From positions 4,203 through 68,202 of the forward strand of contig JAVEXM010000001.1 in the NCBI GenBank assembly GCA_034004025.1: 64,000 nt of DNA, given 5' to 3'. Position numbers and translations under genes: made by a program. The DNA comes from Bacteroidales bacterium (GTDB lineage Bacteria > Bacteroidota > Bacteroidia > Bacteroidales > VadinHA17). Positions 1-64,000 of this stretch are shown here, one piece after another (the first letter of the stretch is position 1; each line of letters begins with the position of its first letter). The notes beneath the pieces were generated by a model. The model saw only the letters and a list, made by a program, of their open reading frames with translations. It ran no database searches and was not told the DNA's origin.

Positions 1-1494
1 ACCAAATATACCGGCGACCTGAAGCTGCCGGGCATGCTTCATGCACGTATACTCAGGCCTCCGTCGCACGGGGCGACACTGGTCTCTGCCGACCTCTCCG
101 GTGCCGAGGCAATCGAAGGGGTAAGGGTCGTTCGCGACGGCGACTTCATTGCAGTGCTGAGTGAAGAGCGTGACCTCGTTGACCTGGCTGTGGTACGGAT
201 AGACGCAGAGTACGCCTTTGATGAGATGAAGGTCAGCGATGAGACGGTCTTTGATCACATCAACAAAGGTGAGTACAGGGTCAATGTTGTGCGCAGTGCA
301 GGAGATATTGAGGCGGCACCGGAAATATGCAACAGGCTGTTCGAACAGGAATACCACGACCCTTATCTTGCACATGCTCCCATCGAAACGCACACAGCCC
401 TTGCCCGTTTCGAGGGAGACAAGCTGACGGTCTGGGCCTCCACACAGTCGCCCTTCGGGTTGCAGGACAGCCTGGTGAGGGAGTTTGGCCTGCCGCTGGA
501 GAAGGTGAGGGTTATTACTCCCTTCGTCGGCGGCGGCTTCGGAGGTAAGAGTCCTCACCGCCAGGGTGTCGAGGCTGCAAAGCTGGCGCGTATGACCGGA
601 AGACCGGTGATGGTGGCCTGGACCCGCGATGAGGAGTTCTTCTATGACACCTTCCATCCGGCATCGGTGGTGAAGGTGAAATCGGGTATTGACAGCGAGG
701 GAAAGCTCCTTCTGTGGGATTACCATGTTTATCTTGCAGGGACAAGAGGTGCGGATGTGATATATGATGTGCCACATAACCGGATCACCAGCTACAGTGA
801 AGATAGAGACAGATATCCTGTCCATCCATTTGGCACCGGAGCGTGGCGGGCACCCAACAACAACACCAACACCTTCGCACGCGAGACTCAGGTTGACATC
901 ATGGCCGCAACGGCAGGTATCGACCCGCTGGAGTTCCGGCTGAAGAACCTCAGGGATGAGAAGATGATCGGTGTCCTGAAAGCGGTGGCAGAGAAATTCG
1001 GATATGTACCCGGCAAGACTCCTTCAGGAAGAGGCATAGGCATTGCCTGCGGTACGGACGCAGGCACCTGGGTGGCCCACATGGCTGAAGTGGAGGTTGA
1101 CCGGAATACGGGGAAGGTGAAGGTGTTACGGCTGGCATGTGCCCAGGATATGGGACTCTGTGTCAATCCGCAGGGTGCATTGTTGCAGATGGAGAGCTGC
1201 CTTACCATGGGACTCGGATACACGCTCACCGAGGAGGTGAAGTACGAGGGAGGCAACATTCGCGACAGGAACTTCGACAGCTACGAGATACCGCGTTTCT
1301 CATGGTTGCCGAAGCTTGACTGCGTCATCATGGACCGGAAGGACCAGGCGCCGCAGGGTGGAGGTGAACCTGCAATTATAGGCGTAGGTGCGGCAGTGGG
1401 CAACGCCATCTTTGACGCCACCGGCGCCAGGCTCTTCAGGGTTCCGTTTACGCCGGAGAGAGTGCTGGAGGCGATAAACAGTCTGAAAGTCTAA
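1..1494 (+). CDS. xanthine dehydrogenase/aldehyde oxidase family molybdopterin-binding subunit, C-terminal part (5' end lies outside the window)
   Basis: Frame 1 is open from nt 1 (TKYTGDLKLPGMLHARILRPP...). The ORF track gives 34..1494. The GGGFGGK motif and the QGGGEPA segment near the C-terminus are typical of this family. Confidence 0.8.
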   Translation, partial: TKYTGDLKLPGMLHARILRPPSHGATLVSADLSGAEAIEGVRVVRDGDFIAVLSEERDLVDLAVVRIDAEYAFDEMKVSDETVFDHINKGEYRVNVVRSAGDIEAAPEICNRLFEQEYHDPYLAHAPIETHTALARFEGDKLTVWASTQSPFGLQDSLVREFGLPLEKVRVITPFVGGGFGGKSPHRQGVEAAKLARMTGRPVMVAWTRDEEFFYDTFHPASVVKVKSGIDSEGKLLLWDYHVYLAGTRGADVIYDVPHNRITSYSEDRDRYPVHPFGTGAWRAPNNNTNTFARETQVDIMAATAGIDPLEFRLKNLRDEKMIGVLKAVAEKFGYVPGKTPSGRGIGIACGTDAGTWVAHMAEVEVDRNTGKVKVLRLACAQDMGLCVNPQGALLQMESCLTMGLGYTLTEEVKYEGGNIRDRNFDSYEIPRFSWLPKLDCVIMDRKDQAPQGGGEPAIIGVGAAVGNAIFDATGARLFRVPFTPERVLEAINSLKV

Positions 1495-1506
1495 AGGTCC
1501 TGATTT

Positions 1507-1661
1507 TCAGTCTTCAGCCTACAGTCACCAGTCTTCAGTCCTGACTGCCGACTGCCGACTGCGATTGCCGACTGCCGACTGCAACTGCCGACTGCCGACT
1601 GTCGACTGCAACTGCCGACTGCGATTGCCAACTGCCGCATGCGACTGCCGACTGCCGACTG
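1507..1661. repeat. CAGT/ACTG-core 6-7 nt microsatellite array, locus 1 (5 units in CAGT orientation, then 18 units in ACTG orientation)
   Basis: Hand-parsed units: tcagtct tcagcct acagtca ccagtct tcagtcc | tgactg ccgactg ccgactg cgattg ccgactg ccgactg caactg ... ccgactg ccgactg. The array starts 13 nt after the TAA stop at 1492-1494. Confidence 0.9.
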
Positions 1662-1682
1662 AACCATGAGCATCATGAGAAG

Positions 1683-1717
1683 AAAAAAGGAGGGAAGCCA
1701 AAGCCACCCTCCTTTTT
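1683..1717. terminator. bidirectional rho-independent terminator hairpin between the convergent xdh-like and susD-like genes
   Basis: aaaaaaggaggg (1683-1694) pairs with ccctccttttt (1707-1717) across a 12-nt loop. A-run and T-run flanks give a U-tract on both strands. Confidence 0.75.
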
Positions 1718-1736
1718 ATATAGACAGACTAAAACT

Positions 1737-3179
1737 CTATTTACCTGCTGAATACCACGAGTTCTGCTCAAGGAGATTATTGACCTCCATCTCGCGGAAG
1801 GGTATGGGAAGTATAAGGTTACCGGCATCGTATGCAAAGCCACCGATATTCATCTCCCACCTCTTGAGGTCATGCAGACGGTGCCCTTCCCAGCAAAGTT
1901 CGAGGTATCTCTCCTCCCTTATCTGTTCCCGGGTCACTTCCGTAGTGTAAAGTGGCGCCTCGGCCCTGTCGCGGATAATGTTGATATCCTCTGTCGGGGT
2001 GTTCGGACCTACGTCTGCTGCAGGATTTTCGAAGTTGGCCTCTGCCCTTATGAGGTACATCTCAGCGAGCCTGATGAGGGGAATATTCCTATAGTAGTCG
2101 CCCCACTTGGAAGTGTTGATCCCACCATTGTTGAGGATTGTTCCAACACCCTTGTAATACATCATCGTGATATTATCGATAGTATATCCTGTCTCGGTAT
2201 CAGACTGATACATACCTCGAAGGTCAGACGGAGCGAACCTGTTGAGAAACACCTGCTGGATCTCATAGTCTCCCCTGCCTGCGCCGGCCAGGGATGCATA
2301 CATCACAGGCAGCCATCCAATGCTTGAGTTTATGTTCTTCTGAATGGCGAAGATGTCCTCAACCGAATTCTCTGCATTGTTGAAGGCTCCCAGTGGAGTA
2401 GCCGTCAGTCCGAACAGATCACTCTCTATGACCCTGTTGGCTTCATTGGCTGCCGAGGCCATGTTTCCCGTCTGGAGGTACAGCCTGGCAAGCACGGCGC
2501 TTGCTGTCATTGATGAGGCATAGACGCCGTTTTCGTCAGGCAGCAGGTCGCGTGCAGCGATGAGGTCCTGTTCCGCTCTCAGATAGCACTCCTCCACACT
2601 GTTCCTTGGCACCGGTACAGCATCTGCCACATCACTGGTGGGGGTCAGCACAATGGGAATACCCGGCTGGTTGTTTGACTGATTTGGCTCATAGGGAAGT
2701 CCGAAGATCCTGGTCAGTTCGAATATAGTCCAGCCCCTGAGGAACAGAGCCTCACCCTTAACCAGGTCGGCATCGTCGCTGTCCAGCAGCGCAATGACAT
2801 CATCCTGCAACAGTGTATTGCATGTGTTAATGAGACTGTAGGCCTCTGTCCAGGTATATTCAACGAAGCTGTTTGTTGTAGTGGCTTCTTTGTTGATAAA
2901 CTCACGTGGCTGCTGATATGTGCCCATGAATTTCAGGTCTGTAGTTGCGGCATACAGTTCACTGTACTCATTTAAGTACGATCCGAAGATTCCGTCGCTG
3001 CTTGCCTGGAGGTATGCACCCACCAGGGCAGCCTTTATGTTGTCAGGAGTGGTGAGGGCCACCTCTGCGTCGATTGACTGTTTTGGCTTAATCTCAAGCT
3101 TCTCTGTGCATGAGAACAGCATTGCCAATACCGGAACAATCAATATCCAGAATTTGTATTTGCTTATTATATTTTTCAT
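1737..3179 (-). CDS. SusD/RagB family nutrient-binding outer membrane lipoprotein
   Basis: 480 aa with a lipoprotein signal (..LAMLFSC TEK). It lies immediately downstream of a SusC-like gene, and its length and composition are typical of SusD-like proteins. Confidence 0.85.
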   Translation of the reverse strand: MKNIISKYKFWILIVPVLAMLFSCTEKLEIKPKQSIDAEVALTTPDNIKAALVGAYLQASSDGIFGSYLNEYSELYAATTDLKFMGTYQQPREFINKEATTTNSFVEYTWTEAYSLINTCNTLLQDDVIALLDSDDADLVKGEALFLRGWTIFELTRIFGLPYEPNQSNNQPGIPIVLTPTSDVADAVPVPRNSVEECYLRAEQDLIAARDLLPDENGVYASSMTASAVLARLYLQTGNMASAANEANRVIESDLFGLTATPLGAFNNAENSVEDIFAIQKNINSSIGWLPVMYASLAGAGRGDYEIQQVFLNRFAPSDLRGMYQSDTETGYTIDNITMMYYKGVGTILNNGGINTSKWGDYYRNIPLIRLAEMYLIRAEANFENPAADVGPNTPTEDINIIRDRAEAPLYTTEVTREQIREERYLELCWEGHRLHDLKRWEMNIGGFAYDAGNLILPIPFREMEVNNLLEQNSWYSAGK

Positions 3180-3197
3180 GACTATTGGTATTTAGCG

Positions 3198-6100
3198 TTA
3201 GAATGAGAGGTTTATACCAAGAGTATAGGTCCTTGCCTGCGGTGCAGTGTAGAAATCATAACCCTGGATAATGTTGTTGTTCTGCGTTGACCTGCCGGCT
3301 CCCAGATAGTTTACTTCAGGGTCCCATCCCTTGTACTTTGTCAGCGTATAGAGGTTCTGAACGCCAACATAGACTCTTACTGAGGACATGTTAATCCGTG
3401 ACGTCAGACTCTTGGGCAGTGTATAACCCAGGTTCACGTTTCTGAACCTGACATATGAACCGTCTGAGAGATATCTGCTTGACTCCTTCGTGCCGTTTCC
3501 GTCGCCAAGGCGTGCCTGGGGCACATCTGTGATGTCGCCCGGCTGTTGCCATCTGTTCATCTGGTCCACCGTCTGGTTGTCAAACCAGTCGCCGTTGGCC
3601 GACTGGTAAACACCGGCACCGTTGTAGATTTCATTGCCGTATACAAAGCTGATAAGCACGTTGAGATCTATGCCTGCATATTCAAAGTAGTTGTTGAAAC
3701 CGCCTGTAAAGTCAGGGTTGGGCGATCCAACTATCTGCTTCTCGGCAATGTTGTAGTTGTTTGTTGTCTCATCGCTGTCGGCGCTGATATAGTAAAGGGC
3801 ATCACCGTTTTCCGGATCCACACCTGCATATTTAACGATATTAAATACACCTATAGGCTGACCTTCCATAACATAGTTGATCGAGTTGGGTGTGATCTCA
3901 GGTCCGTTTATGTCGATGATGGTGTTCTTGTTAAACGCCATGTTGAAGTCTGTTGTCCAGATAAATTCACCGGTAAGGTTGTTTGAATGGATTGAGAATT
4001 CCACACCCTTGTTCTCCAGTTCACCCACGTTGCTCCAGACCCCTTCAAAGCCCGATGTTGCGGGAAGGGTTCTGTAAAGGAGCAGGTCAGTGGTTTTCTT
4101 CTGGTACCAGTCGAATTCACCTGTGATCCTGTTGTTAAAAAAGCCAAAGTCAAGGCCGAGGTTAAGCTGAGCGGTATTTTCCCATCCCAGTTCCCTGCTC
4201 TGCAGCTGCGTTACCTCCAGTCCTGTCCGACCGGCATAATTGACACCTGAATAGAGTGCAAGGTGGGCATAATCGGGAATTCCCGAGTTACCTGTGATAC
4301 CATAGCTGGCTCTTGCCTTCAGGTAGCTCAGGACATCCCTTATTCCTGACATGAAGTCCTCCTGGGTGATTATCCACCCGGCCGAGCCGGCAGGGAAGAA
4401 TCCGAACCTGTTGTCAATGCCGAATCTCGACGAACCGTCAACACGGCCGCTGAGGGTAAAGAAGTACTTTTCATTGATCTTGTAGTTTGCGCGTGCAAAG
4501 TAAGAGAGATATGAGGTAGCTTCCTCCCATCCACCGTAGGTAGTTACCTCGGCAGCGTTGCTTATGTTGGTAAAATCATCAGTAGGAAATCCTTTGCCGA
4601 CGATATCTGAACCAATGCTGTTTGACTGCTGGTATGACATACCTCCCACGAGGTTGATATGGTGAACGCCAAGCGTCTTTATATAGGTCAGGTAGTTTTC
4701 CCAGTTATAGTTGATAACCCTGACAGAACGGTTCTGTGCTTCACCTGCCGGTCCGCCGGTGATTGTCTCCCTGCCCCAGAAATTCTTCTCCCTAAGGTCA
4801 TATATGTCAGTACCAAACTCGCTCTTGAAGGAAAGGTCCTTATAAATCTTGTAGGCAGCATAGATGTTTGCCAGCGACCTGAACGATGTCTGGTTGTTGG
4901 TTTCGTCCCTGAGGGATATAAGGCTGTTATAATAAATGGTCTCAGTATTCAGCTCGCCTGTCTCCGGATCATAGACAGGGGTGAGGGGCGACTGTGCCAC
5001 GAGCTGCAGCGGGGTAGCGAATGCGTTGTCGTTCTGCACGCGTTCCATCTCAGTGCGGATGACGTTCATCTGCATGCCGAAGCTGAACTTTTCGGTAGCC
5101 TGCTGGTCAAGGTTGAGCCTTGCGCTCATCTTGTTCATGTTGTTGCCAAGAAGGATGCCTTTGGTATCGTCATATGAGAGGCCCGCATAATACCGGGTTT
5201 TTTCAGTACCACCAGATCCGGATACGTTGATCCTGTTGAGCGATCCTTTCTGAAAAGCCTCCTTCTGCCAGTCGGTATCGTAACCGTCATCCCATGTTGG
5301 GCCAACATACATTTCCCATATATCCTCCTTCGGAAGCCAATCCCATACCAGTCCGCCAACGGAGACGTTCTCCATGGACTCATTGAAGAGCTCAAGGTAC
5401 TGGTCGGCATTCAGCCACTCAACCATCCGGCTGGGCTCACTGATACCGGTAGTATACTGTACATCAAATTTTGTGGCACCCGCCTTGCCTCTCTTGGTCT
5501 GGATGATTACCACACCGTTTGAGGCCCTTGAGCCGTAGATGGCTGCTGCTGATGCATCCTTCAGGATCTGTATTGACTCCACATCAGTCATTGCAAGGTC
5601 AGCCAGCGGGCTGGTAGGCTGGTTCCCTGAATTGGAGAGGTTTTCTGCTGTGATAGGCACACCATCAACTACATACAGGGGCTGGTTGTTTGCTGAGACA
5701 GATGATGACCCACGGATCCTCATCTTCACCGTCTCGCCCAATTTTCCGCTGGCCTGCTCTATGAATACACCCGAGGTCTTACCCTGGATAGCCGACTCAA
5801 AGCTGGCAGAAGGGATCTCGGCTATACCCTTTGTCTCAACCTTGGTGATAGCTCCGGTGAGTTCCCTCTTAATGGCCGAACCATAACCAACGACAATGAC
5901 CTCATCAAGGCCCACATCATCAAGTTCCATAGTTACATTGATAACATTTCCGGTGCCGACCACAATTTCCTGTGACTTCATCCCTACATACCTGAAAACA
6001 AGGGTATTGCCAGGTTCTGCTGTGATGGAGTACTTTCCGTCCATGTCTGTGGCTGTTCCAACAGAGGTACCCTGGACAAGGACTGTGGCACCGATGACGG

Positions 6101-6209
6101 GCAATCCGTCACCTTTGTCTGTAATTACCCCGGTAATGGTATTCTGCTGTCCGACAGCAGAAAATCCCAAAACACAGGAGATCAGACTCATTAAAAATAG
6201 TTTTCTCAT
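3198..6209 (-). CDS. SusC/RagA family TonB-linked outer membrane transporter
   Basis: 1003 aa. It has a signal peptide, an N-terminal carboxypeptidase-regulatory-like segment (ITGVITDKGDGLPVIGATVLVQGTSVGTATDMDGKYSI), a plug/barrel, and a C-terminal ...YTLGINLSF. Confidence 0.9.
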   Translation of the reverse strand: MRKLFLMSLISCVLGFSAVGQQNTITGVITDKGDGLPVIGATVLVQGTSVGTATDMDGKYSITAEPGNTLVFRYVGMKSQEIVVGTGNVINVTMELDDVGLDEVIVVGYGSAIKRELTGAITKVETKGIAEIPSASFESAIQGKTSGVFIEQASGKLGETVKMRIRGSSSVSANNQPLYVVDGVPITAENLSNSGNQPTSPLADLAMTDVESIQILKDASAAAIYGSRASNGVVIIQTKRGKAGATKFDVQYTTGISEPSRMVEWLNADQYLELFNESMENVSVGGLVWDWLPKEDIWEMYVGPTWDDGYDTDWQKEAFQKGSLNRINVSGSGGTEKTRYYAGLSYDDTKGILLGNNMNKMSARLNLDQQATEKFSFGMQMNVIRTEMERVQNDNAFATPLQLVAQSPLTPVYDPETGELNTETIYYNSLISLRDETNNQTSFRSLANIYAAYKIYKDLSFKSEFGTDIYDLREKNFWGRETITGGPAGEAQNRSVRVINYNWENYLTYIKTLGVHHINLVGGMSYQQSNSIGSDIVGKGFPTDDFTNISNAAEVTTYGGWEEATSYLSYFARANYKINEKYFFTLSGRVDGSSRFGIDNRFGFFPAGSAGWIITQEDFMSGIRDVLSYLKARASYGITGNSGIPDYAHLALYSGVNYAGRTGLEVTQLQSRELGWENTAQLNLGLDFGFFNNRITGEFDWYQKKTTDLLLYRTLPATSGFEGVWSNVGELENKGVEFSIHSNNLTGEFIWTTDFNMAFNKNTIIDINGPEITPNSINYVMEGQPIGVFNIVKYAGVDPENGDALYYISADSDETTNNYNIAEKQIVGSPNPDFTGGFNNYFEYAGIDLNVLISFVYGNEIYNGAGVYQSANGDWFDNQTVDQMNRWQQPGDITDVPQARLGDGNGTKESSRYLSDGSYVRFRNVNLGYTLPKSLTSRINMSSVRVYVGVQNLYTLTKYKGWDPEVNYLGAGRSTQNNNIIQGYDFYTAPQARTYTLGINLSF

Positions 6210-6336
6210 GTTCTGAAAAGTTAGAGTTTGTAATAAAAAGAATAAACAAGATGAAGACCGCTAAAATATCAATTTATCACATTTAGTTTTGGAGGAAAAT
6301 GCAAAAAAAAGTTAAAGATATCAAAGCACCATAAAA

Positions 6337-6888
6337 TCAGGCTGAGGCAGGCTTGCTTCTGCTGAAGAATGAGAAGTTTACGTTTCCGTATTTTCGGTGT
6401 TCGGTCAGTGATGGGTGTGAGGAGAAATCGAGTGATTTCGGGTGCTCAAGGATGAAGAGGGTGGCAGGGGTTACGGCACGGGAACGCAGCACCATGTCGG
6501 GTATCATTGTCAGCCACTTAAGGTCATAGGGTGGGTCGGCAAATATTATGTCATAGCTCTTATGGCATATCTTAAGCCAGTCGCGCACATCCAGCCGGTG
6601 TACCTTGGCTGATGTAAGTTCCAGGCTCTGCAGGGTGCGACGGATGAATTCACAGTTGCGCCTGTCGGTCTCAATGATGTCAATGTCGGTGGTGCCCCTT
6701 GATGCAAATTCATAGCTGATGGCTCCGGTGCCCCCGAAGAGGTCGAGCAGAGATATCTCGGAGAATTCGTACCTGTTGTCGAGGATGTTCAGCAGGCCTT
6801 CGCGTGCGAAATCGGTTGTGGGCCGGGCCTTGAATCCTGCCGGTGGCTCGATGAACCGTCCCTTGAGTCTTCCTCCGATTATTCGCAC
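6337..6888 (-). CDS. rsmD: 16S rRNA (guanine966-N2)-methyltransferase RsmD
   Basis: 183 aa. N-terminal MRIIGGRLKGR, SAM-binding LDLFGGTGAISYE, and the catalytic ADPPY motif. Confidence 0.85.
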   Translation of the reverse strand: MRIIGGRLKGRFIEPPAGFKARPTTDFAREGLLNILDNRYEFSEISLLDLFGGTGAISYEFASRGTTDIDIIETDRRNCEFIRRTLQSLELTSAKVHRLDVRDWLKICHKSYDIIFADPPYDLKWLTMIPDMVLRSRAVTPATLFILEHPKSLDFSSHPSLTEHRKYGNVNFSFFSRSKPASA

Positions 6889-7739
6889 GATGCTGCAGTG
6901 AAGAGATTGAGCCAGCGGTGGAGATGCACTTCATTCATTACATAACTGAAACTGTGCTTTATAAGCGGTACGGCGAATTTAATATTCTCCGCAAAGTTCA
7001 GGAGTGAGATATGGCTCTCACTGTAAGGCTCGATGGTTCCGCTGATATGAATCGTCTCCTCTCTTGCGATGCCTCTCCTGTCAAGCACGTTAAAAAGAAA
7101 ATAGCCAGTGTCAGTGACCGCGGAGCAGGCAAAGCTGTTGCAAAAGACAAGGTTCCTGTTCTCGGTTATGATGACCGTGATAAAGCTCTTTTCAAAGTGA
7201 AGGTGAATATATCTTTCATCAGAGGACCGGCATGCAGCCGAGACATGGTGCAGCAACGGCCTGGTGTGATGCCATGGTGTGACGTCGCGCCATCGTGAGG
7301 CAAGTGTCTCAACAACATCTGTCTCCGCAGAGAAGAGCACAACCCCGTCGGGAAAATCCAGCCTGTTTGAGTATATCTCCGTCTCTTCGGCGGAGTGATG
7401 GTTAAAGCGGAAATAATCTTCCTGGAGGGCAGGCTCGTATACGGGTGCGGGCACCATGGTGTAGCGAAGTGAAGGGACGGTGATGAATACCTTCCGGTAT
7501 TTTCTCTTCAGGAAGTCGTCAGCCTCTATGATTTCCCCGATGGGCCTGAGGGCTGTGTCATCAGGAATAGCTCGAGGGTAGTGTCTCAGCATGACATACC
7601 TGCCCCGAAGGAGGTCAAGAACCGCCAGGGAGACGCCCTCTTCAGAAAGTTCGAGTGTAAGGTCGTAATTGTCTGTCGCGTTTATGTCGAGGGTCTCGTC
7701 AAGGAGCTCCAGGGGATATAGCTGCGACCTGCTCATCAA
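6879..7739 (-). CDS. DUF3822-like protein (conserved Bacteroidota partner of rsmD)
   Basis: 286 aa, overlapping rsmD by 10 nt. The call rests mainly on remembered synteny and general resemblance, not on a search. Confidence 0.5.
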   Translation of the reverse strand: MMSRSQLYPLELLDETLDINATDNYDLTLELSEEGVSLAVLDLLRGRYVMLRHYPRAIPDDTALRPIGEIIEADDFLKRKYRKVFITVPSLRYTMVPAPVYEPALQEDYFRFNHHSAEETEIYSNRLDFPDGVVLFSAETDVVETLASRWRDVTPWHHTRPLLHHVSAACRSSDERYIHLHFEKSFITVIITENRNLVFCNSFACSAVTDTGYFLFNVLDRRGIAREETIHISGTIEPYSESHISLLNFAENIKFAVPLIKHSFSYVMNEVHLHRWLNLFTAASCE

Positions 7740-8371
7740 TCCTCCCAGTTCCCGGCATTGTTATTGGGTATCTTCACATCACCCACCTTCATGCCCGGGA
7801 AACCGGTGATCTTTGTCCTCTGATCATTGTAGTTTACCACCAGCTGGCGGTCGAGGTCTCCCAGGAATACATCGTTCAGGACGTAAGCCTCGAAGACGTT
7901 GACCATCACCATTGACGTGGTCATCACCCTGCCCGCCGACATCTGGAACTCCGTATCCTCCATTCCGGGTACGAAACGCAGGTTCTCAATGGGGTAACCC
8001 TGGTAGAATATTGAATCACGTACCGGAATGTAGCTGGTATCCCTGCTGATGAGACCTCTTTTTACGGCTTCTCTTTCGCTTGTGATACCCTCCGCGATCA
8101 TCTCGTCAGTGAGTGCGCCACGTTTGAAGACGAGAGGCAGGGAGTCGGTCTTGAGGAATGTGATCAGCGTGTCAAAGCTTCCTGTGTAGTATCCCTTGAC
8201 TGACTTGAACGCCTCCTGTGCTGTACGGATGTCGATAAGCCGTTCTTTGACAGCCGCTTCCCTCGCATCTTTTTCCTTGTTGAACCGGATCGGTTCCATG
8301 ATGCTCTGGATGAGGAAATAAGCGAGCACAAGAATAATCACTGAAAATACGATGTTGAGAGCCGTTTTCAT
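7736..8371 (-). CDS. hypothetical N-terminally membrane-anchored protein
   Basis: 211 aa with a single N-terminal TM helix (ALNIVFSVIILVLAYFLI). It overlaps the downstream gene by 4 nt, suggesting translational coupling. No recognised motif. Confidence 0.6.
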   Translation of the reverse strand: MKTALNIVFSVIILVLAYFLIQSIMEPIRFNKEKDAREAAVKERLIDIRTAQEAFKSVKGYYTGSFDTLITFLKTDSLPLVFKRGALTDEMIAEGITSEREAVKRGLISRDTSYIPVRDSIFYQGYPIENLRFVPGMEDTEFQMSAGRVMTTSMVMVNVFEAYVLNDVFLGDLDRQLVVNYNDQRTKITGFPGMKVGDVKIPNNNAGNWED

Positions 8372-8449
8372 ATTTTTCCGATAGATTGTTGAGTAACTTT
8401 GTGCAAATTTATAAAAAAAGCAGACCGGTATACGGATTGTTGGAAGAAA

Positions 8450-9868
8450 ATGAGGAAGGAGAATATCTGCAATCTTCTGGAAAAGAATCTGGGATACATA
8501 CCTACCGCGGATCAGTCCGACTGCATGCGTCTGCTCGCGGAATTCATCGTTGCCAATACCAATGATGTGATCTTCCTGTTGACCGGTTATGCCGGCACGG
8601 GCAAGACCAGCGTCATTGCCTCGCTGGTGAGCACTCTCACCACTCTTCGCCAGAAATCCGTTCTTCTCGCACCAACGGGCAGGGCCGCCAAGGTTCTGAA
8701 ATCCTATTCAGGCCAGGAGGCTCACACCATCCACCGGAAGATATACAGGCAGAAGTCGGCCACTGACGGGGTGGGCAAGTTCGTTCTTGACCGCAACCTT
8801 CATAAGGACACATATTTCATTGTGGATGAGTCGTCTATGATACCCGATGAATCATCTGACGGCTCAATGTTCGGCAGCGGGAAGCTGCTTGAGGATCTGC
8901 TGGAATATGTATATACCGGCCGCGACTGCAAGCTGGTGCTTGTGGGTGACGTGGCGCAGCTGCCGCCGGTGGGGTCGATTGTCAGTCCGGCCCTGGATGA
9001 GAATGTGCTTCGCGCCACCGGTTTTGCCCTTGAGACCTTCGAGCTGCGCCAGGTGATAAGGCAGAGCGAGGGTTCAGGCATACTGATGAATGCCACCGCC
9101 GTGAGGCAACAGGTGAACGACGGAGACCTGTCGGTGCCGGAACTGGTGCTGCAGCCATATAACGATATTGAGAGGCTGAGCGGCAATGACCTGATTGAAA
9201 GGCTCAGTGAGTCATATGACAGGTGCGGTACTGACGGTGCCATTGTAGTGGTCAACTCCAATAACCTGGCCAACAGGTATAACCAGGGAATCCGCAACCG
9301 TGTCTTTTACCGTGAGGAGGAGATAAGCACAGGTGACATCGTCATGGTTGTCAAGAATAATTATTACTGGCTCCGCGACGAGGAGAACAGTTCATTCATT
9401 GCCAACGGCGATATAGCCGAGGTGCGAAGGATCAGGAAATTCGAGGAGATGTACGGCCTGCACTATGCCGACATGACGCTCTGGTTTCGTGATGCGGAGT
9501 TGGAACTCGATGCCAAGGTGATGCTGGACACCCTCACTCTGCCCACCCCGTCACTCACTGCTGAGAAGTCGCGTGAGCTCTATTTCACCGTTCTGGCTGA
9601 TTATCCTGAAATACGGTCGAAGCGTAAACAGTTCGAGACGGTAAGGAACGACCCCTACTATAATGCCCTGCAGATCAAGTTCGCCTATGCCGTCACCTGC
9701 CACAAGTCGCAGGGCGGACAGTGGGAGAGGGTCTTTATTGACCAGGGTATGTTCAACCGGCAGGAGCCTACCATCGATTACCTGCGATGGTTTTACACGG
9801 CGCTGACAAGGGCGACGGAGAAGGTGTACCTGGTAAACTTCCCGGATAGCTGGTTCAGTCGGCAGTAG
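8450..9868 (+). CDS. RecD-like ATP-dependent DNA helicase (SF1)
   Basis: Walker A GYAGTGKTS, Walker B FIVDESSM, and C-terminal AYAVTCHKSQGGQW. I prefer the ATG at 8450 over the TTG at 8399 given by the ORF track. Confidence 0.8.
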   Translation: MRKENICNLLEKNLGYIPTADQSDCMRLLAEFIVANTNDVIFLLTGYAGTGKTSVIASLVSTLTTLRQKSVLLAPTGRAAKVLKSYSGQEAHTIHRKIYRQKSATDGVGKFVLDRNLHKDTYFIVDESSMIPDESSDGSMFGSGKLLEDLLEYVYTGRDCKLVLVGDVAQLPPVGSIVSPALDENVLRATGFALETFELRQVIRQSEGSGILMNATAVRQQVNDGDLSVPELVLQPYNDIERLSGNDLIERLSESYDRCGTDGAIVVVNSNNLANRYNQGIRNRVFYREEEISTGDIVMVVKNNYYWLRDEENSSFIANGDIAEVRRIRKFEEMYGLHYADMTLWFRDAELELDAKVMLDTLTLPTPSLTAEKSRELYFTVLADYPEIRSKRKQFETVRNDPYYNALQIKFAYAVTCHKSQGGQWERVFIDQGMFNRQEPTIDYLRWFYTALTRATEKVYLVNFPDSWFSRQ

Positions 9869-10034
9869 CAGTCGGCAGTCAGCAGTAGCAGTCGGCAGTC
9901 TGCAGTACCAGTCGGCAGTCAGCAGTACCAGTCGGCAGTCGGCAGTAGCAGTCGGCAGTAGCAGTCGGCAGTCAGCAGTACCAGTCGGCAGTCGGCAGTA
10001 GCAGTCGGCAGTCAGCAGTACCAGTCGGCAGTAG
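9856..10034. repeat. CAGT-core 6-7 nt microsatellite array, locus 2 (27 units)
   Basis: The units are cagtcgg (x12), cagtcag (x4), cagtctg (x1), cagtag (x6) and cagtac (x4). A 40-bp higher-order block (cagtcgg cagtcag cagtac cagtcgg cagtcgg cagtag) occurs at 9909-9948 and 9962-10001. The helicase TAG stop (9866-9868) lies inside unit 2. Confidence 0.9.
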
Positions 10035-10047
10035 TCGTTTCAGCGAC

Positions 10048-10113
10048 GAAATCGCAAATCGCACATCACAAATTCGTAAGTCAGACATCGCAAATCCCAA
10101 ATCGCAAATCCCT
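10048..10113. repeat. second heptamer array with an AAATC core (about 9 units)
   Basis: gaaatcg caaatcg cacatca caaattc gtaagtc agacatc gcaaatc ccaaatc gcaaatc. The 7-nt period holds throughout, and the array ends about 20 nt before the next ORF start. Confidence 0.8.
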
Positions 10114-10134
10114 TATGCTGCGGTTTGATTATAT

Positions 10135-11499
10135 TTGTGCTTTCTCCGACGGGTGGAAATCAATGAAAAACTAACATACCGCAGGATCTTCCTGTTCTGG
10201 AGCCCCCTGGCTCTTACATGGCTGATGATGGCTGTGGAGCAGCCGTTCCTGATTGCTTTTGTGGCCAGGCTGGCTGAAGCGAAGATCAATCTTGCGGCTT
10301 TCGGAATCGCAGGCTCCTTTGCCATGATCATCGAGGCCCCGATAATCATGCTGATGAGCGCCTCCACTGCTCTTGTCACGGGACGGCACTCATATCTGAA
10401 ACTAAAAAGGTTCACCGATATCCTGAATGCCGGTATCACCGGCGTGCAGCTTGTCATACTTATCCCGCCGGTATTCAGGTTCATTGTTACTGATCTCATG
10501 GGAGTGCCCGAGGATGTTGCCAGGCTGGCACACATCGCACTGATAATTTTCCTGCCGTGGGCCGCATCCATCGGTTACAGGAGGTTTTACCAGGGTATCC
10601 TGATCAGGTATAACCTTACAAGGCGGGTGACATATGGCACCATGGTCCGGCTTTCAGTCATTGTTATAATGGGACTGATCCTCTATTCTGCAGGAATAAA
10701 CGGGGCATACGTCGGCGCCGGGGCTATGTCGCTGGCGGTCCTGTGTGAAGCAATAGCAACCCGAATGATGGCTGCGGGAACGCTGAAGAGCCTGCTGCAG
10801 AAAGAGGATAGCGAGAACGGTCATATAGGACTCAGATCCATCACCAGGTTCTATTATCCGCTGGCTATCACCTCAATACTGTCTCTCGGGGTTCATCCCT
10901 TTGTCACCTTCTTCCTCGGAAGGAGCTATATGGCGGTGGAGTCGCTGGCCGTACTTCCGGTTGTCAGTTCGCTGGTATTCATCTTCAGGAGCATAGGACT
11001 GTCATACCAGGAGGTGAACATCGCCCTGATCGGGCGGCAAAAACAGAACTACGGCCTTTTGAGGAATTTTGCAGTCTATCTGGGGATTATAGTAACGGTG
11101 CTGGTCACCTTACTGGCCTTTACTCCTCTCGCTGACCTGTGGTTCATAAACATCTCGGGTCTTACCCAGGAGCTTGCCGATCTCTCATATCTTCCTCTTC
11201 AGATAATGATCCTACTGCCTGCTCTGACAATACTTCTTAATTTCCAGAGATCCCTTCTTATTATCAACGGGACCACGGGCCCGATATCTAAGGCTACGGC
11301 AGTGGAGCTCATCTCCATAATCGTTGTCCTGCTTGTGTGTGTGGTATTCCTGAACATGGCAGGGGTGGTCGCCGCCGCCATTGCATTTACGATCGGCAAG
11401 TGCATGTCAACACTTTACCTGGTACCCAGGCAGGCGGCTGCCGTTAAGGGATGGAAGGTATTATATCCCAGGGTATTTGCAGCAAGTAGTAATGCTTGA
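10135..11499 (+). CDS. polytopic membrane protein, MATE/MOP-flippase-superfamily-like
   Basis: 454 aa with about 12 hydrophobic segments. The N-terminal pattern (IFLFWSPLALTWLMMAVEQPFLIAFVARLAEAKINLAAFGIA) resembles MATE-type transporters. The start codon is uncertain (TTG at 10135). Confidence 0.5.
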   Translation: MCFLRRVEINEKLTYRRIFLFWSPLALTWLMMAVEQPFLIAFVARLAEAKINLAAFGIAGSFAMIIEAPIIMLMSASTALVTGRHSYLKLKRFTDILNAGITGVQLVILIPPVFRFIVTDLMGVPEDVARLAHIALIIFLPWAASIGYRRFYQGILIRYNLTRRVTYGTMVRLSVIVIMGLILYSAGINGAYVGAGAMSLAVLCEAIATRMMAAGTLKSLLQKEDSENGHIGLRSITRFYYPLAITSILSLGVHPFVTFFLGRSYMAVESLAVLPVVSSLVFIFRSIGLSYQEVNIALIGRQKQNYGLLRNFAVYLGIIVTVLVTLLAFTPLADLWFINISGLTQELADLSYLPLQIMILLPALTILLNFQRSLLIINGTTGPISKATAVELISIIVVLLVCVVFLNMAGVVAAAIAFTIGKCMSTLYLVPRQAAAVKGWKVLYPRVFAASSNA

Positions 11500-11582
11500 T
11501 TGTCTTCAGCACGACTGCGGATACTGAAATCCTGTTCCGTAGTATTACCGTTCCTGTGCGACGCGGGCCCTGAACCGTTCTG

Positions 11583-11999
11583 TTACTCTCCGATAATTTT
11601 TACCAGTATCCGTTTACGGCGCTTGCCGTCATATTCGCCGTAGAAGATCTGCTCCCAGGGGCCGAAGTCGAGCCTGCCTTCTGTTATGGCCACAACCACC
11701 TCACGCCCCATCAGCTGACGCTTCATGTGTGCATCGGCGTTGTCCTCAAAGCCGTTGTGCCGGTACTGTGAGTGAGGCTTCTCCGGTGCCAGCTTCTCAA
11801 GCCACACCTCGAAGTCGTGATGCAGTCCGCTCTCATCATCATTGATGAAGACGGAACTGGTTATATGCATCGCGTTGACCAGCACAAGGCCTTCCCTCAC
11901 GCCGCTTGCGGCCAGGCACTGTTCCACCTGGGGCGTGATGTTTATATAGTCTCTCCTGTTTGGGGTCTCAACCCACAGCTCTTTGCGGTATGACTTCAT
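11583..11999 (-). CDS. YjbQ/UPF0047 family protein (secondary thiamine-phosphate synthase-type)
   Basis: 138 aa. The sequence from INITPQV to [28 protein letters not shown] and on to [13 protein letters not shown] matches the family pattern. It overlaps the upstream gene by 4 nt. Confidence 0.8.
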
Positions 12000-13729
12000 A
12001 GTTTCATGTCAGCTATTACATTGTCTATCCTCTTCTCCAGTCCCTGCCACAGCTCTTCAAACCGGGTTACATCACTCATCTCCGTGTTGGCACTGAAATA
12101 GAACTTTATCTTCGGCTCGGTGCCGGAAGGGCGGACAGATATTTTCGTTCCGTCGGCCAGGAAGAACTGCAGGACGTTTGACTTCTCCATATCGAGGGCT
12201 GTCTTTTTTCCGGTGACAAGGTCCGTTGACAGCAGTGCCAGGTAATCGTTGTACATGATCACTTTGCTGCCGGCTATCTCCTTCGGCGGGCTGTTGCGGA
12301 ATCCTTCCATCATGCCCTTTATCTCTGCTGCACCCTCGGCGCCCTTTCTCACAACATTAACCAGCTTCTCGCGGTAGAGTCCGTATTCTGCATAGATGTC
12401 GAGCAACAGCTCCCACAGCGACTTCCCGTTGTCATGTGCCCATGCAGCTGCCTCGGCAATAAGGGTGATGGCTGATACACCATCCTTGTCGCGCACATAG
12501 TCGCCGGCCAGGTAGCCGAAGCTCTCCTCTCCGCCGCCGATATACTTCTCCCTGCCCTCGAGATCGCGCATCAGCTCGGCAAAGAACTTGAAGCCTGTCA
12601 GCACCCTGTACGACTTCACCCCGTTCCTGCCTGCTATGCCTCCCAGGAGGTCAGAGGTGACGATGGTATAAATAATGTACTCATTGCCCCTGAGCTCCCC
12701 GTTCTGTTTCTTCTGCGAGATAATGTACCAGGTGAGCAGTGCGCCGGTCTGGTTTCCGTTGAGAAGGATAAACTCACCCGAGGGTTTTCTGACGGCCACA
12801 CCCAGACGGTCGCCGTCGGGGTCAGTGGCCATGACCAGGTCGGCTCCCTTTTCCTTTGCCAGCGCCACAGCCATGGATAGTGCGTCGGGATCTTCAGGGT
12901 TGGGGGAACGGACCGTCGGGAAATTTCCGTCGGGCACCGACTGTTCCTTCACTGTGTGTACGTTGGTGAAGCCGTACATGGCAAGTGCCTCGGGGACAAT
13001 TTTATATCCGGTCCCGTGCAGGGGCGTATAGACAATCCCGATGTCATGATGGCGTCTGATCACATCGGGGTTGATGCTGAGAGCCTTAACGGCATCAAGA
13101 TATTTTTTGTCTGTCTCCTCACCAAGCATAATGATCCGTGATTCATCGCCTCCGGTTTTTATATCGCTCACGGATCTGATAGTGCGGACCTCTTCTATAA
13201 TACCCTTGTCATGCGGCGAGACCACCTGTCCGCCGTCGTTCCACGACACCTTGTAGCCGTTGTACTCTTTCGGGTTGTGTGAGGCGGTGATGTTGACCCC
13301 GCCGTCGCATCCGTAGAGTCTTATGGCGTATGAGAGTTCTGGCGTCGGCCTGAGCGACTCGAAGAGGTATGCGGTAAAGCCATTGGCAGTGAAGATATCG
13401 GCTGCCACCCTGGCGAAGTAGCTGCTGTTGTTGCGGCAGTCGTGGGCGATAGCCACCTTGATTGCCGAAGGGTTGGCAGCATGTTTCTTAAGGTAGTTTG
13501 CAAAACCCTGGGTAGCCATGCCGAGCGTATAGCGGTTCATCCTGTTGGTGCCGGCGCCCATGATGCCGCGCAGTCCGCCGGTGCCGAACTCAAGATCCTG
13601 GTAGAAGGCATCGATGAGTCCCTTCTCATCATTTTCAAGCAGGTTCTGCACCTCCCTGCGTGTAGTTTCGTCAAACTCTTCTCCGAGCCAGGCAGTGGCT
13701 CTTTTCCTGATTTCGTCGATGTTGATCAT
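11996..13729 (-). CDS. phosphoglucomutase/phosphomannomutase family phospho-sugar mutase
   Basis: 577 aa with the active-site [13 protein letters not shown] and the metal loop [10 protein letters not shown]. Confidence 0.9.
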
Positions 13730-14598
13730 ATTCGGTTGATTTTTGTGATGCAGTTGTTAAGGCTGGTGCGCCAGTGGGGTATGGTAAGGTTATAGTGTTC
13801 CCTGATCTTGCTCTTGTCGAGCACGCTGTAGGCAGGTCGTATAACCTTTGACGGAAACTGTGAGCTCCTTACCGGTATTACTTCACATGCTGATCCGGCG
13901 GCTGCCACGATCTCCGCTGCCAGGTCATACCAGCTGCAGACCCCCTCATTGGAGTAGTTGAAGATGCCGGGCACGAAGAGGTGCCTGTTCTGAATGACCC
14001 CGCTGATGATGTCAAGGATTGCTGCTGCGAGGTCTGCCGCATATGTCGGTGACCCCACCTGGTCGAATACCACGCTGATGCTCTCTTCCGACCCTGCCTT
14101 TCGCAGTATGGTTCTGACAAAATTGCTGCCATAGGAGGAGTAGAGCCAGGAGGTGCGGATGATAAGGGTATGGGGCCATCCCATGGCTGCCCTCTCGCCG
14201 GCAAGCTTGCTGCGGCCGTAGGCTGAGACAGGGGAGGGTATGTCATCCTCGGACCAGGGCACCGGGCTGCTGCCGTCAAAGACATAATCGGTCGATATCT
14301 GTATCAGCCTGCAGTCGGTTCCCGTGAGGGCGCTGACGATATTCTCAACACCCTTGCCGTTGATGAGTGTTGCAGCCTCCTCTTCATCCTCGGCCCTGTC
14401 AACGGCGGTCCATGCCGCACAGTTGACTATCCAGGAGGGGTCCTGCTCAGCGATGAATGAAGATGTCGCATCACGATTGGTGATATCGAGTTCGGCCATG
14501 TCGGTAAAGACGAAATTGTAGCCGCTGTAGCGGGCAGATCTCTCTCTTATCTCGCTGCCGAGCTGTCCGGATGCGCCGGTCACCAGAATGGTTGTCAT
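13726..14598 (-). CDS. rfbD: dTDP-4-dehydrorhamnose reductase
   Basis: 290 aa with the Rossmann motif VTGASGQLGSE and STDYVFDG. It sits in rfb context and overlaps both neighbours by 4 nt. Confidence 0.85.
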   Translation of the reverse strand: MTTILVTGASGQLGSEIRERSARYSGYNFVFTDMAELDITNRDATSSFIAEQDPSWIVNCAAWTAVDRAEDEEEAATLINGKGVENIVSALTGTDCRLIQISTDYVFDGSSPVPWSEDDIPSPVSAYGRSKLAGERAAMGWPHTLIIRTSWLYSSYGSNFVRTILRKAGSEESISVVFDQVGSPTYAADLAAAILDIISGVIQNRHLFVPGIFNYSNEGVCSWYDLAAEIVAAAGSACEVIPVRSSQFPSKVIRPAYSVLDKSKIREHYNLTIPHWRTSLNNCITKINRI

Positions 14599-15155
14599 TC
14601 ACTAAAGATAAAGTTTGTTTTGATATCCCTGAAGAGCGGTTGCTTTAAATCTTTAGGGCTTATTATCTCGCTGCCTTTTTCTATCATCCAGTTGATGCCG
14701 AGGGCGGGGTCCATGGCGTTTATGCCTCCCTCATGTGCCATAGAATAGTTATTGTCGCACTTGTACAGCACGATGGCCTTTTCGCTCAGTACTGAGAAGC
14801 CGTGTGCAAAACCCTTGGGTATCAGGAACTGCAGCTTCTTTTCCGAGTCTATGATCAGTCCGTACCACTTGCCGAAGGTGGGGGAGCCCCTGCGGAGGTC
14901 AAGGGCCACGTCATAGATGCGTCCTTCGATGACCCTGATCAGTTTTGCCTGCGCGAACGGCTCTTCCTGGTAGTGCAGTCCGCGTATGACGCCGGCCGAA
15001 GAGCTTGATTCGTTATCCTGTACCGGCTCATAGACCACTCCGTTATCGCTGAATTTGCGTTTGTTGTAACTCTCGAAGAAGTAGCCTCGCGGATCATTGA
15101 AGACATCAGGCTCAATTATCAGGAGTCCGGGGAATTCAGTTTTGTGTACTCTCAT
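14595..15155 (-). CDS. rfbC: dTDP-4-dehydrorhamnose 3,5-epimerase
   Basis: 186 aa cupin protein with RGLHYQ and GFAHGF motifs. Confidence 0.9.
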   Translation of the reverse strand: MRVHKTEFPGLLIIEPDVFNDPRGYFFESYNKRKFSDNGVVYEPVQDNESSSSAGVIRGLHYQEEPFAQAKLIRVIEGRIYDVALDLRRGSPTFGKWYGLIIDSEKKLQFLIPKGFAHGFSVLSEKAIVLYKCDNNYSMAHEGGINAMDPALGINWMIEKGSEIISPKDLKQPLFRDIKTNFIFSE

Positions 15156-15156
15156 C

Positions 15157-16029
15157 TCAGTTCTGGTCGTTTGCCATCTTGAGCAGGTACTGGCCGTACT
15201 GGCTCTTTGCCAGGGGTTTGGCCAGCTCCAGCAGCTGTTCTTTGCTGATGAAGCCGCTCTTGTAGGCTATCTCCTCGATGCAGGAGGCACTCAGTCCCTG
15301 CCTCTGTTCGAGGGTTGCTATGAAGTTGGATGCCTGCAGCAGGCTGTCGAAGGTTCCCGTGTCGAGCCATGCTATCCCGCGTCCAAGGAGTTTCACCTCC
15401 AGCAGACCCTCTTCAAGATAGAGCCTGTTGAGGTCTGTGATCTCCAGCTCGCCGCGTGGGGAGGGCTTCAGTCCGCGGGCCCGTGATGCCACGGTGTTGT
15501 CATAAAAGTAAAGTCCGGTTACGGCATAGTTCGATTTCGGCTTCTGCGGTTTCTCCTCAATGCTCACAGCCCTGTAACTGTCGTCGAATTCGACGACGCC
15601 GTAACGCTCCGGGTCGTTCACGGCATAACCGAATACCGCGGCACCCTTTTTAAGGGTGGCTGCCTCCCTGAGTATGGTGCCGAAACCATGGCCGTAGAAG
15701 ATATTGTCACCAAGGATCATGCATACATTGTCGTTGCCAATGAAATCCTCCCCGATGATAAATGCCTGCGCCAGCCCGTCGGGTGAGGGCTGCTCGCGGT
15801 ACGAGAAATGCATGCCCAGCCTGGAGCCGTCGCCCAGCAGGGAGCGGAAGCTCGGAAGGTCGCGAGGTGTTGAAATAAGCAGTATATCCCTTATCCCCGC
15901 CAGCATCAGCGCCGAGAGCGGGTAATATATCATCGGCTTGTCATAGACGGGCAGCAACTGCTTGGAAACGGCCTCGGTAATGGGGTGAAGCCGTGTGCCG
16001 GCGCCGCCGGCAAGAATAATCCCCTTCAT
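15157..16029 (-). CDS. rfbA: glucose-1-phosphate thymidylyltransferase
   Basis: 290 aa. N-terminal [18 protein letters not shown]...[17 protein letters not shown]. Confidence 0.9.
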
Positions 16030-16167
16030 CAGTAAAATATTTAGTTATACAAAAGACAAAAATAGAAAAAAGGAGCAATCTGAACGTTTAACGTCCGTCA
16101 TCGGATCCTGTTAATTCTTAACGTCTGAAAATCTGCTTATTGTTCATTTGCTAAATAAAAAATTTGC

Positions 16168-16175
16168 TATCTTTG
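16168..16175 (+). promoter_or_regulatory. Bacteroidota -7 promoter motif (TAnnTTTG) upstream of rpsA
   Basis: TATCTTTG at 16168-16175, with a TTTG at 16147-16150 as a possible -33 element. It lies 59 nt upstream of the ATG at 16234. Confidence 0.5.
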
Positions 16176-16233
16176 CAAGCAATTTTCAAACAACATAATG
16201 TCTAACTTATTAATTGTCAACTAATTTATTGAA

Positions 16234-18366
16234 ATGAGTGAAAACAAGGAAAAGGTCGAAAACAAAGAAAATGAAGACCTTAATTTAACAGAGAGCGGAG
16301 CTGAGAATAAGGGCACAGAAGAGGTTGCCGCGGAATCAACAACTGAAGAGGTGTCCGAAGAATCAACAACCGAAGAGGTTGCCGCAGAATCAGCACCCGA
16401 AGAGGTTGCTGCAGAATCAACAACCGAAGAGGTTGCCGCAGAATCAGCACCCGAAGAGGTGGTTACTGAGTCGGCAGGCGAGATGGTTGAAGAAGAGAAA
16501 CCCATCCTGAAGGAAAAGAAAGAAAAAAAGGTGAAGGCTGGAGATGCTGATGCTGCGGTAGCAGCGGCAGCAGCGGCGGCATCACCTGAAGAATTTGACT
16601 GGGACGCCTATGAAAAAGGAGGCTTCACGGCGCAGTCGAGCCGTGCTGACCAGGAGAAGCTCTACGAAGAGACTCTCTCAACAGTGGCTGTTGACGAGGT
16701 TGTCGAGGGCAAAGTGATCTCGATGAACAACCGCGAGGTAGTTATCAACATCGGGCAGAAGTCCGAGGGTGTTGTCAGTCTGAACGAATTCCGCTACAAT
16801 CCCGACCTCAAGGTTGGAGATATGGTGGAGGTTTATGTCGACAGCCAGGAAGACAAGAGGGGGCAGCTCGTTCTCTCGCACAAGAAGGCCAGGGCTTACA
16901 ATTCCTGGGACAGGGTCAACTCGGCCCTTGAGAACAATGAGATCATCACCGGTTACATCAAGTGCCGCACAAAGGGCGGTATGATTGTAGATGTCTTCGG
17001 CATAGAGTCGTTCCTGCCGGGTTCGCAGATAGATGTCAAGCCCATACGCGACTATGACGTCTATGTTGGCAAGACCATGGAGTTCAAGGTTGTAAAGATC
17101 AACCAGGAGTTCAAGAACGTTGTTGTTTCGCACAAGGCTCTCATTGAGGCCGAGCTTGAGCAGCAGAAGAAGGAGATCATCTCCAAGCTTGAAAAGGGAC
17201 AGGTCCTCGAGGGTACTGTCAAGAACATCACCTCCTACGGTGTATTCATTGATCTGGGCGGCGTTGACGGGCTCATTCACATCACCGATCTTTCATGGGG
17301 CAGGGTCAACCATCCCGAGGAGATTGTACAGCTTGACCAGAAGCTGAATGTGGTTATACTTGACTTTGATGACGACAAGAAGCGGATAGCTCTCGGGCTG
17401 AAGCAGCTTACGCCTCATCCGTGGGATTCGCTCAGTGAGACACTCAAGGTTGGTGACACCGTCAAGGGCAAGGTTGTTGTGATGGCCGATTACGGTGCCT
17501 TTGTAGAGATCACCACCGGTGTTGAGGGGCTCATTCATGTCTCTGAGATGTCATGGTCACAGCATCTTCGCAGTGCCCAGGAGTTCATGAAGGTAGGCGA
17601 CGAGGTTGATGCGGTGATACTCACCCTCGACCGTGAAGAGCGCAAGATGTCTCTGGGCATCAAGCAGCTTAAGCCCGACCCGTGGCAGAATATCGAACAG
17701 AAGTACAGCCTCAATTCGCGTCATAAGGCACGTGTCCGTAACTTCACCAACTTCGGCGTCTTTGTTGAGATTGAAGAGGGTGTCGACGGTCTGATACATA
17801 TTTCAGACCTCTCCTGGACAAAGAAGATCAAGCATCCTGCTGAGTTTACCTCCATTGATGCGGAGATCGATGTGGTTGTTCTTGAGATCGACAAGGATAA
17901 CAGGAGGCTCAGCCTGGGCCACAAGCAGCTCGAGGAGAACCCCTGGGACGTGTTCGAGGATCTCTTTACCGTTGATTCGGTGCATGAGGGAACAATAATT
18001 GAACTGTTTGACAAGGGTGCCATTATAGCTCTTCCTTACGGTGTTGAGGGGTTTGCAACTCCCAAGCACCTGGTCAAGGAAGACGGCACGGCAGCTGCCG
18101 CTGACGAGAAGCTCGATTTCAAGGTAATAGAGTTCAACAAGGGTGCCAAGAAGATCATCGTGTCACACAGCCGTATATATGAGGACGTGAAGAAGGGTAC
18201 CGAGACCGCATCAAAGAGGTCGGAGGCAGAAAATACAAGGAAGGCAACCCGCAAGATCAAGTCCAGTCTTGAGAAGACAACGCTCGGAGACATCAGTGAA
18301 CTGGCGGCCCTGAAGGAAGAGATGGAAGAAAAAGAGGCCAGAAGTATAGGTAAAAAGAAAAAATAA
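16234..18366 (+). CDS. rpsA: 30S ribosomal protein S1 with an acidic repeat-containing N-terminal extension
   Basis: 710 aa. From about aa 125 (EEFDWDAYEKGG...) it reads as a canonical six-S1-domain protein. The N-terminal 120 aa or so are extra. Confidence 0.9.
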   Translation: MSENKEKVENKENEDLNLTESGAENKGTEEVAAESTTEEVSEESTTEEVAAESAPEEVAAESTTEEVAAESAPEEVVTESAGEMVEEEKPILKEKKEKKVKAGDADAAVAAAAAAASPEEFDWDAYEKGGFTAQSSRADQEKLYEETLSTVAVDEVVEGKVISMNNREVVINIGQKSEGVVSLNEFRYNPDLKVGDMVEVYVDSQEDKRGQLVLSHKKARAYNSWDRVNSALENNEIITGYIKCRTKGGMIVDVFGIESFLPGSQIDVKPIRDYDVYVGKTMEFKVVKINQEFKNVVVSHKALIEAELEQQKKEIISKLEKGQVLEGTVKNITSYGVFIDLGGVDGLIHITDLSWGRVNHPEEIVQLDQKLNVVILDFDDDKKRIALGLKQLTPHPWDSLSETLKVGDTVKGKVVVMADYGAFVEITTGVEGLIHVSEMSWSQHLRSAQEFMKVGDEVDAVILTLDREERKMSLGIKQLKPDPWQNIEQKYSLNSRHKARVRNFTNFGVFVEIEEGVDGLIHISDLSWTKKIKHPAEFTSIDAEIDVVVLEIDKDNRRLSLGHKQLEENPWDVFEDLFTVDSVHEGTIIELFDKGAIIALPYGVEGFATPKHLVKEDGTAAAADEKLDFKVIEFNKGAKKIIVSHSRIYEDVKKGTETASKRSEAENTRKATRKIKSSLEKTTLGDISELAALKEEMEEKEARSIGKKKK
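16318..16479 (+). repeat. in-frame 27-bp x6 tandem repeat (EEVAAESTT / EEVAAESAP units) inside the rpsA 5' region
   Basis: Six consecutive 9-aa units, EEVAAESTT EEVSEESTT EEVAAESAP EEVAAESTT EEVAAESAP EEVVTESAG, parsed by hand from 16318. Confidence 0.9.
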
Positions 18367-18396
18367 CCTTACATTTAGTTGCCAAAATAATCAGCC

Positions 18397-18735
18397 ATGG
18401 ACTTTAACATTGAGAACAAGAAACAGTGCACGGTTATCAGTATCGAGACAGAGAAGCTTGATACTCATATCGCCCCCTCGCTCAAATCAGAACTGGTGCT
18501 CATCTCCGGCAAGGGAGAGAGAAACATCATTCTTGATCTGCAGAAATGTCAGTATTGTGATTCATCAGGTCTGAGTGCCATCCTGGTGGCAAACAGGCTC
18601 TGCAAGAATGCAGGCGGCACCTTTGTGCTGTGCGGCCTCAACGAGGCTGTAGAGCGGCTGATAACCATTTCACAGCTTGACACTGTGCTTTCAATTACAG
18701 CAGATATCGAGGAAGCAGAGAAGATCATCTCCTGA
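18397..18735 (+). CDS. STAS domain protein (anti-sigma-factor-antagonist-like)
   Basis: 112 aa. The segment LDLQKCQYCDSSGLSAIL contains the conserved phosphorylatable-Ser context. Confidence 0.8.
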   Translation: MDFNIENKKQCTVISIETEKLDTHIAPSLKSELVLISGKGERNIILDLQKCQYCDSSGLSAILVANRLCKNAGGTFVLCGLNEAVERLITISQLDTVLSITADIEEAEKIIS

Positions 18736-18749
18736 TGCCGGGCGGCAGA

Positions 18750-19664
18750 ATGTCGTTCAGGCTTACCATACTGGGTACAAGTTCTGCTCTGCCAACCTCA
18801 GACCGATATCCTACCGCTCATGTACTTAACGTGCATGAGCGGTTGTTTTTAATAGACTGCGGCGAAGGTACCCAGATGCAGATGCGCAGATACCGCATCC
18901 GTTTTGGAAAGATCAACCACATTTTTATAAGCCATCTTCACGGAGATCACTATTTCGGCTTATACCCGCTTCTCTCGTCATTCAATCTCATGGGCAGGAA
19001 GACACCTCTTCACCTCTATGCCCCGGAGCCCGTGGAAGAGCTGACCCGGAGGCACCTGTCCGATTTTGACATCAACCTCGGCTTCGAGCTGGTGATCCAT
19101 AGCCTGAAAAGCCGTGAATGCTCTCTAATTCTTAACGACAAGAGGGTTGAGGTCTTCTCCTTTCCTCTCAGGCACCGCATACCCTCGTACGGATTTCTCT
19201 TCAGGGAGAAGAGGGCGGAGAGGAACATCATTCCGGAGATGATCGGGAAGCACGGCCTGACGATAGCTGAGATAGCTCTCCTCAAGCAGGGGAGTGATAT
19301 TGTGCGCGAAGGGGGCGAGCCGGTCATTTGTAAAGAGGTCACCCTTCCTCCGCCTGAGCCGGTCTCCTATGCATTCTGCAGTGACACTGCCTGGTTCCCT
19401 GAGCTGTCGGAGTATGTCAGGGGTGTTGATCTTCTCTATCATGAGGCGACATTCGGTGACGATAATGAAGATCTGGCCCACAAAACGGGTCACTCCACGG
19501 CCCGGCATGCAGCTACCGTTGCGCGCGATGCGGGGGTGAAGAGGCTGGTAATAGGCCATTTCTCGGCTCGCTACAGAACGGTTGAAGGGCTGGAGGAGGA
19601 AGCCCGCCAGGTGTTTGCCGCAACTGAGGCAGCACGTGAAGGTGCCTCTTATATTATAGGCTGA
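18750..19664 (+). CDS. rnz: ribonuclease Z
   Basis: It has the metallo-beta-lactamase motif SHLHGDH. MSFRLTILGTSSALP is a typical N-terminus, so I prefer the ATG at 18750 over 18735. Confidence 0.85.
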   Translation: MSFRLTILGTSSALPTSDRYPTAHVLNVHERLFLIDCGEGTQMQMRRYRIRFGKINHIFISHLHGDHYFGLYPLLSSFNLMGRKTPLHLYAPEPVEELTRRHLSDFDINLGFELVIHSLKSRECSLILNDKRVEVFSFPLRHRIPSYGFLFREKRAERNIIPEMIGKHGLTIAEIALLKQGSDIVREGGEPVICKEVTLPPPEPVSYAFCSDTAWFPELSEYVRGVDLLYHEATFGDDNEDLAHKTGHSTARHAATVARDAGVKRLVIGHFSARYRTVEGLEEEARQVFAATEAAREGASYIIG

Positions 19665-19726
19665 TGGATTGTGAAGCTCAGATTGATTATCTTTGAGCCC
19701 GACAAAATAATTCTAATTATCCCCGC

Positions 19727-21256
19727 GTGCAGGAAAAGATACTGATCCTCGATTTCGGATCTCAGTATACGCAGCTCATCGCACGGCGTGTGCGTGAGCT
19801 CCATGTGTACTGTGAGATATATCCCTTCAACCATTTCCCCGCTCCTGACGAGAGTGTCAGGGGAGTGATACTCTCCGGGAGTCCCTTCTCCGTCCGTGAT
19901 GCCGGCGCCCCGGTGCCCGACCTCACCGGCATCAAGGGACATCTGCCCCTGCTGGGGGTCTGTTACGGGGCACAGTACCTCACACAGGCATACGGCGGGG
20001 AGGTGCTGCCGTCAGACACCCGCGAATATGGACGCGCCAGACTGGTGTCGGTCGACATGAATGATCCGCTCTTCACAGGCATTATAGCCGGGACCCAGGT
20101 ATGGATGTCCCACGGTGACACTATAGCACGCATACCCGACAGTTACATGATCACAGGATCAACGGAGGATGTGAAGGTTGCAGCATTCAGAATAGAGGGG
20201 GAGCAGAGCTGGGGTATCCAGTTTCATCCGGAGGTCTATCATACAACCGAAGGTCTTACAATGCTTGGTAATTTTGTCAGAGGTATCTGCGGCTGCAATG
20301 CCGGCTGGACACCTGAGTCGTTTGTTGAGATGACGGTAAGGTCGCTCAGGGAACAGATCGGCAATGACGGGGTGGTGCTGGGCCTCTCCGGCGGTGTCGA
20401 CTCATCTGTCGCCGCCCTGCTGCTTGACAGGGCCATAGGCGACAGGCTGACCTCCATTTTCGTCGACAACGGGCTGCTACGCAAGAATGAGTATGAGTCG
20501 GTGCTGGAGGCCTACAGGAGGATGGGTCTGAACGTCAGGGGTGTGGATGCCTCTGACTCCTTTATGCTGGGCCTCAGGGGGGTGGATGACCCGGAGACCA
20601 AAAGAAAGATCATCGGTCGTATATTCATTGAAGTGTTTGACCGTGAGGCCAGTAAGGTGAAGTATGTGAAGTGGCTGGCACAGGGTACCATCTATCCTGA
20701 TGTGATCGAATCCGTTTCGGTCAACGGCCCTTCGGCAACGATAAAATCGCATCACAATGTGGGAGGCCTGCCTGACAGGATGCATCTGAAGGTGGTGGAG
20801 CCCCTGCGCCTTCTCTTCAAGGATGAGGTGAGAAGGGTGGGGCAGGCGCTGAATATGCCCCGGGAGATACTCGGCAGACATCCTTTTCCCGGACCGGGGC
20901 TGGCCATACGTATCATCGGGGATGTCACACCTGAGAAGCTGACCACCCTCCGGGAAGCTGATGCCATTTTTGTGAACGGACTGAAGGAGAGCGGTTATTA
21001 CGACACTGTATGGCAGGCCGCCGTCATCCTCCTTCCCGTGCAGTCGGTAGGCGTCATGGGTGACGAAAGAACGTATGAAAATGCCGTTGTGCTGCGTGCC
21101 GTTACCTCTACCGACGGTATGACGGCCGACTGGAGCCACCTGCCCCATGAGTTTCTTGCCGATGTCTCAAACCAGATCATTAACAGGGTCAGAGGCGTCA
21201 ACAGGGTAGTATTTGACATAAGCTCGAAGCCCCCTTCAACAATTGAGTGGGAGTAA
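19727..21256 (+). CDS. guaA: glutamine-hydrolysing GMP synthase
   Basis: 509 aa. It has the GATase LGVCYGAQ motif, the ATP-PPase P-loop SGGVDSS, and the C-terminal [12 protein letters not shown] start is likely. Confidence 0.95.
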
Positions 21257-21287
21257 CAGCTGCACTTTTAATTATGAAAAAACTGAA

Positions 21288-22895
21288 ATGGTAAAGAGAT
21301 CTGTATTTTTTCTGACGGTATTGATATTTGCTCATTTTTCGGGGCTCAGGGCCCAGGGACTTACACAGGAGACCTTTAAAATTGGTAAGACGCTGGCGCT
21401 GCTTGAGGCCATATATGTTGACAGTGTTGATATATCTGACATCGCCGAGCAGATGATAATCACTACCCTGAGGAATCTTGACCCTCACTCGGTTTACATT
21501 CCTGCCGAGGATGTGCAGGAGCAGAATGAGCCTTTGCAGGGTAATTTTGAAGGCATTGGCATTCAGTTCAATGTGCTCAATGATACAATAATAATAATAT
21601 CACCCATACCCGGAGGCCCCTCGGAGAGGGTCGGCATTCAGGCCGGCGACAGGATTGTGGCCATTGCCGGCGAGAAGGTGACAGGGGTTGCAATAACAAC
21701 CACAGGTGTGCAGAAGAGGCTGAGGGGTGCCAAAGGGACCAAAGTGGATGTGACAATCTTCAGGAAGGGCGAGAAGGAGTTACTCGACTTCACCATCACG
21801 CGCGACAAGATACCTGTCAACAGTCTTGATGCTGCCTACATGCTGTCGGACAACACGGGATACATAAAGCTCAGCCGGTTCTCCGACCAGACGGCCGCGG
21901 AGTTTGAACTGGCGGCGGAAAAGCTGCTCCTGAACAGGATGGAAAATCTGATCATCGACCTGCGTGGCAACTCCGGTGGCTATATGGTGCCTGCTGTGCA
22001 GATCGCCGATGAGATGCTTCCGCAGGAGGAGCTCATCGTATATCTTGAGGGTCTTCATACGTCAAGGCAGGAGTACCGGTCAGCCCCTTCCGGCAGCCTC
22101 ACCGGTGCACGGATAGCAGTGCTGATTGACGAAGGCTCTGCCTCTGCCAGTGAGATACTCGCAGGAGCGGTACAGGACTGGGACCGGGGTATAGTAATCG
22201 GGCGCAGGAGTTTCGGCAAAGGACTGGTCCAGAACGGTTTCTCATTGCCTGACGGGTCGGAGATAAGGCTCACCATTGCCCGGTATTACACGCCGTCGGG
22301 GCGTTCAATACAGACCCCTTACAACGAAGGTTTCGACAAGTATTTCCAGACATTTTACAGCAGGTACTTCAATGGGGAACTGATTCATGCCGACAGCCTT
22401 GGGCTGCCTGACTCGCTGAAAGCATATACGATCACCAACAAGAGAATCGTTTACGGCGGCGGTGGTATCACGCCGGATGTCTTTATACCCATAGATACAA
22501 CATACTATTCGGATTATTACCGTGACATGATCAGGACCTCCACCATCCTCAGTTTCATGGTGGGCTACACTGACAGCAACCGCAAATCGCTTTTGCGCAG
22601 GTACAGGACCTTCGACCGCTTCAACGACGAGTTCGCCTTTGATGCTGAGACAATAGCAGCGCTGAAGGCGGCCGGGGAAAAGAACGGTGTGAAGTTTGAC
22701 GGTGCGCAGTATGACATCTCCGCACCTGAGATGCTGAGGGTGATGAAGGGGCTTGTCGCCCGCGACCTCTGGGATATGAATGAATATTACATGGTTGTCA
22801 ACCGGGAGGATCATGCTATTGACAAAGCGTTGTCAATATTGAATGACCCGGCACTTTATGACCGGTTTCTGGGTTACCGCAGGGAGGTGCAATGA
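21288..22895 (+). CDS. S41 family C-terminal processing peptidase
   Basis: It has a signal peptide (MVKRSVFFLTVLIFAHF), a PDZ-like GIQAGDRIVAIAGEKV, the catalytic-Ser region GSASASEILAGA, and the Lys region RRSFGKGLVQ. I prefer the ATG at 21288. Confidence 0.85.
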   Translation: MVKRSVFFLTVLIFAHFSGLRAQGLTQETFKIGKTLALLEAIYVDSVDISDIAEQMIITTLRNLDPHSVYIPAEDVQEQNEPLQGNFEGIGIQFNVLNDTIIIISPIPGGPSERVGIQAGDRIVAIAGEKVTGVAITTTGVQKRLRGAKGTKVDVTIFRKGEKELLDFTITRDKIPVNSLDAAYMLSDNTGYIKLSRFSDQTAAEFELAAEKLLLNRMENLIIDLRGNSGGYMVPAVQIADEMLPQEELIVYLEGLHTSRQEYRSAPSGSLTGARIAVLIDEGSASASEILAGAVQDWDRGIVIGRRSFGKGLVQNGFSLPDGSEIRLTIARYYTPSGRSIQTPYNEGFDKYFQTFYSRYFNGELIHADSLGLPDSLKAYTITNKRIVYGGGGITPDVFIPIDTTYYSDYYRDMIRTSTILSFMVGYTDSNRKSLLRRYRTFDRFNDEFAFDAETIAALKAAGEKNGVKFDGAQYDISAPEMLRVMKGLVARDLWDMNEYYMVVNREDHAIDKALSILNDPALYDRFLGYRREVQ

Positions 22896-24043
22896 GGCTT
22901 CTTGCCAAGACCCTGCTGGGGCTTGAAGAGCCACTTGCATCAGAGCTCCGGGCTATGGGGGCCGCAGATGTCACACTCCTCAACAGGGCGGTGGCCTTTG
23001 AAGGCCCCAAATCAATGCTTTACGGAGTCAATTACAACAGCCGCCTGGCGGTCTCGGTGCTCATGCCCGTTGCCTCCTTCACTGTTGCAGGCAAGAGGGA
23101 TCTGTACAATGAGGCGGTGGCCATTGAGTGGGACCGCTGGCTTGACACACGGAAGACCTTTGCCGTAACGGCAGTGGTCAACTCACCTCACTTTGACCAT
23201 TCGGGATATGTGGCGCTTGTGGTTAAGGATGCCGTGGCCGATTTCTTCCGCAGGCTCACGCAGGAGCGTCCTTCAGTCGACCAGAAGTCGCCGGACCTGC
23301 TCATCAATGTCCATATCAGCAACGAAAAGGTGACAGTCTCCCTAGACTCGACCGTTACCCCTCTCTACAGGAGAGGATACCGTCGGGGCCATTCCGAAGC
23401 TCCCTTGAACGAAGTACTGGCTGCCGGGATGATTGCACTGTCCGGATGGAAGGCTGAGAGACCTCTTGCTGACGGCATGTGTGGGTCGGGAACCATACCC
23501 GCGGAGGCAGGTCTGATGGCATGCAACATCGCCCCCGGCAAGTTCAGGAGGAATTTCGGATTTATGCGATGGAAAGATTATGATGCCGCCCTATTCAGGT
23601 CGGTGAAGTTCGAGGCTGAGAAGAGAGAGAGACGCTCTCCTGTAAAAATATACGGGTCAGACATATCTGAGGAGGCCTGCAGGACAGCCACCCTGAACAT
23701 AAGTGAGGCAGGCCTTGCTGATACGGTGGAGATAACACAGCGCGATTTCATGACAAGCCCGGCACCGGCAGAGGAGGGGACGCTGATAATCAATCCTCCT
23801 TACGGACGCCGGATTGCTACTGACAGCATCACTGAGTTCTACGGTGCTGCAGGCTCAGCCCTTAAACACAGTTACTCAGGATATACCGCCTGGATACTGT
23901 CAGGAGAACCTGATGGGTTTAAGTCGTTGGGCCTGAAACCATTCAAAAAATATGACCTTCTGAACGGCGACATAAAGTGCCGGTTTGCCGGCTACGAACT
24001 CTACAGCGGTTCGAGGAAGCGAACGGCTCCTGCCGCAGAGTGA
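22892..24043 (+). CDS. THUMP domain-containing class I SAM-dependent RNA methyltransferase
   Basis: 383 aa with DGMCGSGTI (SAM site) and INPPYGRR (N6/N2-MTase motif IV). An ATGA start/stop overlap joins it to the upstream gene. Confidence 0.75.
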   Translation: MRLLAKTLLGLEEPLASELRAMGAADVTLLNRAVAFEGPKSMLYGVNYNSRLAVSVLMPVASFTVAGKRDLYNEAVAIEWDRWLDTRKTFAVTAVVNSPHFDHSGYVALVVKDAVADFFRRLTQERPSVDQKSPDLLINVHISNEKVTVSLDSTVTPLYRRGYRRGHSEAPLNEVLAAGMIALSGWKAERPLADGMCGSGTIPAEAGLMACNIAPGKFRRNFGFMRWKDYDAALFRSVKFEAEKRERRSPVKIYGSDISEEACRTATLNISEAGLADTVEITQRDFMTSPAPAEEGTLIINPPYGRRIATDSITEFYGAAGSALKHSYSGYTAWILSGEPDGFKSLGLKPFKKYDLLNGDIKCRFAGYELYSGSRKRTAPAAE

Positions 24044-24144
24044 CAATCACGTTTTCAGCACATACTGCAACCTTGTTCAAAAAAAGCTTGTCATCTAATA
24101 AAATAAAATGCTATTTGGGTAAGTTCTCTATTAGCGACAAACCT

Positions 24145-24152
24145 TATATTTG
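24145..24152 (+). promoter_or_regulatory. Bacteroidota -7 promoter motif (TAnnTTTG) upstream of the siaB-like gene
   Basis: TATATTTG at 24145-24152, 13 nt upstream of the ATG at 24165. Confidence 0.5.
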
Positions 24153-24164
24153 CACACGGGCCCG

Positions 24165-24719
24165 ATGAGCTTTGATCTTGAAAATCTTGTGAGTGACCTT
24201 GACATCAGAGGGGCTGTTCTCTACTTCAAGGGAAATGTTGACTCGGAGATTATCAACAGAGCTCTTGACCTTGTGGAGGGCAAGCTTCTGGCTACGCGTG
24301 AGACCCCAAGAATAAGAAAGAAGGTCTACAACGTGCTGGTCGAGAGTTTGCAGAATCTTTATCACCATGCCGACCTGGTGCCTCGTGGATATCATGCCTC
24401 AAGGCCCGACAGGTACGGACTGGTGGTGATGGAAAAGCTGGGGAAAGGGTACAGGGTGACGACATGCAACTTTGTGTCAGCGGTGCATGTGAGAGAGCTT
24501 GAAGAAAAGCTGACCAGGATAAACCGTTCATCGGCTGAGGAGATCAAGGAGATGTACAAGGATATACTCAATCATCAGGAGATAACGGCAAAAGGACTGG
24601 GAGGACTGGGTTTACTTGACATAGCAAGAAAGACAGGTCACAGGATTGACTTCAGGTTCAAGAAATATGACAATCAAAATACAGCCTTTCGCCTCACGGC
24701 ACTGGTAGCAACGGAATAG
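24165..24719 (+). CDS. SiaB-like protein kinase (RsbW/GHKL-like partner-switch kinase)
   Basis: About 184 aa. The C-terminal GLGGLGLLDIARKTG matches the SiaB GAGLGLIDIARKS region. It lies directly upstream of a DUF1987 gene, as in siaB-siaC. Confidence 0.7.
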   Translation: MSFDLENLVSDLDIRGAVLYFKGNVDSEIINRALDLVEGKLLATRETPRIRKKVYNVLVESLQNLYHHADLVPRGYHASRPDRYGLVVMEKLGKGYRVTTCNFVSAVHVRELEEKLTRINRSSAEEIKEMYKDILNHQEITAKGLGGLGLLDIARKTGHRIDFRFKKYDNQNTAFRLTALVATE

Positions 24720-24743
24720 GACAATTAACAAAAAAGGATAACT

Positions 24744-25124
24744 ATGGAACCGATCATTATTGAAGGAACACCCAAAACACCGTCAGTTAAATTTGACGCC
24801 ACCGAGGGCACTTTTGAGATCAAGGGGAGATCGATCCCTGAAAATTCGGTTGAGTTTTACAAGCCTCTCAACGAATGGCTTGACAATTACATGCAGGTGC
24901 CACTTGACAAGACGGTGGTAAACATCAGGCTTGAATATTTCAACACCAGCTCGTCCAAATGCATTCTTGATGTGTTCAAGCGTCTTGAAGCCATTCACAA
25001 GTCGAAACATGATGTGGAGATCAACTGGTTCTATGAAGAGGACGATGAGGACATGCTCGAGGCAGGTGAGGACTACGATTCAATAATCAAGGTCCCGTTC
25101 AAGATGATAGAGATAGTTGAGTAA
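24744..25124 (+). CDS. SiaC-like DUF1987 regulatory phosphoprotein
   Basis: 126 aa. GRSIPENSVEFYKPL and LEYFNTSSSKCILDVF parallel the Pseudomonas SiaC segments GDSYPENSYELF and LLYLNTSSIKAMMDIL, which contain the phospho-Thr region. Confidence 0.75.
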   Translation: MEPIIIEGTPKTPSVKFDATEGTFEIKGRSIPENSVEFYKPLNEWLDNYMQVPLDKTVVNIRLEYFNTSSSKCILDVFKRLEAIHKSKHDVEINWFYEEDDEDMLEAGEDYDSIIKVPFKMIEIVE

Positions 25125-25161
25125 CCCCTGAACAGATAAGTAAAAGATCGGTTGTTTAAAT

Positions 25162-25201
25162 ATGCAGAGGGTGTCAGCCTTGCGGCCGGCACCCTCTGCA
25201 T
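25162..25201. terminator. bidirectional terminator hairpin between the convergent siaC-like and ABC genes
   Basis: A perfect 12-bp stem, atgcagagggtg (25162-25173) with caccctctgcat (25190-25201), and a 16-nt GC-rich loop. It is followed by tttg. Confidence 0.75.
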
Positions 25202-25221
25202 TTGTAATTACCTCCAATTTG

Positions 25222-28200
25222 TCAGTTGCCCTGGTGCCTGTACCTCCATGCCTTCTTCAACTTCACCGAGGAGTCGAGAATCCTGTACAGCACCCTGAAA
25301 TAGAGCAGCAGGTATAAGATGGCCGTCATAACCCAGATGACCCCTGTATTTACCGCCAGGGTGCCGGCATAGATCCCGAGGATCCGCTTGCGGGGGGCAT
25401 AGAAGTGTGCCTTTACGAACATATTTTCCGGGTCCTGGAATATCTGGTCGTAGTTCTGGTAGAGCCTGTCCTTGTAGCGTTTGATCTTGGTCTTTTCATT
25501 GTCGTTCCTGACGAACTCCCCGAGTGACTCATTTGTATACTCTTTCTTCATCCTGATGAACCCCTCACGGTCGGCCCGCTCAAAAGCCATGATGCTCTGG
25601 TCGCGGGCTTCCACGGCCTCTTTTGACACCTCTATATAATACCTGCGCACCTTCTCAATGTACTCACGTGCAGCCTCTGTTGCCGCAAGGCTGATGTTGT
25701 CAGGGTCTATGATCCCCGGATCAAAGGCTATTGCGGGGGTGAAGGCAAGCTCTTCCTCCGTCTCATTACGGATCAGTATCATATCGTGCCTGTCGGAATC
25801 ATCCAGCCTCTCTCTTTCAATGTTGCTCTCAACCCTGGAGAGGATGCTCCTCATCTCGTTATACCAGATATCCTTCTTGAACTTTGCAATACTGATGATC
25901 TTGTCATACTGGTAAAACTGTCTTTCGAACCTGTTGTTGATAAACTGGTCGACAGCCAGTGCCTCGTAACCCCAGCGGGCGGCAATGACCTCACCGTAGA
26001 CAGGTATTGATACCGGCGACGAGATGTTGGGGTTCAGCCTGTCATACTTAACGATAATACCGCTTAGGATTATCTGAGGAATAACGAGGAAAGGGATCAG
26101 TATGTAGATTGTCACCACTGTCTTGAAACTGTCGGATATAAGCAGGCCCATCATGTTCGCTGTTGCCCAGCAGGAGAAGAGCACAATCCAATACTCAAAC
26201 CACATTCCCTTTATGCCGAAGATGGTGTTACCCACCGCAACGAACATGGCGGCCTGAATGGCTGAGATCAGGAACTGTACCCCTATCTTTGAGAGAAGGT
26301 AGCTGTTCCGGCTGAGGTCGAGGAACGACTCCCGCCTCAGTATCTTTCTGTCCTTGATGATCTCCTCAGCACTGACGGTGAGCCCCATGAAGATGGCCAC
26401 GATGACCGACATGAAGATATAGACGGGGAGGTTACTGTTCTGAATGAGCATGTATGCCGGTTCGCGCACACTCTCGTCGAAATACCTGATTATATAGGCG
26501 AGGAAGAGAGCCAGCACCGGGGCCTCAAGCAGTGTAACCACAAGGTACTGTGTGTCTGACAGCTTGGTCAGTATGTCCCGCCTGGCATAGACAAGAAACT
26601 GTTTTAACCTGCCGGGGGTCTGGAGGGTTATCTCCGGGATCCCGTTGCCCGGAACCGGTGCTGCAGGCATTTCCTCCCTGTGTTCGTTGTAATGCGCATT
26701 CCATTCGGAAGGCGATACCTTCCTGGTCTGCGTCGGACGCCCGAATTCATCGAGCACCCTCGACTCCACTATGCTGAAGATCTGTTCGGGGTTGACATTG
26801 CCGCAGGCGGGACACTCGCTGTCATTGTACCTGGGAAGCTGCATCCTGTCCTTGAAGTAACCAATGGAGCTGACAGGGACACCGTAGTATATCATATAAC
26901 CGCCGCTGTCAAGGAAGATGAGCCTGTCAAACATCTTGAAGATATCCGATGAGGGCTGGTGTATTACTACAAAGATCAGTTTGCCTTTTAGCTTGAGGTC
27001 GTTGAGCAGGTCAAGGATGTTCTCCGAATCGAGCGACGAGAGTCCGGATGTAGGCTCATCGAGGAAGAGGATGGCAGGCTCCCTGATAAGTTCGAGCGAG
27101 ATGTTAAGTCTTTTGCGCTGCCCCCCGGAGATCTTCTTGTTGAGGGGTGTTCCCACCTTCATGTCCCTGATCTCATAGAGGCCCAGGCTGTGAAGCACAT
27201 CCTCGACCTTTGACGAGATCTCAGGGTCGGTGAGATTCCCGAAGCAGAGTTTGGCGTTGTAGAAGAGGTTCTCAAAGACTGACAGTTCTTCAATAAGAAG
27301 GTCATCCTGCGATACATAGCCTATCAGTCCCTTAACCTTGTCACCTTCGTCGTGGATATTGACGCCGTTTATCAGTACCTCACCGGCGTGGGGTCTGTTG
27401 ATTCCGTTGAGGACACTCAGCAGCGTTGATTTTCCGGCTCCGGAAGCACCCATTATGCCAATGAGTCTGCCAGACTCTTCCGTGAAGCTCATGGAGTGTA
27501 GACCCAGGTCTCCCTCCTTGAACTTGTACTCAATGTTCCGCACATCATAGACCACACGTGACGCCAGTGCCTTCTCATCGAGGAACTGTCTTATCACCTC
27601 GCTGTAGTAGATCGGTTTGCTGCTCATGAACTTGAGTGAGGCGCCGCGCTCAAAGAGATATACCCTGTCGTCATGCCGCAGCTGGCCGCTGAGCAGCAGT
27701 TCGCCGGTGCCGAATGACCTTACGAAGAGCATGTCTGCCTGGGGCAGATTGAGGAACCGTACCTGGCCCCGCAGCGTCTCGTTCCTGATGTGATGGGTCT
27801 TTTCAAAATTTTCTCCGGGTTCACTGTCGATGACAAGCACCCTGGATGAATCCGGCACCTCTGACCGTGATGAGAGTACAAACTCGCGAATGAGATGATA
27901 GTCATCGGGATCAACATTGAAGCCCTCGGCAGCCGTGATAATGAACTCCAGCTCGGTGCCGCTCACCTCGGCACCGTCGGAGCGGCAGTATTCAAGGAGC
28001 TGCACCAGGACAATGATCTTCTGGTTCAGGGTCAGCTGGGTCCCGATGTCGAAACAGATCTTTATTATCCTTACGGAGATGGCCGCGTTCCTGCGGGCTT
28101 CATTCCCCTTTTTCAGCCGCTGCTGTGCCTCGGTATAATAGTTGTCGAAGATCTTCAGATAGGCATCCACTCCTTCCTGGTTGAGCTGGGGCCTGAGAAA

Positions 28201-28296
28201 CGCCTCCACAACCCTGCGCCTGTCAGTGCCGTTGCCCTGCGCGGGGGCAATGATGGCAAAGAGATGCATCAGGGTCCTTAATATCTTCTCATTCAT
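25222..28296 (-). CDS. fused ABC transporter ATPase + ABC-2-type permease with N- and C-terminal extensions of unknown function
   Basis: 1024 aa. Walker A is GASGAGKST (about aa 283-291), the signature is ISGGQRKRL, and Walker B is ILFLDEPTSGLS. A multi-TM region spans about aa 570-800, with one further TM helix near the C-terminus. Confidence 0.85.
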   Translation of the reverse strand: MNEKILRTLMHLFAIIAPAQGNGTDRRRVVEAFLRPQLNQEGVDAYLKIFDNYYTEAQQRLKKGNEARRNAAISVRIIKICFDIGTQLTLNQKIIVLVQLLEYCRSDGAEVSGTELEFIITAAEGFNVDPDDYHLIREFVLSSRSEVPDSSRVLVIDSEPGENFEKTHHIRNETLRGQVRFLNLPQADMLFVRSFGTGELLLSGQLRHDDRVYLFERGASLKFMSSKPIYYSEVIRQFLDEKALASRVVYDVRNIEYKFKEGDLGLHSMSFTEESGRLIGIMGASGAGKSTLLSVLNGINRPHAGEVLINGVNIHDEGDKVKGLIGYVSQDDLLIEELSVFENLFYNAKLCFGNLTDPEISSKVEDVLHSLGLYEIRDMKVGTPLNKKISGGQRKRLNISLELIREPAILFLDEPTSGLSSLDSENILDLLNDLKLKGKLIFVVIHQPSSDIFKMFDRLIFLDSGGYMIYYGVPVSSIGYFKDRMQLPRYNDSECPACGNVNPEQIFSIVESRVLDEFGRPTQTRKVSPSEWNAHYNEHREEMPAAPVPGNGIPEITLQTPGRLKQFLVYARRDILTKLSDTQYLVVTLLEAPVLALFLAYIIRYFDESVREPAYMLIQNSNLPVYIFMSVIVAIFMGLTVSAEEIIKDRKILRRESFLDLSRNSYLLSKIGVQFLISAIQAAMFVAVGNTIFGIKGMWFEYWIVLFSCWATANMMGLLISDSFKTVVTIYILIPFLVIPQIILSGIIVKYDRLNPNISSPVSIPVYGEVIAARWGYEALAVDQFINNRFERQFYQYDKIISIAKFKKDIWYNEMRSILSRVESNIERERLDDSDRHDMILIRNETEEELAFTPAIAFDPGIIDPDNISLAATEAAREYIEKVRRYYIEVSKEAVEARDQSIMAFERADREGFIRMKKEYTNESLGEFVRNDNEKTKIKRYKDRLYQNYDQIFQDPENMFVKAHFYAPRKRILGIYAGTLAVNTGVIWVMTAILYLLLYFRVLYRILDSSVKLKKAWRYRHQGN

Positions 28297-28454
28297 CCCG
28301 GAGTGATTTTGCTCGCCTGTAATAGAGTTCTGAATTATTAATAACGAAGTACAGCGGCCTATAGTATCCGTAATCTGTCATATTGGCATGATTTTACCGC
28401 CGTGGGCGGTGTGGCAAAAAAATTGAACAGCAGGAGGTAAAAGAGAGAGATATC

Positions 28455-31046
28455 ATGAATTTTGAAAATTTTACAATTAAAGCTCAGGAATCGGTTCAGA
28501 AGGCGGCTGAGGTAGCTGCCGGAAAGGGGCATCAGGCCATCGAGTGCGGGCATCTGCTCAAGGGGATGGTCACCGAGGCCGAAAGCATAGTGTCATACAT
28601 ACTCTCAAAGAACGGTGTCAACAGCCCCGTTTTTAACAAGGCCGTTGATGATCTTATTGAGAGCTATCCCCGTGTAAGCGGCGGCGAACCCTATTTCTCG
28701 CAGGCCTGTTCTTCGGTCTTCAGCCGTGCGGCAGATCACGCCGCGAAGATGCAGGACCGGTTTGTGTCTGTTGAGCACATCCTCCTTGCAATACCGGAGG
28801 GATCAGATGCTGCCGCCAGGCTGATGAAGGAGCAGGGTATCACCCCTGACACCCTCAATGCAGCCATACGTGACCTGCGCAAGGGTGCGAAGGTCACCGG
28901 CCAGTCGCAGGAGGAGACCTACGACTCCCTGAACCGTTATGCCATCGACCTGAATGAGCGTGCACGCGTTGGCAAGCTCGATCCTGTCATCGGAAGGGAT
29001 GAAGAGATAAGGCGTGTGCTGCAGATTCTATCACGCCGCTCAAAGAACAACCCCATCCTCATCGGGGAGCCCGGCGTCGGCAAGACCGCCATAGCCGAGG
29101 GACTGGCCCACCGTATTGTCCGCGGAGACGTACCCGAGGGCCTTCTTGACAGGAAGATCTATTCGCTTGATATGGGAGCCCTGATAGCAGGGGCAAAATA
29201 CAAGGGGGAGTTTGAGGAGAGGCTCAAATCAGTTGTTAATGAGGTGATAGCCTCTGACGGCGAAGTGATCCTCTTCATTGACGAGATACACACTCTCGTC
29301 GGTGCCGGCAAGGGAGAGGGGGCCATGGATGCCGCCAACATACTCAAGCCGGCGCTGGCCAAGGGTGAGCTGCGGGCCATCGGGGCCACCACACTGAGTG
29401 AGTACCAGAAGTACTTTGAGACAGACAAGGCCCTGCAGCGCCGCTTCCAGGTGGTCATGATAAATGAGCCCGACAGGGCTGACGCCATCTCAATACTGCG
29501 CGGCCTGAGGGAGAAGTACGAGGCACATCACAAGGTGATAATAAGGGATGAAGCTATCATTGCGGCCGTTGACCTGTCATACAGGTACATCACTGACAGG
29601 TTTCTTCCTGACAAGGCTATAGATCTTATCGATGAGGCCGCTGCCCGTCTCAGGCTGGAGATGAACTCCGTGCCGGAGGAGATAGACAGTGCCGACAGGC
29701 TCATCAGGCAGCTGGAGATAGAGCGTGAGGCCGTTCGCCGTGACGGTGATTCTGTCAAGGAGAAGGAGCTCTCGAAGGAGATAGCCGACCTCGCTGCAAA
29801 CCGCGATGAGCTGAAGGCCCGCTGGCGCTCGGAGAAGGATCTTGTCGAGAGCCTGCAGAAGAAGAAGCAGGAGGCTGAGGAACTGCGGTTCCAGGCTGAG
29901 AGCGCTGAGAGAGCGGGCGACTACGGCAGGGTGGCCGAGATACGTTACGGACGTCTGGTGGAGAATGAGAGCGAGTCAGCCGCACTGCAGAAAGAGATAG
30001 AGGAGAAGAGGGGTACGGGTTCAATGGTTCGCGATGATGTGCGTGCCGACGACATCGCCGAGATCGTCTCACGCTGGACAGGCATACAGGTATCACGTAT
30101 GCTCGAGAGCGAGAGGGACAAGCTCCTGAGGCTCGAGGAGGAGCTGCACAAAAGGGTCGTAGGACAGGATGAGGCCATAGCCGCCGTCTCTGATGCCGTG
30201 CGCAGATCAAGGGCAGGTCTTCAGGATGACAAGAAGCCTGTGGGCTCATTCATCTTCCTGGGTACCACGGGCGTGGGAAAGACAGAGCTGGCAAGGGCAC
30301 TGGCGGAATACCTCTTCAACAATGAGAACCTGATGACACGCATAGACATGACCGAATACCAGGAGAGACACAGTGTCTCCAGGCTTGTGGGAGCACCTCC
30401 CGGGTATGTGGGTTATGACGAGGGAGGGCAGCTGACAGAGGCAATAAGGCACAAGCCCTATTCCGTGGTTCTCCTCGATGAGATTGAGAAGGCGCATCCC
30501 GATGTATTCAATATCCTGCTCCAGGTACTGGACGACGGGAGGCTTACGGACAACAAGGGGCGTACTGTCAATTTCCGTAACACAATTGTCATAATGACCT
30601 CCAACCTCGGCTCTTCGCTTATACGCGAGAGCATCGGCGAGAGCAACGGCGAGCTCAGTGAGGATAAGGCTGATAAACTGAAGAATGAGATGGTACAGCT
30701 TCTCAGGAACACCCTGAGACCCGAGTTTGTCAACCGTGTGGACGAGATCGTCATGTTCAGGCCTCTGACTGTGGAACAGATACGCGAGATAGTAAGGCTG
30801 CAGTTCGGAAGAGTGGCCCGGATGCTTGAGGAGAAGGGCATCAGGAGTGAGCTGACGGAGAGGGCGGTAGAGTGGCTTGCCGACAAAGGGTTTGATCCCC
30901 TCTTCGGGGCACGGCCGGTGAAGAGACTGATACAGAAGGAGATAGTTAATGAGCTCTCAAAGGCAATAATTGCCGGCGAGGTTGACAGGGAGAAGACGGT
31001 AAGGATAGATATTCAGGGGGGTAACCTGGTTATCACCAACGGTTAG
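28455..31046 (+). CDS. clpB: ATP-dependent chaperone ClpB
   Basis: 863 aa with a Clp N-domain, two AAA+ P-loops ([16 protein letters not shown]) and a long coiled-coil middle domain. Confidence 0.95.
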
Positions 31047-31393
31047 TACGAGGGTCCGTTACGGTAACTCTCAAGGCAGCTCTCGCGGTCAGTGTGTATG
31101 TCAAGGGCTTTGTGAAGCTGAAGGAGCTCAAAGAGCTCCCTGGCTGACTCTGACAGGCCGCAGAGCCTGATGGAGCAGTAGTTGGAGTGTGAGACCCTCA
31201 GCAGGTGAAGTATCATGGCAAAAGCGGTACTGTCGAGGTAGTTGACACCGTCAAGGTCCAGGACAACCTTTGTGTAGGGTGTCTCAAAAAGCTTTAATAT
31301 TCCAGGCCTGATGGCGTCAATATTCAGGGCATTGATCCTGTCAGTTGTGAAGCTGATCACCTCAATGCCGTCAATTTTTTCTGAGGTCACCAT
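31043..31393 (-). CDS. STAS domain protein (anti-sigma-factor-antagonist-like)
   Basis: 116 aa with DLDGVNYLDSTAFAMIL, the conserved Ser context. Its stop codon overlaps the clpB stop; the convergent genes overlap by 4 nt. Confidence 0.75.
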   Translation of the reverse strand: MVTSEKIDGIEVISFTTDRINALNIDAIRPGILKLFETPYTKVVLDLDGVNYLDSTAFAMILHLLRVSHSNYCSIRLCGLSESARELFELLQLHKALDIHTDRESCLESYRNGPSY

Positions 31394-31399
31394 TGGAAA

Positions 31400-31753
31400 C
31401 TACTTTGACCTGGAAAGATAGTCGTTGATCTCTGCCGTCACCGTTGAGGCATCATCCCGGAACTTCTGTATGAACTCCCCGTAGCGTTCCTTCTGTTCAC
31501 CGGCCTTGGCCAGCAGCTCAAACTCCTTGAGCATTTTGGAGGTATCCTCCATGCCCATCACTGATACTGAGCCTTTAGCCTTGTGTGCAAGCAGCCCCAG
31601 CTCATAGTATTTTTCATTTTCGAGCAGCTCATTCATCTCCGCCACAAACTCCGGGATCTGGCTCATGAAGATGCCGGCTATCTCCTCCATCGTGGCAGGG
31701 TCTCCTCCGGTGACGTTGATCAGGTATTCGGGATTGAATATGGTATATTCCAT
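31400..31753 (-). CDS. stand-alone Hpt (histidine phosphotransfer) domain protein
   Basis: LAHKAKGSVSVMG fits the Hpt HxxKG motif. I prefer the start at 31753 (MEYTIFNPEY...) because a TATATTTG -7 motif lies inside the longer ORF-track extension. Confidence 0.75.
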   Translation of the reverse strand: MEYTIFNPEYLINVTGGDPATMEEIAGIFMSQIPEFVAEMNELLENEKYYELGLLAHKAKGSVSVMGMEDTSKMLKEFELLAKAGEQKERYGEFIQKFRDDASTVTAEINDYLSRSK

Positions 31754-31777
31754 TTTCAGCAACTTTGGTTCCGGATA

Positions 31778-31785
31778 CAAATATA
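31778..31785 (-). promoter_or_regulatory. Bacteroidota -7 promoter motif (TAnnTTTG, minus strand) upstream of the Hpt gene
   Basis: The plus strand reads caaatata, which is TATATTTG on the minus strand. It lies 25 nt upstream of the ATG at 31753. Confidence 0.5.
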
Positions 31786-31905
31786 GAAATAATGTAACCT
31801 TCAGCCTCTCAGGAGTCTCTAAAAGAGCCCTGTCAAACATGATTTATCGCATCTATTATTCTGGTTAAAAATGATACTTTTGCTTAAGATACTAAAAGTT
31901 TTGTC

Positions 31906-33018
31906 ATGAAAAATACTCCGTTTCTTAAGTACCATGAGGCCCTGGGTGCCAGAATCATTCCTTTTGCCGGTTACAATATGCCCGTGGAGTATGCGGGGAT
32001 CACTGAGGAGCATGTTACCGTGAGGGAGAAAGTGGGTGTCTTTGATGTCTCGCACATGGGTGAGTTCTGGGTAAACGGACCGCGGGCGCTTGATTTCCTG
32101 CAATACATCACCACAAATGATGTGTCGGCCCTGACTGACGGCAAGGTGCAGTATACATGTTTCCCCAACGGCAGGGGAGGTATCGTTGACGATCTTCTCA
32201 TCTATCGCTTCAGTGCGGAGAAGTATCTGCTCGTGGTCAATGCGGCAAACATTGAGAAGGACTGGGAATGGTGTGTCAGCCATGCCGGGCGTTTCGGCAT
32301 TGAAGCCGGTCCGGGCAAGGATCTGCACAATGCTTCCGAATGGACTGCCCAGCTGGCAATACAGGGTCCGCTGGCCCTGCAGGCTATGCAGAAGCTGACG
32401 GAGGAGTCAGTGACGGACATGGATTACTATACCTTTAAGGTGCTTACATTTGCCGGGATTGAGAAGGTTATCTTCTCCACCACAGGATATACAGGTGCGG
32501 GCGGATGTGAGATATACATCAGGAATGAGGATGCCCCCCGTCTCTGGGAGGCGGTCTTCAAGGCGGGAGAAGAGTTTGGCATCAGGCCGGTGGGCCTGGG
32601 TGCCAGGGACACACTGCGCCTTGAGATGGGCTTCTGTCTCTACGGCAATGATATAAATGATACCACTTCACCCATTGAGGCAGGCCTGGGCTGGATCACG
32701 AAATTCGTGCCCGGCAAGGACTTTATTGACAGGGAGTTGCTGCTCAGACACAAGGAGGAGGGCACGGGACGGCGCCTGAAGGGTTTTGTGATGGTCGACA
32801 AGGGTATCCCCAGACAGCATTATGAGGTTGTTGATGCTGAAGGTAACAACATAGGAGAGGTCACCTCAGGGACAATGTCACCGATGCTGAAACAGGGTAT
32901 AGGGATGGCATACCTGAACCGTAACTTCTGGAAAACTGACACAGAGATATTTATACGCGTCAGGGGAAAGGACCTTAAGGCAAAGGTTGTAACCCTGCCA
33001 TTCTATAAGAAACAGTAA
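31906..33018 (+). CDS. gcvT: glycine cleavage system aminomethyltransferase GcvT
   Basis: 370 aa. The N-terminal [26 protein letters not shown] is typical, as are the length and the C-terminal barrel. Confidence 0.9.
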
Positions 33019-33040
33019 CATCCGTTGCTCTCATCCGGAA

Positions 33041-33757
33041 ATGACACAGAAGTGGCTTGAAATATGCTTTACTCCTGCGATCTTCAGCGCGCACGCTGAT
33101 CGCGAGGCCATAATAGTGATTGTTGATGTGCTGCGTGCCACCAGCTCAATATGCAATGCCTTTGCCAACGGCGTGAAGGAGATCATTCCCGTATCGACGG
33201 TTGAGGAAGCGCGGGAGATGAAGGGAAAGGGGCATCTTCTTGCCGCTGAGCGTGACGGTTTTGTGCTCAGCTTCGCCGACTTCGGCAACTCGCCCTTCAA
33301 CTTCACAGCTGAGAAGGTGCAGGGGAGGAGTGTCGTTTACAGCACAACCAACGGCACCGGAATCATGAACAGGGCCTCTGAGTGTCATGAGGTGGTGATA
33401 GGGTCATACCTCAACTTCTCGTCGCTGTGCAACTGGCTGGAAGCACAGGAGCGAAAGGTGATCATCGTCTGCGCCGGGTGGAAGAACCGCTTCAACATTG
33501 AGGATACACTATGCGCGGGAGCCATTGCTGACAGGCTGCTTCGGGGAGGCGGGTTCAGGACAATCTGTGATTCGGTGCATGCTGCCACTGACCTGTGGAA
33601 AGTGGCAAAAGATGATCTGTTGGGATACATGGAGAAGGCAGCACAGAGATCAAGGCTCAGGGACAAGGGGCTGGATGACTGTCTTGAATTTTGTCATACA
33701 TTTGATGTAACGGAAAAGATACCGGTCCTGCGCGACGGAAAGCTTGTGGCAATGTGA
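33041..33757 (+). CDS. 2-phosphosulfolactate phosphatase (ComB) family protein
   Basis: 238 aa. The IVIVDVLRATSSI and AERDG segments resemble the ComB family. Confidence 0.7.
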   Translation: MTQKWLEICFTPAIFSAHADREAIIVIVDVLRATSSICNAFANGVKEIIPVSTVEEAREMKGKGHLLAAERDGFVLSFADFGNSPFNFTAEKVQGRSVVYSTTNGTGIMNRASECHEVVIGSYLNFSSLCNWLEAQERKVIIVCAGWKNRFNIEDTLCAGAIADRLLRGGGFRTICDSVHAATDLWKVAKDDLLGYMEKAAQRSRLRDKGLDDCLEFCHTFDVTEKIPVLRDGKLVAM

Positions 33758-33843
33758 CACGAAATGAGTGTCTCGCTGACGGCACCTCGTAACGGTCACC
33801 GGCAGAACAGAATTAACAGAGTAACAATATAAAATTATCGAAG

Positions 33844-34914
33844 ATGAAAAAACACAACTTTTATGCAGGCCCTTCTATCATGCCTCAGTATACCAATGAG
33901 AAGGTGATAGAAGCGATCAGGGATTTTGCAGGAACCGGCCTCTCAATAATGGAGATCTCACATCGCAGCAAGGAATTTGTGGCAGTGATGGACAGTGCGG
34001 TGAATCATGTCAGGGAACTGCTGGATGTTCCTGAGGGTTATTCCGTGATATTCCTCGGCGGAGGGGCAAGCCTTCAGTTTGCAATGTTGCCTATGAACCT
34101 CATGGAGAAGAAATCCGCCTACCTGAACACAGGCGAATGGGCCGGCAAGGCACTTAAAGAGGCTAAGCTGTTCGGGGAGGTTGTTGAGGTGGCTTCATCG
34201 AAAGACAAAAACTTCAACTATATCCCCAAAGGATACACGGTACCCTCTGATGCCGATTATTTTCATATCACAACCAACAATACCATTTACGGTACTGAGA
34301 TGAAGGAAGACCCTGATGTCTCAATACCCCTTGTGGCTGACATGTCGTCGGATATCTTCAGCCGTCCGGTTGATGTCTCAAAATATTCGGTCATCTATGG
34401 CGGTGCCCAGAAGAATCTTGCTCCGGCAGGGGTCACCTTTGTCATCATTAAGGACTCTGTCCTGGGCAGGGTCACCCGCCCGATTCCAACCATGCTCAAT
34501 TACAAGACCCACATTGATAAGGAGTCTATGTTCAACACTCCCCCTGTAATGGTTGTCTTTGCTGCCCTGAAGACCCTGGAATGGCTGAAGCAGAAAGGTG
34601 GTCTCAGTGCCATGCATAAGATCAACAGGGAGAAGGCAGCACTGCTGTATGATGAGATAGAGCGCAATAAGCTCTTTAAGGCTACCGTTCCCGACCACAA
34701 TGACAGATCGCTGATGAACGCATGCTTTGTCATGTCAGAAAGCTATACCGGGCTGGAGAAGGATTTTGCCGAGTTTGCCAAATCAAAAGGCATGATCGGG
34801 ATTGCCGGTCACCGGTCCGTGGGCGGGTTCCGCGCTTCACTCTACAACGCGTTGCCTGTTGAGAGTGTAAAAGCCCTGGTTGACTGCATGAAAGAGTTTG
34901 AAAACAAATACTAA
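33844..34914 (+). CDS. serC: phosphoserine aminotransferase
   Basis: 356 aa. The N-terminal [10 protein letters not shown], the GGGASLQF segment and the overall length are typical of SerC. Confidence 0.9.
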
Positions 34915-34925
34915 ACCGCAGCATC

Positions 34926-35852
34926 ATGAAAATACTGGTAGCCACAGAAAAACCGTTTGCTCCCCAGGCCGTCTCGCAGATACGCGATGTGGCTGAGAAG
35001 GGCGGGCACACTCTCGCTCTCCTGGAGAAATATACCGCTCCGGAGGAGCTCCGCGCAGCTGTTGCCGATGCAGATGCAATGATAGTGCGTTCCGATATTG
35101 TCGATGCCGCCCTTCTGGCTTCCGCCCCTAAACTCAGGATAGTTGTCAGGGCCGGAGCCGGTTATGATAATCTTGATCTGAACGGATGCACTGCCTCCGG
35201 TGTCGTGGCCATGAACACCCCCGGCCAGAACTCCAACGCTGTCGCCGAGCTGGCTTTTGGCATGATGCTCTATTCTGCCCGCGGAGGCTTTAACGGCAAG
35301 ACGGGGTCAGAGCTCATGGGCAAGAGTCTCGGGCTTCATGCCTTTGGTTATGTGGGCAGATGCATGGCCAGGATAGCTGCCGGCTTCGGAATGGAGATCT
35401 ACGCATACGATCCGTTTGTAGATCACAAGGCAATACGTGATGCAGGTGTGACACCCGTTGACACGATCGAGGAACTCTACTCCACATGTCAGTACGTCTC
35501 ACTTCATATACCGGCCAACGAGAAGACCAGGGGCTCCATCGGCGAAAAACTGATCTCACTGATGCCGGCCGGCGGGGTGCTGGTGAATACTGCCCGCAAG
35601 GAGGTCATCAATGAGGCTGAGCTCGCAGCAATGATGGAGAAGAGGAGTGACATTAAGTATCTTTCCGATGTCGCGCCTGACAACGCCTCTCTCTTTGCCG
35701 AGAAGTTTGCCGGACGCTATTTCTTTACACCGAAGAAGATGGGTGCACAGACGGAAGAGGCAAATATCAACGCCGGCGTCGCCGCCGCAAGACAGATAGT
35801 AGCTTTCTTTGCTACCGGAGACGAAACCTGCAGAGTAAACAAACCCAAATAG
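34926..35852 (+). CDS. serA: D-3-phosphoglycerate dehydrogenase (short D-2-hydroxyacid dehydrogenase type)
   Basis: 308 aa with RAGAGYDNLD and the NAD-binding LGLHAFGYVGR. It is adjacent to serC. Confidence 0.8.
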   Translation: MKILVATEKPFAPQAVSQIRDVAEKGGHTLALLEKYTAPEELRAAVADADAMIVRSDIVDAALLASAPKLRIVVRAGAGYDNLDLNGCTASGVVAMNTPGQNSNAVAELAFGMMLYSARGGFNGKTGSELMGKSLGLHAFGYVGRCMARIAAGFGMEIYAYDPFVDHKAIRDAGVTPVDTIEELYSTCQYVSLHIPANEKTRGSIGEKLISLMPAGGVLVNTARKEVINEAELAAMMEKRSDIKYLSDVAPDNASLFAEKFAGRYFFTPKKMGAQTEEANINAGVAAARQIVAFFATGDETCRVNKPK

Positions 35853-35872
35853 AAAACTGTTAATTATCAGAT

Positions 35873-37123
35873 ATGGCTTTTGTTAAACCGTTCCGGGGAC
35901 TCCGTCCGCCGGCCAGCCTGGCAGCGGAGATCGCCTGCCTGCCCTATGATGTCATGAACCCGGCAGAGGCTGCCGTCATGGCCCGGGGAAAGGAGAAATC
36001 TCTTCTGCACATCACCAAGTCAGAGATAGATCTGCCCGAGGGCACTGATGTCCATTCGGAGGAGGTCTACCGGAAGGCTTTTGAGAACTTCACCGCATGG
36101 CAGGAGAGAGGATGGCTCGTGCAGGATAAGTCGCCCCATTTTTATATCTATGCCCAGACAATGAAGGGACGCACGCAGTACGGCATTGTGGGTGCTGCAT
36201 CGGTGGATGACTATCTCTCTGGTGTAATCAAAAAGCATGAGCTGACCAGGCCTGACAAGGAGGAAGACCGTATGGTTCATGTGCGGTCCAACAATGCCAA
36301 CATTGAGCCTGTATTCTTTGCATACCCTGCTGTCAGGGAGCTCGATGCCATTGTGGAACGGATCGTCAGCAAGGAAAAGCCGGAATACGATTTTGTGGCT
36401 GAAGACAGAATAGGTCATCACTTCTGGGTTGTGCGGGATAAGAAGACCAATGCCTCAATTGAAAGGATCTTTGCCGAAAAGGTGCCTTTCATGTATGTGG
36501 CCGACGGGCATCACAGGACAGCTGCTGCCGCACTGGTCGGCAAGGAGAAGAGGGAACGAAACCCGGCACACCGGGGGGACGAGGAGTACAACTTCTTTCT
36601 TGCGGTGCACTTCCCGGATAATCAGCTTAAGATCCTCGACTACAACAGGGTGGTGAAGGATCTGAACGGCATGACTCCGGAACAGCTCCTTGAGAAACTG
36701 AAGGAGTCCTTCACAGTTACACCGAAGGGTACCAAAACATACCGTCCCGGCAGGCTGCACAACTTCGGGATGTACCTTGACGGACAGTGGTACAGCCTTA
36801 CTGCCATGAAGGGCACCTACGACGATTCCGACCCCATAGGCGTTCTTGACGTAACGATTCTTACAGAGCAGGTGCTTGTTCCGCTGCTTGACATCCAGGA
36901 TCTCAGAAGATCGAAACGTATAGATTTTATCGGCGGGATAAGAGGCATGGGTGAACTGAAGCGCAGGGTTGACAGTGGTGAGATGAAGGTGGCATTTGCC
37001 CTCTATCCGGTATCAATGAAGCAGCTGATAACCATCGCCGACACCGGTAATATAATGCCACCCAAGACAACCTGGTTCGAGCCCAAGCTGAGAAGCGGGC
37101 TGGTCATTCATAAACTTGACTGA
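35873..37123 (+). CDS. DUF1015 family protein
   Basis: 416 aa with N-terminal MAFVKPFRGLRP and YVADGHHR. It sits in the conserved position after serC-serA, as I remember it in Bacteroides. Confidence 0.7.
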   Translation: MAFVKPFRGLRPPASLAAEIACLPYDVMNPAEAAVMARGKEKSLLHITKSEIDLPEGTDVHSEEVYRKAFENFTAWQERGWLVQDKSPHFYIYAQTMKGRTQYGIVGAASVDDYLSGVIKKHELTRPDKEEDRMVHVRSNNANIEPVFFAYPAVRELDAIVERIVSKEKPEYDFVAEDRIGHHFWVVRDKKTNASIERIFAEKVPFMYVADGHHRTAAAALVGKEKRERNPAHRGDEEYNFFLAVHFPDNQLKILDYNRVVKDLNGMTPEQLLEKLKESFTVTPKGTKTYRPGRLHNFGMYLDGQWYSLTAMKGTYDDSDPIGVLDVTILTEQVLVPLLDIQDLRRSKRIDFIGGIRGMGELKRRVDSGEMKVAFALYPVSMKQLITIADTGNIMPPKTTWFEPKLRSGLVIHKLD

Positions 37124-37141
37124 CGGGGTTCGTCAGGCATT

Positions 37142-37816
37142 ATGGATACAATTGCAACGAATATTGAAAATCTGCTGAGGGAGCTTCCCCCGGAGGTGAA
37201 GGTCGTTGCAGTAACCAAAACCCGCACTGCCGGGGAGGCCATGGAAGCCTACATGGCAGGACTGAGGATCTTCGGCGAGAACCGTGTACAGGAGCTTGGA
37301 GCCAAAAAAGATCTGCTTCCTGATGATGTTATATGGCATCTCATTGGGCACCTGCAGTCAAACAAGGTGAAGCAGGCGGTAGCCATGGCCTCAATGATTG
37401 AGTCCGTGGATTCGCTGAAGCTGCTGGCAAAGATTGATGACGAAGCGGTCAGACAGGATAAGCAGATCGATTGCCTGCTGCAGTTCCACATTGCCTCCGA
37501 GGAGACAAAACAGGGTTTCGGCATTGAGGAGGCCGACAGCACCGACTGGAAGGAGGTTGCAGCATCGCTGCGTGCCATACGGATATGCGGTGTCATGGGA
37601 ATGGCAACCTTCACTGATGATATTGAACAGGTGAGGAGAGAATTCCGGATGCTGTCGCTGATCTTCAGAAACATACGCGACAGGCACTTCAGCGACAGGG
37701 ATTTCTTCAGGGAGATATCAATGGGAATGACAGGCGACTGGCCCCTCGCCGTTGAGGAGGGGAGCACCATGATCAGGGTAGGAACACTTATATTTGGAGA
37801 ACGAATTATCAAATAA
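37142..37816 (+). CDS. YggS family pyridoxal-phosphate homeostasis protein
   Basis: 224 aa. VAVTKTRT contains the PLP Lys, and the FGENRVQE, HLIGHLQSNK and MGMTGD motifs are present. Confidence 0.85.
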   Translation: MDTIATNIENLLRELPPEVKVVAVTKTRTAGEAMEAYMAGLRIFGENRVQELGAKKDLLPDDVIWHLIGHLQSNKVKQAVAMASMIESVDSLKLLAKIDDEAVRQDKQIDCLLQFHIASEETKQGFGIEEADSTDWKEVAASLRAIRICGVMGMATFTDDIEQVRREFRMLSLIFRNIRDRHFSDRDFFREISMGMTGDWPLAVEEGSTMIRVGTLIFGERIIK

Positions 37817-37817
37817 A

Positions 37818-38795
37818 ATGAGCACAATCAGTACACGTTACATGGGACTCAATCTTAAGAGTCCTGTCATAGCCGGGAGTTCGAATTTCACATCCAAGGT
37901 TGATTCAATAAAGGAAGCTGAGGCAGCGGGTGCCGGGGCTGTCGTCCTCAAATCACTGTTTGAGGAGCAGATAGTCTCCCTGGCTCATTCGATGTCCTCA
38001 GAAGGGTCATATCCCGAGGCTGACGATTACCTGCAGTACTATACCCGGACCAACAGCGTTGAAACCTATCTTGATCTGATCAGAAACGCCCGCAACAGCG
38101 TTCAGATACCGGTGATAGCCAGCATCAACTGCTTTTCCTCAAAAGGGTGGACAGATTTTGCCGTTGAGATAGAAAAAGCCGGTGCCAGCGCACTGGAGGT
38201 GAACATTTTCTTCATTCCTGTGGACCGAAACCAGAAGGCTTCTGATTCTGAAGCTCTATACTTCAGGATCATAGACAGCCTCACGAAAAAGCTGAAGATT
38301 CCAGTGACTGTAAAGATAGGCCTGCGCTTCTCCAACCTGCTCAATTTCGCATGGCAGATACATAACCACGGAGCCTCGGGCATTGTAATGTTCAACAGGT
38401 TCTATGAACCTGATTTTGATATAAACACCATGGAGGTGGTTCCTGCCTCCGTGCTCTCCAATCCTGTTGAACAACGTTATGTTCTGCGGTGGGTAGGAAT
38501 GGTCAGTGCACAGGATGTCAAGATTGACATTTCAGCCACAACCGGAGTCTATACAGGGGAAGATGCCATCAAATACCTCCTGGCCGGGGCCACCACGGTA
38601 CAGGTCTGTTCTGCACTTTACAGGAGGGGTTTCAGGGTGATAACAGAGATTAACGATGCAATCCATAAGTGGATGGATGACAAGGAGTTCAAGACCATCG
38701 ACGACTTCAGGGGGAGGCTTAACTACCGGAATATTGGCAATCCGGCTCTCTTTGAGAGATCCCAGTTCATGAAGCATTACAGCTCCTACATTTAG
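37818..38795 (+). CDS. dihydroorotate dehydrogenase-like (class 1 DHOD/DHPD-like TIM barrel) protein
   Basis: About 325 aa. The N-terminal YMGLNLKSPVIAGSS...GAGAVVLKSLFEEQ is typical of the DHOD-like family. I prefer the ATG at 37818. Confidence 0.7.
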   Translation: MSTISTRYMGLNLKSPVIAGSSNFTSKVDSIKEAEAAGAGAVVLKSLFEEQIVSLAHSMSSEGSYPEADDYLQYYTRTNSVETYLDLIRNARNSVQIPVIASINCFSSKGWTDFAVEIEKAGASALEVNIFFIPVDRNQKASDSEALYFRIIDSLTKKLKIPVTVKIGLRFSNLLNFAWQIHNHGASGIVMFNRFYEPDFDINTMEVVPASVLSNPVEQRYVLRWVGMVSAQDVKIDISATTGVYTGEDAIKYLLAGATTVQVCSALYRRGFRVITEINDAIHKWMDDKEFKTIDDFRGRLNYRNIGNPALFERSQFMKHYSSYI

Positions 38796-38802
38796 CAGGA
38801 AG

Positions 38803-39318
38803 CTACTGTTTTAGTATTGCCATCAGTTCTGCCGCCAGTTTCTGCAATGGAGTATCATATTGTGTCATTGTACTGTCAAGACGGGCTATGATCCCCGCTT
38901 TGTGGTCAGCACTGATTGTCTCTGAACAGTTTTCCAAAACGGTAAAGCACTCGAGGGAGGTCATATAATCTCCCCACATGAAAGCTTCGCCCAATTCCAC
39001 GGCATATTCCGAGTAGTCGAGTCCCGACTGCCAGCATGAAGATGCCAGCATAGCCTTTGTTTCCGGCTTCTTTACACTGTCAAGAGATCCGATGACCTCA
39101 GGGCGTCCCGATCTTTCCTTCATGTCATTGAAAAATGCCGCAATTGCAGATTTTATCTCCTCCCTGTCGGTCTCATCGTAGAATCGGGCCAGAAGCATGA
39201 TCGCCCCCTCAAAAGGTTCTTCTGCCCTCAGCATACTAATCCGGTCATTTATCTCGTTATACTTTCCGTTACTGAGTATTCTGCGGAGCTCGGCAAGTTT
39301 CTTTTCAGACTTAATCAT
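38803..39318 (-). CDS. hypothetical protein (helical, no recognised motif)
   Basis: A 171-aa ORF with coding-like composition, convergent with the DHOD-like gene across only 7 nt. Confidence 0.55.
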   Translation of the reverse strand: MIKSEKKLAELRRILSNGKYNEINDRISMLRAEEPFEGAIMLLARFYDETDREEIKSAIAAFFNDMKERSGRPEVIGSLDSVKKPETKAMLASSCWQSGLDYSEYAVELGEAFMWGDYMTSLECFTVLENCSETISADHKAGIIARLDSTMTQYDTPLQKLAAELMAILKQ

Positions 39319-39436
39319 TATGGTTAATTTTGAACAAATTTATGTGTAATAATAACTTAAGGGCACATTTGATTATAAAAAAAATAAGTGTAATTTGGTC
39401 GGGTGTAAGCCTGTGAACTCTAAAAACAAGATCATT

Positions 39437-40357
39437 ATGAACAGTAATCTTAAAATTCTGCCACTTATCCTGGGAGTGACAGCTCTCTCGATCTGTCTGG
39501 TCGGCACATCATGCAAGGGAAAGACAAAAGGAGACACTTCGAAGGTGACCACGGAGGCTGTCAGTGCTGATGAGCAGACCATGGAGCAGATAAAGACCGC
39601 AGAGAAGGTTTTCAATGCTCTTCCCACTCCTCTGGAGGTAGCACAGCTGATCAAGGAGGCAGGTGCCAGTTTTGATGCCACACTGCTTAATCCCGTAGAG
39701 AACAGGAGCAATTATACCACCAGCAAGAGTATGGCTCTGAACCTTGGGATTTTTGTCTGTGATCTCAGTTTTGCGAGTATGTACGACGAGACCTCACTCC
39801 TTGTCAACTATATGGAGGCAGCCGAGAATATGGCAACGGGGCTGGGGATACTGGATGCAATAGATGAAACAACAATTGAGCGGCTGGAGCAGAATATCAA
39901 CAACCGGGATGTAATTATGGAGATAGTGTCAGAAACCTTCCTCAACTCACAGGCCTACCTGGAGGATGACGAACAGCACGCTGTTGCTGCCACAATCATC
40001 GCGGGAGGCTTCATTGAAGGGCTATATATCTCTACCAACATGGTTGATATGAAGAACTACAGGGGCAATAAGCTGGTAGGCACTATCGCTGACCAGAAGA
40101 TGTCAGTTGATGACATGATCCGTCTCCTCGAGACCTACAATGACAACAGTGCAATTCAGGAACTGATCGGCCCCATAAGGGAACTTAAGCTCATTTTTGA
40201 CAGGGTCGAACGTTCGTCGGCACCCTCATCAGCACAGTTGGATAAGGCTACCGGAGTGACTGAGATTTCCGGGTCGGCAATTTCAGAGATGAAACCGGAA
40301 GTGTTCACGGCTATCAAGGAGAAGGTTGGAGAGATCAGAAACGCATACGTAAAATAG
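39437..40357 (+). CDS. hypothetical lipoprotein
   Basis: A signal peptide plus lipobox-like LVGTSC KGK starts from the ATG at 39437, so I prefer this start over 39395. The protein is about 306 aa, mostly helical, with no recognised motif. Confidence 0.6.
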   Translation: MNSNLKILPLILGVTALSICLVGTSCKGKTKGDTSKVTTEAVSADEQTMEQIKTAEKVFNALPTPLEVAQLIKEAGASFDATLLNPVENRSNYTTSKSMALNLGIFVCDLSFASMYDETSLLVNYMEAAENMATGLGILDAIDETTIERLEQNINNRDVIMEIVSETFLNSQAYLEDDEQHAVAATIIAGGFIEGLYISTNMVDMKNYRGNKLVGTIADQKMSVDDMIRLLETYNDNSAIQELIGPIRELKLIFDRVERSSAPSSAQLDKATGVTEISGSAISEMKPEVFTAIKEKVGEIRNAYVK

Positions 40358-40363
40358 GGTCCG

Positions 40364-40807
40364 ATGAAACAGATTATACAAACAATTGTTCTGACAGTAC
40401 TCCTCTCACTTATCGGGGGAGGAGAAACAGCCGCACAGTGCAAGGGATTTGCCAAGTCGCTGTGTAAGAAGGAGCTGGGCGCATATCTTCATGACGGCAA
40501 CTATCATGCAGCAGTGCTGGTGGAAGGGGAGGAGGCTGAGCTCTACAAGACTTTCTACTCTGATCTCGATTACCGGCTTGTGATCTGCGGTGCCGACGGA
40601 CTTCCGCCCATCGAGTTCACGGTTCTTGATGCCACCGGCAAGGTGCTCTACTCAAACACGGAGGGGGGGCTGACCAATGTCTGGGATTTCAAGCTGGAGG
40701 CCAGCCAGCAGCTGAAGATAATGATCAAGGTGACTACATTCGGTATCAAGGATGAACTTCCCGCCAGCGGCTGCGTGGCAATAATGTTCGGTTTCAGAGC
40801 CAAATAA
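40364..40807 (+). CDS. hypothetical secreted protein
   Basis: 147 aa with a signal peptide (..GGGETAAQ C) and four Cys. It starts 6 nt after the lipoprotein gene, so the two are probably co-transcribed. Confidence 0.55.
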   Translation: MKQIIQTIVLTVLLSLIGGGETAAQCKGFAKSLCKKELGAYLHDGNYHAAVLVEGEEAELYKTFYSDLDYRLVICGADGLPPIEFTVLDATGKVLYSNTEGGLTNVWDFKLEASQQLKIMIKVTTFGIKDELPASGCVAIMFGFRAK

Positions 40808-40831
40808 AACTCACATAAGGTAATAAGCCGG

Positions 40832-40859
40832 GGGTGTCTTGTAATTCAGAAAGACACCC
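40832..40859. terminator. bidirectional terminator hairpin between convergent genes
   Basis: A perfect 9-bp stem, gggtgtctt (40832-40840) with aagacaccc (40851-40859), and a 10-nt loop. The 3' flank tctttc is T-rich. Confidence 0.65.
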
Positions 40860-40863
40860 TCTT

Positions 40864-41403
40864 TCATTTCTGCCCCTCCTCAAACAATGTCCGGCACCTG
40901 TTGCAAAGACTGCTGCTCTTCTGGTCAATGTCTTCGACGTAAGTGCTTGAACGCATGACGCATTCAGGTGCATGACAGTGCAGAAGTCCGAATGTGTGGC
41001 CCAGCTCATGTATCACCTCCTTGATGGCCCGGGCAAGAAGAATATCTTCATTCTTATTCATACCGTAAAGCTCGTTCCTCAGGCGATATATTGAAGCAAT
41101 TGCGGTCTTTTGACCCAGGACGGCCTGGCCGAATATGTAAGTGAGAATGGGAATGTAGAGGTCAATCCTGAAGAGACATATCAGCCTGTCATATATGTTA
41201 TGGGTGCACCCGTTAAGATGATGAAGGAGCTTATTACCGTCATATTGCCGCCTTGCCGGATTGTAGTAGGGGTTGAGATCCAGGTGACACTCCTCGGTAC
41301 TGACCTGGTACCTGAACTCAGATTCAACTGCCAGTGCGATACTTCTCAGAAACTCCTTTTCAAAAGGGCCGTTAGAAAGCAATATTATTTTTTTCTCTTT
41401 CAA
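40864..41403 (-). CDS. archaemetzincin-type zinc metallopeptidase (M54-like)
   Basis: 179 aa. HELGHTFGLLHCHAPECVM-(16 aa)-CNRC fits the archaemetzincin signature HExxHxxGxxxCxxxxCxM...CxxC, with a spacer of 16 rather than 17. Confidence 0.85.
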   Translation of the reverse strand: MKEKKIILLSNGPFEKEFLRSIALAVESEFRYQVSTEECHLDLNPYYNPARRQYDGNKLLHHLNGCTHNIYDRLICLFRIDLYIPILTYIFGQAVLGQKTAIASIYRLRNELYGMNKNEDILLARAIKEVIHELGHTFGLLHCHAPECVMRSSTYVEDIDQKSSSLCNRCRTLFEEGQK

Positions 41404-41423
41404 TGAGCAAGAATCGTTGATGG

Positions 41424-42764
41424 CTAATCTTTCTGCTTCAGACCATACTTCCTGATTTTGTTGTAAAGAGTTACTCTGTCAACATTCAGTGCCCTGGCAG
41501 AGCGGGACACATTCCAGCCGTACTTTATCAGTATCTCCTCAATGTGTCTCTTCTCAAGCTCTTCGAGGCTTTCAACAGAGCTGCTGATAGCTTCCTTTCC
41601 CATCGGAAGGTCTTTCAGCTTTATCTCCTTTCCGTTACCGATAACTATCGCGCGTTCGATCATATTCTCCAGTTCCCGTACATTCCCGGGGAACTCGAAC
41701 TGTTCCAGGTGTTTAATGGCTGCCGGATCAATTGTTATCAGGTCACGGCTCATGGAGGTGCAGTATTTCTTAATGAAGTGACTGACAAGCAGCGGTATAT
41801 CTTCAGTTCTTTCACGCAATGGAGGGATGGTGATATTGACGACATTAAGCCTGTAGAAGAGATCCTCGCGGAAGTTGCCGTTTTCTACCATCCCTTTCAG
41901 GTCCCTGTTAGTAGCGCATATGACTCTGAAATCAGATGTGATCTCCCTGTTGCCTCCCACTCGTACGAAGCTTTTGGTTTCAAGGACTCTCAGCAGCTCG
42001 ATCTGCATCTTGGGTGAGATGGTGGCTATCTCATCAAGGAAGATAGTGCCGCCGTCTGCCATTTCGAATCTGCCTTTGCGGTTGAATGTGGCTCCGGTGA
42101 AGGCGCCTTTCTCATGGCCGAAGAGCTCACTTTCGAGGAGGCTCTCGGTCAGGGCGCCGCAATGAACCGTGATGAGGGGGAAGTACCTGCGCGCAGAGTT
42201 CGAATGAATCGCTCTTGCAACCAGCTCCTTGCCAGTACCGCTCTCACCTGTGATAATTACCGAGGAATTTGACTGGGCCACACTCTCAATCTGATCAAGC
42301 ACTTTTCGGATTGCATCACTCTGACCGATAAAATCATCTATGGCTTCAAGGTTGGTGACTCTGTTTTTCAGGGCCTCATTTTCCCCTCGGAGAGCTATCT
42401 GTGCCGCAGCATTTCGGATAAGGTGCGACAGGTCATCAGGATCAAAAGGCTTGGTGACATAATCAAAAGCACCGTCTTTAAGCGCCTGCACAGCAGTGTC
42501 AACCGATGCAAATGCAGTCATGATGATGACGATGGAATCCCTGTTCAGGGCTTTGATACGCCGATGCATCTCCATCCCGTCCATGCCCGGCATCTTTATG
42601 TCCGCAAGGATGATATCAAAATCCCTGACCTCAAGCAGCTGAAGCGCTTTCTTTGCGTTCTCGGCACACTCTACGCTGTACCCGTCCTCAATGAACCAGT
42701 TCAGCAATGAATCCCTGACGGATTCTTCATCGTCAACAATCAGAATGGAAATCTTTTCTGCCAT
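41424..42764 (-). CDS. sigma-54-dependent response regulator (NtrC family enhancer-binding protein)
   Basis: 446 aa. It has a REC domain (ILADIKMPGMDG), AAA+ GESGTGKE, the GAFTGA loop, and a C-terminal Fis-type HTH. Confidence 0.9.
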   Translation of the reverse strand: MAEKISILIVDDEESVRDSLLNWFIEDGYSVECAENAKKALQLLEVRDFDIILADIKMPGMDGMEMHRRIKALNRDSIVIIMTAFASVDTAVQALKDGAFDYVTKPFDPDDLSHLIRNAAAQIALRGENEALKNRVTNLEAIDDFIGQSDAIRKVLDQIESVAQSNSSVIITGESGTGKELVARAIHSNSARRYFPLITVHCGALTESLLESELFGHEKGAFTGATFNRKGRFEMADGGTIFLDEIATISPKMQIELLRVLETKSFVRVGGNREITSDFRVICATNRDLKGMVENGNFREDLFYRLNVVNITIPPLRERTEDIPLLVSHFIKKYCTSMSRDLITIDPAAIKHLEQFEFPGNVRELENMIERAIVIGNGKEIKLKDLPMGKEAISSSVESLEELEKRHIEEILIKYGWNVSRSARALNVDRVTLYNKIRKYGLKQKD

Positions 42765-42774
42765 ATCATCCGTC

Positions 42775-44445
42775 TTACACGTTTTTTATAGGAAAAACCA
42801 GTGATATTGTGGTTCCTCTGCCTACCACGGAATCCACTTCTATCTTACCGCCATGATTCTGCACTATCCCGTGAACGATTGGAAGTCCCAGCCCGATACC
42901 CCTGGCATCCCGCTTTGTCGAAAAGAAAGGTTCGAAAATGTGGGAGATATCTTCCGGAGCTATGCCCGAACCGTTATCCGATATCTCAAGTCTTACAGTA
43001 TCACTATCACTGTTTAGTGTCCGGAGAACAATTTCACCGTTATCGGTCACCGCTTCGGAGGCGTTTACCAGCAGGGCGATGCATGCCTGTTTTACCTGGT
43101 TGGGACTGCAGTAGATGAGGTCAGAACGGGCTGACAGATCTGTCAGGAAGGTGATGTTGGCGATCTTTATGTGATGCATCATCAGATCATGTGTGTCCTG
43201 GACTATCTCATTCAGGTGCCTCTCCTCGAAGTCATCCTGGTCTTTCTGCGAGAAATCGAGAAGCCCCTTGACTATATCACCGCAGCGTTTGGTCTCGGTC
43301 TCAATGAGCTTGAGCTTCCGGAGCATGTTATCCTTCTTTTCGGGGTCAATATCCTGACCGTCAAGCTGCTTGTAAACCAGTTTTGTATAAATAAGTATCC
43401 CCGACAATGGGTTGTTGATTTCGTGTGCCACTGATGCCGAGAGCTTACCGAGGGAGGCTATCCTTTCTACATTAATCAGTTCATTTTGCGCTTCCGAAAG
43501 CTCTTCGGACTTTTTCTGAACCTTGTACTCAAGTTGTTTTGACCAGTTCTCCAGCTCCTCAGTTGCGTTGTCAATGTTGTCGAGCATGTTATTGAATGCC
43601 AGTGAGACCATCTTCATGTCGTCAAGCAGGTCAGGCCTTATATCCAGCCTGGTCTTCAGTTTCCCGGCTGAAACTGCTTCACTCGCCGTAATGAGTCTGT
43701 TCAGCGGATCTTTGATCTTCTTTCTGGTAAAGAGAATTAACATCAGGACAATGATGGCTGTAATTATCAGTGCCATGAGGAGAAACTCAACAGAGGATTT
43801 CTGCAGGGCATTGTCGAGATCCTTGAGAGGCATCCTGATAATCAGTGAGCCGAGCACCTCATCGGTTTCACTGTGTGCGTGGCATGATGCAGTGTAGCAT
43901 GACATCTCATTCAGGATCGGCCTCCTTATAAGCAGGTGCCTCTGCCCCGGCCGGTTGGGATTCATGCTGCAATCGCTCTTCTCATCAATTATCATGTAGC
44001 TCCTCTCTCTCTTGGCAAACATCTCGTTAAGATCGGAGTGACATGCAATACAGTCGGGATTACTGTGATATTCTGTTTCAGAGGTGAAGGAAGAATATGC
44101 CAGGTTGTCATTCTGGTCATAGAGATTGACATCGTCAATGCCCGGCATGGTGTTGATGATATCGAGTGTTCCGTGGAGCGTGCTCTTGTCGTTCTCAAGC
44201 ATTGATGTGTACAGCGCCCCCTCCACTATTGCACCTATGTTATTTCCGTTCTGTTTGAGCACAGTGTTGAAATAATTAACATAGACCGTCCTGAAGATTA
44301 TATTGAACGAAAGAAAAAGGACAATGGCAGCGAATGCAATTATTCCTACAACCCTGCTGTAGATCGTTGATTTGAGTCTGAAGTAACTGATTATGCGGGT
44401 CAGCAATGATCTGCGAATGGGGCTGTTGTCACCTGTGGTTGCCAT
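42775..44445 (-). CDS. sensor histidine kinase with a Cys/His-motif periplasmic domain and HAMP
   Basis: 556 aa. Two TM helices (about aa 31-53 and 221-239) flank a loop containing CIACH (aa 132-136) and CYTASCH (aa 183-189). It has the H-box SVAHEINNPLSG and the N/G boxes LVNASEAV, DNGSGI and GIGLGLPIV. Confidence 0.85.
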   Translation of the reverse strand: MATTGDNSPIRRSLLTRIISYFRLKSTIYSRVVGIIAFAAIVLFLSFNIIFRTVYVNYFNTVLKQNGNNIGAIVEGALYTSMLENDKSTLHGTLDIINTMPGIDDVNLYDQNDNLAYSSFTSETEYHSNPDCIACHSDLNEMFAKRERSYMIIDEKSDCSMNPNRPGQRHLLIRRPILNEMSCYTASCHAHSETDEVLGSLIIRMPLKDLDNALQKSSVEFLLMALIITAIIVLMLILFTRKKIKDPLNRLITASEAVSAGKLKTRLDIRPDLLDDMKMVSLAFNNMLDNIDNATEELENWSKQLEYKVQKKSEELSEAQNELINVERIASLGKLSASVAHEINNPLSGILIYTKLVYKQLDGQDIDPEKKDNMLRKLKLIETETKRCGDIVKGLLDFSQKDQDDFEERHLNEIVQDTHDLMMHHIKIANITFLTDLSARSDLIYCSPNQVKQACIALLVNASEAVTDNGEIVLRTLNSDSDTVRLEISDNGSGIAPEDISHIFEPFFSTKRDARGIGLGLPIVHGIVQNHGGKIEVDSVVGRGTTISLVFPIKNV

Positions 44446-44581
44446 TGCGGTTGTTTTTAGCGGTGTTACATCTCTTTGCAGTTATGCACCTCACTTCCAG
44501 GGGGAATTGCAAAGAGTGTATAAATCCTCTACAATGTACAAAAAAATCTTCAGGTGACCATTACTGACCTCACGACAGGTA

Positions 44582-46243
44582 TTATCTGAGGAACTTCACC
44601 TGGAACTCTTCCCAGACCTCAGGTCCGAATTCCTCAAGAAGTCCATCCTTAAACTCACCTCCATCCTGTAAAACCACATGAGCATATCTTAAATCGCCGG
44701 TGCCTGGCATTACTGAGAGAAAATCCCTTATTCGAGCAAATTCCTCTTTCAGGTAATCGATATATTTTCCGGCTATGACCATCAGGCGTGATTCCTTCTC
44801 CCAGTTGTCAGCTTCGATGGCATAGATCCAGCCCTCATCATACGGTGAGCTGTTCATTATCCCGGCATCTGCTGCCAGCCTCTCATTCCTCATGACTATT
44901 CTGCCACTTACCGGAGATTTCAGATCAAGCTGTTTGCCGTTCTGAATCACAGACACCACATGCTCTCCCTTGCGTACCTTTTCTCCGGGGTCCTTCATCC
45001 TCAGGCGGGTTACAGACCCGGTGAGATGTTGCAGGAAGTCGTCAATGCCGATCCTCACCAGGCCATCTTTTTCCATGAAGGCCCATGTATGACCTTTATC
45101 AAACAATATTCCGGCAGGTGTGATCAAAGACTTCAGGCTGAATGCCACTGATGGCTTTTGCATGGGTGAGACGATCTCTTCTGCACCTGACCTGGTTAAC
45201 CGGTATATTGCGTATGCTGCTGATGTAACTGTCACAATCACAGCAAGGATCCAGAGCCAGGCCCTGAATATCGGACGACTGTCTCTGCCAGCCATTACCA
45301 TTGCCTGGTCAGTAACCAGTGCATCCCTTCTGTTCATGCCTTCCCCACGGGCAAGGGCGGTAAAGCCTGTTCCTGCCAGTATGGGCTGTCCGTCGACCAG
45401 TACATATTTTATCAGATCGGAGGGTGCTCCCGGGGCCGGATTTGCGGCTGAGGCAGCATAGATATTATTGCACAGGGCTTTCGGATACTTGCCAATATAG
45501 ACCCCTCTGCTGAAACTGTTGTAATCGGCATAGAACTGTTCAAAATAGTCCGACCTTGCATTATTGTTCACATCCACGGGTATTATTTGTATGCCATCAA
45601 CGAATCCCTGGCCTGTCGGATCGGTTATATCTGCCAGGCGGCAGAATGCTATTGACTGCGGGTTACTGTTGAGGGCAGCCGGAATATCTGCAGAGGAGAG
45701 CGAGGTTGTGGCTCCGACAAGAGCCGGATCTGTTTGAGTGAACCTTGAGAGAGCACTGACCACTGCTATGTCATCAGGTATTAAAATGTTGACGGGGGAG
45801 GGGTTCTCATTATTGAGCAGCTCACCCCAGGTGGGAGTACCCTCAGCAGTCAGAATGCCGACAAACCTACCGGGAGAGATTCCGCTTGCCGTGATGCCGG
45901 AAAGGAAAGGATTCGTTGCACTCATAACCGGAACAATCACATCGCGCCCGACAACTATTTTCCACGCAGCTGTCTTTTCGGCGTTCCCCGATGAATTGCC
46001 GGTGATGAACATAATGTCCGCGCCTGCAAACTCCTCTGACGGGAGAACGGTCACCTCTGCATCGGGGTACTTTGCCCGAAATCCTTCGACCCACATCTTT
46101 GTCAGGGTCTCAGTTTCCGGGGAAGTTGCAACGCTGACCAGGTTTACAGGATTCTGAGCAGGTTCACTTTTGCTCTTCTGGCCGGCCATGATGCCGAAGT
46201 GAAGCATAATCAGGCATATCGTCAAAGGAATAATTCTTTTCAT
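44582..46243 (-). CDS. signal peptide + periplasmic PBP-like (PstS/phosphate-binding-type) domain + single TM helix + cytoplasmic GcvH-like domain fusion protein
   Basis: 553 aa with an N-terminal signal and a TM helix at about aa 325-347 (IFRAWLWILAVIVTVTSAAYAIY). The C-terminal part (GHTWAFMEKDGLVRIGIDDFLQHLTGSV...KSPVSGRIV...SSPYDEGWIYAIE) tracks the glycine-cleavage H-protein pattern. The PBP assignment is weaker and rests on resemblance only. Confidence 0.6.
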   Translation of the reverse strand: MKRIIPLTICLIMLHFGIMAGQKSKSEPAQNPVNLVSVATSPETETLTKMWVEGFRAKYPDAEVTVLPSEEFAGADIMFITGNSSGNAEKTAAWKIVVGRDVIVPVMSATNPFLSGITASGISPGRFVGILTAEGTPTWGELLNNENPSPVNILIPDDIAVVSALSRFTQTDPALVGATTSLSSADIPAALNSNPQSIAFCRLADITDPTGQGFVDGIQIIPVDVNNNARSDYFEQFYADYNSFSRGVYIGKYPKALCNNIYAASAANPAPGAPSDLIKYVLVDGQPILAGTGFTALARGEGMNRRDALVTDQAMVMAGRDSRPIFRAWLWILAVIVTVTSAAYAIYRLTRSGAEEIVSPMQKPSVAFSLKSLITPAGILFDKGHTWAFMEKDGLVRIGIDDFLQHLTGSVTRLRMKDPGEKVRKGEHVVSVIQNGKQLDLKSPVSGRIVMRNERLAADAGIMNSSPYDEGWIYAIEADNWEKESRLMVIAGKYIDYLKEEFARIRDFLSVMPGTGDLRYAHVVLQDGGEFKDGLLEEFGPEVWEEFQVKFLR

Positions 46244-46587
46244 ATCATTGATTGTTGATGTATTACACTATTCTATAACGCCTGTCCAATATGCATGCCA
46301 AACATTATAATGAAATGATAATGAGGGATATAGAATGTAATATGATATCTTCAGGCCGACGGTAAGTGTTGAAATAATATACAATTAGTATTAATGATTA
46401 ATATAAATAACAGAGAATAAACAAGTTAGAACTATGTGTAAAATATATACATGTGTTTAATATTACAACACTCTTAAAAATCCCAGAACGTAAGTAAATT
46501 ATATTCAATCATATAGAATGTCAACAAAGATCAGCAGCAATTTCTGATCATTTTTGATTCGGGAGTAGGTTGCGTTCCTGCTTTTTT

Positions 46588-46595
46588 TATATTTG
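46588..46595 (+). promoter_or_regulatory. Bacteroidota -7 promoter motif (TAnnTTTG) upstream of zwf
   Basis: TATATTTG at 46588-46595, 113 nt upstream of the zwf ATG. Confidence 0.4.
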
Positions 46596-46707
46596 TTACT
46601 GTTACCAGGCTGTGCTAAGCGGTTGAAAATCCTGTAATTTCAGGTATTCGGGCGAACAGGGGTCAGCTACCGGAGAGGATGTGAATTGGCAAATAAAACA
46701 CAAATGA

Positions 46708-48228
46708 ATGGAGAGGCCTGACAATCTGATAATTGTGATTTTCGGAGGCAGGGGTGACCTGGCTATGAGGAAGATCGTGCCGGCGTTGTATGCTCTTCAT
46801 GTTGAGAATCTGATGCCTGAAAAGTATGCGGTGGTGGCGACGGGCAGGACCGGGGTTACTGATGAGGCATATCGCGGGGAGGTGAAAAAGAGCCTGGCCG
46901 CAGTAACGGAAGAAAAGTCCGGAACGAACACAGATGAGTTTGTTGCTTTATTTCATTACATCGATTTTGATACATCCGTTGCCGGTGACTACAACAAGCT
47001 TCCTGATTTTCTTGATATGATAAGGCAAAAGTTCACCCTTGGCGGAAACATACTTTTTTACCTCTCTGTTCCTCCTGATCTGTACGGTGTGATACCCCGC
47101 AATCTGGCCCTGCAGGGTCTGAACAATGAGGGTGACGGCTGGAAGAGGATGATCATTGAGAAGCCGTTCGGTTACGACTACAGGAGTGCGGAAAAACTTA
47201 ACAGCACTCTTCTTGAGACTTGGAACGAAAGTCAGATATTCCGCATTGATCATTACCTGGGCAAGGAGACGGTACAGAATATCCTTGTGACAAGATTCTC
47301 AAACGGCATCTTCGAACCCCTGTGGAACCGTAATTATGTACATCATGTAGAGATCACCTCCTCAGAGACACTGGGTGTTGAGATGAGGGGATCCTACTAT
47401 GAAGATTCCGGTGCTTTGCGTGACATGGTCCAGAACCATCTGCTGCATCTGGCGGGTTTCGTTGCCATGGAGCCGCCCTCGTCAATAGATTCAACCTCAA
47501 TCAGGAATGAACTTGTGAAGGTTTTTGAGTCGCTCAGGCCGATCAGCAGTGAGGAGGTTCACAGGAACGCCATACGCGGACAGTATACCGGGGCTCATGT
47601 CAGGGGGGAATGGCTGAAGGGATACCGTGAAGAGGTGAATGTGGACCCGGGCTCGATGACTGAGACATTTGCCGCACTTAAATTTTACATTGATAACTGG
47701 AGGTGGGGCGGGGTGCCCTTTTATATAAGAACAGGCAAGAGACTGCCGACACGTGTCACCGAGGCAGTGATACACTTCAAGCCGACACCTCACTACCTCT
47801 TCTCGGGTCAGAGCTTTTGCGATGGGTGTAACCAGCTCATCATAAGGATACAGCCTGATGAGGGTATCCTGTTAAAGTTCGGCATGAAAATCCCCGGTGC
47901 CGGGTTCAAGGTAAAGAACGTAAATATGGACTTTCACTACTCTGACCTTGCCGCCGAAAGGATACCCGAAGCGTATGAGAGACTTCTGTACGACTGCATG
48001 AAGGGTGATTCCACCCTCTATACCAGGTCAGACGCCGTGCTGGCTGCATGGAAGTTCCTTGACCCTGTGCTTGAAGCCTGGAAAAACGACGACTCAATTC
48101 CTGTTTACGGGTATCCTGCGGGGACCTGGGGTCCGGAGAAGGCTGATGACCTTATAGAGGAGCCCGAACTTACATGGAGATACCCATGTAAAAATCTTGC
48201 CGAAGATGGTGTTTATTGTGAATTATAA
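46708..48228 (+). CDS. zwf: glucose-6-phosphate dehydrogenase
   Basis: 506 aa with IFGGRGDLAMRK (NADP site) and the active-site RIDHYLGKE. Confidence 0.9.
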   Translation: MERPDNLIIVIFGGRGDLAMRKIVPALYALHVENLMPEKYAVVATGRTGVTDEAYRGEVKKSLAAVTEEKSGTNTDEFVALFHYIDFDTSVAGDYNKLPDFLDMIRQKFTLGGNILFYLSVPPDLYGVIPRNLALQGLNNEGDGWKRMIIEKPFGYDYRSAEKLNSTLLETWNESQIFRIDHYLGKETVQNILVTRFSNGIFEPLWNRNYVHHVEITSSETLGVEMRGSYYEDSGALRDMVQNHLLHLAGFVAMEPPSSIDSTSIRNELVKVFESLRPISSEEVHRNAIRGQYTGAHVRGEWLKGYREEVNVDPGSMTETFAALKFYIDNWRWGGVPFYIRTGKRLPTRVTEAVIHFKPTPHYLFSGQSFCDGCNQLIIRIQPDEGILLKFGMKIPGAGFKVKNVNMDFHYSDLAAERIPEAYERLLYDCMKGDSTLYTRSDAVLAAWKFLDPVLEAWKNDDSIPVYGYPAGTWGPEKADDLIEEPELTWRYPCKNLAEDGVYCEL

Positions 48229-48257
48229 TTAGTTTTATGTCCTGATTGTTGCAGAAC

Positions 48258-48989
48258 ATGTCATACTCAGTCAGAGTGTTCCCCGACCGCGAAGCCCTGG
48301 CGCAAAGTTTCGCTGCAATGCTGATCAAGGATCTTGACAGGATTGAACCCGACCATTACTACACCGTTGCGCTCTCAGGCGGTTCAACGCCGGAGTTTAT
48401 CTTCAAATATATCTCGGACAATTATGCTGACAGGATAAGCTGGGGTAAGATGCTGGTTTTCTGGGGCGATGAGCGATGCGTCGGCCCGGACGACAGTGAG
48501 AGCAACTTCCGTATGGCTTATGACAGCCTGTTGCAGAACGTGCCTATCCCCGATGCCAATATTCTCAGGATCAGGGGAGAGGATGATCCGGATGCAGAAG
48601 CCAAACAGTATTCTGAACTTGTCAGCTCGATGATCCCCTTCTTCAACGGGACTCCGCAGTTTGACCTGATGCTGCTGGGTGTCGGAGATGACGGTCACAC
48701 TGCATCGGTCTTCCCTGACAGGCCTGATCTCTTTGCTACAGCACGTCTCTTCGATGTGGCGGTTCATCCCGGCACCGGCCTCAGGAGGATCACGGCCACC
48801 GGACGGCTTATCAACAACTCATCCAAAGTATACTATATAGTTACAGGCAAGGGCAAGGCCTCCATCGTTTCGGAGATAGTGGAAAAGAAGCCCGGGTCCG
48901 AGAGGTATCCGGCATCATGGGTCAAGCCGGGTTCGGGTCAGCTGTTGTGGATGCTGGACGTTGAGGCTGCTTCGTTGCTGAAGAAATAG
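48258..48989 (+). CDS. pgl: 6-phosphogluconolactonase
   Basis: LSGGSTP and LLGVGDDGHTASVFP motifs. I prefer the ATG at 48258 over the TTG at 48246. Confidence 0.8.
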   Translation: MSYSVRVFPDREALAQSFAAMLIKDLDRIEPDHYYTVALSGGSTPEFIFKYISDNYADRISWGKMLVFWGDERCVGPDDSESNFRMAYDSLLQNVPIPDANILRIRGEDDPDAEAKQYSELVSSMIPFFNGTPQFDLMLLGVGDDGHTASVFPDRPDLFATARLFDVAVHPGTGLRRITATGRLINNSSKVYYIVTGKGKASIVSEIVEKKPGSERYPASWVKPGSGQLLWMLDVEAASLLKK

Positions 48990-49019
48990 TCACACTACAA
49001 TCAAACTAACCAACTCTAT

Positions 49020-50159
49020 ATGATCGCAGGTATTCTTAAAGAGACAGGGAAGGAAAACAGGGTCGCACTCCTTCCCGGTGAAGCGGCAGCATTGAAAAAG
49101 CTCGGACTTGAAATTATGGTTGAGCATGGAGCCGGTGAGAGAGCATTTGCCCCGGACAGTGAATACCAGGCTGCCGGCGTCTCACCCACATCGAGGAATG
49201 AGATTCTCTCCAAAGCAGATCTCCTCCTGTGCATCAATCCTCCGGTGGCTGAGAATGTCGGCAACTTCAGGGCAGGACAGATTCTCTGTACTATCCTTGA
49301 CCCGGTTGAAAACAGGGAGTGGCTGGAAAAGATCAGGCAGAGGGAAGTTACCCTTCTTGCCCTTGACCTTGTGCCCAGGATCACCAGGGCACAGTCGATG
49401 GACATCCTCTCTTCAATGGCTACGGTATCAGGTTACAAGGCGGTGCTGGAGGCTGCCTCCCTGCTGCCCCGGTTTTTCCCGATGTTCATGACGGCCGCCG
49501 GAACCATCAAGCCTGCGCGAATGCTGATACTGGGTGCCGGCGTTGCCGGACTCCAGGCTATAGCCATAGCCCGTAAGCTGGGGGCTGTGGTTGAGGTTTT
49601 TGATGTAAGGTCGGCTGTGAAGGAGGAGGTGAAGAGCCTGGGTGGCAAATTTGTCGAGGTAGAGGGAGCGGTTGAGGATGCTTCCGCCGGCGGCTATGCC
49701 GTGGAACAGACGGAGGAATTCAAACGGCGCCAGCAGGAGCTCATCCAGCAACGCGCTGCCGCCGCTGACGTGATCATCGCCACAGCACAGATACCCGGCA
49801 GAAGGGCCCCGGTACTGATCCTGAAGGAGACAGTGGCCAGAATGAAGCCGGGGTCAGTGATCATTGACCTCGCAGCCTCGTCAGGTGGCAACTGTGAGCT
49901 TACAGAAAACGGCGTTGCCGTTAATGCCAACGGGGTCACAATAATAGGAAAATCAAACTATCCCTCGGAGATGCCGTCCGATGCCAGCCGGATGTTCGGC
50001 AACAACATAATCAATCTCCTCAAAATCATGGTTGACAGGGAGGGGAATATCGTGCCGGATATGGCAGACGAGGTCATCTTCGGTACCACGGCGGTGCACG
50101 GCGGAGAGTATGTCAGTCCAAGGGTAAAACAGATGCTTGATATAAAACAAACTGCATAA
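49020..50159 (+). CDS. pntAA: NAD(P) transhydrogenase subunit alpha, part 1 (dI)
   Basis: 379 aa, alanine-dehydrogenase/PNT-like, with the Rossmann motif ILGAGVAGLQAIA. Confidence 0.85.
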   Translation: MIAGILKETGKENRVALLPGEAAALKKLGLEIMVEHGAGERAFAPDSEYQAAGVSPTSRNEILSKADLLLCINPPVAENVGNFRAGQILCTILDPVENREWLEKIRQREVTLLALDLVPRITRAQSMDILSSMATVSGYKAVLEAASLLPRFFPMFMTAAGTIKPARMLILGAGVAGLQAIAIARKLGAVVEVFDVRSAVKEEVKSLGGKFVEVEGAVEDASAGGYAVEQTEEFKRRQQELIQQRAAAADVIIATAQIPGRRAPVLILKETVARMKPGSVIIDLAASSGGNCELTENGVAVNANGVTIIGKSNYPSEMPSDASRMFGNNIINLLKIMVDREGNIVPDMADEVIFGTTAVHGGEYVSPRVKQMLDIKQTA

Positions 50160-50461
50160 TGGAAGGATTTCTTGAATTTTTTATGGCGAACAGGGGCATC
50201 ATCTACATGGTGATTCTCTCAATATTCCTGGGCATAGAGGTTATAAGCCATGTGCCTGCAATACTCCACACCCCGCTGATGTCAGGTGCAAACGCCATCC
50301 ACGGGGTCGTAATTATCGGAGCTATTATTGTCATGGGCCATGCAGAGACCACCGGGGCAATGATCCTCGGTTTTCTCGCCGTTGTGCTCGGCACGCTGAA
50401 CGTTGTTGGCGGTTTTGTCGTCACCGACAGGATGCTTGAGATGTTTAAAAAGAAAAAATAA
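50159..50461 (+). CDS. pntAB: NAD(P) transhydrogenase subunit alpha, part 2 (membrane)
   Basis: 100 aa with three hydrophobic helices. Its ATG overlaps the pntAA stop by 1 nt. Confidence 0.8.
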   Translation: MEGFLEFFMANRGIIYMVILSIFLGIEVISHVPAILHTPLMSGANAIHGVVIIGAIIVMGHAETTGAMILGFLAVVLGTLNVVGGFVVTDRMLEMFKKKK

Positions 50462-50497
50462 CCCTGATTTATCCCGGTCGCTGCAAATAGTCGCACT

Positions 50498-51934
50498 ATG
50501 AATGATGTTTCCCAGTTTTCAGCAGGTGTCTCGGTGCTTGAGATAACCTATATAATTGCCTCTGTCTTTTTCATCCTCGGATTGAAGATGCTCAGTCATC
50601 CCCTCACGGCAAGGAGGGGCAATATTATTGCTGCCATCGGCATGATCCTGGCCATTGCTGCCACCATACTGTTCCACCAGAAAGATGGGGCACCGATTGG
50701 CAATATAGGATGGATCCTGGCCGCCATGATTATCGGTACCGCCATCGGATGGATCATAGCCGTAAAGGTGAAGATGACAGCGATGCCTCAGCTGGTCTCT
50801 TTCTTTAACGGTATGGGAGGCGCTGCCGCTGCCCTCATATCAATGATGGAGTTCCCGCACATCAGCAGCGAACTTATTGCACGAACAGGCATGGCTAACG
50901 GTCATGTCCTGGCTATACTTCTGGGCCTGGTGATTGGGTCGGTCTCATGGTCCGGCAGCATGATCGCCTTTGGTAAGCTTGACGGCTGGATAGGTGATCT
51001 GAGGGTCAAGGCAATGAAATATGTCAATGTTACGATCCTGGTTTTTATAATCGCCTTTATTGCTTACATAATGACCCGTGACGTACAGGCCTCCTCGGAG
51101 CTGACTCCCCTGATACTGATTCTCTTTGCCGTTGCTGTTGCCTACGGGGTGCTCTTCGTGATGCCCATCGGCGGTGCTGACATGCCGGTGGTGATATCGC
51201 TGCTCAACAGCTTCACCGGCGTAGCGGCAGCTATGGGCGGATTCCTCTACAGTAACCAGGCGATGCTTACCGGCGGGATACTTGTCGGATCAGCAGGAAC
51301 CATACTCACAATACTGATGTGCCGCGCCATGAACCGCTCACTGCTCAATGTCATCGTCGGTGTCTTCGGTGGCGGCGGAGCGGCCGCAGCAGCAGAGGGT
51401 GGCACCGTAAAGGAGATAACCGTGTCAGACGCCGCCGTGCTGCTAAGCTATTCAAAGAAGGTGGTGATAGTGCCGGGCTACGGACTGGCAGTGGCACAGG
51501 CACAGCATATATGCCATGAGCTGGACAAGCTTCTGGATGAGAAAGGGGTGGAGGTGAAGTATGCAATTCACCCTGTGGCAGGACGTATGCCCGGCCATAT
51601 GAACGTACTGATGGCTGAGGCCGATGTTCCCTATGAACAGCTGGTTGAGAGCGACGAGGTCAATCCCGACCTTCCCAACACCGACGTGATCGTGGTCATC
51701 GGTGCCAATGACGTTGTTAACCCGGCCGCCGAGGATGATCCTTCGAGCCCGATCTTCGGTATGCCCATCGTAAGGGCACGTGACGCCAGAAACATCATCG
51801 TCATGAAGCGGGGAATGGGTAAGGGCTACGCTGCCATAGAGAACATGCTCTTTTTCAACGACAAGACCCGAATGCTCTTCGGTGATGCCAAGAGCACACT
51901 GCAGGCACTGGTTACGGAGGTAAAGGCGTTGTAG
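50498..51934 (+). CDS. pntB: NAD(P) transhydrogenase subunit beta
   Basis: 478 aa with a polytopic N-terminal part and a C-terminal dIII domain (VPGYGLAVAQAQH...GANDVVNPAA). Confidence 0.9.
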   Translation: MNDVSQFSAGVSVLEITYIIASVFFILGLKMLSHPLTARRGNIIAAIGMILAIAATILFHQKDGAPIGNIGWILAAMIIGTAIGWIIAVKVKMTAMPQLVSFFNGMGGAAAALISMMEFPHISSELIARTGMANGHVLAILLGLVIGSVSWSGSMIAFGKLDGWIGDLRVKAMKYVNVTILVFIIAFIAYIMTRDVQASSELTPLILILFAVAVAYGVLFVMPIGGADMPVVISLLNSFTGVAAAMGGFLYSNQAMLTGGILVGSAGTILTILMCRAMNRSLLNVIVGVFGGGGAAAAAEGGTVKEITVSDAAVLLSYSKKVVIVPGYGLAVAQAQHICHELDKLLDEKGVEVKYAIHPVAGRMPGHMNVLMAEADVPYEQLVESDEVNPDLPNTDVIVVIGANDVVNPAAEDDPSSPIFGMPIVRARDARNIIVMKRGMGKGYAAIENMLFFNDKTRMLFGDAKSTLQALVTEVKAL

Positions 51935-51936
51935 GG

Positions 51937-52031
51937 CAGTCGGCAGTCAGCAGTCGGCAGTCGGCAGTCGGCAGTCGGCAGTCAGTAACTAATTGATTGA
52001 CTGCCGACTGAAGGCTGAAGACTGAAGACTG
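51937..52031. repeat. CAGT/ACTG-core heptamer array, locus 3 (7 CAGT-oriented units, 12-nt spacer, 5 ACTG-oriented units) forming a 13-bp perfect hairpin
   Basis: cagtcgg cagtcag cagtcgg x4 cagtcag | taactaattgat | tgactg ccgactg aaggctg aagactg aagactg. The stem pairs 51972-51984 with 51998-52010. The array begins 3 nt after the pntB stop and ends 1 nt before the stop of the convergent gene. Confidence 0.9.
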
Positions 52032-52032
52032 A

Positions 52033-53139
52033 CTATCTCGCCAGATCCTTAATGACGTCAGAAATGTGCCCCCAATACCTTTTGTGGAACTTCAGGCTCT
52101 TTTTGCCCAGCATTGAATGATATGTCTGCGGCTCGTCTTCCGGGGCGAATTTAACTTTTGCACGGTCTTCATACAGTGATGACACCTCGGGGTGAAACTG
52201 CACCGCAAAGACATTCGGATACCTGACATGGGCTATCCCCTCTACCACCTTGCCATCCATCGAGAGGGCGGTAATATCAAAACAGAGAGCCACATTTTTT
52301 ACAGACTGGTGATGATGGCTGTAAACAAGTGGCTGAATGCTTCGCGATACCTTTACGGTTTTCCCGAAGAATCCGTGCTCAGTGAACCTGACCGGATGAA
52401 TGCTGCTGCTCATGTAGTCAGGACCTTCCTTCACTTTCTGCCAGTTGTTCCGATGCTGGTTGTCACGGTCGATCAGTACATGTGTCTCCGGCCTGTAGCT
52501 ACCGTATATCTGTGCAGGGATATCCTGGTACAGGGTGCCACCGGCAGCCACGTTCATTGTCTGCATCCCCAGGCAGAAGCCTGTTACCAGGTAGTCAGGC
52601 TTTTCAGTGAGCAACGGTGTGTAGGTTGTGTTCCGTGTGCTTCCCAGAAGATGAAACAGAAAGGTTACCTCAAAAAAATGTCTCCCCGGGTCACCGGTCT
52701 CGGAATACCAGTTTTCCTCACCGTAGACTGACGGAGGAATGTCCTCTCCTCCAAAGAAGAGGACTCCTACGGAATTTTTGAAAATCAGACGGAGGTCGTC
52801 ACTGCATGGGTTCTCCCTGTAAAGAAGATCCTCTGTAAGCGGTCCCTTGACTTCGTGAAGGTGATAATCCTTCATGCCGACGGAATCGATATACTTTGCC
52901 GATTTGGAGAAATCGTATTTCTGACTGGAGTGCCAGACACCCACAAAATCTATAATGTCGGTATTAATATCAAGCAGTCCGTTTTTCACAAGGTAATCAA
53001 CAACTCCGATGTTACCGACGGTTGGGTTTACCAGGATGACATAATCTTTCTCCCTGCTGAACTCTGCACGGAAGAAGTTCTGTGCGGAGAGAGGGATAAA
53101 CAGCGAGAAAATCGCCAGGCAGAGGAACAGTTTTTTCAT
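52033..53139 (-). CDS. exported class-I glutamine amidotransferase-like / peptidase C26 (gamma-glutamyl hydrolase-type) protein
   Basis: 368 aa with a signal peptide (MKKLFLCLAIFSLFIPLSAQ). It has the nucleophile region GFCLGMQTMNVAAGG, then HHQSV and QFHPE. Confidence 0.7.
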   Translation of the reverse strand: MKKLFLCLAIFSLFIPLSAQNFFRAEFSREKDYVILVNPTVGNIGVVDYLVKNGLLDINTDIIDFVGVWHSSQKYDFSKSAKYIDSVGMKDYHLHEVKGPLTEDLLYRENPCSDDLRLIFKNSVGVLFFGGEDIPPSVYGEENWYSETGDPGRHFFEVTFLFHLLGSTRNTTYTPLLTEKPDYLVTGFCLGMQTMNVAAGGTLYQDIPAQIYGSYRPETHVLIDRDNQHRNNWQKVKEGPDYMSSSIHPVRFTEHGFFGKTVKVSRSIQPLVYSHHHQSVKNVALCFDITALSMDGKVVEGIAHVRYPNVFAVQFHPEVSSLYEDRAKVKFAPEDEPQTYHSMLGKKSLKFHKRYWGHISDVIKDLAR

Positions 53140-53170
53140 GCTGCAAATATTTATGCGGTAAAAGTAAATT

Positions 53171-54646
53171 TTATTCCGTTACAATACGCTCGTTATCACC
53201 CAGGTATTCAGTTCTGGGATTTTGATTGTTGAATGATGACATCATTTTATAAACTGCCGGTATCTGCCACGACAGTCGGCTCAGGATATCGGCCGGTATT
53301 GAACTGCGGCTGAAGGGTACCGCTTTGACATATTCCTGCAAATCGCCTGCCTTGCGGCCATATTTGTATTCATAGGTGAATGAACCGTCATCACGCAGTA
53401 CCGCATTCCTGTTCAGGATATTCGGTACGCTGACGTAGAATTCGCTCTCTGCTTTTTCGGAGTTGCTGAGGAGGCCTTTGACTGACAGGTGGTCATAGAG
53501 CTGGTCGGCGACAACCGAAGCCGGGTTGACCAGGATCAGGTCCTCTGCTATCAGTGATCGATAAACATATTCGCCGTTTTCACGGTGGTTCCTCAGCCGT
53601 TCAAACTCCTCCCTGAATGTCTCAAGGAAAAAGGGATAATGGGTGCATGCCAGCACTACCGAGTTAAGAGGCAGGGCGTCAGGGCTGTTCCTGATCTTTT
53701 CCATCAGGCTCACAACATGGAAGGCTATATAGTTCTCCACCGAGTTGATCTGAATGTTTTCCGGAGCTGCAGCGTCACCTTCAAAGAGCATCGCACCGTT
53801 TTCAAGGTCGAAATCGTAACGGTCCCACAACCGGAGATCTATCTTCATCTCACCGGAGCAGGTGTCTGAGGGTCCCCTGTAACCCGGACGGGGTGCGGTG
53901 GCTCTCCTGTCAATAGCCTCTGCGCTCTCATCTATGGCCTCAGCAATGCCTATGCCCGCCTGCTGGAATACCATGATATTCTCTTCCTGTCCGTCGGCTT
54001 TGTTAACCCTGGTGATGCTCGCGGGATAAGCTCCTGACTTCACCGTTCCGTCGGTGGCCATTACAGCGATTGTGCCATTCTCTCCCGGGGAAAAATTTCC
54101 GAAAGCACCCAATGCCCCCGCATCAACCACACCAATGACGCCGATGTCTGATCCGGCCTGAGACAGAAATTGCCTGACGGTGTCGAGACCATATGCGGTT
54201 GCAGTGTTGCATGCAATAACTATTGCCTTGACAGGACTCTTGTCAGTCTCATACCTTCGCGCATCACCTGAGCGGTAGTATTTATTGCCCAGGAGAAACT
54301 GAACATCTTTCATGATATGTTCAATCAGAAGCGGCGTGTTGTTCTCGAGGGCATAGCTTCCGTAGGGCATATTGGCAAGATCGCCGTAGTATATATAAGA
54401 TTCCCTCGCAAGCTCCTCATGGTCAATTATATCAGCCAGAACCGACAGTCCTCCGGTCCCTGAGTCGAAAACCCCGATCGGCAGCGCACTGTTGCCTGAA
54501 GGATAATTCTTAAAGTCGATATGCCAGAAACTGTCAGGGTGGTTCATTATGGCATCCCTGATTCCGCCGGGTTTGTCACACGAGATGAAGATCAGCAGCA
54601 GCAGGGCAATTGGGATGATGCGCTTAAGGAACAGGAATTGTTTCAT
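53171..54646 (-). CDS. Asp/Glu racemase family (glutamate-racemase-like) protein with a lipoprotein-type signal and large insertions
   Basis: 491 aa with N-terminal ..LLLLIFISC DKPG. All four MurI-type motifs are present: GVFDSGTGGLSVL, YYGDLANMPYG, VIACNTAT and LACTHYPF. Confidence 0.7.
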   Translation of the reverse strand: MKQFLFLKRIIPIALLLLIFISCDKPGGIRDAIMNHPDSFWHIDFKNYPSGNSALPIGVFDSGTGGLSVLADIIDHEELARESYIYYGDLANMPYGSYALENNTPLLIEHIMKDVQFLLGNKYYRSGDARRYETDKSPVKAIVIACNTATAYGLDTVRQFLSQAGSDIGVIGVVDAGALGAFGNFSPGENGTIAVMATDGTVKSGAYPASITRVNKADGQEENIMVFQQAGIGIAEAIDESAEAIDRRATAPRPGYRGPSDTCSGEMKIDLRLWDRYDFDLENGAMLFEGDAAAPENIQINSVENYIAFHVVSLMEKIRNSPDALPLNSVVLACTHYPFFLETFREEFERLRNHRENGEYVYRSLIAEDLILVNPASVVADQLYDHLSVKGLLSNSEKAESEFYVSVPNILNRNAVLRDDGSFTYEYKYGRKAGDLQEYVKAVPFSRSSIPADILSRLSWQIPAVYKMMSSFNNQNPRTEYLGDNERIVTE

Positions 54647-54802
54647 GCAGGTCAGGATTTAGGTTAATTCCATTGCATAAATGTAACATCACGGACGGAA
54701 TTTGCAATGCAGAATGCTGTGCAACATTTGCCGGATTATGACGCTTCAAGCATCCCGGATAATAAATTTGTGCCCTGATAAATCTTTGCATTAAAAAATC
54801 AC

Positions 54803-54810
54803 TATTTTTG
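54803..54810 (+). promoter_or_regulatory. Bacteroidota -7 promoter motif (TAnnTTTG) abutting box 1 upstream of arsR
   Basis: TATTTTTG at 54803-54810. Its last base is the first base of the inverted repeat. Confidence 0.5.
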
Positions 54811-54829
54811 TTTCGTCGTTTCCCGAAAT
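54810..54829. promoter_or_regulatory. inverted-repeat box 1 (GTTTCG-N8-CGAAAT), candidate ArsR operator
   Basis: gtttcg tcgtttcc cgaaat, ending 3 nt before the arsR ATG. This is one of three near-identical boxes. Confidence 0.6.
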
Positions 54830-54832
54830 GAA

Positions 54833-55150
54833 ATGGAAGCTAAACAGGCCAGAAAAAAATATTATTCGGATGATCAGGAGAAGCTGGCGGGGTATGCCAA
54901 AGCACTGTCTCACCCGGTGCGGGTATTCGTAATGGATTTTCTGGCAAACAATCTCGACAAATGCTGTTACAGCGGTGATATGGCGGAGGAACTGCCCATT
55001 GCCCGTTCGACCCTGTCGGAACATCTGAAGGAGTTGAAGAAGGCGGGACTGATACAGGGCGAGATCAACCCACCCTATATTAAATACTGCATCAACAGGG
55101 AGAATTGGGACGAGGCAAAATTGTTACTGAATAAATTTTTCAAGCGATAA
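54833..55150 (+). CDS. arsR: ArsR/SmtB family metalloregulatory transcriptional repressor
   Basis: 105 aa with a winged HTH (LSHPVRVFVMDFL...IARSTLSEHLKELKKAGLI). A vicinal Cys pair (DKCCYSGD) sits at the position of the ELCVCDL metal(loid) site. Confidence 0.85.
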   Translation: MEAKQARKKYYSDDQEKLAGYAKALSHPVRVFVMDFLANNLDKCCYSGDMAEELPIARSTLSEHLKELKKAGLIQGEINPPYIKYCINRENWDEAKLLLNKFFKR

Positions 55151-55165
55151 AAAATTTAATATAGT

Positions 55166-55185
55166 ATTTCGGCGTTTTACGAAAT
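55166..55185. promoter_or_regulatory. inverted-repeat box 2 (ATTTCG-N8-CGAAAT), candidate ArsR operator
   Basis: atttcg gcgtttta cgaaat, ending 18 nt before the ATG at 55204. Confidence 0.6.
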
Positions 55186-55203
55186 GAAAGGAGAATAATC
55201 AAT

Positions 55204-55437
55204 ATGGAAATTAAAATCCTGGGGCCCGGGTGCCCCAAATGCAAAACCCTGGAGAAACTGACATACGAAGTGGTTGAACAGAATGGAATAGAGGCGACGG
55301 TCTCCAAGGTAGAGGACATTGTAGCCATAATGAACTACGGTGTCATGACAACCCCGGCCCTTGTGGTCAATGAGAAGGTTGTTCTGAAGGGACGGTTACC
55401 GTCAGCAGAAGAACTTAAGAAGCTACTAACCAACTAA
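55204..55437 (+). CDS. small thioredoxin-fold redox-active disulfide protein (CPKC)
   Basis: 77 aa. MEIKILGPGCPKCKTLE is typical of the 'redox-active disulfide protein 2' type of mini-thioredoxin. Confidence 0.85.
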   Translation: MEIKILGPGCPKCKTLEKLTYEVVEQNGIEATVSKVEDIVAIMNYGVMTTPALVVNEKVVLKGRLPSAEELKKLLTN

Positions 55438-55451
55438 ATAATTGCAGGTTT

Positions 55452-55892
55452 ATGAAAAAGGTAATCTGGATTTCAATAGTTGTTCTGGCTCTCGTTGCCT
55501 TCCTGGCTTTCAGGCCGGGTGGTAAAGCAGATGTCAGTTCTGATGCGGCCGTAACAGCAGCAGACAAGGTGGAAGTAATTTATTTTCACTTCTCACGCAG
55601 ATGCGTAACCTGTATGGCAGTTGAGAACAAGACCCGTGAGGCCATAATGGCGCTTTATCCTGATGAATACAATAAGGGCACGATCACCTTCGCCTCGTTA
55701 AATCTTGAGGATGAAAAGAACAAGCCCGTTGCCGAAAAGGCAAAGGTCACAGGGCAGGCATTGCTCATCATGAGCGGGGAGTTCAGGAAAGACCTTACAG
55801 CCGACGGATTTATGTATGCCAACAACAACTTTGACAGGTGGAAGGCTGAGATCAAAAAGGCAATCGATCCTCTCCTGAAAGAGATTAAATAG
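55452..55892 (+). CDS. membrane-anchored thioredoxin-fold CXXC protein (resembles the family annotated as ArsF-like)
   Basis: 146 aa with an N-terminal TM anchor and a CVTC motif in YFHFSRRCVTCMAVE. The ArsF-family label is from memory of annotation practice and has not been verified. Confidence 0.6.
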   Translation: MKKVIWISIVVLALVAFLAFRPGGKADVSSDAAVTAADKVEVIYFHFSRRCVTCMAVENKTREAIMALYPDEYNKGTITFASLNLEDEKNKPVAEKAKVTGQALLIMSGEFRKDLTADGFMYANNNFDRWKAEIKKAIDPLLKEIK

Positions 55893-55895
55893 TGC

Positions 55896-56597
55896 ATGGA
55901 ACTTCTTCAAAGGCTTCTTGAGAATTCACAGTACTCGTTTATCACGGCGGCAATCCTTGGGCTGATGACTGCCATCAGCCCATGCCCGCTGGCTACCAAT
56001 ATTTCGGCAATAGGTTTTATCAGCCGTGATCTTACTGACCGGAGAAGGGTTTTTCTCAACGGACTCGTTTATACCCTTGGAAGAGCCATAACATATGTCG
56101 GTATTGCGTTGATCATATTCTTTGGCGCCAGCCAGATGGATATCTCCGGCTGGTTCCAGAGATGGGGAGAGAAACTGCTGGGCCCGGTTCTGATTCTGAT
56201 AGGTCTGTTTATGCTCGACATCATAAAACTAAAGCTTCCGGGCGGCATGGGATCATTTACGGAGAAGATAGGGGAGAGGGGCAGAAAGAGTTATCTGAAC
56301 ACCCTGCTTCTTGGAATTCTGTTTGCAATGGCCTTTTGCCCCTACAGCGGAGTTTTGTACTTCGTAATGCTGATACCTATGACAGTAGCCAGTGCTGACG
56401 GACTCTATCTGCCCCTGATCTTTGCAATCGCAACCGGTATTCCTGTGATCATCTTTGCATGGCTTCTGGCCTATGCGGTTGGCAACGTAGGCAAGATGTA
56501 CAGCAGGATCAGGACATTTGAACTCTGGTTCAGAAGAGTTGTGGCGGTACTGTTCATTGGCGTAGGAATCTATTACATTATAATAACCTACCTGTAA
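55896..56597 (+). CDS. CcdA/DsbD-family thiol-disulfide transfer membrane protein (family also annotated as ArsG-like)
   Basis: 233 aa with about 6 TM helices and two membrane-embedded Cys in SPCPL and FCPYS contexts. Confidence 0.75.
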   Translation: MELLQRLLENSQYSFITAAILGLMTAISPCPLATNISAIGFISRDLTDRRRVFLNGLVYTLGRAITYVGIALIIFFGASQMDISGWFQRWGEKLLGPVLILIGLFMLDIIKLKLPGGMGSFTEKIGERGRKSYLNTLLLGILFAMAFCPYSGVLYFVMLIPMTVASADGLYLPLIFAIATGIPVIIFAWLLAYAVGNVGKMYSRIRTFELWFRRVVAVLFIGVGIYYIIITYL

Positions 56598-56613
56598 AAA
56601 AAATTAAAAATGC

Positions 56614-56633
56614 ATTTCGGGTTTTTACGAAAT
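56614..56633. promoter_or_regulatory. inverted-repeat box 3 (ATTTCG-N8-CGAAAT), candidate ArsR operator
   Basis: atttcg ggttttta cgaaat, ending 19 nt before the ATG at 56653. Confidence 0.6.
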
Positions 56634-56652
56634 AAAAATCTTTAAAATAATA

Positions 56653-57996
56653 ATGGAACTCAGGAAAGAACTGAAGATCCTTCTGTGGATCATTGTGGTA
56701 TTTGTATTCGCGTTCTTCATGCCGATTGAAAGCGCCCGTTTCAACACGGCGATTGCTGCGACTTTCGATCTGGTCAGGTGGTATGCCCGGGAACATGTGA
56801 TATTATGCCTCCTGCCGGCATTCTTTATTGCAGGTGTCATCTCGGTATTTGTCAGCCAGGGATCGGTTATCAAATATTTTGGTGCGAATGCGAAGAAGTG
56901 GCTGGCCTATTCTGTGGCTGCCGTTTCCGGTACGATCCTGGCAGTCTGCTCATGTACTATCCTCCCGCTGTTTTCAAGCATCCACAAGCGCGGTGCCGGC
57001 CTCGGCCCGGCAATTGCCTTCCTCTATTCCGGCCCTGCAATCAATATCCTGGCAATCATTCTGACGGCCCGTATCCTGGGGTTTGAGATGGGTGTTGCGC
57101 GAGTCATAGGAGCCGTGGTTTTCAGCGTGGTGATAGGAGTGATAATGTCACTGATCTATCGTAAGGAAGAGCAGCAGAAAAGAGAGGATCAGATGAACAT
57201 AGTTGCTGAGCCGGAGAAAAGGCCTATGTGGCAGACAATGACGCACTTCTTTACCCTTGTCATCATCCTGGTCTTTGCAAACTGGGGCAGCCCGGCTGCT
57301 GACGATACTTCAAGTGCATGGTACTATATCTGGTCCTATAAGTGGTACATCACCGGTTTCTTCAGCCTGGTGCTCGGGTGGTCACTGATCAGGATCCTTA
57401 AGATCAAATGGCACTGGGTTCTGGCCGCAGCGGCAGTAACCGTAATTTCGGTGCTCCTTTCGAACGCCTTCATTGAAAGTGCGAAGCTGAGACCACTGGT
57501 GCCCATGGTTGTGGGGATAGCAGCATTAAGCATTATTACGCTCTTCGATAAGCAGGATGATGAGAACCGTGAGTGGACACTCTCAACATGGGGTTTCGCC
57601 AAACAGATAATGCCCCTCCTTGCAATCGGGGTTGTGATTGCCGGTTTTCTCCTTGGGTCGACCCATGACGGCCAGAGTATCCCCGGGATTATACCGAATG
57701 AATGGATCGCAAAACTCGTTGGCGGCAACTCGGTATTCTCAAACTTCTTTGCATCAATAGTAGGTGCCTTCATGTACTTTGCCACACTCACAGAAGTGCC
57801 GATACTTCAGGGACTGATAGCCTCCGGTATGGGTAAGGGCCCTGCCCTGGCCCTGCTCCTTGCCGGGCCTTCGCTTTCTTTGCCTAATATGTTGGTTATC
57901 AGAGGTATTATTGGAAATCAGAAAACGGCAGTATACGTTGCCCTGGTTGTTGTTATGGCGACAATATCAGGCCTTATGTATGGATCAATCTTTTAA
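56653..57996 (+). CDS. polytopic permease (UPF0718 / ArsP-like permease family)
   Basis: 447 aa, multi-TM, with AVCSCTILPLF (a CxC in a TM helix) as in this permease family. Confidence 0.7.
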   Translation: MELRKELKILLWIIVVFVFAFFMPIESARFNTAIAATFDLVRWYAREHVILCLLPAFFIAGVISVFVSQGSVIKYFGANAKKWLAYSVAAVSGTILAVCSCTILPLFSSIHKRGAGLGPAIAFLYSGPAINILAIILTARILGFEMGVARVIGAVVFSVVIGVIMSLIYRKEEQQKREDQMNIVAEPEKRPMWQTMTHFFTLVIILVFANWGSPAADDTSSAWYYIWSYKWYITGFFSLVLGWSLIRILKIKWHWVLAAAAVTVISVLLSNAFIESAKLRPLVPMVVGIAALSIITLFDKQDDENREWTLSTWGFAKQIMPLLAIGVVIAGFLLGSTHDGQSIPGIIPNEWIAKLVGGNSVFSNFFASIVGAFMYFATLTEVPILQGLIASGMGKGPALALLLAGPSLSLPNMLVIRGIIGNQKTAVYVALVVVMATISGLMYGSIF

Positions 57997-58103
57997 TTTA
58001 ATTACCATCCCGGACAAAAAAGTCCAGGGACCGGGATGCACTCACTGCGCCAGGCTTTAAAAAGTTTTAACTCTTTTGACAGGTCTGTTACATCAGAAGT
58101 AAT

Positions 58104-58111
58104 TACATTTG
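58104..58111 (+). promoter_or_regulatory. Bacteroidota -7 promoter motif (TAnnTTTG) upstream of the His-rich ORF / RND operon
   Basis: TACATTTG at 58104-58111, 17 nt upstream of the TTG at 58128. Confidence 0.45.
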
Positions 58112-58127
58112 CCGAATATATTGATAC

Positions 58128-58508
58128 TTGCGTAAAGGAAGAAAGATAAAGAGCTGGTTATTATTTCTCTGTTGGCTGGTAATATTTGCTCACGGCATTA
58201 TTCCACATAACCATGCGCAGCACAGTCATCTGTTGCTGCACACACATATGCATGCATCTGTGTGCAATCATGACGTGGAGGAGCCTTCCGATGAGTTTCA
58301 GAATAAGTGTGACGATACGCCTGTCTGCAGGATCTCCGGACTGCTGTTCCATCAGCTATCGCAGGATAACCTTCCTCCACCATCAGATGCCCCTGACCTG
58401 ATATCCCCCGCATGGACGAAGGGATCAGCGGTAGTCAATACTGATCAGTTCTTTTACAGGGAACTCCCTCCGGGGTCAGTATCGTTGCGCGCTCCACCGT
58501 CAGCATAA
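58128..58508 (+). CDS. hypothetical membrane-anchored His-rich small protein (TTG start)
   Basis: 126 aa. It has one N-terminal TM helix (WLLFLCWLVIFAHG), then HGIIPHNHAQHSHLLLHTHMHASVCNHD. There is no in-frame ATG near the 5' end. The promoter motif just upstream supports expression. Confidence 0.45.
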   Translation: MRKGRKIKSWLLFLCWLVIFAHGIIPHNHAQHSHLLLHTHMHASVCNHDVEEPSDEFQNKCDDTPVCRISGLLFHQLSQDNLPPPSDAPDLISPAWTKGSAVVNTDQFFYRELPPGSVSLRAPPSA

Positions 58509-58567
58509 TCCGCGACCTGCGGTCTCTTCAATCCATCTTTTTACTGAATTTTTAAATATGCTGACAA

Positions 58568-59830
58568 ATGAAATCCATATTATATATGTTTTTTGTCCTG
58601 CTCCTGGCAGGATTCACCGCATGTGCCCCGAAGTCTGATCCCGGTCATAAATCAGATGAGGAACATGACCATGAGACTGTAACCACCGGTGCCCATGAGG
58701 ATGAACATGACCATGCGACTCTCACCACCGGTGCAGACGGGGATGAACATGACCATGCGACTCTCACCACCGGTGCGGACGGGGATGAATATGACCATAC
58801 AACTCTCGCCACCGGTGCGGATGATCATGAAACTGCGCATTTTGAGATCCTGACTATCACGAGGCAACCATTTTCTTTTGTTTTGAAGACCGGAGGCCGG
58901 ATCATGGCCGATAACCGGGATCTGGTCACGATCACTTCCAAATCATCAGGACTGGTGAAGTTCAGTGAGGATTTTTTACTTCCGGGAGTGAAGGTTGCGC
59001 GAGGAGAGTCGCTCTTTACCGTTGCCGGCGAACAGCTGGCAGATGATAACACGGATCTTAGATTCCGGCAGATCAAGTCTGATCTGGACCGTGCCAGAAT
59101 GAATTTTGAAAGGGCCGAAAAGCTTATTGTCGAAAAGATAATAACAGAAGAACATTACCTTACGGTGAGGAATGAGTATGAAAAGATTCGTAGCGAGTAT
59201 GATAATATTGCGGCCACATACAGTACGGGTGGGAGCAGGATAATCGCGCCGGCTGATGGCTACATTCGCGACATTCATGTTGCCGAGGGTCAGAAGGTCA
59301 CTGCAGGTCAGCCTCTGGCAACGGTGATATCAGGGCGCAGGCTTGTTCTCAGGGCTGATGTCAGGCCCGATGACCTCTCCACCGTTACATCAGTGGTGAG
59401 TGCCAATTTCCGGGTTGGGTACAGTGACAAAATATTCAAAACCGTTGATATGAACGGCCGTAAGATATCCTACGGCAAGAGTACGGGTGAGAGTTCTTTC
59501 TTAATCCCTGTCTACTTCAGTATTGATTATGACCCGGAGCTTATCGAGGGGACATATGCTGAGGTTTATCTCATCGGCAGACAGACAACTGATGCCTTGA
59601 CGGTCCCTGACAGTGCGCTTATGGAGGAGTTCGGAAGACTCTACGTGTTTGTGGAGCATGAAGATGGCGATTTTGGCAAGAGGTACATCACCGCCGGCTA
59701 CAGTGACGGGGAAAAGACCCTGGTGCTTTCAGGGCTTACTGAGGGTGAACGTATAGTTGCTTCAGACACTTACCTGGTCAAGTTGTCTCAGATGTCTTCC
59801 TCTGCGCCGGCACACAGTCACACCCATTAA
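58568..59830 (+). CDS. efflux RND transporter periplasmic adaptor (membrane fusion) lipoprotein with a His/Asp-rich N-terminal repeat
   Basis: 420 aa with the lipobox LLAGFTAC. The coiled-coil/barrel-sandwich body is typical of CzcB/CusB-like adaptors, and it is followed by a CzcA/CusA-type gene. Confidence 0.85.
   Translation: MKSILYMFFVLLLAGFTACAPKSDPGHKSDEEHDHETVTTGAHEDEHDHATLTTGADGDEHDHATLTTGADGDEYDHTTLATGADDHETAHFEILTITRQPFSFVLKTGGRIMADNRDLVTITSKSSGLVKFSEDFLLPGVKVARGESLFTVAGEQLADDNTDLRFRQIKSDLDRARMNFERAEKLIVEKIITEEHYLTVRNEYEKIRSEYDNIAATYSTGGSRIIAPADGYIRDIHVAEGQKVTAGQPLATVISGRRLVLRADVRPDDLSTVTSVVSANFRVGYSDKIFKTVDMNGRKISYGKSTGESSFLIPVYFSIDYDPELIEGTYAEVYLIGRQTTDALTVPDSALMEEFGRLYVFVEHEDGDFGKRYITAGYSDGEKTLVLSGLTEGERIVASDTYLVKLSQMSSSAPAHSHTH
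58655..58822 (+). repeat. in-frame 42-bp x4 tandem repeat encoding (D/G)(D/E)EHDH(A/E)T(L/V)TTGA(D/H)
   Basis: Units are DEEHDHETVTTGAH, EDEHDHATLTTGAD, GDEHDHATLTTGAD and GDEYDHTTLATGAD (aa 30-85 of the adaptor). Confidence 0.9.
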
Positions 59831-59841
59831 TCTGATTGACA

Positions 59842-62800
59842 ATGCTTGATAAAATAATTGACTTTTCCTTAAGGAACAGGCTGAGCATCGTTATAGGAGC
59901 TCTTCTGCTGATCATAACCGGTACTGTAGTCACAACCCGGATGGAGATCGATATCTTCCCCGAGCTGACGGCCCCCACTGTTGTAGTAATGACCGAGGCC
60001 AGCGGTATGGCACCGGAAGAGGTTGAAACACTGGTCTCATTCCCTATAGAAACGGCAGTCAACGGAGCAACTTCTATAAGGCGTGTAAGATCTACGTCAA
60101 CAATGGGTTTTTCGATTGTATTCGTCGAATTCGACTGGGGGACGGATATCTACAAAGCACGGCAGACAGTGGCAGAACGCCTTATCCAGGCAAACGCCAA
60201 ACTGCCTGAAGGGATTGAAAAGCCGGTCATTGCCCCGCAGACATCACTTCTGGGTGAGATGATGATCATTGCACTTGAATCGGATACGCTGACTCCCATG
60301 GAGCTCAGAACGATGGCTGACTGGACCGTGGCACCCAGACTGCTTGCAGTCGGAGGAGTGGCACAGGTAAATGTGATTGGCGGGGATATAAAGGAATATC
60401 AGATCCTTGCAGATCCCCTAAAGATGGATTTCTTCGGAGTAACCATGAGTGAACTGGTTGAGGCTAGCAAAGGGCTGAATACCAACACTTCAGGGTCATT
60501 CATCAATCAATACGGCAACAAGTATATCGTCAGAGGCATGGCGAGAAGCGACCGGCTTTCCGATCTGGCTAATTCGGTCATTAAAGTGTCGGGAAGCACG
60601 CCTGTCAGAATAGGTGACATCGCTTCAGTTGAAATCGGCAGTGCTCCTGCTATAGGAACGGCATCTTACCGCGGAAGAAGTGCAGTGCTGTTGACGGTTA
60701 CAAGACAGCCTGATGCAAACACCGTGGCCCTGGCCGACAATATTGGTGCAGTTATCAATGACATACAGTCCAATGCAGGCTCATCGGTCACTTTTCACGA
60801 TGATATATACAACCAGGCAGAATTCATTAATACCTCCGTCAGGAATGTGCTGAAGGCGCTGCTTGAAGGCGGAATATTCGTGGTAATCATTCTGTTTCTT
60901 TTCCTCTTCAATGTCAGGACTACCGTCATCTCTCTTCTTGCAATGCCGCTGTCGCTTCTTGTGGCCGTTATCACCCTTAAAGCTCTTGGCTATACGGTTA
61001 ATACAATGAGTCTTGGCGGTATGGCCATAGCGATCGGGTCATTGGTTGATGACGCGATCATTGACGTTGAGAACATATACAGGCAACTGCGCAAAAACGT
61101 TCTTTTACCTCCGGAAAAAAGGGAGCCAACAACAAGGGTTGTTTTCAGGGCATCATCTGAAGTAAGATCGTCAATCTGGAATGCCACGCTTATTATCATC
61201 ATTACATTTGTTCCGCTGTTTTTCCTTGGTGATCTTGAGGGAAGAATGCTGAGACCGCTGGGGATTTCCTTCATTGTATCTTTGTTTGCCTCGCTTATTG
61301 TTGCTGTCACTCTGACGCCGGTATTGAGCAGTTATTTTCTCACTGATGAAAAACGACTTCTGCGGGCAGTGAACGGCTCGTGGACTGAAAGGAATCTGGG
61401 CAGAATCTACCGCAGGGCACTTCAATTCACCTTAAACAGAAGCAGATGGCTGATAGGACTGACGGCAGCCCTCTTCCTGATATCCGTTTTGATGCTTTCA
61501 AGAGCAGGAAGTTCCTTTCTCCCAAACTTCAATGAGGGGGCGCTGACTGTAAACATATCACTCACTCCCGGCGTATCGCTGGAGGAGTCGGCCAGGATAG
61601 GCGTCAGGGCACAGGAAATATTGCTCGGTATTCCCGAAGTCACCACCGTAGCCTGCAAGACGGGGAGGGCCGAACTGGCCGAGCATTTCTTCGGTGAGAA
61701 TATGTCCGAACTGGATGTTCCCTTTGTGCTTGCCGACAGAAGCAGGGAGGAGTTTTTTGCAGATGTCCGTGAGAGACTCCGGCAAATACCCGGTGCAAGC
61801 ATAGAAGTCGGACAGCCCATAACCCACAGGATGGACAGGATGCTGTCAGGTACCAAGGCTAACATTGCCATCAAGCTTTTCGGAGATGATCTTAACGATC
61901 TTTACTCAACGGCAAACCTCATTAAATCTGAAATTGAAGATATTCCCGGAATAGGCGACCTGAACGTGGAGCAACTGATTGAAACGCCGCAGCTGAAAAT
62001 AAAACCTCGCCGGGAGATGCTTGCAAACTACGGCATTGACATGAACAGCTTTAACTCTTATATAACCTATGCTATAGGGGGACAGGCTGTATCCGATGTT
62101 TATGAAGAGGAGAGGCGGTTCCCGATAGTTGTCAGGCTGGATGATGAATACAGGGGCACAATGGAAGGTATCCGCAGCTCACTCATCGATACTCATGACG
62201 GCAGGAAAGTGCCACTGTCATCTGTTGCCGATATAGAATCCTCATCGGGACCCTCTTCAATCAACCGTGAGAATGTAAAGCGGAGGATCGTCATCTCGGT
62301 CAATACTGACGGGCGCGACGTAGGCAGTGTGGTTCGGGATATCAGGGAGAGGATAAACGAAGAGGTAACGCTGCCCCGGAATTACCACATTGAGTACGGC
62401 GGACAGTTTGAAAGCGCAGAAAATGCCGCCAGACGACTGTTGGCAACATCGGTGATCGCACTTCTCGTCATATTTTTGATCCTTTACCAGGAGTTTAAGA
62501 ACAGTTCCCTGGCTCTGATTGTGCTCCTGAACCTTCCGCTGGCCCTTATTGGCGGGATAATTGCCATTAAGCTCTCGTCCAATGTTGTGAGTATACCCTC
62601 AATTATCGGATTCATCACACTTTTCGGCATCGCTACCAGGAACGGCATACTGTTGATCTCAAGATATATTCACCTCAAGCAGGAGGGGAGGACTCTTCGT
62701 GAACGGATTATTTCCGGGTCGACTGACAGGCTCAACGCGATACTGATGACAGCCCTGACAGCGGCGCTGGCCCTTATACCCCTTGCCATTGGAGGAGACA

Positions 62801-62931
62801 GGCCGGGTAATGAGATACAGAGCCCGATGGCCATCGTGATTCTCGGAGGACTGCTCAGCTCAACACTGCTGAATGTTTTCATAATTCCTTCAGCCTATTA
62901 TCTAATTGAAAAAAGAGACAGAAATGATTAA
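59842..62931 (+). CDS. CusA/CzcA family heavy-metal efflux RND transporter
   Basis: About 1029 aa. The N-terminal MLDKIIDFSLRNRLSIVIGALLL is typical, it has 12 TM helices and two large periplasmic loops, and it sits in adaptor-pump-OMF gene order. Confidence 0.9.
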   Translation: MLDKIIDFSLRNRLSIVIGALLLIITGTVVTTRMEIDIFPELTAPTVVVMTEASGMAPEEVETLVSFPIETAVNGATSIRRVRSTSTMGFSIVFVEFDWGTDIYKARQTVAERLIQANAKLPEGIEKPVIAPQTSLLGEMMIIALESDTLTPMELRTMADWTVAPRLLAVGGVAQVNVIGGDIKEYQILADPLKMDFFGVTMSELVEASKGLNTNTSGSFINQYGNKYIVRGMARSDRLSDLANSVIKVSGSTPVRIGDIASVEIGSAPAIGTASYRGRSAVLLTVTRQPDANTVALADNIGAVINDIQSNAGSSVTFHDDIYNQAEFINTSVRNVLKALLEGGIFVVIILFLFLFNVRTTVISLLAMPLSLLVAVITLKALGYTVNTMSLGGMAIAIGSLVDDAIIDVENIYRQLRKNVLLPPEKREPTTRVVFRASSEVRSSIWNATLIIIITFVPLFFLGDLEGRMLRPLGISFIVSLFASLIVAVTLTPVLSSYFLTDEKRLLRAVNGSWTERNLGRIYRRALQFTLNRSRWLIGLTAALFLISVLMLSRAGSSFLPNFNEGALTVNISLTPGVSLEESARIGVRAQEILLGIPEVTTVACKTGRAELAEHFFGENMSELDVPFVLADRSREEFFADVRERLRQIPGASIEVGQPITHRMDRMLSGTKANIAIKLFGDDLNDLYSTANLIKSEIEDIPGIGDLNVEQLIETPQLKIKPRREMLANYGIDMNSFNSYITYAIGGQAVSDVYEEERRFPIVVRLDDEYRGTMEGIRSSLIDTHDGRKVPLSSVADIESSSGPSSINRENVKRRIVISVNTDGRDVGSVVRDIRERINEEVTLPRNYHIEYGGQFESAENAARRLLATSVIALLVIFLILYQEFKNSSLALIVLLNLPLALIGGIIAIKLSSNVVSIPSIIGFITLFGIATRNGILLISRYIHLKQEGRTLRERIISGSTDRLNAILMTALTAALALIPLAIGGDRPGNEIQSPMAIVILGGLLSSTLLNVFIIPSAYYLIEKRDRND

Positions 62932-64000
62932 GAAACTATTCATACTGGCAGTGGTCATTTTTATCTCGGGACCGCTGTCAGCACAATCAATTACGGAATT
63001 CCTGGAGAGGGTTTCTGAAAACAATCCCGGCATTACCGCATACAGAAAACTCCTTGAAGCAAGACGAGCTGAAGCCCGTACCGGGAATACTCCATCGGAT
63101 CCGTTCGTGTCTGGCGGTTTTATGCCGGGGAACAGTGATGCGGCGGGTGATAAAAAGACCTGGTCGGTATCACAGTCTTTCGATTTCCCGACAAAATACC
63201 TGCTTCAGAAGAAAATTAACAACAGCACCATTCTTCTTGCAGAACAGGAGTTTAACCTGGGGAGGATGAATACGCTGCTCGAAGCTGAACTTACACTCTT
63301 CGACCTTATTTATAATACAAAGGCTCTTGATAAACTGTTGGAAAGAAAAAAGGGATATGAAATGCTCCGGTCGGCATGGGAAAAAATGCTGGAAAACGGC
63401 GAGGCAACCATAATGGATTACAACAACATATTACTCGAACTTTCTGTCGTGAGCCTCGAAATCAACAGGAGAGAATCGGAACGGGAGATGCTCATGGAAA
63501 AACTTAATTACATGAGCGGATCGGATGCGGGCGAAATCAGATATGCTGATTACCCTGTTCATACACTGCCTGATCTTGAGCTTCTGATCACCGCGAAATC
63601 AGAATATCACCCGGCCTTTCTCATTCCTGAGCTTGAGTACAGTATCAGTCTTCAGGAATTCAGTCTGAGCAGGAGCGCTGCTCTTCCTGCATTTCAGGTT
63701 GGTTACGGATCGGAAATCGTTGCCGGTACGGCGTACACAGGCCCGGTTGCCGGACTGAGTATTCCGCTCTGGGCCAATTCAAACAGGGTCAGATCGGCAT
63801 CGGCTGCTGCTGATTATTCAGCTGCATTGCGGGATGCAACGGTACAAAAACTTAAATCGGAAACAAAAAATGAATATTACAATGCAATGGCATTGCAAAA
63901 AAGTTTTTATGAGATCAGGGAGCTGATCTCATCAGGGGGTGGCACAAAGTACCCCGACAAAGCCCTTGAGGCAGGAGAAATATCTGTTATAAACTATTTC
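62924..64000 (+). CDS. TolC-family outer membrane efflux protein (3' end lies outside the window)
   Basis: The ATG at 62924 overlaps the pump stop by 8 nt. The signal peptide is MIKKLFILAVVIFISGPLSAQS. I translated the frame by hand and it stays open to nt 64000 (359 codons), with content like helical OMF repeats. Confidence 0.8.
   Translation, partial: MIKKLFILAVVIFISGPLSAQSITEFLERVSENNPGITAYRKLLEARRAEARTGNTPSDPFVSGGFMPGNSDAAGDKKTWSVSQSFDFPTKYLLQKKINNSTILLAEQEFNLGRMNTLLEAELTLFDLIYNTKALDKLLERKKGYEMLRSAWEKMLENGEATIMDYNNILLELSVVSLEINRRESEREMLMEKLNYMSGSDAGEIRYADYPVHTLPDLELLITAKSEYHPAFLIPELEYSISLQEFSLSRSAALPAFQVGYGSEIVAGTAYTGPVAGLSIPLWANSNRVRSASAAADYSAALRDATVQKLKSETKNEYYNAMALQKSFYEIRELISSGGGTKYPDKALEAGEISVINYF

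Follow-up and report, generated by a model that had tools for sequence, protein, structure and literature searches.

A conserved inverted repeat as the candidate operator of an ArsR-family regulator in arsR-arsE-arsF-arsG-arsP operons of Bacteroidia

Three inverted repeats stand in the gaps of a small gene cluster of a Bacteroidales bacterium, and the locus raises the question of what reads them, and whether it does so in DNA or in RNA. A preliminary description of the window (the whole stretch of DNA that was analysed, 64 kb long) took these boxes, each with 6-bp arms and an 8-nt spacer, for operators of the adjacent ArsR/SmtB repressor that define three transcription units, and named intercistronic RNA hairpins as the alternative. 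The boxes themselves are real: a read-out of the sequence gave all three in place, and their distances of 3, 18 and 19 nt (boxes 1, 2 and 3) to the ATGs at 54833, 55204 and 56653 were as described.

54810..54829, no strand: box 1, candidate operator O1, gtttcg-tcgtttcc-cgaaat (core TTTCG-N8-CGAAA at 54811-54828)
55166..55185, no strand: box 2, candidate operator O2, arsR-arsE gap, atttcg-gcgtttta-cgaaat (core at 55167-55184)
56614..56633, no strand: box 3, candidate operator O3, arsG-arsP gap, atttcg-ggttttta-cgaaat (core at 56615-56632)

A pattern search of the 64 kb for ATTTCG-N8-CGAAAT with at most one mismatch returned exactly three sites against 0.16 expected, a number reached by none of 100 dinucleotide-preserving shuffles, in agreement with the earlier remark that the window holds no further copy. 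When the core was loosened to two mismatches, the window showed no excess (20 seen, 23.1 expected); its true copies thus number three, and degenerate copies are absent. All three occupy non-coding gaps of a single co-directional five-gene cluster. A repeat element of the REP or MITE type was considered and rejected, as the copies have merely about 22 bp in common and their flanks are unlike.

Pfam and NCBIfam profiles identify the genes first described only as coding for CXXC proteins and a permease; they are arsE, arsF, arsG and arsP:

54833..55150, + strand: arsR-like gene, 105 aa, winged-helix ArsR/SmtB-family regulator (Pfam HTH_5, 35.7 bits, cut-off 22)
55204..55437, + strand: arsE, MTH895/ArsE-family thioredoxin-like CXXC protein (Pfam Thioredoxin_3, 102 bits; NCBIfam TIGR00412, 117 bits, cut-off 62)
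55452..55892, + strand: arsF-family gene, CXXC protein, hydrophobic segment at the N-terminus (NCBIfam NF040494, 98.8 bits, cut-off 60)
55896..56597, + strand: arsG, DsbD_2-type membrane protein (NCBIfam NF040495 equivalog, 304 bits, cut-off 200; Pfam DsbD_2)
56653..57996, + strand: arsP-type permease of the ArsP_1 family with the CSC motif AVCSCTILP (Pfam PF03773, 247.8 bits, cut-off 32.3)

The arsR product scores 48 bits against NCBIfam NF033788, under the cut-off of 55, and matches solved ArsR structures with E-values of 1e-4 or weaker; its distant relatives in the PDB are CmtR, AfArsR, BigR and NolR (4omy, 4omz and 4on0). Cys44, Cys45 and Cys86 are conserved in this protein. A Pfam search with the arsF-family product gave no match. 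The NCBIfam name for the arsG profile, NF040495, is aromatic aminobenzylarsenical efflux permease. Judged by profile score, the arsE-arsF-arsG-arsP cargo points to organoarsenical detoxification.

Comparison across species carries most of the argument. Eighty species-representative loci, with ArsR proteins 77-98% identical, were collected via ArsR homology, which makes the co-occurrence of box and arsR partly a product of design; in all 80, the core TTTCG-N8-CGAAA lies 0-9 nt ahead of the arsR start. When gaps of at least 30 nt are counted, a box is found in the arsR-arsE gap of 50 of 64 loci and in the arsG-arsP gap of 54 of 63, usually 15-21 nt before the arsE ATG and, in most loci, 17-25 nt before arsP. 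O2 and O3 are dispensable, since they are missing from 14 of the 64 and 9 of the 63 loci that have room for them, respectively. The 80 loci with their flanks (735 kb) hold 178 exact cores where about 0.8 would be expected, and 175 of these are at three fixed positions of the same operon. Over 156 distinct sites the arms stay constant, in contrast to spacer and flanks, which diverge; A or T occupies positions 9-10, at the centre of the spacer, in 155 of them, in either orientation. The flanks are symmetric (Y/A on the left, T/R on the right), giving the extended consensus yATTTCG-N8-CGAAATr, in which the CG steps at box positions 4-5 and 14-15, separated by 10 bp, never vary. The T-rich spacer noted at the outset is a property of the window copies and not a general rule: only the A/T character of the two central positions is constrained across species, and spacer orientation flips. 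The motif is thus conserved in about 80 Bacteroidia species and is apparently undescribed so far. A full-text literature search for motif and ArsR gave nothing relevant, and no description of the half-site TTTCG/CGAAA was found there.

Three extra boxes stand ahead of other arsenic-related genes. In loci L029 and L018 the box precedes a rhodanese gene and has a perfect -7 element 4 nt downstream of it, with an LMWPc arsC following the rhodanese gene in L018; in L048 it precedes an ACR3/SBF fragment. A metagenome-wide exact scan for TTTCG-N8-CGAAATGAA says little on the regulon, as 115 of the 120 stretches returned are chance matches in unrelated coding sequence with G/C-rich spacers and only 5 of the 120 carry ars homologues. 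It did extend the box to more divergent regulators: on metagenome contigs it persists beside ArsR homologues of 56-69% identity.

Box 1 had been described as directly abutting a -7 motif, and it does so, the final G of the motif being common to both:

54803..54810, + strand: -7 promoter element TATTTTTG of the arsR promoter, sigma-ABfr type TAnnTTTG, as read from the sequence; its last G is the first base of box 1

In Bacteroidetes the informative positions of this element are numbered T-12 A-11 T-8 T-7 T-6 G-5 (PMC6847099). TAnnTTTG ends exactly one base before the O1 core in 73 of the 80 loci, and at least five of the six informative positions are matched at O1 in 78 of 80. The shared base also explains why position 0 of box 1 is G and not A, as it serves at the same time as the G of the -7 element. 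Taking this G as -5, transcription of arsR is predicted to start at about 54815, box position 5, and O1 would overlap approximately -4 to +14 of the promoter. Fusion of TAnnTTTG to O1 means that the start should fall inside the box, leaving its left arm untranscribed. A repressor bound to a site that overlaps the promoter directly after the -7 element would block initiation. A sigma-70 promoter scan is uninformative here, because its model does not cover Bacteroidetes promoters.

The boxes could instead act as RNA hairpins, with a stem of 6-7 bp and an 8-nt loop, in the leader and between the cistrons of one polycistronic mRNA, with an effect on how the following cistron is processed or translated, or on how stable it is. 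The window copies can indeed fold (dG predicted at -3.0 to -4.2 kcal/mol), the distances of O2 and O3 to arsE and arsP are fairly constant in most loci, an AU-rich tract precedes boxes 2 and 3, and the coding-strand spacer is T-rich in most class-2 and class-3 sites (those of boxes 2 and 3). Moreover, structure in the translation-initiation region tunes initiation in Bacteroidetes (PMC6847099), and an intercistronic hairpin is reported to modulate an ars operon of Bacillus sp. CDB3 (PMC4562236). However, selection on pairing should leave covariation, and the covariation score of 0.104 is below the shuffled mean of 0.115, with 439 of 500 shuffles as high or higher. One pair has three double changes, which 32 of 500 shuffles reached, and none of 10 single-arm departures among 188 sites is compensated. 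Spacer complementarity is at or below the expectation for independence at every pair, and the stem is not extended into the spacer. Both arms keep their exact sequence over the 156 distinct sites, which a purely structural hairpin does not need, and the flips of spacer orientation between lineages add to this. The left arm of box 1 would lie outside the RNA according to the predicted start, the boxes of L029 and L018 are entirely upstream of a perfect -7 element, and an Rfam scan of 54400-58600 gave no match with E-values up to 1. In a single mRNA spanning the operon, O2 and O3 would be part of the transcript. We disfavor RNA hairpins and consider them very unlikely. The T-rich bias of the coding-strand spacer at class-2 and class-3 sites might point to a strand-specific role, in RNA, and shared descent can account for it as well. 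An intrinsic terminator was rejected separately, as the stems are weak, with only two G-C pairs, and the sequence that follows is A-rich; a terminator scan gave no site at any of the three boxes.

If the boxes work as DNA, it remains to name the protein that binds them. Comparative evidence strongly supports the adjacent ArsR/SmtB protein, the candidate put forward in the preliminary description: the box precedes this gene in every locus, its arms are invariant and their departures uncompensated, it is fused to the -7 element, and a paralogous ArsR in the same genomes has its own palindrome, ACGTA-N4-TACGT, with the same CG-N8-CG geometry, other flanks and a different recognition helix. The assignment stays a candidate one, since it rests on co-occurrence, from which we infer the binding protein. 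With this in mind, we hold that the boxes are most likely DNA operators for a dimer of the adjacent ArsR-family repressor in an arsR-arsE-arsF-arsG-arsP operon. Another regulator, either global or a second arsenic-responsive factor that has arsR merely as one of its targets, appears improbable. In its favour are the second ArsR paralogue that is frequent in these genomes and metagenomic contig L093, where the box lies 6 nt ahead of a classical CVC-type ArsR of another subfamily. On the other hand, the box is directly ahead of the present arsR clade in 80 of 80 loci and down to 56% ArsR identity, the paralogue has a distinct palindrome before its own gene, and in the 64-kb window plus the 735 kb of flanks the box is nearly confined to this operon or to other arsenic genes. 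In addition, the two-fold symmetry of the site and the 10-bp distance between its CG steps suit a winged-helix dimer.

The role of boxes 2 and 3 is less straightforward. Three transcription units had been proposed, of which the one starting at box 1 has a canonical -7 element; boxes 2 and 3 come without the canonical TAnnTTTG and their units are not established. Among orthologous loci the canonical element is near box 2 in none of 49 sites and near box 3 in 1 of 57, and none was found downstream of boxes 2 and 3, the arrangement seen in L029 and L018. What precedes these boxes is an A/T tract:

55149..55158, + strand: A-tract/TTT element AAAAAATTTA, conserved as A5-6TTTR, ending 9 nt ahead of the box 2 core
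56596..56606, + strand: A/T tract AAAAAAAATTA upstream of box 3 at the conserved position, the window's variant of A5-6TTTR

At class-2 sites, A at -18 to -13, TTT at -12 to -10 and a purine at -9 relative to the box are present in 43-46 of 46, and the tract ends 9 nt from the core in 39 of 46. At class-3 sites, T is found at -11 in 52 of 55 and at -10 in 55 of 55, with a purine at -9 in 54 of 55. The element ahead of box 2 might serve as a degenerate -7 element, or it might be an A/T tract that goes with the operator. The strict placement of A5-6TTTR ahead of O2 and O3 is unexplained by a simple symmetric operator.

One way to read the tract is as a weak, non-consensus -7 element with a start about 4 nt before boxes 2 and 3, so that the cluster would comprise three ArsR-repressed transcription units. 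This is a genuine possibility that we nevertheless think somewhat less probable than its negation. Conservation of the tract is strong, its distance from the box is fixed, and it fits four to five of the six informative -7 positions; at least five are matched in 6 of 49 class-2 and 11 of 57 class-3 sites. The box-plus-gene modules also seem shuffled: L076 has arsR directly followed by arsP, L105 has arsE in first place, and L018 and L029 carry box-rhodanese-arsC. In L048, AAAATTTG is the sole -7-like element between divergent genes, where a promoter must be present. However, the equivalents of T-12 and G-5, nearly invariant in real Bacteroidetes promoters (PMC6847099), are A in most tracts at boxes 2 and 3, where the canonical element is absent. 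The gaps measure merely about 53 nt between five tightly packed, co-directional genes, and box 2 is simply missing in loci where arsR abuts arsE. Boxes 2 and 3 may thus serve as roadblocks or as auxiliary operators, or they may control weak internal promoters.

Taken as operators of ArsR, the three boxes would work as follows. An ArsR dimer would recognise yATTTCG-N8-CGAAATr at O1, O2 and O3, and the repressor on O1, just after the -7 element, would block initiation of arsR-arsE-arsF-arsG-arsP. Inside the operon, O2 and O3 would keep the structural genes silent even as some repressor continues to be made from the autoregulated arsR, acting either as a roadblock to the elongating polymerase or through repression of weak internal promoters. 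A trivalent arsenical would then bind the thiols of Cys44 and Cys45, possibly also that of Cys86, and release ArsR from all sites; it would probably be an organoarsenical, because the cargo consists of arsEFG and arsP. Both the inducer and the way in which O2 and O3 act are points that we infer. In a more speculative version, which we regard as unlikely, O2 and O3 are promoter-less, inducer-released roadblocks that uncouple arsR from arsEFG and arsP, in an uncharacterised Bacteroidia ArsR clade whose vicinal Cys44-Cys45 (plus Cys86) sensing site is tuned to organoarsenicals. A looping arrangement was also considered: the O1-O2 spacing is 351-361 bp in most loci, and the two sites are therefore not helically phased.

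In the R773 and chromosomal ars operons of E. coli, arsR is the first gene, ArsR is autoregulated from an operator (ABS) at its own promoter, and a trivalent arsenical relieves repression (PMC3918153). The Bacteroidia operon is similar in having arsR first and a box at the promoter of arsR itself, and autoregulation and release by a trivalent arsenical are predicted for it as well. It differs in that the E. coli ABS is imperfect and upstream of the promoter (PMC3918153), whereas the near-perfect TTTCG-N8-CGAAA is directly downstream of a Bacteroidetes -7 element. The sequences are unrelated, there are three copies per operon against one, and the ArsR proteins are distantly related.

The SmtB/CzrA 12-2-12 and NolR operators are two-fold symmetric sites for a winged-helix dimer; their centres are A/T-rich, and the recognition helices of the dimer sit in successive major grooves; the SmtB/CzrA consensus half-sites are of the TGAA...TTCA type. 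The boxes share the two-fold symmetry and the A/T centre, and NolR is among the sequence relatives of this ArsR. With half-sites TTTCG/CGAAA they do not follow the 12-2-12 consensus; they are the same kind of element.

As for the cargo, arsEFG has been attributed to Shewanella putrefaciens by Chen, Zhang and Rosen (2019), as cited in PMC9144182. By profile, the Bacteroidia operon resembles that system together with the ArsP methylarsenite permease, as its middle genes pass the ArsE, ArsF and ArsG cut-offs and its last gene belongs to ArsP_1. No description of the regulator and operator of the Bacteroidia arsEFG version was found in the literature searched, the original ArsEFG paper aside. In Bacillus sp. 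CDB3 ars1, an intercistronic inverted repeat is reported to lower distal-gene expression as an RNA or terminator-like hairpin (PMC4562236). The Bacteroidia boxes likewise are inverted repeats between ars genes, but they lack covariation, their arm sequences are fixed, and some are at positions predicted to be untranscribed.

It is most likely that the regulation is of an ordinary kind, and that what is new is the apparently undescribed motif and the unusual placement of two sites within the operon. The consensus yATTTCG-N8-CGAAATr provides a precise, testable candidate operator for a widespread and unstudied ArsR clade of anaerobic Bacteroidia, and it connects this clade with the arsR-arsEFG-arsP operon, as well as with rhodanese-arsC and ACR3 in some species. 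With it the arsenic regulon can be predicted both in genomes of Bacteroidales and in metagenome-assembled ones, and arsR start-codon calls can be corrected; it can also guide how biosensors for organoarsenicals are designed in Bacteroidetes chassis. In the bioreporters of Stocker et al. (2003), as described in PMC3918153, a second ArsR site downstream of arsR lowers background with arsR feedback kept. That engineered site, between arsR and the next gene, has the same position as O2; it is synthetic and in E. coli, whereas the Bacteroidia site is natural, occurs in 50 of 64 gap-bearing species and is repeated before arsP, its roadblock function being putative. Should the conserved sites within the operon indeed act as roadblocks, a design principle so far familiar mainly through synthetic ArsR circuits would have an instance in nature.

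The three boxes of the preliminary description were re-read with the same sequences and positions in the window:

54810-54829, box 1, gtttcg-tcgtttcc-cgaaat, ending 3 nt before the ATG at 54833
55166-55185, box 2, atttcg-gcgtttta-cgaaat, ending 18 nt before the ATG at 55204
56614-56633, box 3, atttcg-ggttttta-cgaaat, ending 19 nt before the ATG at 56653

As had been stated, there is no other copy: a search for ATTTCG-N8-CGAAAT with at most one mismatch returned these three sites in 64 kb versus 0.16 expected, a number reached in 0 of 100 dinucleotide-preserving shuffles of the window. A looser core with two mismatches showed no excess in the 64-kb window (20 found versus 23.1 expected).

The associated cluster comprises five close-packed genes in the same direction, in which the previously described CXXC-protein genes and permease gene can now be named arsEFG-arsP from profile matches:

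54833-55150, arsR-like gene, 105-aa ArsR-family winged-helix protein (Pfam HTH_5, above cut-off)
55204-55437, ArsE-family thioredoxin-like protein (Pfam/NCBIfam profile)
55452-55892, ArsF-family protein (profile match)
55896-56597, ArsG equivalog (304 bits, cut-off 200)
56653-57996, ArsP_1 permease (profile match)

ArsR scored 48 bits with NCBIfam NF033788, below the cut-off of 55. Organoarsenical efflux transporters include ArsG and ArsP, and ArsE and ArsF are further ars gene products (PMC9144182, whose passage on ArsEFG cites Chen et al. 2019). Profile identities and these gene roles together define an arsEFG-arsP organoarsenical module behind arsR.

Directly downstream of the cluster lies a heavy-metal-type efflux pair (58568-59830 and 59836-62931), consisting of a HlyD/CusB-like membrane-fusion protein with tandem His/Asp-rich N-terminal repeats (HEDEHDHATLTTGADGDEHDH..., three copies) and a 1031-aa large membrane protein, by resemblance a putative RND pump. 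The pair is preceded by a His-rich 126-aa ORF (58128-58508), and no box was found at any of these genes in the window. A second Thioredoxin_3 gene follows arsP in some relatives (L012:8175-8423, L018:8174-8682 and L023:8183-8425), and in L018 a gene for a CMD/AhpD-like CXXC protein comes next; both genes are absent from the window.

Conservation was assessed in 80 loci from different GTDB species, fetched via alignment of ArsR homologues. They all come from metagenome-assembled genomes of Bacteroidales/Bacteroidia; their ArsR shares 77-98% identity with that of the window, and nearly all retain the order arsR-arsE-arsF-arsG-arsP. The core TTTCG-N8-CGAAA is present 0-9 nt upstream of the arsR start in 80/80 loci, in the arsR-arsE gap of 50 of the 64 loci where this gap is at least 30 nt (and in none of the 13 with a shorter gap), and in the arsG-arsP gap of 54/63. 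Exact cores number 178 in 735 kb, where base composition predicts about 0.8, and 3 of them lie outside the three operon positions. Since boxes 2 and 3 are absent from 14/64 and 9/63 loci with room for them, they are dispensable, while box 1 is universal. In two loci lacking both, different repeats occupy the intergenic gaps: CATTAGCG units in tandem (L051:5313-5403) or long inverted repeats of GCTAAT/ATTAGC (L063:5307-5418 and 6971-7080).

Position-specific counts gave the consensus yATTTCG-N8-CGAAATr, with ten essentially invariant arm positions and symmetric flanks (Y-A left, T-R right). The spacer is variable, yet in 155 of the 156 distinct sites both of its middle bases are A or T. Its T-richness, noted earlier, is no fixed feature, as the same position is A-rich in several lineages (e.g., TCAAATCC, GGAAAATA), and spacer orientation is not coordinated among the boxes of a locus. 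The invariant CG steps lie 10 bp, one helical turn, apart, a spacing that would suit a winged-helix dimer.

In 73 of the 80 distinct sequences, a canonical Bacteroidetes -7 element (TAnnTTTG) precedes box 1 with no base in between; at least 5 of its 6 informative positions are matched there in 78/80. In the window, TATTTTTG (54803-54810) has its final G in common with box 1, which begins with G instead of A because this base doubles as promoter G-5. The Flavobacterium johnsoniae numbering (T-12 A-11 T-8 T-7 T-6 G-5; PMC6847099) puts the predicted start of arsR transcription on the G of TTTCG (~54815), inside box 1. The left arm is therefore predicted to lie outside the RNA, and the predicted 18-nt leader would be close to the usual length in Bacteroides (mode 23 nt; PMC7366714). 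Many database ArsR entries (P0004, P0005, P0008 and others) are called at 117-137 aa via an upstream start (window 54779-54832) that would precede both the conserved -7 element and the box. These forms look like start-codon miscalls, because conservation begins only at the 105-aa start (MEAKQ...).

It was also suggested that the boxes could be RNA hairpins. The closest known form of this alternative is the ars hairpin of Bacillus CDB3 (PMC4562236), and the present data argue against it. Ten sites have a change in a single arm, always without a compensating change in the other; no spacer pairs are more complementary than under independence; and in an alignment of 94 distinct sites orthologous to boxes 2 and 3, covariation of the 7-pair stem was 0.104 versus 0.115 in shuffles, 439 of 500 of which scored at least as high. 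Rfam gave no match at the boxes, and the predicted hairpins are modest (-3.0 to -4.2 kcal/mol). Promoter context is more telling in favor of a DNA site: in addition to the predicted untranscribed left arm of box 1, two extra boxes (L029, L018) lie upstream of a -7 element and hence would be wholly untranscribed.

The interpretation as operators is well supported by comparative genomics; the three transcription units proposed with it are not established. A canonical -7 element was found near 0 of 49 box 2 and 1 of 57 box 3 orthologs. Instead, a strongly conserved tract, A5-6TTT(A/G), begins at or just past the upstream gene's stop codon and ends exactly 9 nt before the box in the window and most relatives:

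55149-55158, tract of box 2
56596-56606, tract of box 3

The tract may represent either a degenerate version of the -7 element or A/T-rich sequence associated with the operator. If boxes 2 and 3 were operators of weak internal promoters, the tract would put the transcription start some 4 nt upstream of the box. Of the 6 informative positions of the -7 element it matches 4-5 (5 or more in 6/49 and 11/57 sites, respectively). However, its equivalents of T-12 and G-5, nearly invariant in real promoters (PMC6847099), are mostly A. An A-tract with this spacing also precedes box 1, so the tract may be part of the operator rather than of a promoter. Alternatively, boxes 2 and 3 would be promoter-less operators impeding transcription from the arsR promoter or further upstream. 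This arrangement would mirror a second ArsR site that was engineered downstream of arsR in order to lower background expression (PMC3918153).

The adjacent ArsR is the predicted reader of the boxes. The box accompanies this clade in every locus, partly by design as loci were collected via ArsR, and is retained on metagenomic contigs beside homologs of only 56-69% identity. Several loci encode a second, more canonical ArsR paralog (36-46% identical to that of the window), with recognition helix TTVNQHL versus STLSEHL. Upstream of its own gene lies ACGTA-N4-TACGT, mostly as a pair separated by about 16 nt; the CG-N8-CG geometry matches that of boxes 1-3, but the flanks differ:

L052:9056-9155, paralog and palindrome
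L057:9181-9280, paralog and palindrome
L061:7282-7381, paralog and palindrome
L063:8244-8343, paralog and palindrome
L036:9529-9628 (minus strand), paralog and palindrome

Such a pairing of two paralogs with two related but distinct palindromes is what one would predict if each protein recognized an operator of its own. Other features of the paralog are a CISGD motif and, at the C terminus, CC. Solved relatives of the box-associated ArsR are distant (CmtR, AfArsR, BigR, NolR; E-values 3e-5 to 8e-3); among the aligned homologs, Cys45 and Cys86 never vary and Cys44 is almost invariant. From the cargo genes, we infer trivalent organoarsenicals, possibly also As(III), as inducer.

In its mode of action the element would correspond to the classical autoregulated ArsR operator of an ars promoter, and it is filed as the same kind, to which conserved operators inside the operon add a moderately interesting twist. 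Its TTTCG/CGAAA half-site differs from that of the SmtB/CzrA consensus, and no description of TTTCG-N8-CGAAA with ArsR was found in the searchable literature.

Boxes outside the core operon indicate a wider regulon in some species:

L029:9106-9135, before a rhodanese-domain gene, divergent intergenic region
L018:8705-8734, before a rhodanese-domain gene, then LMWPc-type arsC
L048:4763-4780, before an ACR3/SBF fragment, in a divergent gap

The first two have a perfect -7 element 4 nt downstream (TATATTTG and TAAATTTG). On one metagenomic contig, TTTCGGTCATCAACGAAA (L093:8710-8727) lies 6 nt upstream of a classical CVC-type ArsR from a different subfamily, a single case that may be a chance match.
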